Positions 1 through 40,468 of a stretch of 40,468 nt of DNA are shown here, one piece after another. This stretch comes from a virus (Duplodnaviria; Caudoviricetes), in IMG/VR virus record IMGVR_UViG_3300037484_000276, positions 1 through 40,468 of that record, one strand, 5' to 3'. Position numbers and translations under genes: made by a program. Positions within the stretch are counted from its first letter, which is position 1; each line of letters opens with the position of its first letter. The notes beneath the pieces are model-generated. The model had not been told where the DNA came from, ran no database searches, and saw only the letters and a program-made list of their open reading frames with translations.

Positions 1-126
1 CCATGTTTTTTAGATATTTCTTTTCCCTTTTTGTCAGCTATATCAAAATAATATTGACATTTTTCTTTAGCCTCATCGTAAGAAATAGCTCCAAACTTCA
101 TTGCAGCTACTATTCCTCTAGCTATT
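1..126. repeat. Terminal direct repeat / assembly overlap, copy 1
   Basis: 1-126 is identical to 40342-40467; the next base differs (127 g, 40468 a). Confidence 0.97.
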
Positions 127-158
127 GCCAAAGCCTTTTGGGGATTTGTTTCTTCCAT
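1..158 (-). CDS. Hypothetical 66-aa protein spanning the circular junction (continues 40341 to 40299)
   Basis: ATG at 158 reads MEETNPQKALAIARGIVAAMKFGAISYDEAKEKCQYYFDIADKKGKEISKKHGKKYTPINFTKFAR* across the join; 201 nt in total. Confidence 0.75.
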   Translation of the reverse strand, partial: MEETNPQKALAIARGIVAAMKFGAISYDEAKEKCQYYFDIADKKGKEISKKH

Positions 159-167
159 TCTTTAATG

Positions 168-197
168 ATTCTACCAACCCCCTAGTTAAAATGTCAA
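168..197 (-). promoter_or_regulatory. Sigma70-type promoter
   Basis: TTGACA-18 nt-TAGAAT, 9 nt before the ATG at 158. Confidence 0.65.
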
Positions 198-199
198 GT

Positions 200-964
200 T
201 TAAACTCCGCTTATTGGGCTGTGCATAATTGGATTTATGTCATATAGCCTGTTCTTTTTAGATTTACGGCCCTTGCCTGATTTTAGTTTGTCTTCTTTTA
301 TTATTCTGCTCCCCCACTTTTTCTGTAACAACAGGAGTTGTTCTCTTTCTCGTTCTAGGGTTCTGTATTCCGCTACCCCCCCAGCTTGTTCTTTCTGTCT
401 AACATGGTAATGATATTTATTTACTCTAAAAACTATCCTGTATTTGTTTAAATTTTGTAGTGTAAAATCATAGTCTTCTTTTAAAGATAAATTTTCATCA
501 AATCTAATGTCGGAATGTATATGAACCATAAAGGGACTACCTATGTAAGCAGTAGTGGAAAATGGCCTATGTTCTGTGTAAACCTGTTTATCTTTATTAA
601 CATTAATTCCCCACAGTTTTGCTCCTATATCTTGAGCCATAATTGTATATTTTTCTATAAAAAGATAGATTTCTTTTTCTGTGTCAAGTTTGATGTCTTT
701 TTTGTTTTCCCAGTATCCGATATATTGAAGGGCATCGTCTACAATGCAAAGTATGTTGTCCTTTTCTAAATCCATAATTCTGTTCCTTATCCTGCAAACA
801 TTTCCCTGATATTTCTCCTCTACTGAAATTATGTTGGAGTTTGGATTTCTTTTTTTATATTCGTCAAATTGACTCTTGGCTACGTAGACCCTTGCAGAGG
901 GTATATATTTTAGTGTTTCAACAAATGGTCTTTTGTAAGACGGGATACAGATTGAAATATTCAT
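200..964 (-). CDS. TAGT/GREB1-like glycosyltransferase (putative DNA modification)
   Basis: Motifs IPSYKR, RNRIMD, CIVDD, KEDYDFTLQ, QAGG and LQKKWG; overlaps the upstream ParB-like gene. Confidence 0.7.
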   Translation of the reverse strand: MNISICIPSYKRPFVETLKYIPSARVYVAKSQFDEYKKRNPNSNIISVEEKYQGNVCRIRNRIMDLEKDNILCIVDDALQYIGYWENKKDIKLDTEKEIYLFIEKYTIMAQDIGAKLWGINVNKDKQVYTEHRPFSTTAYIGSPFMVHIHSDIRFDENLSLKEDYDFTLQNLNKYRIVFRVNKYHYHVRQKEQAGGVAEYRTLEREREQLLLLQKKWGSRIIKEDKLKSGKGRKSKKNRLYDINPIMHSPISGV

Positions 965-1560
965 CTTTTTATTTTGTCTAAAAAATCTGTTCCTTTAATA
1001 ACTCTCCCAACTCCGGCTCTTTTGTAATCGTCTTTTGCATCTAAAGCCTTGACTTTCGGTAAGGGATATATTGTTTGTAAATTAAGCCAATCTATTTGAT
1101 TGTCGAAATATAAAACAATATAATTGTGTTCTTCTAATAGTTCCTCTGAAAATGGTATTTCGCCTTCTATTTCCTTGTCGTCTATTGTTAAGTCTTTTTC
1201 GTCAAACCCCCATTCGACTAAATCTTCTGTTTCGAAAGATTCTGCAAGTTTTTCCCAATCCCATTCTCCGAGATTTTTATTGCTTCGAATATTATATTCT
1301 TGTAATTCTCTGTTGTTTAATTGTTTGTCTGGAACACGTACGTCTATTTCGTCTTCTCCCCTGCCTAACGCTTGCATTATTCTTAATCTTTGGTGTCCAG
1401 CTATAATTGTGTTGTCTTTATTAATTGCTGGTATTTCAACTAAGTCAAATTTTTTGAGTGAAGTTTCTAAATCTTTGTTTTGTTTCTCGTTCATTTTCCG
1501 AGGATTTTTCTCATAAGGAATAAGATCATTTATTTTTCTTTTTTCAGTCTTCCACTTCAT
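961..1560 (-). CDS. ParB/sulfiredoxin-like N-terminal domain protein
   Basis: LIPYEKNPRK...IIAGHQRL...SNKNLGEWD is typical of phage ParBc domains; acidic linker and short C-terminal domain, no methylase motifs. Confidence 0.85.
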   Translation of the reverse strand: MKWKTEKRKINDLIPYEKNPRKMNEKQNKDLETSLKKFDLVEIPAINKDNTIIAGHQRLRIMQALGRGEDEIDVRVPDKQLNNRELQEYNIRSNKNLGEWDWEKLAESFETEDLVEWGFDEKDLTIDDKEIEGEIPFSEELLEEHNYIVLYFDNQIDWLNLQTIYPLPKVKALDAKDDYKRAGVGRVIKGTDFLDKIKR

Positions 1561-1804
1561 CTCCCACGACTCCTTCTAATGTTTGTTCCATTTCCCTCTG
1601 TTCCTCTGCTTTCTTGGGATTGGCTTTTAAATCTAGTTTTTCCTTGTTTGGTCTTCTTACAACACCAGACTCACCCGCTGTTTTTTGGATGGGGGCAACG
1701 TTCGATCCTTCTTGTGGGGGAAGTAACCAGTAGAATAAAATCTTCTCCTTAGCTTCCCTGCTTATATCTGATAATAATATTTTGATTAGTATGTCTTGGT
1801 TCAT
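1544..1804 (-). CDS. Hypothetical protein
   Basis: 86-aa ORF overlapping both neighbours in the operon. Confidence 0.7.
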   Translation of the reverse strand: MNQDILIKILLSDISREAKEKILFYWLLPPQEGSNVAPIQKTAGESGVVRRPNKEKLDLKANPKKAEEQREMEQTLEGVVGDEVED

Positions 1805-2001
1805 TTTTGTTTAGGGCAATCACAGTCTTTAATCACTTTAAAATTTGTTACTTTTCCCCTAATTGGCAGTCCGTCACCTAATAACTGTGCTTGTTGTAAA
1901 CAAGTAGCGCATTGTATGTCTTTGCCTCGATAAAAAAATTTGTACCCTCCAACTGTTATTGTGTCTACCAAAATTGAATAACTTGGTATTTTAATTTCCA
2001 T
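1801..2001 (-). CDS. Small Cys-containing hypothetical protein
   Basis: CATC and CDC motifs; tight gene packing. Confidence 0.65.
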   Translation of the reverse strand: MEIKIPSYSILVDTITVGGYKFFYRGKDIQCATCLQQAQLLGDGLPIRGKVTNFKVIKDCDCPKQK

Positions 2002-2003
2002 TT

Positions 2004-2327
2004 TTATTTAGTCCTTCCAATTCCTCCTATCGGGGAAATGTCATTCCAGACTTCCCTTATTTCGCTTTTTTTATACTTGGCAAACATTTTTTTTGATTGT
2101 TCCGGATAGGCGTCTTGATATTCTTTGCTTGGCACTCCCTCGCGCCAAGGCTGAATTATGCTTTTAAAGTATTGTTTTCGTCCCTCCTTAATATTGTCGC
2201 TCGTGAATTCTACCTGAGAACTTGGCTTTTTGAATTTGCTAAACCTATCTTGACAAATTTTGCAAGGCAGGTACCCCAAGTTCTTGTCTTTTGTCGCCTG
2301 ATTTATGTTGCAAACACTGCATAACAT
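2004..2327 (-). CDS. Zn-finger hypothetical protein
   Basis: CSVC...CKIC; 1-2 nt spacing to neighbours. Confidence 0.7.
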   Translation of the reverse strand: MLCSVCNINQATKDKNLGYLPCKICQDRFSKFKKPSSQVEFTSDNIKEGRKQYFKSIIQPWREGVPSKEYQDAYPEQSKKMFAKYKKSEIREVWNDISPIGGIGRTK

Positions 2328-2328
2328 T

Positions 2329-3891
2329 TTATTTCTTTTCTTCTATGTGCGGGATTATGGCCTCGCTCGTAATGACTTGCATAGCCACGCTTGTTGCGTT
2401 GTAAACGGCCGACGTTAACACTTCGGTAGGATCGACTATTCCTTCCTTAATCATGTTGCAAATTTCCCCCGTAATGATATTCAATCCTGTTTCCCCATCC
2501 TTGTCTTTTAATATTTCCTTGTATTCTCCGGCGTCCAGTCCCGCGTTCTCAAGGAGCTTTCTGAATGGCGACTGCAAGGCGTTCCTCATGATTGTTGAAG
2601 TGCTATCTTGTCTCAAAATTGAAAGGGCTATGTTAAGCAATGTTATTTCCCCCCCTGCGACCACGCCGCTCCTTGTGGCCGTCTTGGTAGCTTCCACGGC
2701 GTCTTCCACGCGTTCCTTACGTTCTCGCATTTCCACTTCCGTCGCGCCGCCTACTTTGATCACGGCGACCGATCCCGTAAGCTTGGCGAGCCTCTCTTGC
2801 AATTTGGCTATATCGAAACTGCTCTCCGATTCATCGATTTGTTTTCTTATAGATTTTATCCTTACCTCGATGTCTTTCTTGTTGCCCTTGCCGCCAGTAA
2901 TGATCGTCGCGTCTTTGGTTGATTTAACCTTCTCAGCATAGCCCAAATGTTCGAATTTGATATCCTTTAACTTGACACCTGTGTCCTCTCCGATCACGGT
3001 AGCGCCAGTTAAGATTGCCATGTCAGTCAACAATGCCTTTTGTATGTTTTCAAATAATGGAGCTTGAACGCAAAGCACGTTCAATTTGCCATTCATTTTG
3101 TTGACTACAAAAGAAGGAAGCACGTTCCCCTCGTAGTCCTGCGCTATAACAAAAAGGGTCTTGCCATTAGGGATAAGTTCTTTAATTAAAAATGGTTGTA
3201 TTTCCTCCGTGAAATCACTCAAAACCATGTCCGTAACGAGTATTCTTGCTCCTTCCAAGACCGCCGTTTCGTCCTCTGGATTTGTGATAAAGTGCGGAAG
3301 CCTCCATCCCTGGTCTATCTGCAGTCCCTCCTGCATATCCACCGTAGTATCCCTACTGTGGCTTTCTTCCACTGTAGATACTCCATCTGCCCCTATTTTA
3401 TGGATCGTAGTACCTATCATATCGCCGAGGTCCTTATTGGCAGAGGATATAGTCGCAACTTGTATTTTTTGTTCCTTGGTATATATAGGTATGGAAACTT
3501 GCTTAATCTTGTCTATTACTTCATCTCTCAATTTTTCTAATCCGTCGCGCAGGCTCATGGCGTTCACGCCAGCGGCCACTATCTTATTCGCTTCGTATGC
3601 CAGTGAGCGAGCGAGTATTATTGTTAATGTTGTACCGTCACCCACTTCTTCTACCTGCTTTTTGGCTGATTGTAGAAGAATGTCTGCTCCTATTTTTTCA
3701 TAAGGGTTAGTGAGCTTTACACTTTCAGCTACACGGAAACCGTCATGAATAGTAAGCGTTTCAAAACCCTTGTCAATACAGACATTATTGCCTCGTGGCC
3801 CTAAGGTTGTAGCAACAACCCGATACATGGTTTCCATCCCTTTAAGAATTTTTTCTCTTGCTTCTTTGCCGTATAATATTTTACTTTTCAC
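2329..3891 (-). CDS. groEL: Phage-encoded group I chaperonin GroEL/Cpn60
   Basis: TLGPRG, GDGTT, LQERLAKL, VIKVGGATEVEMRERKERVEDA, GIVDP; no GGM tail. Confidence 0.97.
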   Translation of the reverse strand: MKSKILYGKEAREKILKGMETMYRVVATTLGPRGNNVCIDKGFETLTIHDGFRVAESVKLTNPYEKIGADILLQSAKKQVEEVGDGTTLTIILARSLAYEANKIVAAGVNAMSLRDGLEKLRDEVIDKIKQVSIPIYTKEQKIQVATISSANKDLGDMIGTTIHKIGADGVSTVEESHSRDTTVDMQEGLQIDQGWRLPHFITNPEDETAVLEGARILVTDMVLSDFTEEIQPFLIKELIPNGKTLFVIAQDYEGNVLPSFVVNKMNGKLNVLCVQAPLFENIQKALLTDMAILTGATVIGEDTGVKLKDIKFEHLGYAEKVKSTKDATIITGGKGNKKDIEVRIKSIRKQIDESESSFDIAKLQERLAKLTGSVAVIKVGGATEVEMRERKERVEDAVEATKTATRSGVVAGGEITLLNIALSILRQDSTSTIMRNALQSPFRKLLENAGLDAGEYKEILKDKDGETGLNIITGEICNMIKEGIVDPTEVLTSAVYNATSVAMQVITSEAIIPHIEEKK

Positions 3892-4177
3892 TTAAGGTCC
3901 CCCTTATGCTTTCAAATGGGATTATCAAATGTTCAACGTCATCAAGATAGATCTTGTCCGCCCTGTATGGACTAAAAATTATTGTATCTCCGGTATTTAA
4001 CTTGGCCTCGATGTATCCGCCCGAGACATGGAGCATGGGCGCTCCGACCACAACTACTTCTCCTCGTGTGGATTGCGAACCCGCCTTGTCTGCGGTAAGT
4101 ATGGTTTCCGATTGAGTGTCTTGTGTTTTTACTAGGATATATCCTTGGTATGGAGTGAATCGAACTATTTTGTTCAT
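3881..4177 (-). CDS. groES: Co-chaperonin GroES/Cpn10
   Basis: 98 aa with P...ILVK, RGEVVVVG, GDTIIF, EHLII...IRG; directly upstream of groEL. Confidence 0.9.
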   Translation of the reverse strand: MNKIVRFTPYQGYILVKTQDTQSETILTADKAGSQSTRGEVVVVGAPMLHVSGGYIEAKLNTGDTIIFSPYRADKIYLDDVEHLIIPFESIRGTLSEK

Positions 4178-4190
4178 ATATTTTATTATA

Positions 4191-4547
4191 TCATTTTCTG
4201 CAGGTAAAATCGTAATCTATTGGTATCGAGTAGGCCGTTTCCAATCTTTGCTCTCCTGTTACTAAATCTAACTGTTTTATTACGAATACCGTTTCTACCA
4301 CCCATTGATAGAACCTCAGTTCATCTTCCCTCACGCTCAAAATGTAAGATGGATTACAAAGTTCTTCCAAGAGAATTGGGTCGTGATCTTTAGCCTGAAC
4401 TCTGTACCCTTCTTCAACCTTGCAAATAGATACATTGTTCCTAAAAAGTGCTTCTTCTAAGCATCCAGATTCCTTGGTTATTTTCTCGGTATAGGCTCCT
4501 ACTGCTATCAGCCCTACAGCTATGGGAAACCCAATCTCTTTTAGCAT
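4191..4547 (-). CDS. Hypothetical protein with N-terminal hydrophobic anchor
   Basis: IGFPIAVGLIAVGAY segment; 118 aa. Confidence 0.65.
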   Translation of the reverse strand: MLKEIGFPIAVGLIAVGAYTEKITKESGCLEEALFRNNVSICKVEEGYRVQAKDHDPILLEELCNPSYILSVREDELRFYQWVVETVFVIKQLDLVTGEQRLETAYSIPIDYDFTCRK

Positions 4548-4568
4548 TTCCCATTTTAGCAGTTTTAT

Positions 4569-4754
4569 TTAGAGTTGCTCTCCAAAAATTCTTTGATACC
4601 AATTAACGGCATTATCTAACTCTGAACACGGCAATTCTTTACCAGCCCACTTTTTAATAAAATCGATATGTTTTTTCCATTCTTCTCTAATTACATTCTT
4701 TTGTGCTTGTTCACAAATTAATCTACATTCTTCCTCTGTATATTTCTTTTTCAT
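4569..4754 (-). CDS. Hypothetical protein
   Basis: 61 aa; ATGA overlap with the upstream ORF. Confidence 0.65.
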   Translation of the reverse strand: MKKKYTEEECRLICEQAQKNVIREEWKKHIDFIKKWAGKELPCSELDNAVNWYQRIFGEQL

Positions 4755-4891
4755 CTTGTTTTTGTTAGGCTTTCCAAGTATTTAATGTATCCCTTTAATT
4801 TTTTTACATCTTCCTTTGTAAGTTCACCAGGAACTAGGATCATGGCATATCGTTTATCAACTTCATTAAATGTAATTTCAAATCTAATCAT
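4751..4891 (-). CDS. Small hypothetical protein (46 aa, not in ORF track)
   Basis: MIRFEITFNEVDKRYAMILVPGELTKEDVKKLKGYIKYLESLTKTR*; ATGA overlaps at both ends. Confidence 0.6.
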   Translation of the reverse strand: MIRFEITFNEVDKRYAMILVPGELTKEDVKKLKGYIKYLESLTKTR

Positions 4892-5031
4892 GGATCATAA
4901 ATTCTTCCGCAATACTCACATTTAAATTTACTCCAATCAACAATCTCTGTTTGTATAAATCTATGCTTACCAGATACACTTTTTGGGCATTTAGTCGTCT
5001 TTTTTAATTTTGGTGATAATTCTTTTTTCAT
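4888..5031 (-). CDS. Small hypothetical protein (47 aa, not in ORF track)
   Basis: MKKELSPKLKRR...KCEYCGRIYDP*; ATGA overlap with the next gene. Confidence 0.55.
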   Translation of the reverse strand: MKKELSPKLKKTTKCPKSVSGKHRFIQTEIVDWSKFKCEYCGRIYDP

Positions 5032-5058
5032 TTTAATTTTGCTTTACGAGTGTGCTCG

Positions 5059-5376
5059 TCAAGTTCGGTTGGTTTTAAGAGAATCAAGTAATTCAAATAA
5101 TTCTTTGAAATAGCTTTCAATCGTTACAACTGGCTGTCCTGCTGCTATTTGGTCATAATGATAATCTCTAGTCAATCTTGCCCATTCACTTATTTCCTCT
5201 ACTATCTCCTTTCTTTGTTGGGAGAGGAGTTGATTAATCTTTTCAATTAATTGTTTTTTCATTAAACGGATATCTTTCTCAAAAATAATCTCGTTCCCAA
5301 ACTCATTGACTCCAATCCAACTGTTAACAGTAAATTCAACCATTTCCTCTATAGTCATATTTAGATTTAATTTCAT
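5059..5376 (-). CDS. Hypothetical protein
   Basis: Start moved to the ATG at 5376 (preceded by AGAAGGA) because the ATG at 5418 lies inside a hairpin. Confidence 0.65.
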   Translation of the reverse strand: MKLNLNMTIEEMVEFTVNSWIGVNEFGNEIIFEKDIRLMKKQLIEKINQLLSQQRKEIVEEISEWARLTRDYHYDQIAAGQPVVTIESYFKELFELLDSLKTNRT

Positions 5377-5408
5377 ATTCCTTCTTTGATAAAAGTTAAA
5401 TCTTATTT

Positions 5409-5442
5409 TGACAGCCATTTACCGCTAAGGAGATGGCTGTCA
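5409..5442. terminator. Stem-loop downstream of the secreted-protein gene
   Basis: TGACAGCCATTT / AGATGGCTGTCA inverted repeat; no clear U-tract. Confidence 0.45.
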
Positions 5443-5456
5443 TATAAAATCCCCGA

Positions 5457-6191
5457 TTAGGGATCAATGAACCTAACTCCACAGTTCTCTGATCCGCATT
5501 TACTTACCGAACAGGCGATAACGTCAACCATTTGATTGACATTATGTACTATCGTTTCCTGTCCGCTTATCCTTCCAGTATTCCAAACAAAATCCTTACC
5601 TGTCGGGCCGTAATACAAAACAAAATCATTAGTGTCTGTAGTAGTCCATCTAACATCTAGATCTGTACCAGTCCTCCAAGCATAGGTAACTGTTGGTGCG
5701 TATTTAGGAACGCCACCATCATTACAAATTGGAGCACCAGCCTGAGTTAAAGGCTGTTCTGGCCTTGGTGTAGGTTGTGGTTCTTCTGGAACATCACAAG
5801 CTACAACCTCCTCCTCTTTTATAGAACAGGGTACTTCCTCGTTTGTTTCAACATCAGCTTCTTGGGTCTTTACCTTGTTTGCATAAACCCATTCCCATTC
5901 TTGCCAGTCCCATTTTCTACAAACTTCATTGTGTTCGTTATAGCCTTCTGGACATTCCCACTTTTCAGGTTTACATTCGTTTTCTCCTCTGTCATATTCA
6001 CAAACCCTCTGTTGGGTTTTATGTCCCTCAGTTTGTCCACATGCTGCCTTACAAGAAGATATATCTTCCCACTCACCATATTCTCCGTTTGAGTTTTGGG
6101 TTCCAGTGGCGAATACTTTAGTACTCCCCCAGAAAGAGAGTGCTGTAACTGTTAAAAATAAAGATGCTAATAAAAGTTTCATCGATATCAC
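5457..6191 (-). CDS. Secreted Cys-rich protein with a thrombospondin-1-like motif and an FN3-like C-terminus
   Basis: Signal peptide MKLLLASLFLTVTAL...VFA; WEDISSCKAACGQTEGHKTQQRVC; Pro-rich linker; DVRW...FVLYYG beta-rich domain. Confidence 0.65.
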   Translation of the reverse strand: MISMKLLLASLFLTVTALSFWGSTKVFATGTQNSNGEYGEWEDISSCKAACGQTEGHKTQQRVCEYDRGENECKPEKWECPEGYNEHNEVCRKWDWQEWEWVYANKVKTQEADVETNEEVPCSIKEEEVVACDVPEEPQPTPRPEQPLTQAGAPICNDGGVPKYAPTVTYAWRTGTDLDVRWTTTDTNDFVLYYGPTGKDFVWNTGRISGQETIVHNVNQMVDVIACSVSKCGSENCGVRFIDP

Positions 6192-6478
6192 GCTCCTTCT
6201 CCTACTTTATTCAATGTTTCCGCATTGTTGTAGGCACTTTTGACCTTATTGTGTGTTATAGACCATCTTCTTTTTTGAATAGACCTGACGCTTCTTTTTA
6301 AATACTTGGCGTTTTCCCTGTCGGTCTTATCGGAAAATAATATTTCATAATCCTCGCTTGAGGTGTAGTGCCTCCATTTAATATCTGAGAAGTCGCCTTT
6401 GTCATAGTTGGCTTTCCTGTGTCGATTTCTATAGGCAATCATCTTTAGTTTGTTTTTGTAGAATTTAAGCGATTTCAT
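6188..6478 (-). CDS. Basic hypothetical protein, possibly HTH/Myb-like
   Basis: YTSSED...AKYLKRSVRSIQKRRW. Confidence 0.6.
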   Translation of the reverse strand: MKSLKFYKNKLKMIAYRNRHRKANYDKGDFSDIKWRHYTSSEDYEILFSDKTDRENAKYLKRSVRSIQKRRWSITHNKVKSAYNNAETLNKVGEGA

Positions 6479-6858
6479 TTTTTATCGGGATTTTCATAGA
6501 TATTTCCGACGATAACACAATTTTTTGTTTCTGGCGTACATTCCCAAGCAGGAATTGCAAATGGATAAAATCCACCTTCTTTTAATTTAACAGTAAAGCT
6601 ATCAACTACTGAGCCACTGTCATTTAATTCTTCAACTTTGTCTCCCTCATAAATCTCTTTTCCATTTTTGTCGGTCATACCAGTAAATTGCATAAGTTCA
6701 AAATTTTCAATTTCTTCATCTGGATCGCCACCCAAATTATGACAACCCTCAACGCCTACTTTGCCATTTCTTTGAAAAACTAAAAATACAAAATCATCAC
6801 ACCCTGAATAAATCAACCTCTTTTTATCTTTATCCCAAACTCTAAAGCGTATTTTCAT
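6475..6858 (-). CDS. YopX family protein
   Basis: KIRFRVWD, LMQFTGMTDKNGKEIYEGD, IVGNIYENP. Confidence 0.95.
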   Translation of the reverse strand: MKIRFRVWDKDKKRLIYSGCDDFVFLVFQRNGKVGVEGCHNLGGDPDEEIENFELMQFTGMTDKNGKEIYEGDKVEELNDSGSVVDSFTVKLKEGGFYPFAIPAWECTPETKNCVIVGNIYENPDKK

Positions 6859-6891
6859 TTTTATTTCCCATATTTTTTAATATTCCTTTGA

Positions 6892-6993
6892 CGGACTCGG
6901 TAGGACTTGCACCTACCTCTCCCTACTTTCCCAAATAGGTTGTTTTCCTATCCCTACTCGTCAGTAAAGACTGTCTAATAAAACTACAAGTCC
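6892..6993 (-). ncRNA. tRNA-like element (Pro-like anticodon region, enlarged D-loop)
   Basis: Acceptor GGACTTG/CGAGTCC; T-arm GTAGG-TGCAAGT-CCTAC; D-stem GTTTT/AAAAC around 33 nt; anticodon arm CCTAT-TTGGGAAA-GTAGG. Confidence 0.6.
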
Positions 6994-7051
6994 AAATATC
7001 TAAGGGAAGAAGTGAGCATTTTTAGGGGCTTCTTCCCAAAGTGAAAAACTA

Positions 7052-7501
7052 TTAACGAATAAATAAAATCTTCTCCGCTACTTTTCTAGTTTTTATTGCC
7101 TTCTTTAAATCTATAAAATAACCTAAATTATATTTCTTCCCCATAAAATGAATAAAAGATTGCCATTTTTTGGATTTTTTATCCCAACTAACTCCTTTAT
7201 GTCCAGAAGTGTTATTTGATTGCATGCCTCTATTTATTGCACTTAATTGTGTATCGGCAATTCTTAAATTATTTTTTCTATTATCTAATTTGTTTCTACT
7301 TATATGATCTGTTAAAAATCCTTGTGGAGTTTTGTTTATAAATCTGTGCATCCATACATTTTTGTTTTTAATTATTTTTCTAACAGCATATCCAGTACCA
7401 TCATAATGCCATCTCCATTGATTCAAACATTCATAGTCTTCATTATCAACAAGTACAAACTTATTGGGATATTTTTTTGTACTAATGTTTATTTTTTTCA
7501 T
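7052..7501 (-). CDS. HNH + AP2-domain homing endonuclease
   Basis: MHRFI...DHISRNKLDNRKNNLR (HNH); NNTSGHKGVSWDKKSKKW...LGYF (AP2). Confidence 0.92.
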   Translation of the reverse strand: MKKINISTKKYPNKFVLVDNEDYECLNQWRWHYDGTGYAVRKIIKNKNVWMHRFINKTPQGFLTDHISRNKLDNRKNNLRIADTQLSAINRGMQSNNTSGHKGVSWDKKSKKWQSFIHFMGKKYNLGYFIDLKKAIKTRKVAEKILFIR

Positions 7502-7624
7502 TTATTTTGCTAACAAGATAAGCGACCAAATAATTAAGATTATCCAAACGATTGTAATTATTACTGGTTCATATCTTCTAAAAAAGACTTTTCTTTTTCT
7601 TTGGTTTATTTTTTTAGATTTCAT
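7502..7624 (-). CDS. Small membrane protein (40 aa, not in ORF track)
   Basis: Basic N-terminus followed by VIITIVWIILIIWSLILLAK*. Confidence 0.6.
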   Translation of the reverse strand: MKSKKINQRKRKVFFRRYEPVIITIVWIILIIWSLILLAK

Positions 7625-7824
7625 TTTTTCATTTCCTTACGCATGGCTTCGGTATAGTTTCTAATCACTTTTAGCTGATATTCTGTAATACTGTATTTTC
7701 CTACGCCCCCCTCTGTAATTCTTTTAGGTGCGTCAATAATCTGTAATAGTCCCGACAGGCGTGTGTAATTTTCGGCAAGTCCCAGTTCTTTTGCGATATT
7801 AAATATTCCTTCGATTTTTTTCAT
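7621..7824 (-). CDS. Hypothetical protein, possible HTH DNA binder
   Basis: IFNIAKELGL; ATGA overlaps. Confidence 0.6.
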   Translation of the reverse strand: MKKIEGIFNIAKELGLAENYTRLSGLLQIIDAPKRITEGGVGKYSITEYQLKVIRNYTEAMRKEMKK

Positions 7825-7976
7825 TTATTCTTTAAAAATCTCCTGCCTACAGAAATCATTTTGCTTTCTTGATAATTTTTCTCAAACGCCCCCAATTCAC
7901 TTTCGGTCATAAATCTCTTGATTATGTATCTTTTATACTGTGCTTGTCTTTTGATAATTACTTCTTTATATTTCAT
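7821..7976 (-). CDS. Small hypothetical protein (51 aa)
   Basis: MKYKEVIIKRQAQY...FLKNK*; ATGA overlap. Confidence 0.5.
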   Translation of the reverse strand: MKYKEVIIKRQAQYKRYIIKRFMTESELGAFEKNYQESKMISVGRRFLKNK

Positions 7977-8142
7977 TTTTCGATTTTAACAATCCCTCAA
8001 TTAATAATAATAATTCTGTTAGGGTTAAATATAAATCTTTGTGTAATCGTTCTTTGTGTCCAACAGCCATCCATTTACTTCCTTTTCTAATAAAGGTTTT
8101 GGTTCCATCATCGCTAATTAAAATTAGCCTATTTATATACAT
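7966..8142 (-). CDS. Small hypothetical protein (58 aa)
   Basis: MYINRLILISDDGTKTFIRKGSKW...KNEI*; fills the gap in the operon. Confidence 0.5.
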   Translation of the reverse strand: MYINRLILISDDGTKTFIRKGSKWMAVGHKERLHKDLYLTLTELLLLIEGLLKSKNEI

Positions 8143-8308
8143 TTTTATATCTTGTCAAAAACCCCAAATGATGTTCCATTAAAATCCTTCTCTCCCAATG
8201 GGCCAGCATTTTACATCTCGCACCACAATAGGCTTTGGTCATTCCATGAGATTTTTTTCTAAAATCTCTCTTACAAACTGGACACTTGCCGTAAACTATT
8301 TTTTTCAT
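8129..8308 (-). CDS. Small Zn-finger protein (59 aa)
   Basis: CPVC...YCGARC; ATGA overlap with the upstream ORF. Confidence 0.6.
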   Translation of the reverse strand: MKKIVYGKCPVCKRDFRKKSHGMTKAYCGARCKMLAHWERRILMEHHLGFLTRYKNVYK

Positions 8309-8511
8309 TTTAGTTCTGCTAGTTTTTGTTCCAACTCTTCGGCGTAGACATGATCTTCTTGAAATTCAGATAATGTTTTTGGTTGACTATCGACTTTTAT
8401 AACATCTTGTGGCTTAACCTGTTTGCTTCTAACAGGCCTTTGGTTAATAAGAGGTATCTCTTTAACAAGATATTCAAAAGAAAGCCTTTTGAGGAGATTG
8501 TTTTTATTCAT
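8305..8511 (-). CDS. Hypothetical protein
   Basis: 68 aa, 8 nt after a promoter -10 box. Confidence 0.7.
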   Translation of the reverse strand: MNKNNLLKRLSFEYLVKEIPLINQRPVRSKQVKPQDVIKVDSQPKTLSEFQEDHVYAEELEQKLAELK

Positions 8512-8519
8512 TAATATAG

Positions 8520-8548
8520 ATTGTAAAATTATGTTTTACTATTGTCAA
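8520..8548 (-). promoter_or_regulatory. Sigma70 promoter with GTAAAA-N5-TTTTAC palindrome
   Basis: TTGACA-17 nt-TACAAT; near-duplicate at 12314-12342. Confidence 0.8.
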
Positions 8549-8564
8549 GAATCAACAATTGTGG

Positions 8565-8915
8565 TTATTTAAAGCCACCTTTTAGTGCATATACGAGTAT
8601 CTCTATAAAGTCTCCGGCGTCCAGGAAGACAAAAAACGGGGTTCTGTTTGCTTTCATTACTACAATAGGAGTTTTCCTGCTTCCGAGGTTTCTTGATTCC
8701 TTGGCCTGTCTATAATATTGAAGTGGTCGCCAAGTCTCTTGGTTTTTAACCTCCCAAGCTATCGGCACGCCTTTGCTTTCTATGTCGCCCTTCCAGCCCG
8801 CTATAGCGCCGGACATGGGGATTCTTCTGGATTCAATACCCGCTTCGGTTAGCATGTTGGAAAATTCCCGTTCAGCGGCGTTTCCCTTGGCCTTCCTGCC
8901 GGAAGGTTTGACCAT
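8565..8915 (-). CDS. Holliday junction resolvase (Hjc-like PD-(D/E)XK)
   Basis: KAKGNAAERE, RIPMSGA, GDI, WEVK; start set at the ATG at 8915 (TGATG overlap). Confidence 0.85.
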   Translation of the reverse strand: MVKPSGRKAKGNAAEREFSNMLTEAGIESRRIPMSGAIAGWKGDIESKGVPIAWEVKNQETWRPLQYYRQAKESRNLGSRKTPIVVMKANRTPFFVFLDAGDFIEILVYALKGGFK

Positions 8916-9379
8916 CAGAGTTCGAAGGTTTCCTTGCAGTGGGGGCAAGTTACTATTCTTTTATTTATTCCCCTTTTTTTAAGAATTCTCCTGGCGAGAT
9001 AAGGGCCGCTCCAGCCCTTAGTTTTGGCCTTATTCAACCACCCTTTAGGGTTGTCACTCTCTGCTAATAAGCGCCAAGTTCTGTAGGCGAAGTCCTGGGG
9101 AACTCCCAAGGCACCAACTCTGTCCCAGACGTAGCGGTAAACGTAGAGAGAGTTCTCTGCTACCTTTATGCCCGTCATCTCCTCTAGTTGTGCAGCGAGG
9201 TTCTTCATAACGCGTTTTCTGTCTATATTCCTTCTCGTGTACTCGGAGGCTATCCGGCCAAATATCTTCTGGTAGTTTTCTCTGAAAGAGATTGACTCGG
9301 ACATGAGAGCTATCATCTCATCCTCACCAAGAGTTGAGATGTCGGAAGCTGGGTCTAAGAGTTTGTCTACAATATTCAT
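8915..9379 (-). CDS. Hypothetical protein with C-terminal CxxC
   Basis: 154 aa ending TCPHCKETFEL; has its own promoter. Confidence 0.75.
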   Translation of the reverse strand: MNIVDKLLDPASDISTLGEDEMIALMSESISFRENYQKIFGRIASEYTRRNIDRKRVMKNLAAQLEEMTGIKVAENSLYVYRYVWDRVGALGVPQDFAYRTWRLLAESDNPKGWLNKAKTKGWSGPYLARRILKKRGINKRIVTCPHCKETFEL

Positions 9380-9390
9380 ATATTTATTTA

Positions 9391-9419
9391 TTTATAAGTA
9401 GTTTGTTGATTTTTGTCAA
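9391..9419 (-). promoter_or_regulatory. Sigma70-type promoter
   Basis: TTGACA-17 nt-TATAAA. Confidence 0.65.
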
Positions 9420-9448
9420 TGGGGAGAGGCCTTGCAAGCTCTCCCCAT
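9419..9448. terminator. GC-rich stem-loop after the SSB-like gene
   Basis: ATGGGGAGAG / CTCTCCCCAT perfect 10-bp inverted repeat. Confidence 0.6.
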
Positions 9449-9454
9449 GACTCG

Positions 9455-9925
9455 TTATTTCTTTACCGGCTTGGTTATCTCTTCAATATCCTTATCGGTT
9501 ATCTTGTCTTCACTTCCTTTAAGATACTGGAAGTTGGCAATATTAGTGTATGTCTGATCGCCCTTTGTGGTGTTTTCAGTTATAACCTTTACTGTCCTAT
9601 TAAGAAGACTCGAGACGTGGAAATCGTTAAACTCATCCTTGGCGTGCTCCTTGCCAGTAACCGCCTTCCAAACCTTATAAAGATTGCTTGGGTTTGGCTT
9701 TAGGGACAGCTTGGGACGGATTCTCCTAAACAGCTTTCGCCCTTCGTATTCCCCTGATAAAACTGTGAATTCAAACGTGTATACAGTCTCCATAGCGTCG
9801 GGATTCTTATAGACTGGTGCTTCTGTTTTTTTGATGTCTGAGATTACGACTTCGTAGGTGTCTTCTGGTATAGTTTCGAAGTCTTCGGTTATTACAATTT
9901 TAATATCGTCTATATTATCTGTCAT
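9455..9925 (-). CDS. Phage ssDNA-binding protein (DUF669-like OB fold)
   Basis: FETIPEDTYEVVISDI, FTVLSGEYEGRKLF, acidic tail; lies in the recombination module. Confidence 0.7.
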   Translation of the reverse strand: MTDNIDDIKIVITEDFETIPEDTYEVVISDIKKTEAPVYKNPDAMETVYTFEFTVLSGEYEGRKLFRRIRPKLSLKPNPSNLYKVWKAVTGKEHAKDEFNDFHVSSLLNRTVKVITENTTKGDQTYTNIANFQYLKGSEDKITDKDIEEITKPVKK

Positions 9926-10410
9926 GATGTTTTTATTGTCACCCCCGATCTAATTTCAAACTTTTTATATTTTATTGTTTTTTTGAAGATGCAAATATTA
10001 AGATTGTTAAATTTTTTATCTGGAATAAAATAAATTTTTTCTAAATATTTCTTATCTTTTGCTATACATATTAACAAAAAGAAATCCGTTTTATTCTTTT
10101 GTCTACGAGTATTAAATTCCCATCTTTTTCGTTTATTGAAATTTGCAATTTTAACTTCAATTTTTTTTCCTTTCCACAAAAGATCAAAATTTGAATTTCT
10201 AATTAATTGAGATCCTTTTAATATTGAAAGTGCTATTAATTCTCCTTTTGATCCAAGTCCATTAAATTTTCTTTGGTATTTTCTTTTATGGGTAAGGAAA
10301 TATGTTTTACTATATTCTTTAAAATAATTCAGTCTTTTTTTACTTCTTTCTTTTGCTTCTTTTCCCCAATTTCCTGATTTCCAAGTCATACTATTTTTTT
10401 GTGTTTCCAT
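9922..10410 (-). CDS. PD-(D/E)XK-type endonuclease, probably mobile
   Basis: GSKGE...FDL...IEVK...DFFLLIC; very AT- and Lys-rich. Confidence 0.7.
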   Translation of the reverse strand: METQKNSMTWKSGNWGKEAKERSKKRLNYFKEYSKTYFLTHKRKYQRKFNGLGSKGELIALSILKGSQLIRNSNFDLLWKGKKIEVKIANFNKRKRWEFNTRRQKNKTDFFLLICIAKDKKYLEKIYFIPDKKFNNLNICIFKKTIKYKKFEIRSGVTIKTS

Positions 10411-10458
10411 GTCTTAGTTTCTTTTATACTTCTTTTTAAATCAACCCCTCAAGTCTAA

Positions 10459-10869
10459 TTAATCCCACCACAGCCTAAACCATATTTTGTTAGCCCCGCC
10501 AATTTTCCAGTCAAACTCGTCCGCTTCCATTTCAACTCCTAGTTTGCCAACCTGTGCAACCATGATTGGTTCAGGGTTTTTTAAGTTGAAAACTAAGGTG
10601 GCTCCGTCGTTCTGCCAGAAGCTTTCGTTTAAATCTTCAACTTTTATGTCTTCATTAAGTCTAAGTTGTTCTATTGCCGTGGCAATGGCTATTCCTCCCC
10701 GGCAATTATTAAATTCGGCTCCTATTTTTATTCCTGCTATGTCGGGTTCTACTTTGCCTTTATATTTAACTTCCAAGATGTCATTGCGTCCATCTATGGC
10801 GTCACTCATTGATTCGGCTACTATAGTGTTTGAGACTCCATTCTCAAAAGTTATCGTGTATTTATTCAT
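10459..10869 (-). CDS. Hypothetical protein
   Basis: 136 aa ending FRLWWD; AAGGTGA RBS-like motif upstream. Confidence 0.75.
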   Translation of the reverse strand: MNKYTITFENGVSNTIVAESMSDAIDGRNDILEVKYKGKVEPDIAGIKIGAEFNNCRGGIAIATAIEQLRLNEDIKVEDLNESFWQNDGATLVFNLKNPEPIMVAQVGKLGVEMEADEFDWKIGGANKIWFRLWWD

Positions 10870-11581
10870 TCTTTTTCACCTTCTCTCTTGTTCCATATCC
10901 CAGTTTTTTACAAACTTCTTTGTTAGACCAAACCCAGAGCTTTTTCGCGGCCAGGAATTGCTCGAAACAATCCTCTGCCTGTTTATAGGTATACTTGCCA
11001 GTTTCTGATAAGGCTAGGATATATCCGTCGCTTACTTCTATGCCATTTTCCTTTAGCGCATTGATATAGGCAGATACTTGTAAAAATGATTCCTGATAAA
11101 CATTCCCGTCCTTGTTTGTTTTTACATCCACAACTTGTCTCTTGCCGTTTACCTTGGTTATAAGGTCTGTAGTGCCGGCGTATCCGAACCGCTCGCTAAA
11201 TACTGTTTTTTCTTGCTCAAGTATCTCTATCTTATTGTCGGATACCCAAGAATTGAACGCCTGGGCGTATCCTCTTAGGTGGGGTGGGAGTTTCTTTACT
11301 TCGGCTAGAAATCCAGATACTTTGTAGGCCTGGATAATTGAGTGAATAGTTGTACCCCTTGAGGCGGCCTTTTTACTGGACTTGTATGGAGCTGCATGCG
11401 CCTCAGTTCTACTCAAAGTGGGATCAAGTATCATGGCATTATATATTTGATCGCCATACCACCACCGGAGAGCTGGCTTATCTAATATAGAAAGCACTCG
11501 TGTAACTGAAACATATGGTTTTTCTGGTTCACCTTTCCAATAGAATTCTCCACGTCTGTTGGTTTTTCTTAAATCACTCAT
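10862..11581 (-). CDS. PD-(D/E)XK exonuclease (RecB/Cas4-like phage exonuclease)
   Basis: SVTRVL, RGTTIH, YAGTTDL, VVDVKT, LQVSAY. Confidence 0.88.
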   Translation of the reverse strand: MSDLRKTNRRGEFYWKGEPEKPYVSVTRVLSILDKPALRWWYGDQIYNAMILDPTLSRTEAHAAPYKSSKKAASRGTTIHSIIQAYKVSGFLAEVKKLPPHLRGYAQAFNSWVSDNKIEILEQEKTVFSERFGYAGTTDLITKVNGKRQVVDVKTNKDGNVYQESFLQVSAYINALKENGIEVSDGYILALSETGKYTYKQAEDCFEQFLAAKKLWVWSNKEVCKKLGYGTREKVKKNE

Positions 11582-12134
11582 AATTAAAATAAAATAAATT
11601 CATGTTTATAAAAAATTCCCATATTTCTTCACAATTTTTTGTTAAATCATGACAATTTTTACATAAAGTTGCGCCATTAAAAATATTGAATCTCGAATCT
11701 GGATATTTACTAAAACTTTTAATATGATGTGCTTCTAAATATCCTCCTTTTTTGCCACAAAACATACAGACATAATTGTCCCTTTTAAAAACTTCTTTGA
11801 TCCAATTTTTATATTCGATAGAATGCCTAATCTTTAGATTTGTAGGGGTTATTCCGCCTTTCCATTTATAATGATTTTCACCAGAAATTTTTGATTTAAT
11901 ACCTTTATTCCATGGAATCCTACCTGTTAAATAATGTTTTTGAATCTTCGCATTGTATTTTTTAAGACCCAGACTAACATTTTGTTTATGAAGTTTTGTA
12001 AGTGGTTTTTTACCTAAGCTATAGCATTTTTTATTACAATATTTTCCTCTCCCTTTTTTAACAGCGGAATTTTTTAAGTGAAATGCTAATTTACAATATT
12101 CACAGATACAATTATTCAGCTTTTTACTTGCCAT
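11574..12134 (-). CDS. HNH homing endonuclease with NUMOD-like repeats
   Basis: PWNKG, WKGGIT, VFKRDNYVCMFCG...LEAHHIK...NGATLCKNCH. Confidence 0.92.
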   Translation of the reverse strand: MASKKLNNCICEYCKLAFHLKNSAVKKGRGKYCNKKCYSLGKKPLTKLHKQNVSLGLKKYNAKIQKHYLTGRIPWNKGIKSKISGENHYKWKGGITPTNLKIRHSIEYKNWIKEVFKRDNYVCMFCGKKGGYLEAHHIKSFSKYPDSRFNIFNGATLCKNCHDLTKNCEEIWEFFINMNLFYFNYE

Positions 12135-12306
12135 ATTTTTGGTATCTCTTTTTGATTATTTTTATTGCCATGTTTAGACCCTCGCTCCGGCCGCTTATAT
12201 AAGCTGTTTGTAGAGCGGAGTAGACTATGTCGTAATACTTATCTGGCATACCAGTTTTCTTAAGCACGTCTAATATCTTGGTTGTTTGTTTTGTTAAATC
12301 TGACAT
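12124..12306 (-). CDS. Hypothetical protein
   Basis: 60 aa, 7 nt after a promoter -10 box. Confidence 0.7.
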   Translation of the reverse strand: MSDLTKQTTKILDVLKKTGMPDKYYDIVYSALQTAYISGRSEGLNMAIKIIKKRYQKYGK

Positions 12307-12313
12307 TGTGTAT

Positions 12314-12342
12314 ATTGTAAAATATTATTTTACTATTGTCAA
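12314..12342 (-). promoter_or_regulatory. Sigma70 promoter with GTAAAATA-A-TATTTTAC palindrome
   Basis: TTGACA-17 nt-TACAAT; 28/31 identical to 8520-8550. Confidence 0.8.
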
Positions 12343-12351
12343 GAGGCAATA

Positions 12352-13761
12352 TTATTCTTCACTTTCTACGGATGGTACGGATAGTACGGTTGGATTTTCA
12401 GAGGTAGATATACCATAGTAGTCTCTCAATTCAGCCTCCTTTTCAATATTTATAATAATCCACTTTAATTTGCTATCTCCACGCGGTTCTGTCTTAAAAC
12501 CGAGGACTTTTCTTATAATACTTGATACTTTTGCTTCCGTTAATTCTGATTTATAACCCAACCCTTTGTTGTTTTCATTTAGTATAGAAGTCAACGCTTT
12601 TAGTTGAACTTCGTTGCCCATATTCCAAATCTCCGTCATCAACTCGAATATTCTTCCTTCCAACCTTTCTAACCTAGATCTTTTTGTTTCATCTTCTTGC
12701 TCTTTAGCAAACTCGATAATCTCTTTTTTAGTTTCCTTATCAGAAAAATAATAAATAGGTGTGATTACCTGTTGAACTCTGCGGTCAAAAGCCTCTAATT
12801 CGGTGAACCCATATCTAATTTTTTTTAAATCTATTTTATTTAGATGTCTCAGTCTCCATAATAAAAGTTTATTTCTTATTTCTTGAGCTTCTGAATAATC
12901 TTCAGGCATTAAATAAAGAGGTATTCTTCTTGTATTTTTCTCCATTTTTACAAGTATCGTTCTAGAAGATAATCCAGCATCTATAATAGGAGATTCAGAG
13001 GTAAACATTTTTGGAGATTTAACTATATATGCTTTTACCTCTTTTTTCTTTTCTCCCTCTACTCTTAGTACAAGCCTATTGCTAGTACCAGACTTAAGAA
13101 AAGATGTTATTTCTCTTGCATTCTCTCCAACTTTATCGAATTCGTCAATTAAAAAAGTACCCTTCCATGCCGTGGCCACCCTAAACATTGACGCGATTGT
13201 TAATGAACCGGTGGTATCTATTGCCTTATAGCAAAGCATACCTATAGCTTGCATGGCAGTCGTCTTGCCAGTAGTTGTTCTACCTATAAAATGGACATAG
13301 GGGATAAAGGGAAATTTCTCATATACCCAGTAAAATAAAACTAACCTGGGTAAAAACTTCTCGAAGAAATTGGAAAGTTGGACATTTGTATTTATAAAAC
13401 TAGATATTTGGTCGGTTATTTCTTTGGTATTTTTATACTCTTTTATTCCGGATGACAGATATATACCATTCATTGTTAAAGTATCGTCTATTATAGGCTT
13501 GTAGAGCTTCCCTTGGTACTCAAATTCAAATATCTCTTCAAAATTATCTTTTAGCCTCGAATATTTTATAAATCTACTTCTATCTAGGTCTGTAAAACTA
13601 TGCGTACTATCCGTACTGTCCGTAGTTTTTATTTGCTCTAGGATATATTTTGGAGTTTCTAAAAACGAAGTGTAAATAATATCATCCTCTTTATTTTTAG
13701 GTTTACTTTGTAGTTTTCCTTGATAATCCTCTCTCTCAAAATCCTCTATCTGCTTTCCCAT
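12352..13761 (-). CDS. Replication P-loop helicase/initiator (primase-associated type)
   Basis: Walker A GRTTTGKTT, Walker B FLIDEFD, SPKMFTS, LSSRTI; C-terminal region resembles a winged helix. Confidence 0.8.
   Translation of the reverse strand: MGKQIEDFEREDYQGKLQSKPKNKEDDIIYTSFLETPKYILEQIKTTDSTDSTHSFTDLDRSRFIKYSRLKDNFEEIFEFEYQGKLYKPIIDDTLTMNGIYLSSGIKEYKNTKEITDQISSFINTNVQLSNFFEKFLPRLVLFYWVYEKFPFIPYVHFIGRTTTGKTTAMQAIGMLCYKAIDTTGSLTIASMFRVATAWKGTFLIDEFDKVGENAREITSFLKSGTSNRLVLRVEGEKKKEVKAYIVKSPKMFTSESPIIDAGLSSRTILVKMEKNTRRIPLYLMPEDYSEAQEIRNKLLLWRLRHLNKIDLKKIRYGFTELEAFDRRVQQVITPIYYFSDKETKKEIIEFAKEQEDETKRSRLERLEGRIFELMTEIWNMGNEVQLKALTSILNENNKGLGYKSELTEAKVSSIIRKVLGFKTEPRGDSKLKWIIINIEKEAELRDYYGISTSENPTVLSVPSVESEE
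12366..12388. repeat. Iteron-like repeat, copy 1 (9-bp periodic TACGG units)
   Basis: CTACGGATGGTACGGATAGTACG; inverted copy at 13603-13625 matches 21/23. Confidence 0.75.
13603..13625. repeat. Iteron-like repeat, copy 2 (inverted)
   Basis: Reverse complement is CTACGGACAGTACGGATAGTACG. Confidence 0.75.
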
Positions 13762-13958
13762 ACGCCATCCCTTTCTATGACTTCACATACTTTTTTAGAA
13801 TAATAACTAGCCTTTTGGAGATACTTTTTTGACTTTAGAAGCGCAATTTCCTTATCAATATTTTTAAGTTGCCATGACCTTATAAACCACTTGTTGGATT
13901 TTTCTAGCCACTCATTGTGTTCCTTATTTAGAAGCTGTATATCAAGCCTCACCGGCAT
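13746..13958 (-). CDS. Hypothetical protein
   Basis: 70 aa overlapping the helicase start. Confidence 0.65.
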   Translation of the reverse strand: MPVRLDIQLLNKEHNEWLEKSNKWFIRSWQLKNIDKEIALLKSKKYLQKASYYSKKVCEVIERDGVWESR

Positions 13959-14202
13959 TTTTATCCTTTCTAGTTTTGTTATATTTTTTGTATTCCTCCT
14001 TAATATTTTTATTTATATCCTCAAGATCAAGCGAAAGCGCCAAGTAATATTTGATAAGTTCTTCTTCTTCGCTTTCTGTCAATGTATCTGGAGGGTATTT
14101 TTTTTCTGTAGTAGCGATTGTCCAGGATAATTGTGAGAGGCGTTTATATTCGCCTCGAAGTTTCATTAATATTTGAAAAAGGAGTATCTTGCTTTCACTC
14201 AT
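13942..14202 (-). CDS. Hypothetical protein
   Basis: Start moved to the ATG at 14202, 7 nt after TTGATA-17 nt-TATATT (14210-14238). Confidence 0.65.
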   Translation of the reverse strand: MSESKILLFQILMKLRGEYKRLSQLSWTIATTEKKYPPDTLTESEEEELIKYYLALSLDLEDINKNIKEEYKKYNKTRKDKNAGEA

Positions 14203-14243
14203 CACAATCAATATAAACAAACATATTATAAATATCAATAGCC

Positions 14244-14339
14244 AAAAAACATAGGCGACGGGTAGTTGGTTAGGTGGGTGAGTTGGAGAACCGGACTACC
14301 ATTGGTTTCCTCTATGTTTTACAAAATTAACGTCGCCTA
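14244..14339 (-). ncRNA. Candidate sRNA A (~95 nt)
   Basis: TATAAT at 14345-14350; ends pair TAGGCGACG/CGTCGCCTA; inner GGTAGT/ACTACC stem; T6 tract. Confidence 0.6.
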
Positions 14340-14356
14340 GAACAATTATACAGCTA

Positions 14357-14385
14357 TTGACAAAAATGTATGACAATCATAAAAT
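14357..14385 (+). promoter_or_regulatory. Sigma70 promoter for sRNA B
   Basis: TTGACA-17 nt-TAAAAT. Confidence 0.75.
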
Positions 14386-14391
14386 GTGGTT

Positions 14392-14489
14392 ACAAACTTT
14401 ATTTTTGAAGTTTGTCATTTTTATCATCTTCTTTCCTAACGGAAAGACAAGATTGGAGCAAGTTTGGGCAGGACTTGCTCCTTTCTTTT
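14392..14489 (+). ncRNA. Candidate sRNA B (~98 nt, three hairpins)
   Basis: ACAAACTT/AAGTTTGT; CTTTCC-TAAC-GGAAAG; GGAGCAAGT/ACTTGCTCC followed by TTTCTTTT. Confidence 0.6.
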
Positions 14490-14490
14490 G

Positions 14491-14703
14491 TCAAAACTCA
14501 TCATCCCCAAAGTCTAAATTCAATCTAATTTCTTCTCGGTTAATTATTAGCAGTAAATCGTCCACGATTCCTTTCTTGTCAAGGATGTTGGGCATATCAT
14601 CAAGCGATAAAAAAAGATTCCACAACTCATTCAAATATTGAAGTTCAACTACATTTACATACCTATTAGCTTTTTTAACAGCGTCAAATTTTTCTCTTTC
14701 CAT
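14491..14703 (-). CDS. Small acidic hypothetical protein (70 aa)
   Basis: MEREKFDAV...DFGDDEF; the TTG-start extension runs through a terminator hairpin, so the ATG at 14703 is preferred. Confidence 0.65.
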   Translation of the reverse strand: MEREKFDAVKKANRYVNVVELQYLNELWNLFLSLDDMPNILDKKGIVDDLLLIINREEIRLNLDFGDDEF

Positions 14704-14712
14704 TTTATTAAA

Positions 14713-14751
14713 CAAAAAGAGAGAAGCATCACTGTCAAAATGCCCCTCTCT
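14713..14751 (-). terminator. Intrinsic terminator-like hairpin
   Basis: AGAGAGGGGCAT / ATGCTTCTCTCT followed by TTTTG. Confidence 0.65.
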
Positions 14752-14754
14752 GTT

Positions 14755-14841
14755 TGAAAACAAGGCAATCGTTTCGTCACCGGCCAGCGTTAGGCCGTTA
14801 GGCCATTTGCGCGGTGATATTATTCGATTGACGAGTTTTCA
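14755..14841 (-). ncRNA. Rod-like structured element
   Basis: Nested stems TGAAAAC/GTTTTCA, CAATCG/CGATTG, TCACCG/CGGTGA and GGCC-TAAC-GGCC. Confidence 0.5.
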
Positions 14842-14859
14842 TAGTATAATTTATAAACG

Positions 14860-14907
14860 TGGTCCGGTGAAGGGATAATGAAACGTCCCCCAACTGGACC
14901 ATTTTTT
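14860..14907. terminator. Long hairpin just after the holin stop codon
   Basis: TGGTCCGGT/ACTGGACCA with inner GGGA/TCCC; T6 tract on the + strand. Confidence 0.55.
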
Positions 14908-15142
14908 ATTGACCTTTTAATTTGCGTAAATAATCATAAATAGCATTACCAGCATATAGTGCAATCGCAGTAAGAACACCATTGGTAGGAATAAAGTCCT
15001 GTAATGAGATACCATTTTCTTCTATCCTGGGGATTAAAAATCCTATATAAAGAATGCCGATAAAGACAACAAGTGGGCGTAAAAACAGTATCTGGTTTTC
15101 TAACCATTTACTTTGTAATTTAGAACTTAGTCTTATATTCAT
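14906..15142 (-). CDS. Putative holin
   Basis: 78 aa, two hydrophobic helices, basic C-terminus, directly after the endolysin; RBS AGGTGGTGAG. Confidence 0.7.
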   Translation of the reverse strand: MNIRLSSKLQSKWLENQILFLRPLVVFIGILYIGFLIPRIEENGISLQDFIPTNGVLTAIALYAGNAIYDYLRKLKGQ

Positions 15143-15182
15143 ATATACTCACCACCTATCGCGTGGCTTCACTTAATCGAGC

Positions 15183-16031
15183 CTATGCCCTACGAAACAA
15201 AGATACCAGTCTTTCTATCCTTCCATAAGCCATCAATGGATTTTGAGCTTTAAGCTTCTCAATTTCTTTATTCTTGTTTTCAACCTCTTCTTGAAGACTT
15301 TTATTTTCGATTTCAAGCTTTTGTTTTTCCCAAGTCGCCGTATCCCGCTCACTTCTTGCCTTATTATAGAGTTCTTCTTTTTCGGTCGCCTTATCGGTAA
15401 GTTTTTGATTATCTTCTGTAAGCAAACTAACTTCCCTAGCACGGTCCGCAAGTGCATCGTTGGCTGACTTGACCTGTTCCTTGAGTTGCTTTGTTTCGTC
15501 ATCATACTTTTTCGCCTTTTCAAAGAAAGCTCTGATGTCTCCCTCTTTTTCTATGTTTAAATTGTTTTCCTGTAATAAAGTTATTAGCCAGTTTGGCATA
15601 TTAGTATTAGTTTCTATTCTAGGCCTTAGCCATCCGATAACGGCCTTATAGTCGTGCTTCACTATTCTACTATATTTAGGAGTCCCGAAGTTCTGGTCGA
15701 ACGACTCAAAATTATTAATGTCCCCCGTCCCGTTCGAGATTGAAATATGGCCAGCGATTCCTCCAATTTTTTCGCTAAATATAACAAGATTCCCGACTCC
15801 AGGAACTCCCTCCGGCGAGTTGGCAATCAAATCAAAATATTTCTTTGTTAGATCAGTTGCCCGAGTATAAACTTCCTTTGCATATAAGTGGCGTATGGTA
15901 TCTCTAGGGATTCCGAGAAAGTCACAAAAAGCGTAAGCGAGGTCCATACATTGATTTTTGTTAGTAGGATCATTAACCTCTACAAATTTTCCATTATTTT
16001 GGTTGAAGAACTGTTGGAATTTTTCTTGCAT
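15183..16031 (-). CDS. Endolysin: CHAP domain plus long coiled coil
   Basis: NQCMDL (Cys), GHISI (His), FDQNF, IGWLRP; heptad-rich C-terminal half. Confidence 0.88.
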   Translation of the reverse strand: MQEKFQQFFNQNNGKFVEVNDPTNKNQCMDLAYAFCDFLGIPRDTIRHLYAKEVYTRATDLTKKYFDLIANSPEGVPGVGNLVIFSEKIGGIAGHISISNGTGDINNFESFDQNFGTPKYSRIVKHDYKAVIGWLRPRIETNTNMPNWLITLLQENNLNIEKEGDIRAFFEKAKKYDDETKQLKEQVKSANDALADRAREVSLLTEDNQKLTDKATEKEELYNKARSERDTATWEKQKLEIENKSLQEEVENKNKEIEKLKAQNPLMAYGRIERLVSLFRRA

Positions 16032-16258
16032 TATCTATCGTGCAAAGTATTGAGGACCGTAACTTGTCTCCATAGATCATTAATTGAAATAGTCAAGTTA
16101 TTAGTTCTCGTCCTTTGGTCTTCTAATAGTGAAATTGTTGTGTTGACTTTTCCTTCAAGCCTTATTCCCCAGATCGTCGCCGAAACAACGATTGCCATAA
16201 TTGTTATCCAAAATTTTATATCAGTTTTCGTTATCATATTTTTTATCTTTTTTGTCAT
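16031..16258 (-). CDS. Single-TM coiled-coil protein in the lysis module
   Basis: FWITIMAIVVSATIWGI; TAATG overlap with the endolysin. Confidence 0.7.
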   Translation of the reverse strand: MTKKIKNMITKTDIKFWITIMAIVVSATIWGIRLEGKVNTTISLLEDQRTRTNNLTISINDLWRQVTVLNTLHDR

Positions 16259-16265
16259 ATTCTTT

Positions 16266-16916
16266 CTAAAACATCAGAAAGAAATTACCAGCTAACAAAT
16301 GATAATTTACAACTAGCTTTGGCATATTACTACCAGCATCCGCTGTTGAAACAAGAACAGAACAAGCCTCACTATCCGACCATGCTGGTGCAGAATCATC
16401 AACATCTCCGCTACATCTAATAGCCAACTTAGTTATGCCAGTTTTACTTATCGCGGCTAATCCAGATGCATTTAGCGAGAAGTCGTTGTAGGCATTTAGA
16501 GTTACTGATCCAAAATCAATATCTGAGGCAAATCTAGTCGTTCCTGTTGTGGCATAGTCCCCATTGGCAAGTGCGGTGTTCGAGGCTGGATTAGAGGAAA
16601 CAACACTTAGTGATTGATTAAAATGGCTATCATCAATTAAAGTAACATAAAGTGAAAAAGTAGCAGAGTCTATTACGGCAGCGTTTGTCAATGAAGATGT
16701 ATCAAATAAAAAAATTCCTCTATAAATAAGCTTCCATTTGTCAATGTTTCCACCAGCTCTAAGCGAGGCAAGACTAACAACGCCTGAATCATCTACAGTA
16801 TTTCCTGCAGAAGCTACCAAGGCTGAAAATGTAAGACCATCCTCGTCATGGGCAACATATCCATCAACCGAGGTTGTTTCTGGACTTGCGTCTGGGTAAA
16901 AAGTTTGTGTTGCCAT
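16266..16916 (-). CDS. Virion adhesin/tail-associated beta-sandwich protein (DNRLRE-like)
   Basis: RGIFLFDTSSL...IDSATFSLY...PKLVVNY; hydrophobic tail GNFFLMF. Confidence 0.65.
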   Translation of the reverse strand: MATQTFYPDASPETTSVDGYVAHDEDGLTFSALVASAGNTVDDSGVVSLASLRAGGNIDKWKLIYRGIFLFDTSSLTNAAVIDSATFSLYVTLIDDSHFNQSLSVVSSNPASNTALANGDYATTGTTRFASDIDFGSVTLNAYNDFSLNASGLAAISKTGITKLAIRCSGDVDDSAPAWSDSEACSVLVSTADAGSNMPKLVVNYHLLAGNFFLMF

Positions 16917-16955
16917 TTATTTCTCCTGTAAATTCGTTAAACTTTGTTACGCAAA

Positions 16956-17201
16956 TTATAACACCGTTAATAGTTTGGAGATAAGCACCTTGGAGATTTT
17001 TTTGGTTTCATCGTCAAATGCAGGTAATGGTTGCGCAGGCGGTGCACTAACTGACGGCTGTCCCATCGGTTGCGGCGTTACTGGCCTTGGTATTGCCGGA
17101 GTTGCCCCGGTCTGTGAAAGTGTCGGTGGAACTGGCTGTTGTCCTGTTGAGGGTTGCCCCGAGCGGGCTAATAGCGCGGCGCGGATTTGGTCTGTGTTCA
17201 T
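16956..17201 (-). CDS. Pro/Gln-rich small protein
   Basis: 81 aa; TGATATAAT 7 nt before ATG; architecture resembles 19170-19487. Confidence 0.75.
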   Translation of the reverse strand: MNTDQIRAALLARSGQPSTGQQPVPPTLSQTGATPAIPRPVTPQPMGQPSVSAPPAQPLPAFDDETKKISKVLISKLLTVL

Positions 17202-17240
17202 TGAAATTATTATATCATAGACGCTAATCCATGTTGCCTA

Positions 17241-17269
17241 TTGACAATTATAAGATTATATCTTATAAT
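17241..17269 (+). promoter_or_regulatory. Consensus sigma70 promoter containing a perfect 10-bp palindrome
   Basis: TTGACA-17 nt-TATAAT; ATTATAAGAT-TAT-ATCTTATAAT. Confidence 0.85.
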
Positions 17270-17276
17270 ATCCATT

Positions 17277-17381
17277 ATGATTATAATTAATGCAATATTA
17301 TTTCTTTTGGCATTTGGATTGTTACTAAATCTCTTGGAGATATTCATGGGTTTTTTGAACGAGATTTTAAACAAACGTTAA
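17277..17381 (+). CDS. Small membrane peptide (34 aa, not in ORF track)
   Basis: MIIINAILFLLAFGLLLNLLEIFMGFLNEILNKR*; 7 nt after TATAAT. Confidence 0.65.
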   Translation: MIIINAILFLLAFGLLLNLLEIFMGFLNEILNKR

Positions 17382-17406
17382 CGCGTGAGTCTGTCACTTT
17401 CTCTAC

Positions 17407-18159
17407 TCATTTAGATTGGATGAGGAGGGTGTTTTTGATTGACTTATTTATTTTTGTCGTATTAAAAATTTCATAATCCCAGTTGCCCCCCGCTGTAGGG
17501 TATTTGATACCATCATACCCCTCGCTTTTGAGTATATTCATTAGTTTGTCGTTAATATGTGGAACCGAGGGGTCAACACCAGCTTTTTCAAACATCGCCT
17601 TAGCTCTTGGTGATGTAGAAGGTAGTACTTGGAAATGATTTTCGTTTAAGGCAATAATACCTTCTCCATATCCCTTAGCAATATTTTCGTCTGAAGTGAA
17701 GTATAGTTTTTTCAAGTCGCTTCTTACCCCCATAGCATTTAGACTCTCTACATTCTGCTTCGTAGTAGCGTGATAAATCTTTGGATATTCCCTTACTCCC
17801 CCTACTCCTTTAGGTTGGGTGGAGAGTGGTTCCCAAGTTTTCCCAATTTTAATTTCAATGGATTCTTTTGGTATATTTTTTTTGGTCCAACCTTGTTCTG
17901 GGAATTCCTGCCAATCTTTAGGAAGTTTGGATCTATTAACTCTTAACATAACTTCTTCTAGAGAACCGTAACCACGAGTTAATTCTTCTGTTGGAGCAAA
18001 ATAGACACCTTTACCATATTGACCAGCCGAAGGATTAAGTCCTTGATTTTTAATGTTTTCTAAGGCCCTACTAGCCGTGGGTGATATGGATGCTGTTGCA
18101 TAAGAAGAGGCGTCTGCTTCGTTAAAACTTGTTGTTAGGTGTGTAGCTTCAACTGCCAT
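17407..18159 (-). CDS. Chimeric protein: virion-type N-terminus plus two ADP-ribosyltransferase-like domains
   Basis: Domain 1: IKNQGL...GKGVYFA...GYG...IPKESIE. Domain 2: IYHAT...LYFTSDENIAKGYG...GYDGIKY...DYEIF. Confidence 0.7.
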   Translation of the reverse strand: MAVEATHLTTSFNEADASSYATASISPTASRALENIKNQGLNPSAGQYGKGVYFAPTEELTRGYGSLEEVMLRVNRSKLPKDWQEFPEQGWTKKNIPKESIEIKIGKTWEPLSTQPKGVGGVREYPKIYHATTKQNVESLNAMGVRSDLKKLYFTSDENIAKGYGEGIIALNENHFQVLPSTSPRAKAMFEKAGVDPSVPHINDKLMNILKSEGYDGIKYPTAGGNWDYEIFNTTKINKSIKNTLLIQSK

Positions 18160-18160
18160 C

Positions 18161-18940
18161 TTATGCCTCCACGATAGCGGCTACAATATTCCAAGTGGGC
18201 GTGGCCGAATTGTAGATACACCCGATATAGTGGGTTTTGCCCGCGACTGTTGTTGTAGGTGCGGTGCAACCAATGGCAATAAAACCTGTCCAAGTAAGCG
18301 CCTTAGCCACACCAGCATCTTTTAGTCTCACTATTAGTTTTTGGCCATTCACCGGAGTGCCCGTAACTGTAAATTCTGTGGCGTTGGCAATAGCAGTAAG
18401 CTGATACTGATCCGTAACATCAACGTCTATAACCGCCGTGGCATCGTCGGTTGCGGTGACAATCCTTGGGGTGATCCTCTTGTTTGTCAATGTGTCCGTG
18501 GTAGCCCTGCCTACTAAAGTATCTGTGGAAGTCGGCAATGTAATGGTTCCCGTATTTACAATGGTTGAGCCTGTGATTGTTATTGTCCCCGTAAACGTAG
18601 GCGAAGCAGATGTGGCTTTAGCATTAATCTGTGTTTGGATAGAGCTCGTAACTCCGTCAAGGTATCCAATTTCCGTGCTTGACACGCCTGCTACGATTGA
18701 TTGTTTTGCGTCGATCTGTGTTTGTATGGCGCTCGTGACACCATCCACGAAGTTAAGTTCCACGACTGAACTCGTAACCCCAAGTTCCGATAAAACCCCC
18801 CCCACTAGATTGGAGTAAGTAATTTTACGACTATCACCTGCGGCGTTCTCGCTCGTGGACGAAATATCAACTATGTAGAAAAAATCACCGCTAGCCGGCG
18901 TCGACAATCCCGTAATCGAAGTTAAAATGGCATTACTCAT
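18161..18940 (-). CDS. Tail fibre protein
   Basis: Repeats DGVTSAIQTQIDAK / DGVTSSIQTQINAK, SPTFTG, TDTLTNK, GQKLIVRLKD. Confidence 0.85.
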   Translation of the reverse strand: MSNAILTSITGLSTPASGDFFYIVDISSTSENAAGDSRKITYSNLVGGVLSELGVTSSVVELNFVDGVTSAIQTQIDAKQSIVAGVSSTEIGYLDGVTSSIQTQINAKATSASPTFTGTITITGSTIVNTGTITLPTSTDTLVGRATTDTLTNKRITPRIVTATDDATAVIDVDVTDQYQLTAIANATEFTVTGTPVNGQKLIVRLKDAGVAKALTWTGFIAIGCTAPTTTVAGKTHYIGCIYNSATPTWNIVAAIVEA

Positions 18941-19125
18941 GCTTGCAATCCTATCTTATTTCCATTCTGATAAAGTAAAAAATCCACCCCATTTTGTAAA
19001 AGCAATCCCGACTCAGAAAAGATAATGTCTGGCTCCCAGCTCGTCTGGTTTACGGCCACCTTAGTCCAATTTGTCTGATTTATAGAAGACTTAGTCCAAT
19101 TTGTAGATTTTACTGCAACTGCCAT
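18937..19125 (-). CDS. Small tail-associated protein with TNWTK repeats (62 aa)
   Basis: Start at the ATG at 19125, 6 nt after TGCTATAAT; LLLQNG..LLYQNG motif; ATGA overlap with the tail fibre gene. Confidence 0.7.
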   Translation of the reverse strand: MAVAVKSTNWTKSSINQTNWTKVAVNQTSWEPDIIFSESGLLLQNGVDFLLYQNGNKIGLQA

Positions 19126-19131
19126 GTCTTC

Positions 19132-19159
19132 ATTATAGCAAACCTTCTTATGATATAAT
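19132..19159. promoter_or_regulatory. Back-to-back extended -10 promoters
   Basis: TGCTATAAT on the - strand (19132-19140) and TGATATAAT on the + strand (19151-19159). Confidence 0.7.
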
Positions 19160-19169
19160 TTTAAGCAGA

Positions 19170-19487
19170 ATGGATCCCAACATAGGAAATTTCGGAGCGG
19201 CAATAGGCGGAGGAACCGAGATAATCGAGGCCATGAAACGCCGAGGTATGGGAGTCGGAGCGACCTCTCAAATATCACCAGCAGCCCCCACAGCACCAGA
19301 GAACTTGCCACCTGCTCCAGTCGGCTCAAATCCATCTTCAGCGGTTCCACAAAGACAGCCGCAAGTATTGCCACAGGCTGGACAACCTGGCGGAGTTCCC
19401 AGTCCTGAATCTTCCATAATTATTAAAGCACTAGATAGCCGTTTAAAATCACTTTCAAAGCTTCAGGAAATGGGAATGCAAGTATAA
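19170..19487 (+). CDS. Pro/Gln-rich small protein
   Basis: 105 aa; first gene of the plus-strand block. Confidence 0.75.
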   Translation: MDPNIGNFGAAIGGGTEIIEAMKRRGMGVGATSQISPAAPTAPENLPPAPVGSNPSSAVPQRQPQVLPQAGQPGGVPSPESSIIIKALDSRLKSLSKLQEMGMQV

Positions 19488-19546
19488 TGCTATAATTATC
19501 CAAAGAGGAATATACCCCACTAAAGGTGGGGTCTTATTTTTTAAAT

Positions 19547-20467
19547 ATGGCCACAACTTTCGTCGTACCAAAAGAATATGAAGGACTGACGCTCAGTCAA
19601 ATAGCCCAAAAGAAGGGCGGGTATGTTCCAAGGTTGGATCTCTTCGCCTCACAAGCTGGAATATCCCAAGAGACTCCGCTTACTGCGGGACAGAAGATAG
19701 ATTTTCCCACATCAAGCGGCGGGGAGTACGGCTGGGGCGCGAGCGTGTTCACCACGCCTGAGGCATACAGCAAACAGGAGTCCGAAGCATTCGCAGCCAA
19801 GCAGAAGGGCGAGGAGGAAGCTTTTATGGCTGCATTAAATGAAAAGGTTGCAGGACAAGAAAAGCTTGGCACTGCGGCAGAGCGGATAGGCGGAGAACTG
19901 CAACTGCCTGCGCTTAGGCAATCGGCATTCGATCTCACGCAGACCTTAAAGGGCATCCCGCAAACCCAAGAGACTATATCCAAGCAAGTAGGAATATCAG
20001 CGCCCAACCTTCAAAAAAGGATAGCGTCAGAGCAGGGAAGAATTGCTCCCTTAGCCCAAGAGGCTGTCTCACAGCAGCAATTTTCAGAACAGGAACTGGG
20101 GACAAGGCTCGGATATCTAGTAGCCGAGCAGGCCAAGGAGTTGGAACCATTCTACCAGGCGGCGCTACCCCTCCTGAGCGACAGACTTGCTCGTGAGCAA
20201 ACAAACTATACCCAAGACAAACAAAACGAATTTGACCTTCTTCTTACAAAGTTAAATCAAGGTTTTCAGGCTACCCAGGCAGAACTGGATAGGGCACAAC
20301 AGCTTGCCATAGCCGAAAGTCAATACACTCAAGTTAAAAATTCCCAGTCAATAGAGACGATAGGAGGGAGAAAGGTTTTGGTGACTTATGACAATAACGG
20401 GAATATCGTAAGTAAGGTTGATTTAGGGTCAAGCAGTAGTGGATTGAGTACAATGGACGGATGGTAA
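19547..20467 (+). CDS. Putative internal virion/ejection protein with LysM-like N-terminus
   Basis: FVV...GLTLSQIAQKKG...LTAGQKIDFP, then Gln/Glu/Ala helical region; ATG at 19547 preferred because the GTG at 19526 is inside a hairpin. Confidence 0.65.
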   Translation: MATTFVVPKEYEGLTLSQIAQKKGGYVPRLDLFASQAGISQETPLTAGQKIDFPTSSGGEYGWGASVFTTPEAYSKQESEAFAAKQKGEEEAFMAALNEKVAGQEKLGTAAERIGGELQLPALRQSAFDLTQTLKGIPQTQETISKQVGISAPNLQKRIASEQGRIAPLAQEAVSQQQFSEQELGTRLGYLVAEQAKELEPFYQAALPLLSDRLAREQTNYTQDKQNEFDLLLTKLNQGFQATQAELDRAQQLAIAESQYTQVKNSQSIETIGGRKVLVTYDNNGNIVSKVDLGSSSSGLSTMDGW

Positions 20468-20470
20468 ATT

Positions 20471-22090
20471 ATGCCAATATCAAAATATAATAACGATGGA
20501 ACGGTCGATGTTTATAACACCAAAACAGGTGAAGTTCGTACTGGTGTATATCCCCAGCAATTAAGCACAATTAGTCCTAATCTTGTGGCTGAATATCAGA
20601 AAGCACAAACACCAGAGTCCACTCTTGCGAGAAAAGAGGCGGAGGTTAAACTCCAAAAAATAGAGGCTGGTGGAGAAGAAGCTCCGAAACCTGAAACAGA
20701 GAGAGTAGTTGGTCAACTGGAAGACATATATTTTGGAAAAGAAGGAGAAGAATCCCTAGCCTTTGGTAAGTCTGGTCTTGGAGGTAGATTGCCAGGAGTA
20801 ACGAAAAAGATCGAAAGGCAAGTTTCTCCAGGCGAACCAGGTTCCGCAACCGAAAGATTGAATACCTATCTCAGGACTCTTGAATCTATAAGGCCACAAC
20901 TAGCGAAGGCGGCTGGCGATTCTGGAAATATAGCCTTCCAGGAGCAACTTCAAGCAGGTAAGGGACTACCACAACCCACCGATACTCCTACCGAAGCAAT
21001 AGAGATCATGCAATCTGCAAGGCAAAAGTTTGGACTAGAACGATCTGAAGAATTAGATAAACTAAAACAAGAAATTACTGGAGACATGCCCGATCTTTCT
21101 ATACAAGCTAATTTGCCTGAAACTCCACCAGAATTGGGTCCAACCGGAGAATTTAAAAATAGGACTTATCTAGAAAAGCTGTTCAGCTTAAAAGGAATCA
21201 AGCAATATGCCAAAGAAGCTCCCAAAATTGCAGGCAAGGGCGTCATCGCAACTGGACAGAATATCGGCGACATATTAACCGGCGATATCGAATCTGCCAG
21301 ACAAAGAAGCGAGCAATTTAAGCCGCAAACGGAAAGAGTTAAGGAATTAGACGATGCGGCCAGGGAAGAAATAATCGCAAAACTAGAAACGGTCGCTGGA
21401 TACCAAATGCTCAAGGGATTCTTGGCCCCCAAACTAGAACGGGCATTCGGGGCTAAAGCGCCAGAATTGACAGAAGACATACTGCGAAAAGGAACCGAGC
21501 AGGCTGCCAAGGGTAAAGAAGTAAGGAATGCGGCAATAAAAGAAGCAGAGGGATTTGGCAAGAAGGTAAGCGGGAATAAAATATATAGTTCAATAAGACA
21601 ATGGGCAGACGAGGCCATCCCAACATCAACCGATTCGGAGGAAAAAGGAATAAAGACCTTGCTCAAGAAAGCAGAGAGGTTTTACAAGGGCAAGAATATA
21701 AACCCTTTAACGGCAAAGAAAAGATGGGATACTGCGGTTACTGGATTTAAAACTTCGGGAAAAGCAGGAGACACCATCAAGTCGGGGTATCACATGGCAA
21801 TTAGGGATGGGATCAGGTCAGAGCTAGAAAGAGTGGCACCTGGATTTGAAAAAGGAACGGCAATGATACATGAAGGATTGCAAGAGGACAAAATTCTAAG
21901 CAGTATTGCAAGAAGCCTCGAAAGAGGAAAAATAGTAGAAGGACTTAAACCCACACCCTCCAAAGCGGGCGAATTTGCAAAGAAAACAGGCGGCAAAATT
22001 GTAGGAGGAGTAGCAACTGGAACGGGATTATATGCTCTTGCAAAAGTTCTCGGATTACAATTTTCGGGAGGGGCCTATGTACCGGATTAG
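20471..22090 (+). CDS. Putative DNA ejection/internal virion protein
   Basis: 539 aa, Ala/Gly/Glu/Lys-rich and helical, C-terminal GGVATGTGLYALAKVLG segment; lies between tail genes. Confidence 0.6.
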   Translation: MPISKYNNDGTVDVYNTKTGEVRTGVYPQQLSTISPNLVAEYQKAQTPESTLARKEAEVKLQKIEAGGEEAPKPETERVVGQLEDIYFGKEGEESLAFGKSGLGGRLPGVTKKIERQVSPGEPGSATERLNTYLRTLESIRPQLAKAAGDSGNIAFQEQLQAGKGLPQPTDTPTEAIEIMQSARQKFGLERSEELDKLKQEITGDMPDLSIQANLPETPPELGPTGEFKNRTYLEKLFSLKGIKQYAKEAPKIAGKGVIATGQNIGDILTGDIESARQRSEQFKPQTERVKELDDAAREEIIAKLETVAGYQMLKGFLAPKLERAFGAKAPELTEDILRKGTEQAAKGKEVRNAAIKEAEGFGKKVSGNKIYSSIRQWADEAIPTSTDSEEKGIKTLLKKAERFYKGKNINPLTAKKRWDTAVTGFKTSGKAGDTIKSGYHMAIRDGIRSELERVAPGFEKGTAMIHEGLQEDKILSSIARSLERGKIVEGLKPTPSKAGEFAKKTGGKIVGGVATGTGLYALAKVLGLQFSGGAYVPD

Positions 22091-22233
22091 ATTTCAAAAT
22101 CCTTGAAATCCTGAAATTCGTCAAAAGTTTCAATATCTTTTATTTTTTCCCTCAATTTATCGTTCTTTTCCTTTTCCTCATCAAAATCGAACCAAGCGGT
22201 AATTAATAATCCTAATATTATAAACCAAATCAT
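22087..22233 (-). CDS. Small membrane protein with acidic tail (48 aa, not in ORF track)
   Basis: MIWFIILGLLITAWFDFDEEKEK...DFEI*. Confidence 0.65.
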   Translation of the reverse strand: MIWFIILGLLITAWFDFDEEKEKNDKLREKIKDIETFDEFQDFKDFEI

Positions 22234-22234
22234 G

Positions 22235-22363
22235 TTATTTATTTAAATGTTTTAATTCCTTCATTCCTTCTTCATATTCTAGTTCATCAATATTATCGTC
22301 ATCCTTATTTTCAAAGATTTCAGATAAATAAATTATTAAAAAAATCAATATAAATAATTCCAT
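22235..22363 (-). CDS. Small membrane protein with acidic tail (42 aa, not in ORF track)
   Basis: MELFILIFLIIYLSEIFENKDDDNIDELEYEEG...*; follows a promoter. Confidence 0.65.
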   Translation of the reverse strand: MELFILIFLIIYLSEIFENKDDDNIDELEYEEGMKELKHLNK

Positions 22364-22372
22364 ATATCCTAT

Positions 22373-22401
22373 ATTATACTATTTTACAATTATAAAGTCA
22401 A
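22373..22401 (-). promoter_or_regulatory. Sigma70 promoter
   Basis: TTGACT-17 nt-TATAAT, 9 nt before the ATG at 22363. Confidence 0.75.
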
Positions 22402-22568
22402 GCATTTTGCTTCTTTTTCAGTTCTTTCTCCGTCATCTCCACGATTTCTGAAGACAAAGGTTCAATGCCATTCTTCTTGACGTTGAGAATGAGGCTAATT
22501 TCCCCAAATTTAGCCACTGGAATATAGATTACTTCCTTTTTGTTATGTTTAATGACTTGTATTTTCAT
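22398..22568 (-). CDS. Small hypothetical protein (56 aa)
   Basis: MKIQVIKHNKKEVIYIPVAKFGE...KQNA*; starts 1 nt after the upstream stop. Confidence 0.6.
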   Translation of the reverse strand: MKIQVIKHNKKEVIYIPVAKFGEISLILNVKKNGIEPLSSEIVEMTEKELKKKQNA

Positions 22569-22569
22569 A

Positions 22570-23037
22570 CTAGAAATTACTTGTACGTGAAATAAATTTA
22601 CTTTTCACACGAGCTGCGATAACTTGGCCCGCACCAGCGGATACATTTCTTATATAGATAGATATAACAGAACTATATCTGTGACCATCCCATTGATCGT
22701 AATTAAATGTTGGTGAGTTAAAAATCCATTGACTCTCAGTTACGGCCGACCCGTCAGGAAGTCTGTTTGCGGATGCGATAGTTCCTATATAAATTGAGAT
22801 ATAAGGCTCAACTATTAATAAATCATATTTCTTCTCGTGTGTAAATGTAAAGTCTATATTTACTTCTTCCCCGTTGCCAAGTGTGATTATTGAAGAAAAA
22901 CTGGTAGTTCCAGTTATGGAAAATATCTCGCCCAAGCTGCGTTCCTTTACGGCCGATGGCTGTATTTCTCTCTGAGATATGCGCCTAGGATTATCCTGCC
23001 GGATGGGAACAGGCAGGATTGTTTCGAAATCGGTCAT
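22570..23037 (-). CDS. Putative tail protein
   Basis: 155 aa, beta-rich, in the tail module. Confidence 0.6.
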   Translation of the reverse strand: MTDFETILPVPIRQDNPRRISQREIQPSAVKERSLGEIFSITGTTSFSSIITLGNGEEVNIDFTFTHEKKYDLLIVEPYISIYIGTIASANRLPDGSAVTESQWIFNSPTFNYDQWDGHRYSSVISIYIRNVSAGAGQVIAARVKSKFISRTSNF

Positions 23038-23641
23038 TGTCTTTTAAGTTCCTCTGGTTTAATAATACCATTTTTGTAATCATATCTTCGGTGGCAAGGA
23101 GTACAGACCCTCATCCAATCTGATAAAACCCTTTTGTATTTACCAGTTTTATTTGCCCACTCATATTTTCTATTACTTATATCTCCACATTTATCACATT
23201 TTTGAGGTGTTCCCTTCTTTCTTTTTATCCAGTCGTGTAGACCGTAGTAACCGACATCGTTTCCCTTCCAGTTAGACTGTTCATGCTCCTTCCTGTTTTT
23301 TATAAAGCAATTCCAGCAAAGTTGACTTTTTCCAGGATTCCTTGATAACTTTTTGTCACACTCTAAACATTTTTTTAGTCCACCTTTCCAACTGGGACTT
23401 TTTTCTCCAGCGTTATATCCTTTTAATCCTTTGTTCCAAGGCTCTGGCATTACGCCCTTCCTTCCCCTATTCCATGGAATCATTCCTTTCTTGAATTTAG
23501 TTTTTGACTTTGAAGGTTTACCTTTCTTAGCTCTACTTATTTTATCTTTTGTCTCTTTAGATCTTTTTTTACCAAGGAGTGGATGTGGATTTTCTTCTAC
23601 CCACTTCTTTAAATTTTTATATCTCCAGTTTTTTTAGGCAT
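23034..23641 (-). pseudogene. NUMOD3/HNH-type homing endonuclease with a frameshift near its 5' end
   Basis: The ATG at 23641 stops after 10 codons; adding one A to the A7 run joins it to the 23034-23483 ORF (PWNKG, CDKCG, EWAN, CTPCH). Confidence 0.6.
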
Positions 23642-23674
23642 AAATAATTATACCACAAAATAGGGAATGTGCCA

Positions 23675-25513
23675 CTACTCATTTCCTTCTTCATTAAGGT
23701 CGTTAAAGAGTATCTCGTGTTGGGTTATTTTGGGAAACGAACCCGTTGAAGTGACCTCAAATTCTAGCTCAACTTCCTTAAACCTTTTGTTAAAAATGTC
23801 CTTGACCCTAGTGTCTCCTACGGTGTTCGAAGCAGTACCAGCGGTAAAGGACGTCGTCCTTTCGAACTTAATCTTGTTGGTTACGGTTTCCCCCGTTTCA
23901 AGCGCCTCGTAAGTTGAAAGCTGGTGAATTAAGAGTTTGCTTTTGTCCGTATCCCCGTTGTCAAAAATTAAGCTTTCATAGCTTCCCGAGGTTACTGCCA
24001 AAGCGTCTACTTCTATCTTGTCTATTCCATAGGTTGTATTGTTGCGCCAACTGAAATATATATCGTCTCCTATTACGCTTACAAAACCTATTTCTATGTT
24101 CGCACTTTGGGTATCTCCAGTAGATATCGTATAAAGCAGTACCAATGCGTCCCCGAGCTGGCTATTCTCGGCTCCATAGGCGTAAATTCCTTGCTCCAAT
24201 GAACTTCCATCGTTCGTATTGCCAATTCCTATTAAAGTTATTCCTTCATGATGGGAGAGGGCTGATGGGTATACATTGACTATCTTGCTACGTGCCAATT
24301 TCGGGGTATGGGCGATCTTTTTTGTAAGATTATTGCTTTCATAAAGGGCTCCTCTATTTCCAAATATACCCCTAAATACATTCCCACTATTAGTTATGGA
24401 ATTTCCTACTCCAATGGATGTTGTATCTGTAAAGTAATTCCACGAGGGGGCTATTGTATCCCAGTAAAATATCCTTGATTCCTCGGCCGTGCTTATGGTG
24501 TCTCCTTTATATGCAGATATTGCCAGCATTTCATTTTCCTTAGTAATTGATACTACCTCAAATCCGCGTTCTAGGAGTATCTTGTTGGGGTCATATGTTG
24601 CTTCATCAAAAACGGCCAAGTAGTCCCTATTTCCCACAATTAGCTTGTCTTCGACTACGACTGCGGGATGATATTCGGTTGTGGCAATCAAAACTCCATA
24701 CTCTACGATAAACTCCGCGCCTTCCAAATCCGAAGCCACATTGCTTGTTACTTTTGGTGCTCCAGTTGTGGTTGATGTTGTAACATGAAAATGATACGAA
24801 TTTCCTATTGTTAGTCTTAGCGCAGTAGCAAACGTGAAAATATTATCGCCGGTGGTTATACTTGCGAAAGCTATTGTCTTTGATCCTATCAAGTTGTCCT
24901 CAGAATCATGGACCGTAACCGTCCAGTTGGGGTCATCGCCCGTGTCATTGATATCGATGGTAATTTCTTTTAAAGGATCATGGGTAGTCGTAAAAGTCTG
25001 TCTATGGGTGGCAGTTTCGGCTATAGATGTTGCAGTCGAATATGTTTGGCCCGTTCCGCCGCCAGTTGTTTGAATATCGCTGATTGCGCCATCCCACCAG
25101 CTCGTTAAATTGTCGTCAAAGGCTGGAGTTCCCGAAAGCTTGCCATATCTACCTATATCGTTAGCTATCATATAGTAAAGATAGTCGTTAAATACTTTAA
25201 ATCCTTCCCCAAACGAACCCGAAACAGTCCTTATATTTGACCATACTCCACCTGATGTTTCCCGCCAAAGCTCTCCATTGCTTAGATAAAAATAGCGGTT
25301 TGTGTCAAATGGACTTCCGTCTTCTGCCCATATTCCCAAACCCCCTACCGCATTGTCGGTAACTTCAGTCGCTTGTTTGGAGAGCGTGATATATGATGGA
25401 TCCTCATATATATTCAAGTTTTTGATGAATTTAGCACTAAATGGTTGGGCTTTTCTTTCACCTGTTAGAGATATTCCTCCCGAGTAATCCCTTAAAAGAA
25501 TTTTTTGTTCCAT
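23675..25513 (-). CDS. Tail nozzle/DNA stabilisation protein (P22 gp10 / T7 gp12-like position)
   Basis: 612 aa, beta-propeller-like composition, DYSGG near the start; follows the adaptor gene. Confidence 0.65.
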   Translation of the reverse strand: MEQKILLRDYSGGISLTGERKAQPFSAKFIKNLNIYEDPSYITLSKQATEVTDNAVGGLGIWAEDGSPFDTNRYFYLSNGELWRETSGGVWSNIRTVSGSFGEGFKVFNDYLYYMIANDIGRYGKLSGTPAFDDNLTSWWDGAISDIQTTGGGTGQTYSTATSIAETATHRQTFTTTHDPLKEITIDINDTGDDPNWTVTVHDSEDNLIGSKTIAFASITTGDNIFTFATALRLTIGNSYHFHVTTSTTTGAPKVTSNVASDLEGAEFIVEYGVLIATTEYHPAVVVEDKLIVGNRDYLAVFDEATYDPNKILLERGFEVVSITKENEMLAISAYKGDTISTAEESRIFYWDTIAPSWNYFTDTTSIGVGNSITNSGNVFRGIFGNRGALYESNNLTKKIAHTPKLARSKIVNVYPSALSHHEGITLIGIGNTNDGSSLEQGIYAYGAENSQLGDALVLLYTISTGDTQSANIEIGFVSVIGDDIYFSWRNNTTYGIDKIEVDALAVTSGSYESLIFDNGDTDKSKLLIHQLSTYEALETGETVTNKIKFERTTSFTAGTASNTVGDTRVKDIFNKRFKEVELEFEVTSTGSFPKITQHEILFNDLNEEGNE

Positions 25514-25514
25514 A

Positions 25515-26417
25515 TCATGTTATAGTTTTCGACCATAAAAATGAAACATTTTCATCGGCTTTCTTGATCATATTGCGTTTTATAAGTCTGCTATTGCTTC
25601 GAGATACATATCTTTTCTTTGCTTTCTCTAAACCAACTAAATACATTGCTTCCCAATCATCGGCAGTAGTTTTGTCTTTTCTTGGACCTCTAAAATAATC
25701 AGCCGCAACTCCATAACTTAAAAGTATGTGAATTTCTTCTGGAAGTTCGGGGGATTGTCCTATTACATAGGTAAGCGAAGACCCACTCGATCCCTCATAT
25801 ACACTTTCGAGTTCAAGATTTGCTGTATCTGTGAATGAAGCGATGCGATACCAATAGCCATCCTGATCTACCTTAAACCAGCGACCTACCATCAATGCGG
25901 TAAATGAAGTCCCTGAATGTGTTATTGTAGCATCGTTATTAGTTGCAGTAACCGTGCCAGTGGTAATATCCGCTGTGGTCAAACCTCTGTCTCTATAATG
26001 ACTCGCAAAATTGATTGTATAAACTGCGTCCGGTATCGGCCAAAGGCCGAAGTCATCACGTCTTGGGAAGATATGCGTAGGATAATTTGAAATTGTGATG
26101 TAGTTCAGATTATCCCAAATAAATTGTGAATTGACTACTTGAAGTGGAATATTCTGGTCTCCAATATCTACATTTACGCTTTCTATATCTACTATTCCCG
26201 GGGGATTATGGTAAAACTGTTGATTTAATACAGTTGCCGCTGTTTGAGGAGGAGCCTCTGTTTTATAGTTGGAAAACTCAGCTAATAAATCTTGATATCT
26301 TGCTCCCAAATGTCTGTCGAAAAAAGCAATTAGAGTCGTATTCGTGGATCCTGGGTTCCCAGAATTGTCAAAAAAATCATTTAAAAGTGAAGTATATGTT
26401 TGCCTTCCTGCTGACAT
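25515..26417 (-). CDS. Head-tail adaptor/tail tubular protein
   Basis: LWPIPD...Y and PELPEEIHILLSYG motifs with an inserted beta domain. Confidence 0.7.
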   Translation of the reverse strand: MSAGRQTYTSLLNDFFDNSGNPGSTNTTLIAFFDRHLGARYQDLLAEFSNYKTEAPPQTAATVLNQQFYHNPPGIVDIESVNVDIGDQNIPLQVVNSQFIWDNLNYITISNYPTHIFPRRDDFGLWPIPDAVYTINFASHYRDRGLTTADITTGTVTATNNDATITHSGTSFTALMVGRWFKVDQDGYWYRIASFTDTANLELESVYEGSSGSSLTYVIGQSPELPEEIHILLSYGVAADYFRGPRKDKTTADDWEAMYLVGLEKAKKRYVSRSNSRLIKRNMIKKADENVSFLWSKTIT

Positions 26418-26428
26418 AATTTATTATA

Positions 26429-27130
26429 TCATCTCGGAAAGACTTCGATCCCAGGCCCAATAGGGTCTTTGACTATTGTCGTAGCAGCGGCGGGTTTTAC
26501 TGATAATGCTACTTGAGCCCAGTCATCACTACCAGTCTTAGTCCAGGACATTGTAACTGTCCCAGCTGTTGCCTTAGACTCATAAGAGGCTACTCCGCCA
26601 GTTGAACCAGTCTGGTCATCCATAATCGGGGTTTGATCAGCACCAATGGTTATAGCATCAGTGGTAAAATTTGATCCACAATCGACCACAATGGCTCCAT
26701 CAGTCAATGTCGTGATATCCAAAGTAATCGGGCCAGCACCGCCTTCAGAAGTTTGGGTAGCCTCATCTGGATCTGTTTGATCTGCACCATCAAAAAGAAT
26801 TGCTCCCATCTTTCTGGCGTCTGTATCCCCAGATATGGTGGCTACTATGTTGGCTGTAGCGTTAGTAGGATTTATTAATCTCCAAATCTCAGCCCTCATA
26901 GCTCCGGCTGTGACAGTCTTCTCTACAATCTTGGTAAGGCTTTGAGATGTATTCCAAGTAATCCCAGATATAGTTCCAGATCCAGGAACATCTTGCCAAA
27001 GCATCATACAAACAAAAAGCGCTTTATTAGTTCCACTTACTGTAAATGAAGCAATCGTTACTGTATCACCGCTTCCAATAAAACCATTTTCGATTGTTGG
27101 AGTTGCGACCGAAGTTACTGAAAGCGCCAT
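26429..27130 (-). CDS. Virion accessory beta-sandwich protein
   Basis: Thr/Ser/Gly-rich; VSGTNKALFV, EIWRLINP, AGTVTMSW. Confidence 0.65.
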   Translation of the reverse strand: MALSVTSVATPTIENGFIGSGDTVTIASFTVSGTNKALFVCMMLWQDVPGSGTISGITWNTSQSLTKIVEKTVTAGAMRAEIWRLINPTNATANIVATISGDTDARKMGAILFDGADQTDPDEATQTSEGGAGPITLDITTLTDGAIVVDCGSNFTTDAITIGADQTPIMDDQTGSTGGVASYESKATAGTVTMSWTKTGSDDWAQVALSVKPAAATTIVKDPIGPGIEVFPR

Positions 27131-27136
27131 AATTGA

Positions 27137-27814
27137 TTATACAGATACTATCGCATATTGAATTGATCCCGCAATCGAGCAAGTTACAGTATCAACTTCC
27201 AAGTCTTTATCGGTTCCCAATTTCCAAAGAGGCATGGCGAAATTCCCCGATGGAGGGATACCAAGTCCGCTATTTAATGCCATGGCCATCACGGAAGTTA
27301 TCGCAGCGTCATCTTCATCTTGAAAACTCACGGTTCCAGCAGCCGTTCCAAGAGTAAACTGAATTCCATAAACCCATATTTGCTTGTTGGAAGCAGAAGA
27401 TATAAGTACCTGATTTGCCGTATTGGCAGCTCCCGTTATATCATCACTTGTATAAGAATCAATAACTGGATCGCCAGGGCCTATTAATGAATCATTTGTT
27501 GATTGAACAGCAAAAGTTCCAGCATTCGTAACTGCATGTGCATTTACAGTTACGGTTTCACTATCAAGGGTTACTTTTACATCAGCCGTTTGTCCCGCAC
27601 CACCAGTGACGGTTACTACGTCTGTTGAAGTTAAATTACGAATATCAAGATCGACAAAAGTTACTTGCGATCCGTTTGCGTCGACGATCTTGACATCTTG
27701 GGGGGTCGAGTTCGTGAGCGCGCTGCCTGTTGCGTACCTTGGTACTCCCAGACTGGGATCATAAATAACAATGGATGGTATTGCGTTGACACTTGGGGAA
27801 GATTCTGAACTCAT
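27137..27814 (-). CDS. Putative virion structural protein
   Basis: 225 aa, Thr/Val/Ser-rich; HAVTNAGTFAVQ. Confidence 0.65.
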   Translation of the reverse strand: MSSESSPSVNAIPSIVIYDPSLGVPRYATGSALTNSTPQDVKIVDANGSQVTFVDLDIRNLTSTDVVTVTGGAGQTADVKVTLDSETVTVNAHAVTNAGTFAVQSTNDSLIGPGDPVIDSYTSDDITGAANTANQVLISSASNKQIWVYGIQFTLGTAAGTVSFQDEDDAAITSVMAMALNSGLGIPPSGNFAMPLWKLGTDKDLEVDTVTCSIAGSIQYAIVSV

Positions 27815-27830
27815 GAATTAATTATATCAT

Positions 27831-28373
27831 CTAGGCATTTAGCCTCTTCATAAGAAGTTCCTCTTTTAGCTTGATTTTCCTTTCCCTCTCGTCCAACATT
27901 TCCTTTCTATCACGGGACAATAGTTTTTCCTTCTCGATCTTTGATTCCATTATCTCAATGTCGCCCTTTCGCTGGTCAAGGTCACCCTTTTCCTTGTCGA
28001 GCTCGATCCTTACCTGTTCGTTGTCCATGACGATAAATTCTCTCTTGGCGATATCTTTTTTTAGGATTTCCAGGTTCTCATACGTTTTTTTTATATCGCC
28101 CTCCTGCTTCAGGATGGCATTTTCCCTTTGGACTAATTTATAAGAATAATTTGATAGTTCATCTTGAGCCTTTTTTAGGCTCTCCTTTTCTTTTTTGAAG
28201 TCCAGCTCTTTCAAACTAATAGTCCTTGCCTTTTCCGAGAGCTTTTTCTCGTTCTCGAGACTTACCTTGTCGCGGTTGTCTATTTTTTCGACGTACTGTG
28301 ACAATGCCAACAAATCTGCGGATAAGTTCTCTATCTTCGCTTTTATGGCCGTTATCTGTTCAAACATTGCCAT
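27831..28373 (-). CDS. Coiled-coil protein
   Basis: Glu/Lys heptads over 180 aa. Confidence 0.75.
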   Translation of the reverse strand: MAMFEQITAIKAKIENLSADLLALSQYVEKIDNRDKVSLENEKKLSEKARTISLKELDFKKEKESLKKAQDELSNYSYKLVQRENAILKQEGDIKKTYENLEILKKDIAKREFIVMDNEQVRIELDKEKGDLDQRKGDIEIMESKIEKEKLLSRDRKEMLDERERKIKLKEELLMKRLNA

Positions 28374-28617
28374 CCGTTTCCTCCATTATTGCCTTTTTTT
28401 TACTGATATCAGCATTTAACTCTATCCCATTAAGACCCCTGTCGTTGACGATGGCATCGAATAAGTGTTTCTTGATATGCCTCGCAACTGCGGGGGTAAA
28501 ATAAGCTATGTCTCTTGAGGGGACGGTATAGACCACTGGGCCTTTGCCGTCTGCGTCGAACTTGCAGAAAAAATCAGAGGATGTCGGATTGAAAACTCCT
28601 TCATTCTGTTGTCTCAT
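28360..28617 (-). CDS. Hypothetical protein
   Basis: VFNPTSSDF resembles IFNPTDKDY in 28780-29433, so possibly a paralogue. Confidence 0.7.
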   Translation of the reverse strand: MRQQNEGVFNPTSSDFFCKFDADGKGPVVYTVPSRDIAYFTPAVARHIKKHLFDAIVNDRGLNGIELNADISKKKAIMEETDGNV

Positions 28618-28783
28618 TTTTTTCCAATTCTTCTAACCTCTTGAGGATTACTAAAAGTATCTTGTTTACAGCCTTATTGTTAAGTCGGTTCTCCGCATCG
28701 AACTGCTTGAAGTCATCCTCCCAATTATCGATCAAAATGCCGAATACGTTGCTTATTTGCTTTTTTATCGGTTCTATTGTCAT
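28601..28783 (-). CDS. Hypothetical protein
   Basis: 60 aa with overlapping junctions. Confidence 0.65.
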   Translation of the reverse strand: MTIEPIKKQISNVFGILIDNWEDDFKQFDAENRLNNKAVNKILLVILKRLEELEKNETTE

Positions 28784-29433
28784 GCTGTTTGACTAATTTT
28801 TTCTATGAGAGCCTTTTTTTTGTCTGTCTTGTCCGTTTTTATGCCCCTATCCTTTGCCACTTTTCTAAGTTGGAACTGATTCATGCTTTCAAGCGGAGTA
28901 GTTGGCGTCTTTGATAAGATGGGCGGTTCTCCATCGCTTACAGTACGCCGTGAACTCAAAATCTTACCCATTAATTGCTCGTGGGTGGTAGGAACAGTCT
29001 CTATTGTTTCTTTTTGTACTTTCTCGATTCCATATTCCTTGACAATCCCCATATAAAGTTCTTGGTATATCTGCATCCTCACTTCTGGATTGGCAACTCC
29101 CTTCTCGATCGCAAACTTACCTTCTAATATGGGTTGTTCTCCTCCTTGGTATTTTTCCATTTCCTTCTCGCCGCGACTCCTGCGCCTTTCGTTCTCTTCT
29201 TTTACGGCATTTTCCTGTCTTTCTCTTAAAATTTTGTCTGTCATCTCGCGCAAGTATTTGTCTACGAGATAAGTCTGCAAGTCGGCTGTAGAGTTTGCCG
29301 GAATCTTGTGCAAATATCCATCCCATGAAAGGTTGTAATCTTTGTCTGTTGGGTTAAAAATTCTATGAACGTCCTGACTTTTCCTTTGGAGTTCCCTATG
29401 AATTAAAGAAGAATCGGTTTGTTGATTAGCCAT
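28780..29433 (-). CDS. Hypothetical protein with C-terminal Rho-N/HeH-like motif
   Basis: LESMNQFQLRKVAKDRGI...KKALIEKI. Confidence 0.75.
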   Translation of the reverse strand: MANQQTDSSLIHRELQRKSQDVHRIFNPTDKDYNLSWDGYLHKIPANSTADLQTYLVDKYLREMTDKILRERQENAVKEENERRRSRGEKEMEKYQGGEQPILEGKFAIEKGVANPEVRMQIYQELYMGIVKEYGIEKVQKETIETVPTTHEQLMGKILSSRRTVSDGEPPILSKTPTTPLESMNQFQLRKVAKDRGIKTDKTDKKKALIEKISQTA

Positions 29434-29438
29434 TTATT

Positions 29439-29663
29439 TTATATAGTTTCTATTTTATCGTTGCCATTCTTTTTAGATTCAACTTCGGGTTTTACTTTAA
29501 CAAAGCTTGTTTGGAAAATTGGGGCATCGATAATTAATGAGCCATCATCTATTCTACGAATTTTCTGAGGAGCATATCGTATTTGAATATCGACTTGTTT
29601 CTTTTTTAAAAAGTCTTGGATTTCTTTCAATTCTTTAGGAGTAAGTTCGGCTATATCTGCCAT
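29439..29663 (-). CDS. Hypothetical protein
   Basis: 74 aa, after TGTTATAAT. Confidence 0.7.
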   Translation of the reverse strand: MADIAELTPKELKEIQDFLKKKQVDIQIRYAPQKIRRIDDGSLIIDAPIFQTSFVKVKPEVESKKNGNDKIETI

Positions 29664-29684
29664 ATATAAAAATATTATAACATA

Positions 29685-30617
29685 TTATGCCAGTAATGAA
29701 ATTCTAGCAATCTTAGTTATCTGGTTCTGGTTGAGAACCTCGCTGGTTACAAATACATGCTGTAGTCTGCCAGAGAAATAATTGGCAGCAGTAACGGCCC
29801 TTTTTGCGATAGTCAGCGTTGCGGCCGCGCCAGTCATAGTAGCGGAGGTATCAGTAGTCTCCTGTTGTACCCCGTTCATGTAAAACTTCACGGAATTGAC
29901 CTCATAAGTGCCTATAAAAGAATACCAAGTTTGGTTGGCAGTTACCCCAGAGTTTATAGTTGCGACATTCGTACCTACATTCCTAATCGTAAATTGTATA
30001 GTAAAAGGAGCTGCTGTGGGGTGAGTAAACGTAAACCCGTCTTCTGGGCCGGAATCTTGCCAATCAATTACTCTAGTATTGCCATTTGGTGTACCAATTC
30101 TATAAAACATGAATCCTATGCTGATTGCCGTGGTGGGGACGGTCATTCCCGTAAAGACAACGTTGTCGCTAGTCCCGTTAAATTGTAACGATTTCCCCAT
30201 GAGACCATCCGCTCCGACTGTGCCAGCCAACGTACCATTGTATCTGATATTCTTTTTGTAAACTATGGTTCCAGTCGCCGGTGTATCAGGAGTTCCCGTA
30301 ACGACATAAGTAAATGTACTCGCTCCGGTCACCGTTATTTGGAATGTGCCATTGTATGCCGTTTCATTGGCATCTGATATTTCTATCATATTTGTAGAAT
30401 CCAAGCCGTGCACTGCAGCGGTGGTAACAGTAGCCACACTCAACGTTCTAGTTATTGAAGTGACCGAAAACGAGGTTTCCTTTGGTTCGGATTTATCGTA
30501 GGCTATGGTGCCCGCCACCTCGTTGAGCGGCCAGTATCCCACAAGGCCAGGAAGGTGCCTGATATACCAGCTTAATCTTTTTCTTTTGATGGGGTGGACG
30601 GGAGCGAACGTCTCCAT
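29685..30617 (-). CDS. LamG/concanavalin A-like virion protein
   Basis: GLVGYWPLNE, SLQFNG, KFYMNG, YFSGRL; inserted TTAAVHGL...YNGTFQIT beta domain; ATG at 30617 follows TGATATAAT. Confidence 0.85.
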   Translation of the reverse strand: METFAPVHPIKRKRLSWYIRHLPGLVGYWPLNEVAGTIAYDKSEPKETSFSVTSITRTLSVATVTTAAVHGLDSTNMIEISDANETAYNGTFQITVTGASTFTYVVTGTPDTPATGTIVYKKNIRYNGTLAGTVGADGLMGKSLQFNGTSDNVVFTGMTVPTTAISIGFMFYRIGTPNGNTRVIDWQDSGPEDGFTFTHPTAAPFTIQFTIRNVGTNVATINSGVTANQTWYSFIGTYEVNSVKFYMNGVQQETTDTSATMTGAAATLTIAKRAVTAANYFSGRLQHVFVTSEVLNQNQITKIARISLLA

Positions 30618-30629
30618 GTCCAAATTATA

Positions 30630-31124
30630 TCATGAGGTCGGAGGGTAGGAGCTTACTATAATTGAACCAGCACTCAATGGTCGCCATAGCGCTATGTAAT
30701 AAACATTGCCCGATTCAATATCTGCTGTTCCCGTTGTTTCGACAATATCTACACCATTCCCGACAACATAGAAATTCAGGGAATCAAGTGGCATACCTAT
30801 AGCTGGGGTAGTTGACATCCAGACTTCATTGACATCTATCGCTGTGGCCGTTGTTGCCGCATTCATAATCGCGGTATTTCCAGTAATCCCCAAGGCGAGC
30901 GTTCCCGCTCCTGATGAAGCAAGATCGGTAGTACAGACCCCATAAACGCCAATCTCGACGTCTCCCGTTACTGCAAATAATGTAAATGTTGCCTGTGTAC
31001 CACCACTGTCTCCTCTCGCGTTCGTTGTAGCTCCTGCGAATGCCCCAGGCGTAGATTTGGTTAAGACAAAGGAATCAAGTGATGTCAACGCTTTGAAGCT
31101 TCCATCTAATAACATGTTTGCCAT
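30630..31124 (-). CDS. Putative virion structural protein
   Basis: TLFAVTG...WRPLSAG; 164 aa, beta-rich. Confidence 0.65.
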   Translation of the reverse strand: MANMLLDGSFKALTSLDSFVLTKSTPGAFAGATTNARGDSGGTQATFTLFAVTGDVEIGVYGVCTTDLASSGAGTLALGITGNTAIMNAATTATAIDVNEVWMSTTPAIGMPLDSLNFYVVGNGVDIVETTGTADIESGNVYYIALWRPLSAGSIIVSSYPPTS

Positions 31125-31146
31125 ATATATTTATTATATCATTAAG

Positions 31147-31353
31147 TTAAACGGTATCGAGATTACACTTCCATGAGCTGACTTCATACTTGCGCATGAT
31201 ATCTACTAGTTCCTTGAGGAGAGTTTGTTTTCTAATTAAATAATCAGCATCCACATTGTCATCGGCGTCGATTATTTCCACTTTATTGTCATTATGGACG
31301 AAAAGCTTGGCTGTAATCGTGTCCCTCTGGATCACAAGCTTGTATTGCCTCAT
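31147..31353 (-). CDS. Hypothetical protein
   Basis: 68 aa, 6 nt after TGATATAAT. Confidence 0.7.
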   Translation of the reverse strand: MRQYKLVIQRDTITAKLFVHNDNKVEIIDADDNVDADYLIRKQTLLKELVDIMRKYEVSSWKCNLDTV

Positions 31354-31369
31354 GGATTAATTATATCAC

Positions 31370-32410
31370 TTAAGTTCTGAAGATTTCGCCTGAGACCAAT
31401 CCTGCACCAACTCCTGTTGGAAACTCGCCATAATTGTTAGCCATAAACATTGTGGTCGGGACAAGGTTCTCTTGTGTTGCACCGAATTTAATCTCTGTCG
31501 TTACTCCCTCTGCTGTCTGTGCGGCAAATTTATTATCTGCCAATAAACCAACACAGCTTGTTAAAACGAGGAAGCTGGCATTTGATCCAGAACTTATATT
31601 CGGATTGCAAGGGAAGTAATTATTGTGAATTTCCAGTCCATTGATTCCTCCTGAACCGACAAAGATGTTACAGTCAACGCTGGCCGCTGGCCCTGAAAAG
31701 ACATTATCTTCAATCACAATATCCTGTGGAATGGTGCTTGCACCTGCAGGTAAAACAACATCTCCTACGTTTTTATAAAACCTATTTCCTGCGACAAGTC
31801 CCTGCCAAGCTCCTCCACCAGACCCCCAGTGGATTGCTCCACCCGTTGCGGCATTAGTTGCGGTTGTGCCAACGCAGTTCTTGAAGTGGCAACCAAGGAC
31901 TGACCAACCAAAAGCTGCTGCGGTTGAGCCTCCGTCATCAGTCAGTTTGATACCTCCACCAGTTCCCCCTGCTCCATTAATACCGATATTTTGAATTAAA
32001 ACACCAGGAGCTTTAATTTCAATAATAGGAGAAGTTGTAGTTGCTCCAACTTTGAGCTGTGGAAGTCCACCTTGAGTCCTACCTCTTGATACTCCAATTA
32101 AAGAAACCTGAGGAACATTTATAACAAGATTTGTTGTATAGCTAATTGGATCAGTATCAGTTGCGGCCATTGTTCTACCGGCTACATAAACTACGTCACC
32201 CGCAGTAACTCCTAAGGCTGAGATATTGCCATTAAAGTCACTTTCGCCAAATGCATCTGCCCAAGTACTTCCGCCACCACCTGCCGACTTGTCACCATCA
32301 ACATACCAAACTTTACCACCTTCAAGTGGCATAGAAGGCAAGACCATATGCTGGGGATATAGTTTATTGCCGTATTTGAATGCTGGTATGTAGTCTGCTG
32401 CGTCTGGCAT
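31370..32410 (-). CDS. Right-handed beta-helix (pectin lyase-like) virion protein
   Basis: WYVDG...GSTWADAF, GDVVYV, and repeated IEDNVF / IHNNYF / ADNKF strands. Confidence 0.75.
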   Translation of the reverse strand: MPDAADYIPAFKYGNKLYPQHMVLPSMPLEGGKVWYVDGDKSAGGGGSTWADAFGESDFNGNISALGVTAGDVVYVAGRTMAATDTDPISYTTNLVINVPQVSLIGVSRGRTQGGLPQLKVGATTTSPIIEIKAPGVLIQNIGINGAGGTGGGIKLTDDGGSTAAAFGWSVLGCHFKNCVGTTATNAATGGAIHWGSGGGAWQGLVAGNRFYKNVGDVVLPAGASTIPQDIVIEDNVFSGPAASVDCNIFVGSGGINGLEIHNNYFPCNPNISSGSNASFLVLTSCVGLLADNKFAAQTAEGVTTEIKFGATQENLVPTTMFMANNYGEFPTGVGAGLVSGEIFRT

Positions 32411-32411
32411 G

Positions 32412-32537
32412 TTATTCTTTCTTTTCTACTTTGACTTTTTTTAATTCTTTTTCTTTCTTTGCTTTTACAAAGTCGCTATATTCAGCATAGCTTACTTCTG
32501 GACTTTTTGATTCTGTCTTTACTTTCTTTTTAAACAT
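32412..32537 (-). CDS. Small Lys-rich protein (41 aa, not in ORF track)
   Basis: MFKKKVKTESKSPEVSYAEY...VEKKE*; stop is 1 nt before the next ATG. Confidence 0.55.
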   Translation of the reverse strand: MFKKKVKTESKSPEVSYAEYSDFVKAKKEKELKKVKVEKKE

Positions 32538-32542
32538 ATTTA

Positions 32543-32578
32543 TAAAAAAAACCTCAATTAAGAGGTTAATTCTTAATT
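32543..32578 (-). terminator. Terminator with an overlapping alternative hairpin
   Basis: AACCTC/GAGGTT plus T-run; competing AATTAAGA/TCTTAATT. Confidence 0.55.
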
Positions 32579-32622
32579 AGTTCCTGAATAGTCCCGCTAA
32601 ACGGAATCCGGTTCTCGTCAAA

Positions 32623-33351
32623 CTAATCTATCATTAAATGTACAAATCCCATTGTGCTGTCTACTGAAACTACTTCTCTACCGTATCCAATTACTATTCC
32701 ACCCTCTGCACCAGTTTGTGGCTTGACTGATCCTGCTACTGCAGAGCTTGGCCCGATTCCTGATACTCCATTAGATGAGTCTGTGCCTGTGTCATAAAGT
32801 GCTACTCCGTCCCCGCCTGATTGGATCCAGCCATGGTATGAAATTGTCATTGCGTAAAGTGCTATTCCAATTGCTCCTCCTGTTTGGGTTGTTATTGGAT
32901 ACTGGATAGCCCCGTTGTAGGAGTTTTTCCTGACGCTTACCTGGGATGCTGAAGTTGCCAGCGCTATCTTAAGAGGTCTGTCTATCGTAAAGTTGCAACT
33001 TCCTGTTGTAGATGTCTGAACTTCGTGGTCTAGGATCCTAAATAATTGTCCAATTCCGGTCGAGGATTCAACTACCAACTGACCTCCATCAAACATGTTT
33101 GCAGTAACTGCCGTTCCGCCAAGTGTTACTGAGACTATGGTATCGCCAATCGCGGCTGTAGTGTCTACGGCCATGCTTCTGAATGCTGTAGCTTCTACAG
33201 GTTCCTGTAAAAGATTGCCGGTAACCAATGCCGCTAATCCATTCTTAACATACCTATATTTGCTACCCCATTCATCAGTGGCTAGTTGTCCTAGCCTATG
33301 TAGGGGATATTGACTTTCGTTGAATAAATCTTGTTTGATTGTTGTTATCAT
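32623..33351 (-). CDS. Capsid decoration/cement protein
   Basis: LG...G.KYRYVK and GWIQ..G motifs; directly follows the capsid gene. Confidence 0.7.
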   Translation of the reverse strand: MITTIKQDLFNESQYPLHRLGQLATDEWGSKYRYVKNGLAALVTGNLLQEPVEATAFRSMAVDTTAAIGDTIVSVTLGGTAVTANMFDGGQLVVESSTGIGQLFRILDHEVQTSTTGSCNFTIDRPLKIALATSASQVSVRKNSYNGAIQYPITTQTGGAIGIALYAMTISYHGWIQSGGDGVALYDTGTDSSNGVSGIGPSSAVAGSVKPQTGAEGGIVIGYGREVVSVDSTMGFVHLMID

Positions 33352-33358
33352 GTTTTTA

Positions 33359-34447
33359 TTATACTCCCGTGATTCCAGTTAATTTCCCGTTGTGTCTGAA
33401 TGACTTTGGAACTAGCTGTCCTATGACTACAAAGAATCCTGCCATACCGAGTTGATCCGGCATCATTTCCAATGGCTTATAGAACCATCCATTGAATTCT
33501 GAAGGTAGTGTCTCTGCTCCCGCTCCTTCGGTAACTTTGGCCGTACCAAGATTTACTTTCTCAATCTTGCCTACATACTTCGGTGGCACTGTGGTTCTAC
33601 CATACCAGTTAAAAGAATTTTCATTAAGAGCATACCAGACTCCAGATGTTGCAGCATCATCCTTGATAACTGGCCTACCTCTGTATTCAAGTGCTGTGAA
33701 TCCAGCTCGGCCTTGCATATCGCCTCGGCTCATAGATTCATCTCCCCTTACAGGAAGAATATTATAGTTGTTTCTAAGTTGTGGATTTATAAGCTGTCCA
33801 TAGAGGCTCCAGATAGCTTTTGTAGTATCGTTGATGGTAGGTTCTGTTGAAGAAATACCCGCACTCGAGACTGCGTCATTTAGGGTATCAAGTTTTGCCA
33901 AGGTAAGAGTTCCACCGCTTGCGGTATCTATCGCATTTAATACTGAATATGTTGTTCTTGAAAGACCGCCGATTGTACCAACATTTCCGCCGTCATCGAC
34001 TATGGCCTCAAGACCAAGTGGTTGGTTTGAGCTTCCGAGAGAGGAATAAACAACTGAACCAATCTCCTGTACTGCTTCTTCCGCAGCGTCTTCATAATTG
34101 AAGTCGTCAACGTCAATAGTTCCAGCTTCACCTACATTGGCAAAACTTTCAAGCATTATTGAAACATTCGGTTGGACACCCGCAGCATGCCTATATACCG
34201 CTGTCACCGTTGTATCGGCTGCCGCAAGGTCGATTGATTCGAGCGCTGTCACCCATTGGAATCTGCTTGAGGTGGATACCTTCATTGTAACGTCTAGAGA
34301 TTTGCCTGAAGGAAATGGCTTTGCCTTACCCATAAGGCGGGAGAAGTAAGTTCGGGAGTCCATCACTTGGTCGACAACTTTTGCATAGAGCTTGCGCTCT
34401 GTGCTTCCTTCTACGCGTTGTGTGTTTTGGATTCCGTCGACTGCCAT
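33359..34447 (-). CDS. Major capsid protein (HK97 fold)
   Basis: 362 aa after the scaffold; GLEAIVD, IGGLSR, GFTALEYRGRPVIKD, RHNGKLTGIT. Confidence 0.88.
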   Translation of the reverse strand: MAVDGIQNTQRVEGSTERKLYAKVVDQVMDSRTYFSRLMGKAKPFPSGKSLDVTMKVSTSSRFQWVTALESIDLAAADTTVTAVYRHAAGVQPNVSIMLESFANVGEAGTIDVDDFNYEDAAEEAVQEIGSVVYSSLGSSNQPLGLEAIVDDGGNVGTIGGLSRTTYSVLNAIDTASGGTLTLAKLDTLNDAVSSAGISSTEPTINDTTKAIWSLYGQLINPQLRNNYNILPVRGDESMSRGDMQGRAGFTALEYRGRPVIKDDAATSGVWYALNENSFNWYGRTTVPPKYVGKIEKVNLGTAKVTEGAGAETLPSEFNGWFYKPLEMMPDQLGMAGFFVVIGQLVPKSFRHNGKLTGITGV

Positions 34448-34455
34448 TTTATTTC

Positions 34456-34531
34456 AAAAAAAATCCACCCTGTTGGGTGGAATATTTTTTCCTTGCTTTC
34501 ATTATACACCTATATTAATAGATGCTGTCAA
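34456..34531 (-). promoter_or_regulatory. Capsid promoter and leader hairpin
   Basis: TTGACA-19 nt-TATAAT, then TCCACCC-AACA-GGGTGGA plus T8, ending 8 nt before ATG. Confidence 0.65.
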
Positions 34532-34539
34532 GTATTCAA

Positions 34540-35319
34540 TTATTTACCCTTAATCTGATCAAAGTTTTTGCCATGAATCTCCGAATATGAATAATCATCT
34601 TCCCCTTTTGAGCTGCTTACTCCCTTCTTTCCGAATGAAACTGGCGCGTCACTTCCAGAAGGCTCTTCATTCAATTCATCTTTGTACTTTCTATATATAA
34701 GTTCCACAGAGGTTATCGGTGCCAATCCTTCCGCCTGCCTCTTGTCACCAACCTCCTTCATTTTGGCAAACAGTTTTATCCTTATCTTCTTGCCTGGATC
34801 ATTGGAGTCTTTCTCATCTTTGACTAAGGGTATCTCTTCCGACTCCTCAAGCCCTTTAAGTTCACTATCCCAATAATCGTTCCATTTCTTGTTTACTTCC
34901 GTGGCTTCATTTTCTTGATCTTGTTGAGATTTAGCAATCTCGGCCTCTGTTTGCTTTCTTTTCCACTCCGCTAGATCGGCCGAGTATTCGGCGTGTTCCT
35001 TCCAACTTTTTGGCTTTGTTTCTCCTCTCTGTTCCCATGGAGGAACAAGTTCTTTCTGCGCTTCTTCCTTTTCCTCCTTGGTAAGGCCGAGGCCTTTGGC
35101 TATCTTCTCCATGACAGCCTTCTGCGCTTCTTCTACTGTGGATTTTTTAAATTCCTCGACGTCAAACTCCTCTTCAACGATTTCGCCTTTTTCTTCCACT
35201 TTTTCATCCACAGATTCCTCTGTTATTTCCTCATCTTTGACTTCTTCCTTTGGAGTCTCCTCAACGGCCTTCTCGTCTTTTGTTTCTTCCGTGGGTTTTG
35301 TGTCTGTGGGGTTTGTCAT
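34540..35319 (-). CDS. Capsid scaffolding protein
   Basis: Very acidic and helical; lies between portal and capsid genes. Confidence 0.75.
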   Translation of the reverse strand: MTNPTDTKPTEETKDEKAVEETPKEEVKDEEITEESVDEKVEEKGEIVEEEFDVEEFKKSTVEEAQKAVMEKIAKGLGLTKEEKEEAQKELVPPWEQRGETKPKSWKEHAEYSADLAEWKRKQTEAEIAKSQQDQENEATEVNKKWNDYWDSELKGLEESEEIPLVKDEKDSNDPGKKIRIKLFAKMKEVGDKRQAEGLAPITSVELIYRKYKDELNEEPSGSDAPVSFGKKGVSSSKGEDDYSYSEIHGKNFDQIKGK

Positions 35320-35350
35320 ATTTTTGACTTATAAAAACATGATATCACAA

Positions 35351-35641
35351 TCAGGCTATTTTGCCCATCTCTTTGTTCATGCGCTCAGTCATCATCTTTT
35401 TCATCTCCTCGTTCGACATGCCCTTTTTCTTTGCTATTTTTTTGTCCATCTCCTTTTTTACGGGTGGGGAATTGTGCTCGGAGCTTGAGCTATTACGCAT
35501 CTTGTAACCACCTTCGGCGGCATAGCGAGCTCTTACAGAACTTTTAGCTTTAGCCAGTGAATTGGAATGGCCGACTACCTTGCCAGTATCAGACTTTATA
35601 ATAACCGCTTTATTTCCTCTTTTAACTGCTTTCCAAGGAAT
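35351..35641 (-). CDS. Small basic protein with a probable ATT start (96 aa)
   Basis: (M)PWKAVKRGNKAVIIKSDTGKVVGHS...; promoter at 35667-35675 and GAGAGGGT upstream. Confidence 0.55.
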   Translation of the reverse strand: MPWKAVKRGNKAVIIKSDTGKVVGHSNSLAKAKSSVRARYAAEGGYKMRNSSSSEHNSPPVKKEMDKKIAKKKGMSNEEMKKMMTERMNKEMGKIA

Positions 35642-35672
35642 GGTGATACCCTCTCTTTCTAAATAAATTATA

Positions 35673-37799
35673 TCACAAGTTTCTCGTCGATCCCGACGGT
35701 AGCGTCGGTGGTTCGGTCGGCATGGCACTAGTATTCGTAGGCGTAGGATTGGCGGGCGGGTTATTTGTTTCTCCACCTTGTCCGAATTGATTTGAGGGAG
35801 GATTCTCAGTTGCTCCACTTGTCTTGTCGATCACCTGTTTAGCAAACTGTACTATTATTTGCTGTATTTGTGGATTGAGAGCTTGAAATTCTGGCGACTG
35901 GATAAATTTGTTTAAAGTATCGATATATTCTGGTGTCGGCGATTGTGGGACATTTGGTTGCTGTCCTTGCTGCAATTGCTGAATATCTAGTATTGCTTGC
36001 TGGCCATTTTCCCCATTCAATTTATTGCCCATAGCTTGTGAGTCTTGAAGACCTAAACCATATTTGGCTGTATATTCAGCCGGACTTTGTAAAAACATCA
36101 TCAGCTTCATTGTCCTCCCCATTGGATCAGAAGCTCCGATATCTTTGTAAAATGTATGGGGATCAATTAACTTCAATTTCGCTAAATCTATCGCTCTACG
36201 TTCCGCTTTCAGTTTGTCTGTACCAGACGCTGTTGATATTACTACCATCCCGTCATTTATCATGTCCCGCTGGAACTTATAAAAAGTGCTTTTCCCGTCC
36301 TCACCTAAAACTTCAGTAAAGTCCTCTTCGCTCCTTCTTAGTTTTGTGAGTTGCAAGTCCGCCCTGACCATTTTTTCCGCCGCATAGGTTATCGTCTCGT
36401 CTACCAAATTGTCATCCAGCGCAAAATTGCCCTCCCTTGCTATCTGGTTTGAGGTAGCAGTGTCGCTCTGAATCTCCCCCCTCGTGGCGTTCGTGCCTCC
36501 CTTGGCGAACATCCTGTTCCTGGTATCTTCATAATCTTTGAATTCCTGGGCTGTCGGGAGATCGGGGGGGATAACGCCATGTGTCTTGTTTATGTCTCCG
36601 TCGACTAATAAATCCTCATCGGGATCATTCAAGTCCATTTCTTCAATATCATCTGCCTTCAGGCCAGTCTCCTTCGAGAAAATGTGCTTTACCCTATTGG
36701 CAAGTTTTTCTTGGATAACCTTGCCCCTATCGTCCAAGCTATATTGCATCAGGATAAGCTGCTCTATCCTCGAAGTAACACTGATCGGCGACTTGCCGAG
36801 TAAATCAGAACACATAAAAATGTACGGCTTCTCTGGATTTTTGAAGTAGTTTCTGTAAACTTTTTCTTCCCTCATTCCTGCCATCGGTTGATTGGATAGG
36901 ACTGATTCCCTCACTTTTTCTTCAGTCAATAGTTCCTTATAAGAGAAAAGTCTCTTCTCTCCTCCCCAATCCCAGTTGGGGTCTTTCATTTTGTGGAGAA
37001 TTTTTTTATGATATTTCCAAGCTACACCCTCAATGCGTTCCCACTTGTCTCCAACCTTGTTGTACCAAGTAAACCATACCTCCCATGGATGTACTATTGT
37101 GGCTAGTCCCTTTTCTGGTGGCTTGTCATACTTGTCAAAATTCAGCCCGTCCTTTTTGGCTTCCTCTAATATGTCATTTTCTTTGTCGGGGAATCTTACA
37201 ATCATTTCCTTCAAGCTACAGTGCAACCTCTCGCCAATGATGTCCATTCCAGTAGCTTCGTTTGTATTCGAAAATGCGTCCAAAACTATATCCTCACCCA
37301 AAACCCATTTGTATTCTATGTCACCGTGTTCCCCGAGTTCGGGATTCCAGAGCCATTTAATAGTTCCAAAAAAATCAAGGGGTTCTCTTTTGAAGGCCAT
37401 TGTCAAAACCTGTCTCCGTTCGCGGGTCTTGCTTCTGGCGTCGATTACTTTGCTGATGTCGTCCGCTATCTTTTGTGCCTCTTCGCCTTGGACGCCTGGA
37501 GTAACAATAAAATCTGGCATTTTGGAAACTGATATGGCCTTGAGTTGGCGCTCCGATTCCCAAATCACGTTGTCCAGCCATTTGCCCTCGTAATCCTTGA
37601 GTTTCTTGGTGTCTATTTGCTCGCCCAGGTAATATTTTTCATTCTTTTCCCGCCTGTCTTTCAGGTGATATTTTTTTTCGAATTCGGCCTCGTTATTTTT
37701 TAATTTATCCCCAATGATATCAACCAATTCTTCGTCTTCAATCTCAAGGCTGAGCGGGTCTTGCATTAAGATGGGTTCTTTTTGGGAGTTGTCATCCAT
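35673..37799 (-). CDS. Portal protein (P22-like)
   Basis: 708 aa between terminase and scaffold; NEKYYLG, TATSNQI, Gln/Pro-rich tail. Confidence 0.82.
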   Translation of the reverse strand: MDDNSQKEPILMQDPLSLEIEDEELVDIIGDKLKNNEAEFEKKYHLKDRREKNEKYYLGEQIDTKKLKDYEGKWLDNVIWESERQLKAISVSKMPDFIVTPGVQGEEAQKIADDISKVIDARSKTRERRQVLTMAFKREPLDFFGTIKWLWNPELGEHGDIEYKWVLGEDIVLDAFSNTNEATGMDIIGERLHCSLKEMIVRFPDKENDILEEAKKDGLNFDKYDKPPEKGLATIVHPWEVWFTWYNKVGDKWERIEGVAWKYHKKILHKMKDPNWDWGGEKRLFSYKELLTEEKVRESVLSNQPMAGMREEKVYRNYFKNPEKPYIFMCSDLLGKSPISVTSRIEQLILMQYSLDDRGKVIQEKLANRVKHIFSKETGLKADDIEEMDLNDPDEDLLVDGDINKTHGVIPPDLPTAQEFKDYEDTRNRMFAKGGTNATRGEIQSDTATSNQIAREGNFALDDNLVDETITYAAEKMVRADLQLTKLRRSEEDFTEVLGEDGKSTFYKFQRDMINDGMVVISTASGTDKLKAERRAIDLAKLKLIDPHTFYKDIGASDPMGRTMKLMMFLQSPAEYTAKYGLGLQDSQAMGNKLNGENGQQAILDIQQLQQGQQPNVPQSPTPEYIDTLNKFIQSPEFQALNPQIQQIIVQFAKQVIDKTSGATENPPSNQFGQGGETNNPPANPTPTNTSAMPTEPPTLPSGSTRNL

Positions 37800-37823
37800 A
37801 CTATCTAAATTATAGCATTAAAG

Positions 37824-38075
37824 CTAGACTTCCCTTGAGAAGATGGCGGACAGCAAATATTTCTGTCTGCATTGCGAATTTGAGCACTGGATAAGTATGG
37901 GTATCTCAGTCGGAGCGTACCCAGGTATTATGGAAACGAGCCTCCCCTTGTACTGAAACACTGGGTTCTTACAGGTCGGACAGTTGAACATTTTGAAATT
38001 GTCCGTAAAATTTTCCACTATGGCGATCGTTACTACGTCAATATCTTTGACTTCTTCTCGGATCAAAACCCTCAT
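37824..38075 (-). CDS. Zn-ribbon protein
   Basis: CPTC...CSNSQC. Confidence 0.75.
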   Translation of the reverse strand: MRVLIREEVKDIDVVTIAIVENFTDNFKMFNCPTCKNPVFQYKGRLVSIIPGYAPTEIPILIQCSNSQCRQKYLLSAIFSREV

Positions 38076-39550
38076 ACCTGTCTGTATCTCCTTCTACCTT
38101 TGTTTATTCTACCAAAAGCGTCCAGGTCAAGCTTGGTTATCATTGATTGTTTGTATTTTTTTTCTTCTTTCTGATGGATACCGCCCGCCTTTGCGTCGAT
38201 CCATTTGATATGCTTCAGCATATAACGTAAGGCGTCTGCCCAGTGGTCATCTCCGTTTGTATTTACATCTTCAACATTATTCTCGTCGTATACAAGTTGC
38301 GGAAGAGTATTAATTAAATCAACACAATTCTCAGTTATTAATAAATACGGTAGTCCATCTGGAGCAATCGATAGCCAGTCGTGTACAACTGACCAACCTG
38401 AAATCCTATCTTTGTTTGTCTTTTTGAGAGGAACATGGCTATAACCTAATTTATCAAATGCCTTTTTAAACTGATCTATAATTGAAATTGAGCCATCGTC
38501 TCCTGGAGAAAACATTTTAGTATCACATTGAATTTTGACAAATTCTTTTAAATTAACTTTGTCTGAGATTGCTTTGGCCCATTCTTTGGGATTTTTATCA
38601 GTACCATCTATCTCTTTGTATACCCATATTCTATGAAATTCGCGACCATCTTCTAGTTCTACCATGTCTAATAGTGCAGCTAAAAAAACAAAAGGTGCTA
38701 CTCTGCCCCAATCAACTCCTCCATATTTGGGTATTTCTCTTCTAGGTATAAATGGCTTACAGGTATGAAGTTCTCGTCTAAATTCTCTAAAAAACTGTCC
38801 CTCAAATTGGTCGAAGTCACCTTCTCTCCAGGCTCTACCCAACGCACCAGGCAAACTTTCTAAATATTCAATATACTCCTTATTTAAAAACGGGTTGTCT
38901 TTGTAAGTACCGCCCACAAATTCTACACCATTAGGTTTTTCTCTAATATATCTATTATGAACCAAAGCATGACCTATTCCGCCTGGATTAAATGATGTAT
39001 AAATCCTGGGTCTCCAATCATTTCTGCTTGTTCTTAATGATCCTCGTAATTTTGTATATTTATCTTCTGTTAACTGATTTAGCTCCTCTACAATCATAAA
39101 GTCATATTCAATCCCGATATATTTGTCTATGTCACTTGCAGTTTTAAAGCCACCTAAGATTATTCTTGATCCATTGGGAAATTTAATTGAGTTGGTTACT
39201 CTTTCAAAAGGAATTCTTCCAGAAATCACTTTTAAAATAAGATCATCAAAACTCTCTTTAGCTGCTAAACCAGTTTGTCGCAAAAAAAGACCTTTTAATC
39301 TCGATACTCTCTGACAATCATCCAAGGCTGCCTGTGCCATAACAGCATGAGATTTACCTGGACCTCTAGCTCCACCTGTTCCTATATCTACTGGACCATT
39401 TGGTTTGTCAGCTTCTCTTGCTAAGGCGTGAAATCTCCATTGCCAAGGTAAAGGAACATGAGATGCTACTATAAAGTTTTCAACCTGATCTTGAGGGCTA
39501 CCTGCTATTCTAGCTGTCTCTAGAAACTTTTGTAGGGGTATCGTTACCAT
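38072..39550 (-). CDS. terL: Terminase large subunit
   Basis: Walker A GGARGPGKS, Walker B MIVEE, NPGGIGH, GVDWG, DHWADALRY. Confidence 0.95.
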   Translation of the reverse strand: MVTIPLQKFLETARIAGSPQDQVENFIVASHVPLPWQWRFHALAREADKPNGPVDIGTGGARGPGKSHAVMAQAALDDCQRVSRLKGLFLRQTGLAAKESFDDLILKVISGRIPFERVTNSIKFPNGSRIILGGFKTASDIDKYIGIEYDFMIVEELNQLTEDKYTKLRGSLRTSRNDWRPRIYTSFNPGGIGHALVHNRYIREKPNGVEFVGGTYKDNPFLNKEYIEYLESLPGALGRAWREGDFDQFEGQFFREFRRELHTCKPFIPRREIPKYGGVDWGRVAPFVFLAALLDMVELEDGREFHRIWVYKEIDGTDKNPKEWAKAISDKVNLKEFVKIQCDTKMFSPGDDGSISIIDQFKKAFDKLGYSHVPLKKTNKDRISGWSVVHDWLSIAPDGLPYLLITENCVDLINTLPQLVYDENNVEDVNTNGDDHWADALRYMLKHIKWIDAKAGGIHQKEEKKYKQSMITKLDLDAFGRINKGRRRYRQV

Positions 39551-39890
39551 ATATTTTAGAGATCGTTGCTTTTATATCTAGTGGGATTGGTCTTTCTTCG
39601 TCTCCTTCGTGTATATTTCTTTGTACAGGCATGCCGTCTATATAGTTCCAGATGTTTTTAATCATTTGCTGATCTCCGTCTTGAATTGCCTGTTTCATTA
39701 TTCTGGCGATTAAAAGTTGCAGATAGGTAGACTTCTGTCCTTTGGGTATTTCTTCTAATTTTCTTTTAATCTCAGTGGTTATGGATATTCCCGCGCCTTT
39801 AGGTTTGCCTGCTGGATTTCCACTTGTTCCAGCCACAAACCGTCCTTTATCGTCCCTGATTTCTCCTGTTTTTTTTGGTTGTTCTTCCAT
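39510..39890 (-). CDS. terS: Terminase small subunit (DUF5681-like)
   Basis: RDDKGRF..GTSGNPAGKPKG and IDGMP; overlaps terL. Confidence 0.8.
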   Translation of the reverse strand: MEEQPKKTGEIRDDKGRFVAGTSGNPAGKPKGAGISITTEIKRKLEEIPKGQKSTYLQLLIARIMKQAIQDGDQQMIKNIWNYIDGMPVQRNIHEGDEERPIPLDIKATISKIYGNDTPTKVSRDS

Positions 39891-39899
39891 TTGTAAAAA

Positions 39900-40172
39900 T
39901 TATTGGTCTTCTGTCTCTCCGGCCCTTCTATATAAGTGTTCGCAAGCAGGACAAATTATAACTCTGCCGATCATTTTCATCTTTGTTTTGTCTTCCCAGA
40001 TTCCTCTGTTTTTAATTATTCCACCACATTTTAGGCACATGTCTCCTTCTTGTAATAATTTTTTGTTTTTATTGTTTTTATAGCACTTTCTGCAATAACC
40101 ATTATCATAAGGGTATCTAGGTTCTAAAAGATCTATTCCACAACTACGGCATTTTTCTCTTGTTTTTTCCAT
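39900..40172 (-). CDS. Zn-finger protein
   Basis: Four CxxC motifs. Confidence 0.7.
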   Translation of the reverse strand: MEKTREKCRSCGIDLLEPRYPYDNGYCRKCYKNNKNKKLLQEGDMCLKCGGIIKNRGIWEDKTKMKMIGRVIICPACEHLYRRAGETEDQ

Positions 40173-40345
40173 CTTTTTGTTAATCCTATCTTGGAAATTT
40201 TTTTATAATGTTCCTCTCCGTATCTTGAAAAAGTTTTTAAGCCTCCTATTCTGCCAGTTAATTGAAAATACTCTCTTGCTTCTTTGTTTAATAAAAACTT
40301 ATCGCGCGAATTTTGTAAAGTTAATTGGGGTATATTTTTTGCCAT
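40133..40345 (-). CDS. Small basic protein with KGG-like motif
   Basis: GRIGGLKT..RYGEEHYKKISKIG. Confidence 0.65.
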   Translation of the reverse strand: MAKNIPQLTLQNSRDKFLLNKEAREYFQLTGRIGGLKTFSRYGEEHYKKISKIGLTKRWKKQEKNAVVVE

Positions 40346-40467
40346 GTTTTTTAGATATTTCTTTTCCCTTTTTGTCAGCTATATCAAAATAATATTGACA
40401 TTTTTCTTTAGCCTCATCGTAAGAAATAGCTCCAAACTTCATTGCAGCTACTATTCCTCTAGCTATT
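40342..40467. repeat. Terminal direct repeat / assembly overlap, copy 2
   Basis: Identical to 1-126. Confidence 0.97.
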
Positions 40468-40468
40468 A

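Follow-up and report, generated by a model that had tools for sequence, protein, structure and literature searches.

A candidate sRNA with a C-rich loop and its predicted pairing with the leader of a holin-like gene in a sediment phage

Lysis timing in phages is usually credited to protein antiholins and dual starts. A short non-coding unit near the lysis genes of a sediment phage raises the question of whether an RNA could also take part. The unit occupies the minus strand at positions 14244-14350 of the window, which is the whole 40,468-nt stretch of DNA that was analysed and the complete IMG/VR virus record IMGVR_UViG_3300037484_000276. Judging from its sequence and predicted fold, the unit is likely to be a real, lineage-specific gene for an sRNA with a C-rich loop. 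Its most likely role, put forward tentatively on the basis of modelled pairing, would be that of a dispensable trans repressor of holin translation.

The phage genome is 97% complete and possesses a tailed-phage gene set, including terminase, portal, major head, endolysin and groES/groEL genes. Nearly all of its genes are carried by the minus strand. At 14 of the 61 phage starts, a TAnnAT box lies 4-9 nt ahead of the start codon, an arrangement of the leaderless type. Shine-Dalgarno (SD) sequences of -8.4 kcal/mol or stronger precede merely nine of the 61 genes, among them the holin-like gene, so an RNA that covers SDs would be expected to act on few phage genes. The groEL and ssb-like genes are SD-led, as is the holin-like gene. 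Relatives of the phage were gathered via the replication protein, which yielded 11 viral loci and three genome loci. The usual order, seen in most of them, is endolysin, holin-like gene, variable slot, early promoter, small early genes and replication gene. One of the genome loci (L028) belongs to a Patescibacteria bin, and the bins of the other two are labelled Pacearchaeota and Gammaproteobacteria. From these bins, the host of the phage appears to be Patescibacteria-like. A GroEL search named no host. The groES-groEL pair itself (2329-4177, minus strand) includes a GroEL of a divergent clade, the close homologues of which are found mostly on short or ~40-kb contigs. Elsewhere on the minus strand, a TET-associated glycosyltransferase-like gene adjoins a ParB/methyltransferase-like gene (200-1560), possibly as a DNA-modification module. 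Additionally, a 250-aa protein (17407-18159) has a weak, below-cut-off match to an ADP-ribosyltransferase (ART-PolyVal). The resemblance of its first residues to another protein, one that starts near position 35 of the contig L022, the closest relative, suggests a swapped C-terminal part.

The features of the candidate sRNA unit and of the lysis genes are collected in the table. A sequence-only reading of the locus had described a minus-strand unit with a TATAAT box, a 9-bp closing stem, a GGTAGT/ACTACC inner stem and a T6 run, and all four were confirmed by direct reading of the sequence. Specifically, the closing stem pairs 14339-14331 with 14260-14252, and the 6-bp inner stem pairs 14300-14295 with 14266-14261. 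An extra 4-bp GGTT/AACC stem, absent from the earlier list, is also present. The 9-bp stem is stacked on the 6-bp and 4-bp stems and exposes a 17-nt C/A loop that is computed to be about 90% unpaired across the ensemble. For the 96-nt strand, the folding energy is -21.9 kcal/mol and z is -2.43, which becomes -3.12 when the tail is left out (89 nt). Since z values of -2.4 or lower occur in 8 of 213 tiled 95-nt minus-strand windows of the phage genome, the fold taken alone is only moderately unusual. The alternative fold (AAAACATAG/CTATGTTTT) that had also been noted does exist, solely for a 5'-truncated 82-mer (-16.5 vs. -21.9 kcal/mol).

Table. Features of the candidate sRNA unit, its flanking promoter-like sites and the lysis genes (window coordinates)
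Feature	Position	Strand	Basis or remark
First early gene, own promoter-like site	14210..14238	-	promoter scan, 10/12
Putative 3' end, T6 run that follows the closing stem	14244..14249	-	sequence
Predicted ~95-nt sRNA	14244..14338	-	fold z; predicted start 14339/14338 and end within the T6 run
3' arm, inner and closing stem	14252..14266	-	fold; decayed copy in L022
Open C/A-rich loop with UCACC core	14271..14288	-	predicted seed 14283-14271
5' arm, 9-bp closing stem	14331..14339	-	pairing probability near 1
-10 box TATAAT, predicted sRNA promoter	14345..14350	-	sequence; identical in L022
Divergent promoter-like site, TTGACA-17-TAAAAT	14357..14385	+	scan, 11/12; back to back with the sRNA TATAAT; conserved in L022
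Holin-like gene, 78 aa	14906..15142	-	directly after the endolysin; hydropathy
Predicted target, SD region of the holin-like gene	15147..15158	-	pairing with the loop; -11.5 kcal/mol
Endolysin	15183..16031	-	PHROG endolysin families, E 2e-19

The gap between the TATAAT and the 5' stem is 5 nt, which falls inside the 4-9 nt spacing of the leaderless-type genes of the phage. A sigma-70 scan found no -35/-10 pair for this TATAAT and no good -35, and a terminator scan did not call the unit or its T6. No ATG-led ORF of note lies inside the unit. The downstream gene had been said to have a promoter of its own, and such a promoter-like site was found. It ends 7 nt ahead of the ATG of the first early gene (13942-14202), which is leaderless, and syntenic orthologues of this gene in L012-L014, L016, L019 and L027 likewise lie behind a TTGACA-type promoter. 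When the whole window was compared with curated Rfam families, including RsaE, RNAIII, 6C, c4, tracrRNA, 6S, SRP and tmRNA, there were no matches at the gathering cut-off. At E<=10, eight weak matches were obtained over 13900-15300, none of them on the minus-strand unit. One of the rejected candidates was a Qrr match (E 0.28), which lay on the opposite strand and far below the cut-off. A likeness to tracrRNA and to the 16S terminal helix was also dropped, as Rfam gave no such match. ARAGORN gave no match either. The unit is spanned with no differences by a 1394-nt contig from one DNA sequencing run, possibly of the source sample itself.

The holin role of the predicted target gene is inferred from its position and composition. 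The 78-aa protein has a clear hydrophobic segment at residues 19-37 (hydropathy 2.4), a second, weak one (0.9) and a basic C-terminus, and thus has the features expected of a holin, which is a small membrane protein beside the endolysin with a basic C-terminus. Six homologues at 71-78%, all in ENA/Logan contigs, and 108 at E<=1e-3 were recovered, and among 60 of the 115 homologue identifiers that were scanned, there was no Pfam or PHROG match to a named holin family. The look-alike Atlas clusters of the protein are viral, and one of them, with a score of 0.90, is automatically named holin. Atlas clusters of holin families score just 0.83-0.85 against the protein. Immediately past the holin-like stop codon, both the window (14860-14901, minus strand) and L022 (2090-2131) possess a hairpin with a C-rich arm containing TCACC. 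The two differences between these hairpins exchange G-U for A-U within the stem, so pairing is preserved.

The pairing between the loop (14283-14271) and the leader of the holin-like gene (15158-15147) was found exactly as the sequence-only reading had quoted it, with 12 Watson-Crick bp and one bulged C. Apart from the opposite strand of the RNA itself, the holin-like start is the sole 12-bp partner of the loop in the 40-kb genome, and the runner-up phage start reaches 7 bp (Watson-Crick count, one bulge allowed). With the opening energies of both RNAs included, the holin-like start ranks first of the 61 phage starts, followed by one at -9.9 kcal/mol. The site therefore scores better than background, contrary to what had been named as grounds for refutation. 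Among shuffled loops, 12 bp were reached at the holin-like start by 8 of 5000 (0.16%) and at any of the 61 starts by none of 300. When the UCACC core was held fixed, 12 bp were reached by 64 of 5000 (1.3%). Duplex energy discriminates less well. It was matched by 40 of 2000 shuffled loops at the holin-like start and by 61 of 500 at any start (2-12%), and by 220 of 2000 with UCACC fixed. By raw duplex energy, about nine other sites in the genome are better and the holin site is only about tenth. In whole-molecule cofolding, in which the entire RNA unfolds into a nested duplex, the holin-like start ranks sixth of 61. Two further stretches in which the RNA and the beginning of the holin coding region are complementary at 10/12 were set aside, since they lie in paired parts and the rank in cofolding stays the same. 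Overall, the holin match exceeds background, and a good part of it is what would be expected of any anti-SD-like loop facing a strong GGUGA SD. A UCACC core in a C-rich loop, placed against an SD of this type, accounts for much of the match (p ~0.01-0.11, core fixed).

The closest relative provides a direct comparison. L022 is a 3.2-kb JGI contig that was reached via the sole homologue of a 70-aa ORF upstream of the unit. Its endolysin is identical to that of the window at 731 of 849 nt, and the flanks of the unit are 86-92% identical. The holin-like gene of L022 is different and distantly related (hhalign E 0.004), and it lies behind the same AGGTGGTGAGT SD, with which the loop would form a duplex of -17.1. 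Non-coding DNA as far as the end of the TATAAT is 88-92% identical. L022 then lacks 80 nt of the unit. Homology resumes with what is left of the 3' arm and continues over the T run into the beginning of the next promoter, and the early genes beyond differ. The unit behaves as one module, as its 5' stem starts 5 nt past the TATAAT, its 3' stem stops at the T6, and the sequence missing from L022 extends from the TATAAT as far as the 3' arm. In the remnant, comprising the 3' arm and the next base, all five substitutions are transitions from G/C in the window to A/T in L022. Four-fold sites of the endolysin, of which 33 of 81 differ, have no such bias (11 vs. 16). The differences in the 3' arm fit either selection on the helix in the window or decay after loss in L022, the direction of change not being fixable from two sequences. 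The comparison with L022 supports a real module, yet it also indicates that neither the SD and the promoter box nor lysis depends on this module. The proposal of an RNA antiholin stands in part. Of the 61 starts, the holin-like one is the leading predicted target, but L022 keeps the SD without the RNA, so any such control of lysis would be an optional extra.

The absence of the unit from L022, together with the lack of any homologue found, could also reflect a recent non-functional insertion, e.g., a MITE-like element that has terminal inverted repeats and came to lie behind a TATAAT already in place. The terminal inverted repeats are indeed flanked by TA. However, L022 is not a clean empty site, as the decayed 3' arm remains, and there is no second copy in the phage and none above chance in 401 Patescibacteria genomes. 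Such an insertion is accordingly considered improbable.

The DNA between the holin-like gene and the unit contains further structured elements. A second structured non-coding unit (14712-14842, minus strand; L022 2149-2265) lies behind a promoter-like site (14871-14843) and precedes the 70-aa ORF. A long closing stem joins its 5' and 3' parts, and it also has a 14-codon ORF at the 5' extremity and a strong terminator hairpin, with fold z values of -5.4 in the window and -4.05 in L022. It is kept in L022 with loop deletions that preserve the structure, and is better conserved than the candidate sRNA. No further members of this unit were found in 53 sources. The 70-aa ORF (14491-14703, minus strand) encodes an acidic orphan with a single homologue among 5.8 billion clusters and no Atlas match. 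In the window as well as in L022, the region of the start codon of this ORF has a complement in one arm of a hairpin within its own 3' region. A three-hairpin unit on the opposite strand (14392-14490, plus; L022 2485-2590, minus; z -6.7 and -4.6, respectively) sits behind the divergent 11/12 promoter and is convergent with the 3' end of this ORF. With this layout, the unit could act as an antisense RNA, as in type I toxin-antitoxin pairs. Elsewhere, it has weak matches only, the best being in L065 (E 0.034).

A wider set of loci was obtained with an endolysin profile, which gave 80 loci. Of these, 39 were examined, and the 41 omitted consisted of one duplicate of L019 and contigs of ~14-15 kb. 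Together with 10 earlier loci they make 49, of which 43, including some near-duplicates, contain a holin-like candidate. In this phage group, very strong GGUGA-type SDs usually precede the holin-like genes (L011-L017, L028, L049-L071 and others), while many other genes look leaderless. An SD of -10 kcal/mol or stronger is present in 26 of the 43 candidates, a figure that is biased upward because the strongest SD was chosen. The AGGTGGTGA variant of the SD occurs ahead of the holin-like genes of L022, L049, L053 and L122, and no match to the RNA model was found in the genomes of the last three (0/5). A 12-bp complement within 2.5 kb downstream of the holin-like gene is present in one of the 43 loci (L063). 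It was rejected, as it lies in a poorly folding, repeat-rich stretch. None of the 43 holin-like genes has a comparable structured RNA partner.

Homologues of the unit itself were sought with a single-sequence covariance model, R1. The window was alone among 96 sources, i.e., there was no second member in 95 loci. Nor were there matches in 151 Patescibacteria genomes or in two sets of related phage records (0/5 and 0/5), and with the filters off, eight loci gave noise only (best E 0.31); a model built from one sequence is weak, and these blanks do not show absence. Searches by blastn against the 401 Patescibacteria genomes remained at chance level, with 21 matches at E<=0.05, those that cover the loop lying in open frames. 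The unit had no blastn match in GenBank phages and one chance match in plasmids. Pattern scans of IMG/VR DNA returned five loop/stem and four promoter-motif matches, all nine of which were discarded as unrelated contexts. Holin-based locus searches in viral, metagenome and genome collections found nothing. The loci searched thus do not share an RNA antiholin as a general feature.

At the same late/early junction, directly ahead of the early promoter, L016 (7372-7446) and L017 (4027-4081) possess unrelated long-loop stems. In L063, several TTATCCACA-like boxes (~8150-8260), DnaA-box-like, precede an early gene and may mark a phage origin. The stems in L016 and L017 speak for the possibility that the unit is a cis element, such as a long-loop terminator, an insulator or a short leader before the early promoter. 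It would then stop transcription from the conserved TATAAT and late read-through just ahead of the early promoter, and the match to the SD would be incidental, given that a strong G-rich SD is usual for the holin-like genes of these phages. The T6 directly adjoins the early -35 site, and both the frequency of strong SDs among the 43 candidates, with the upward bias noted above, and the weak energy significance of the holin match are in keeping with this explanation. In contrast, terminators do not usually enclose an internal region of 71 nt, the upstream DNA already contains strong terminator-like hairpins (14751-14718 and 14481-14455), and the uniqueness of the 12-bp Watson-Crick match has a p of ~0.01 even with the UCACC core fixed. 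A cis element is, on balance, the main competing explanation, though it seems rather unlikely.

The breadth of action of a trans-acting RNA was considered using a sample from the Patescibacteria genome G006 (200 kb, 168 ORFs, first ATG), in which starts were compared with internal controls. Sites of SD strength are not enriched, being found at 16 starts vs. 13 controls of 168. Boxes of the leaderless type occur at 45 starts vs. no controls. The loop score tracks SD strength across the 168 starts (r = 0.81), and other phage starts have accessibility-weighted scores of -9.9 to -7.9. These observations would suit a multi-target sRNA in the style of RsaE or 6C, acting on a few SD-led host or phage mRNAs, with the holin being one of several. 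However, none of the 168 host-type starts reaches -16 or is as strong as the holin site, and values of -10 or lower occur at 11 starts vs. 15 internal controls, the host being taken as Patescibacteria-like. A multi-target role is therefore regarded as unlikely.

The more speculative suggestion that the RNA, as a mimic of the 16S tail, silences SD-led mRNAs of the host across the board, with leaderless phage genes escaping, fared worse. In its favour, the loop and the 16S tail of G006 have the UCACC core in common, and 14 of the 61 phage genes look leaderless. The likeness to the 16S tail ends with these 5 nt, the G006 sample is poor in SDs and rich in leaderless-type starts, and its starts score no better than controls. 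A host of this kind would have little SD-led translation left to silence. Moreover, because the groEL, ssb-like and holin-like genes of the phage are themselves SD-led, a global silencer would hit them too, and the unit is absent from the closest relative. A global 16S mimic is thus highly improbable.

Repression of holin translation in trans, the reading preferred here, can be outlined as follows. A stand-alone RNA of ~95 nt would be transcribed from the TATAAT and terminated at the T6. The predicted pairing of its 5' and 3' ends would hold the single-stranded C-rich loop exposed. The loop may then bind the SD of the holin-like mRNA in trans, lowering 30S loading and translation through chaperone-free, G-C-rich loop pairing such as that of RsaE, RNAIII or 6C RNA. 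Weaker side targets with GGUGA- or GGAG-type SDs might include the ssb-like gene (9455-9925) and the genes at 961-1560 and 27831-28373. The trimmed holin levels would make the RNA an optional fine-tuner of lysis and not the core lysis clock. The more specific claim of a trans-encoded RNA antiholin is doubtful. Under it, a lytic phage of a Patescibacteria-like host, with mostly leaderless genes and a strong SD retained at the holin, would have acquired or preserved an RNA that covers this SD, and lysis would be timed by RNA-RNA pairing in place of a protein antiholin.

Protein antiholins, such as lambda S107 and T4 RI, act protein-on-protein. The candidate is like them in the proposed delay of holin action and differs in that it would act on translation initiation. 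It also resembles type I toxin-antitoxin systems, in which a small hydrophobic protein is accompanied by an RNA able to cover its SD. The pairing in those systems is extended. In contrast, the pairing of the candidate is 12 bp, and the 78-aa protein is part of a lysis cassette, lies after the endolysin and is free of the RNA in relatives. The constant linkage of a type I antitoxin to its toxin gene is not seen: L022 has a distant holin-like homologue with the same SD and without the RNA, and none of the 43 related genes has a structured partner.

By prediction, the candidate has both the unpaired C-rich loop and the accessible SD pairing of C-rich-loop sRNAs that target SDs. RsaE and RNAIII are documented as sRNAs of this kind, and like these S. 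aureus RNAs and Mycobacterium 6C, the candidate has an unpaired C-rich loop on a stem and predicted pairing with G-rich SDs (PMC3053349). For 6C RNA, chaperone independence is reported (PMC6486639). Unlike RsaE, RNAIII and 6C, to which it has no sequence or Rfam relation, the candidate is phage-encoded, has one loop and has a predicted target among the lysis genes. A single loop contact of RNAIII is reported to be insufficient for repression and a second contact is needed (PMC3053349); none is evident in the candidate.

Among phage RNAs, the c4 RNA of P1 and P7 is similar in that loop complementarity blocks the ribosome-binding region of a phage mRNA (PMC12197685). It controls an antirepressor and immunity, unlike the candidate, which is without an Rfam match. 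A literature search made up mainly of titles and abstract openings returned no trans sRNA acting on a holin SD and did return a cis antisense RNA on an endolysin. A similar search on Patescibacteria phage RNAs and leaderless translation found nothing on point in titles and abstract openings, and the portion of PMC12641261 covered contains nothing bearing on the candidate. The nearest lysis case in this literature is that cis antisense RNA, PAK_P4as15 of Pseudomonas phage PAK_P4, which is cis-encoded against the endolysin, ~550 nt long and, like the candidate, proposed to repress a lysis gene and delay lysis and absent from a related phage (PMC12197685). The candidate differs in being ~95 nt long, located ~800 nt away on the same strand and directed against a holin-like SD.

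The candidate is known from a single genome, by sequence and prediction. The window and L022 form a presence/absence pair that constitutes a natural experiment. If proven, the RNA would be the first regulatory RNA for these uncultured Patescibacteria-like phages, and it would add an RNA layer to the control of lysis.
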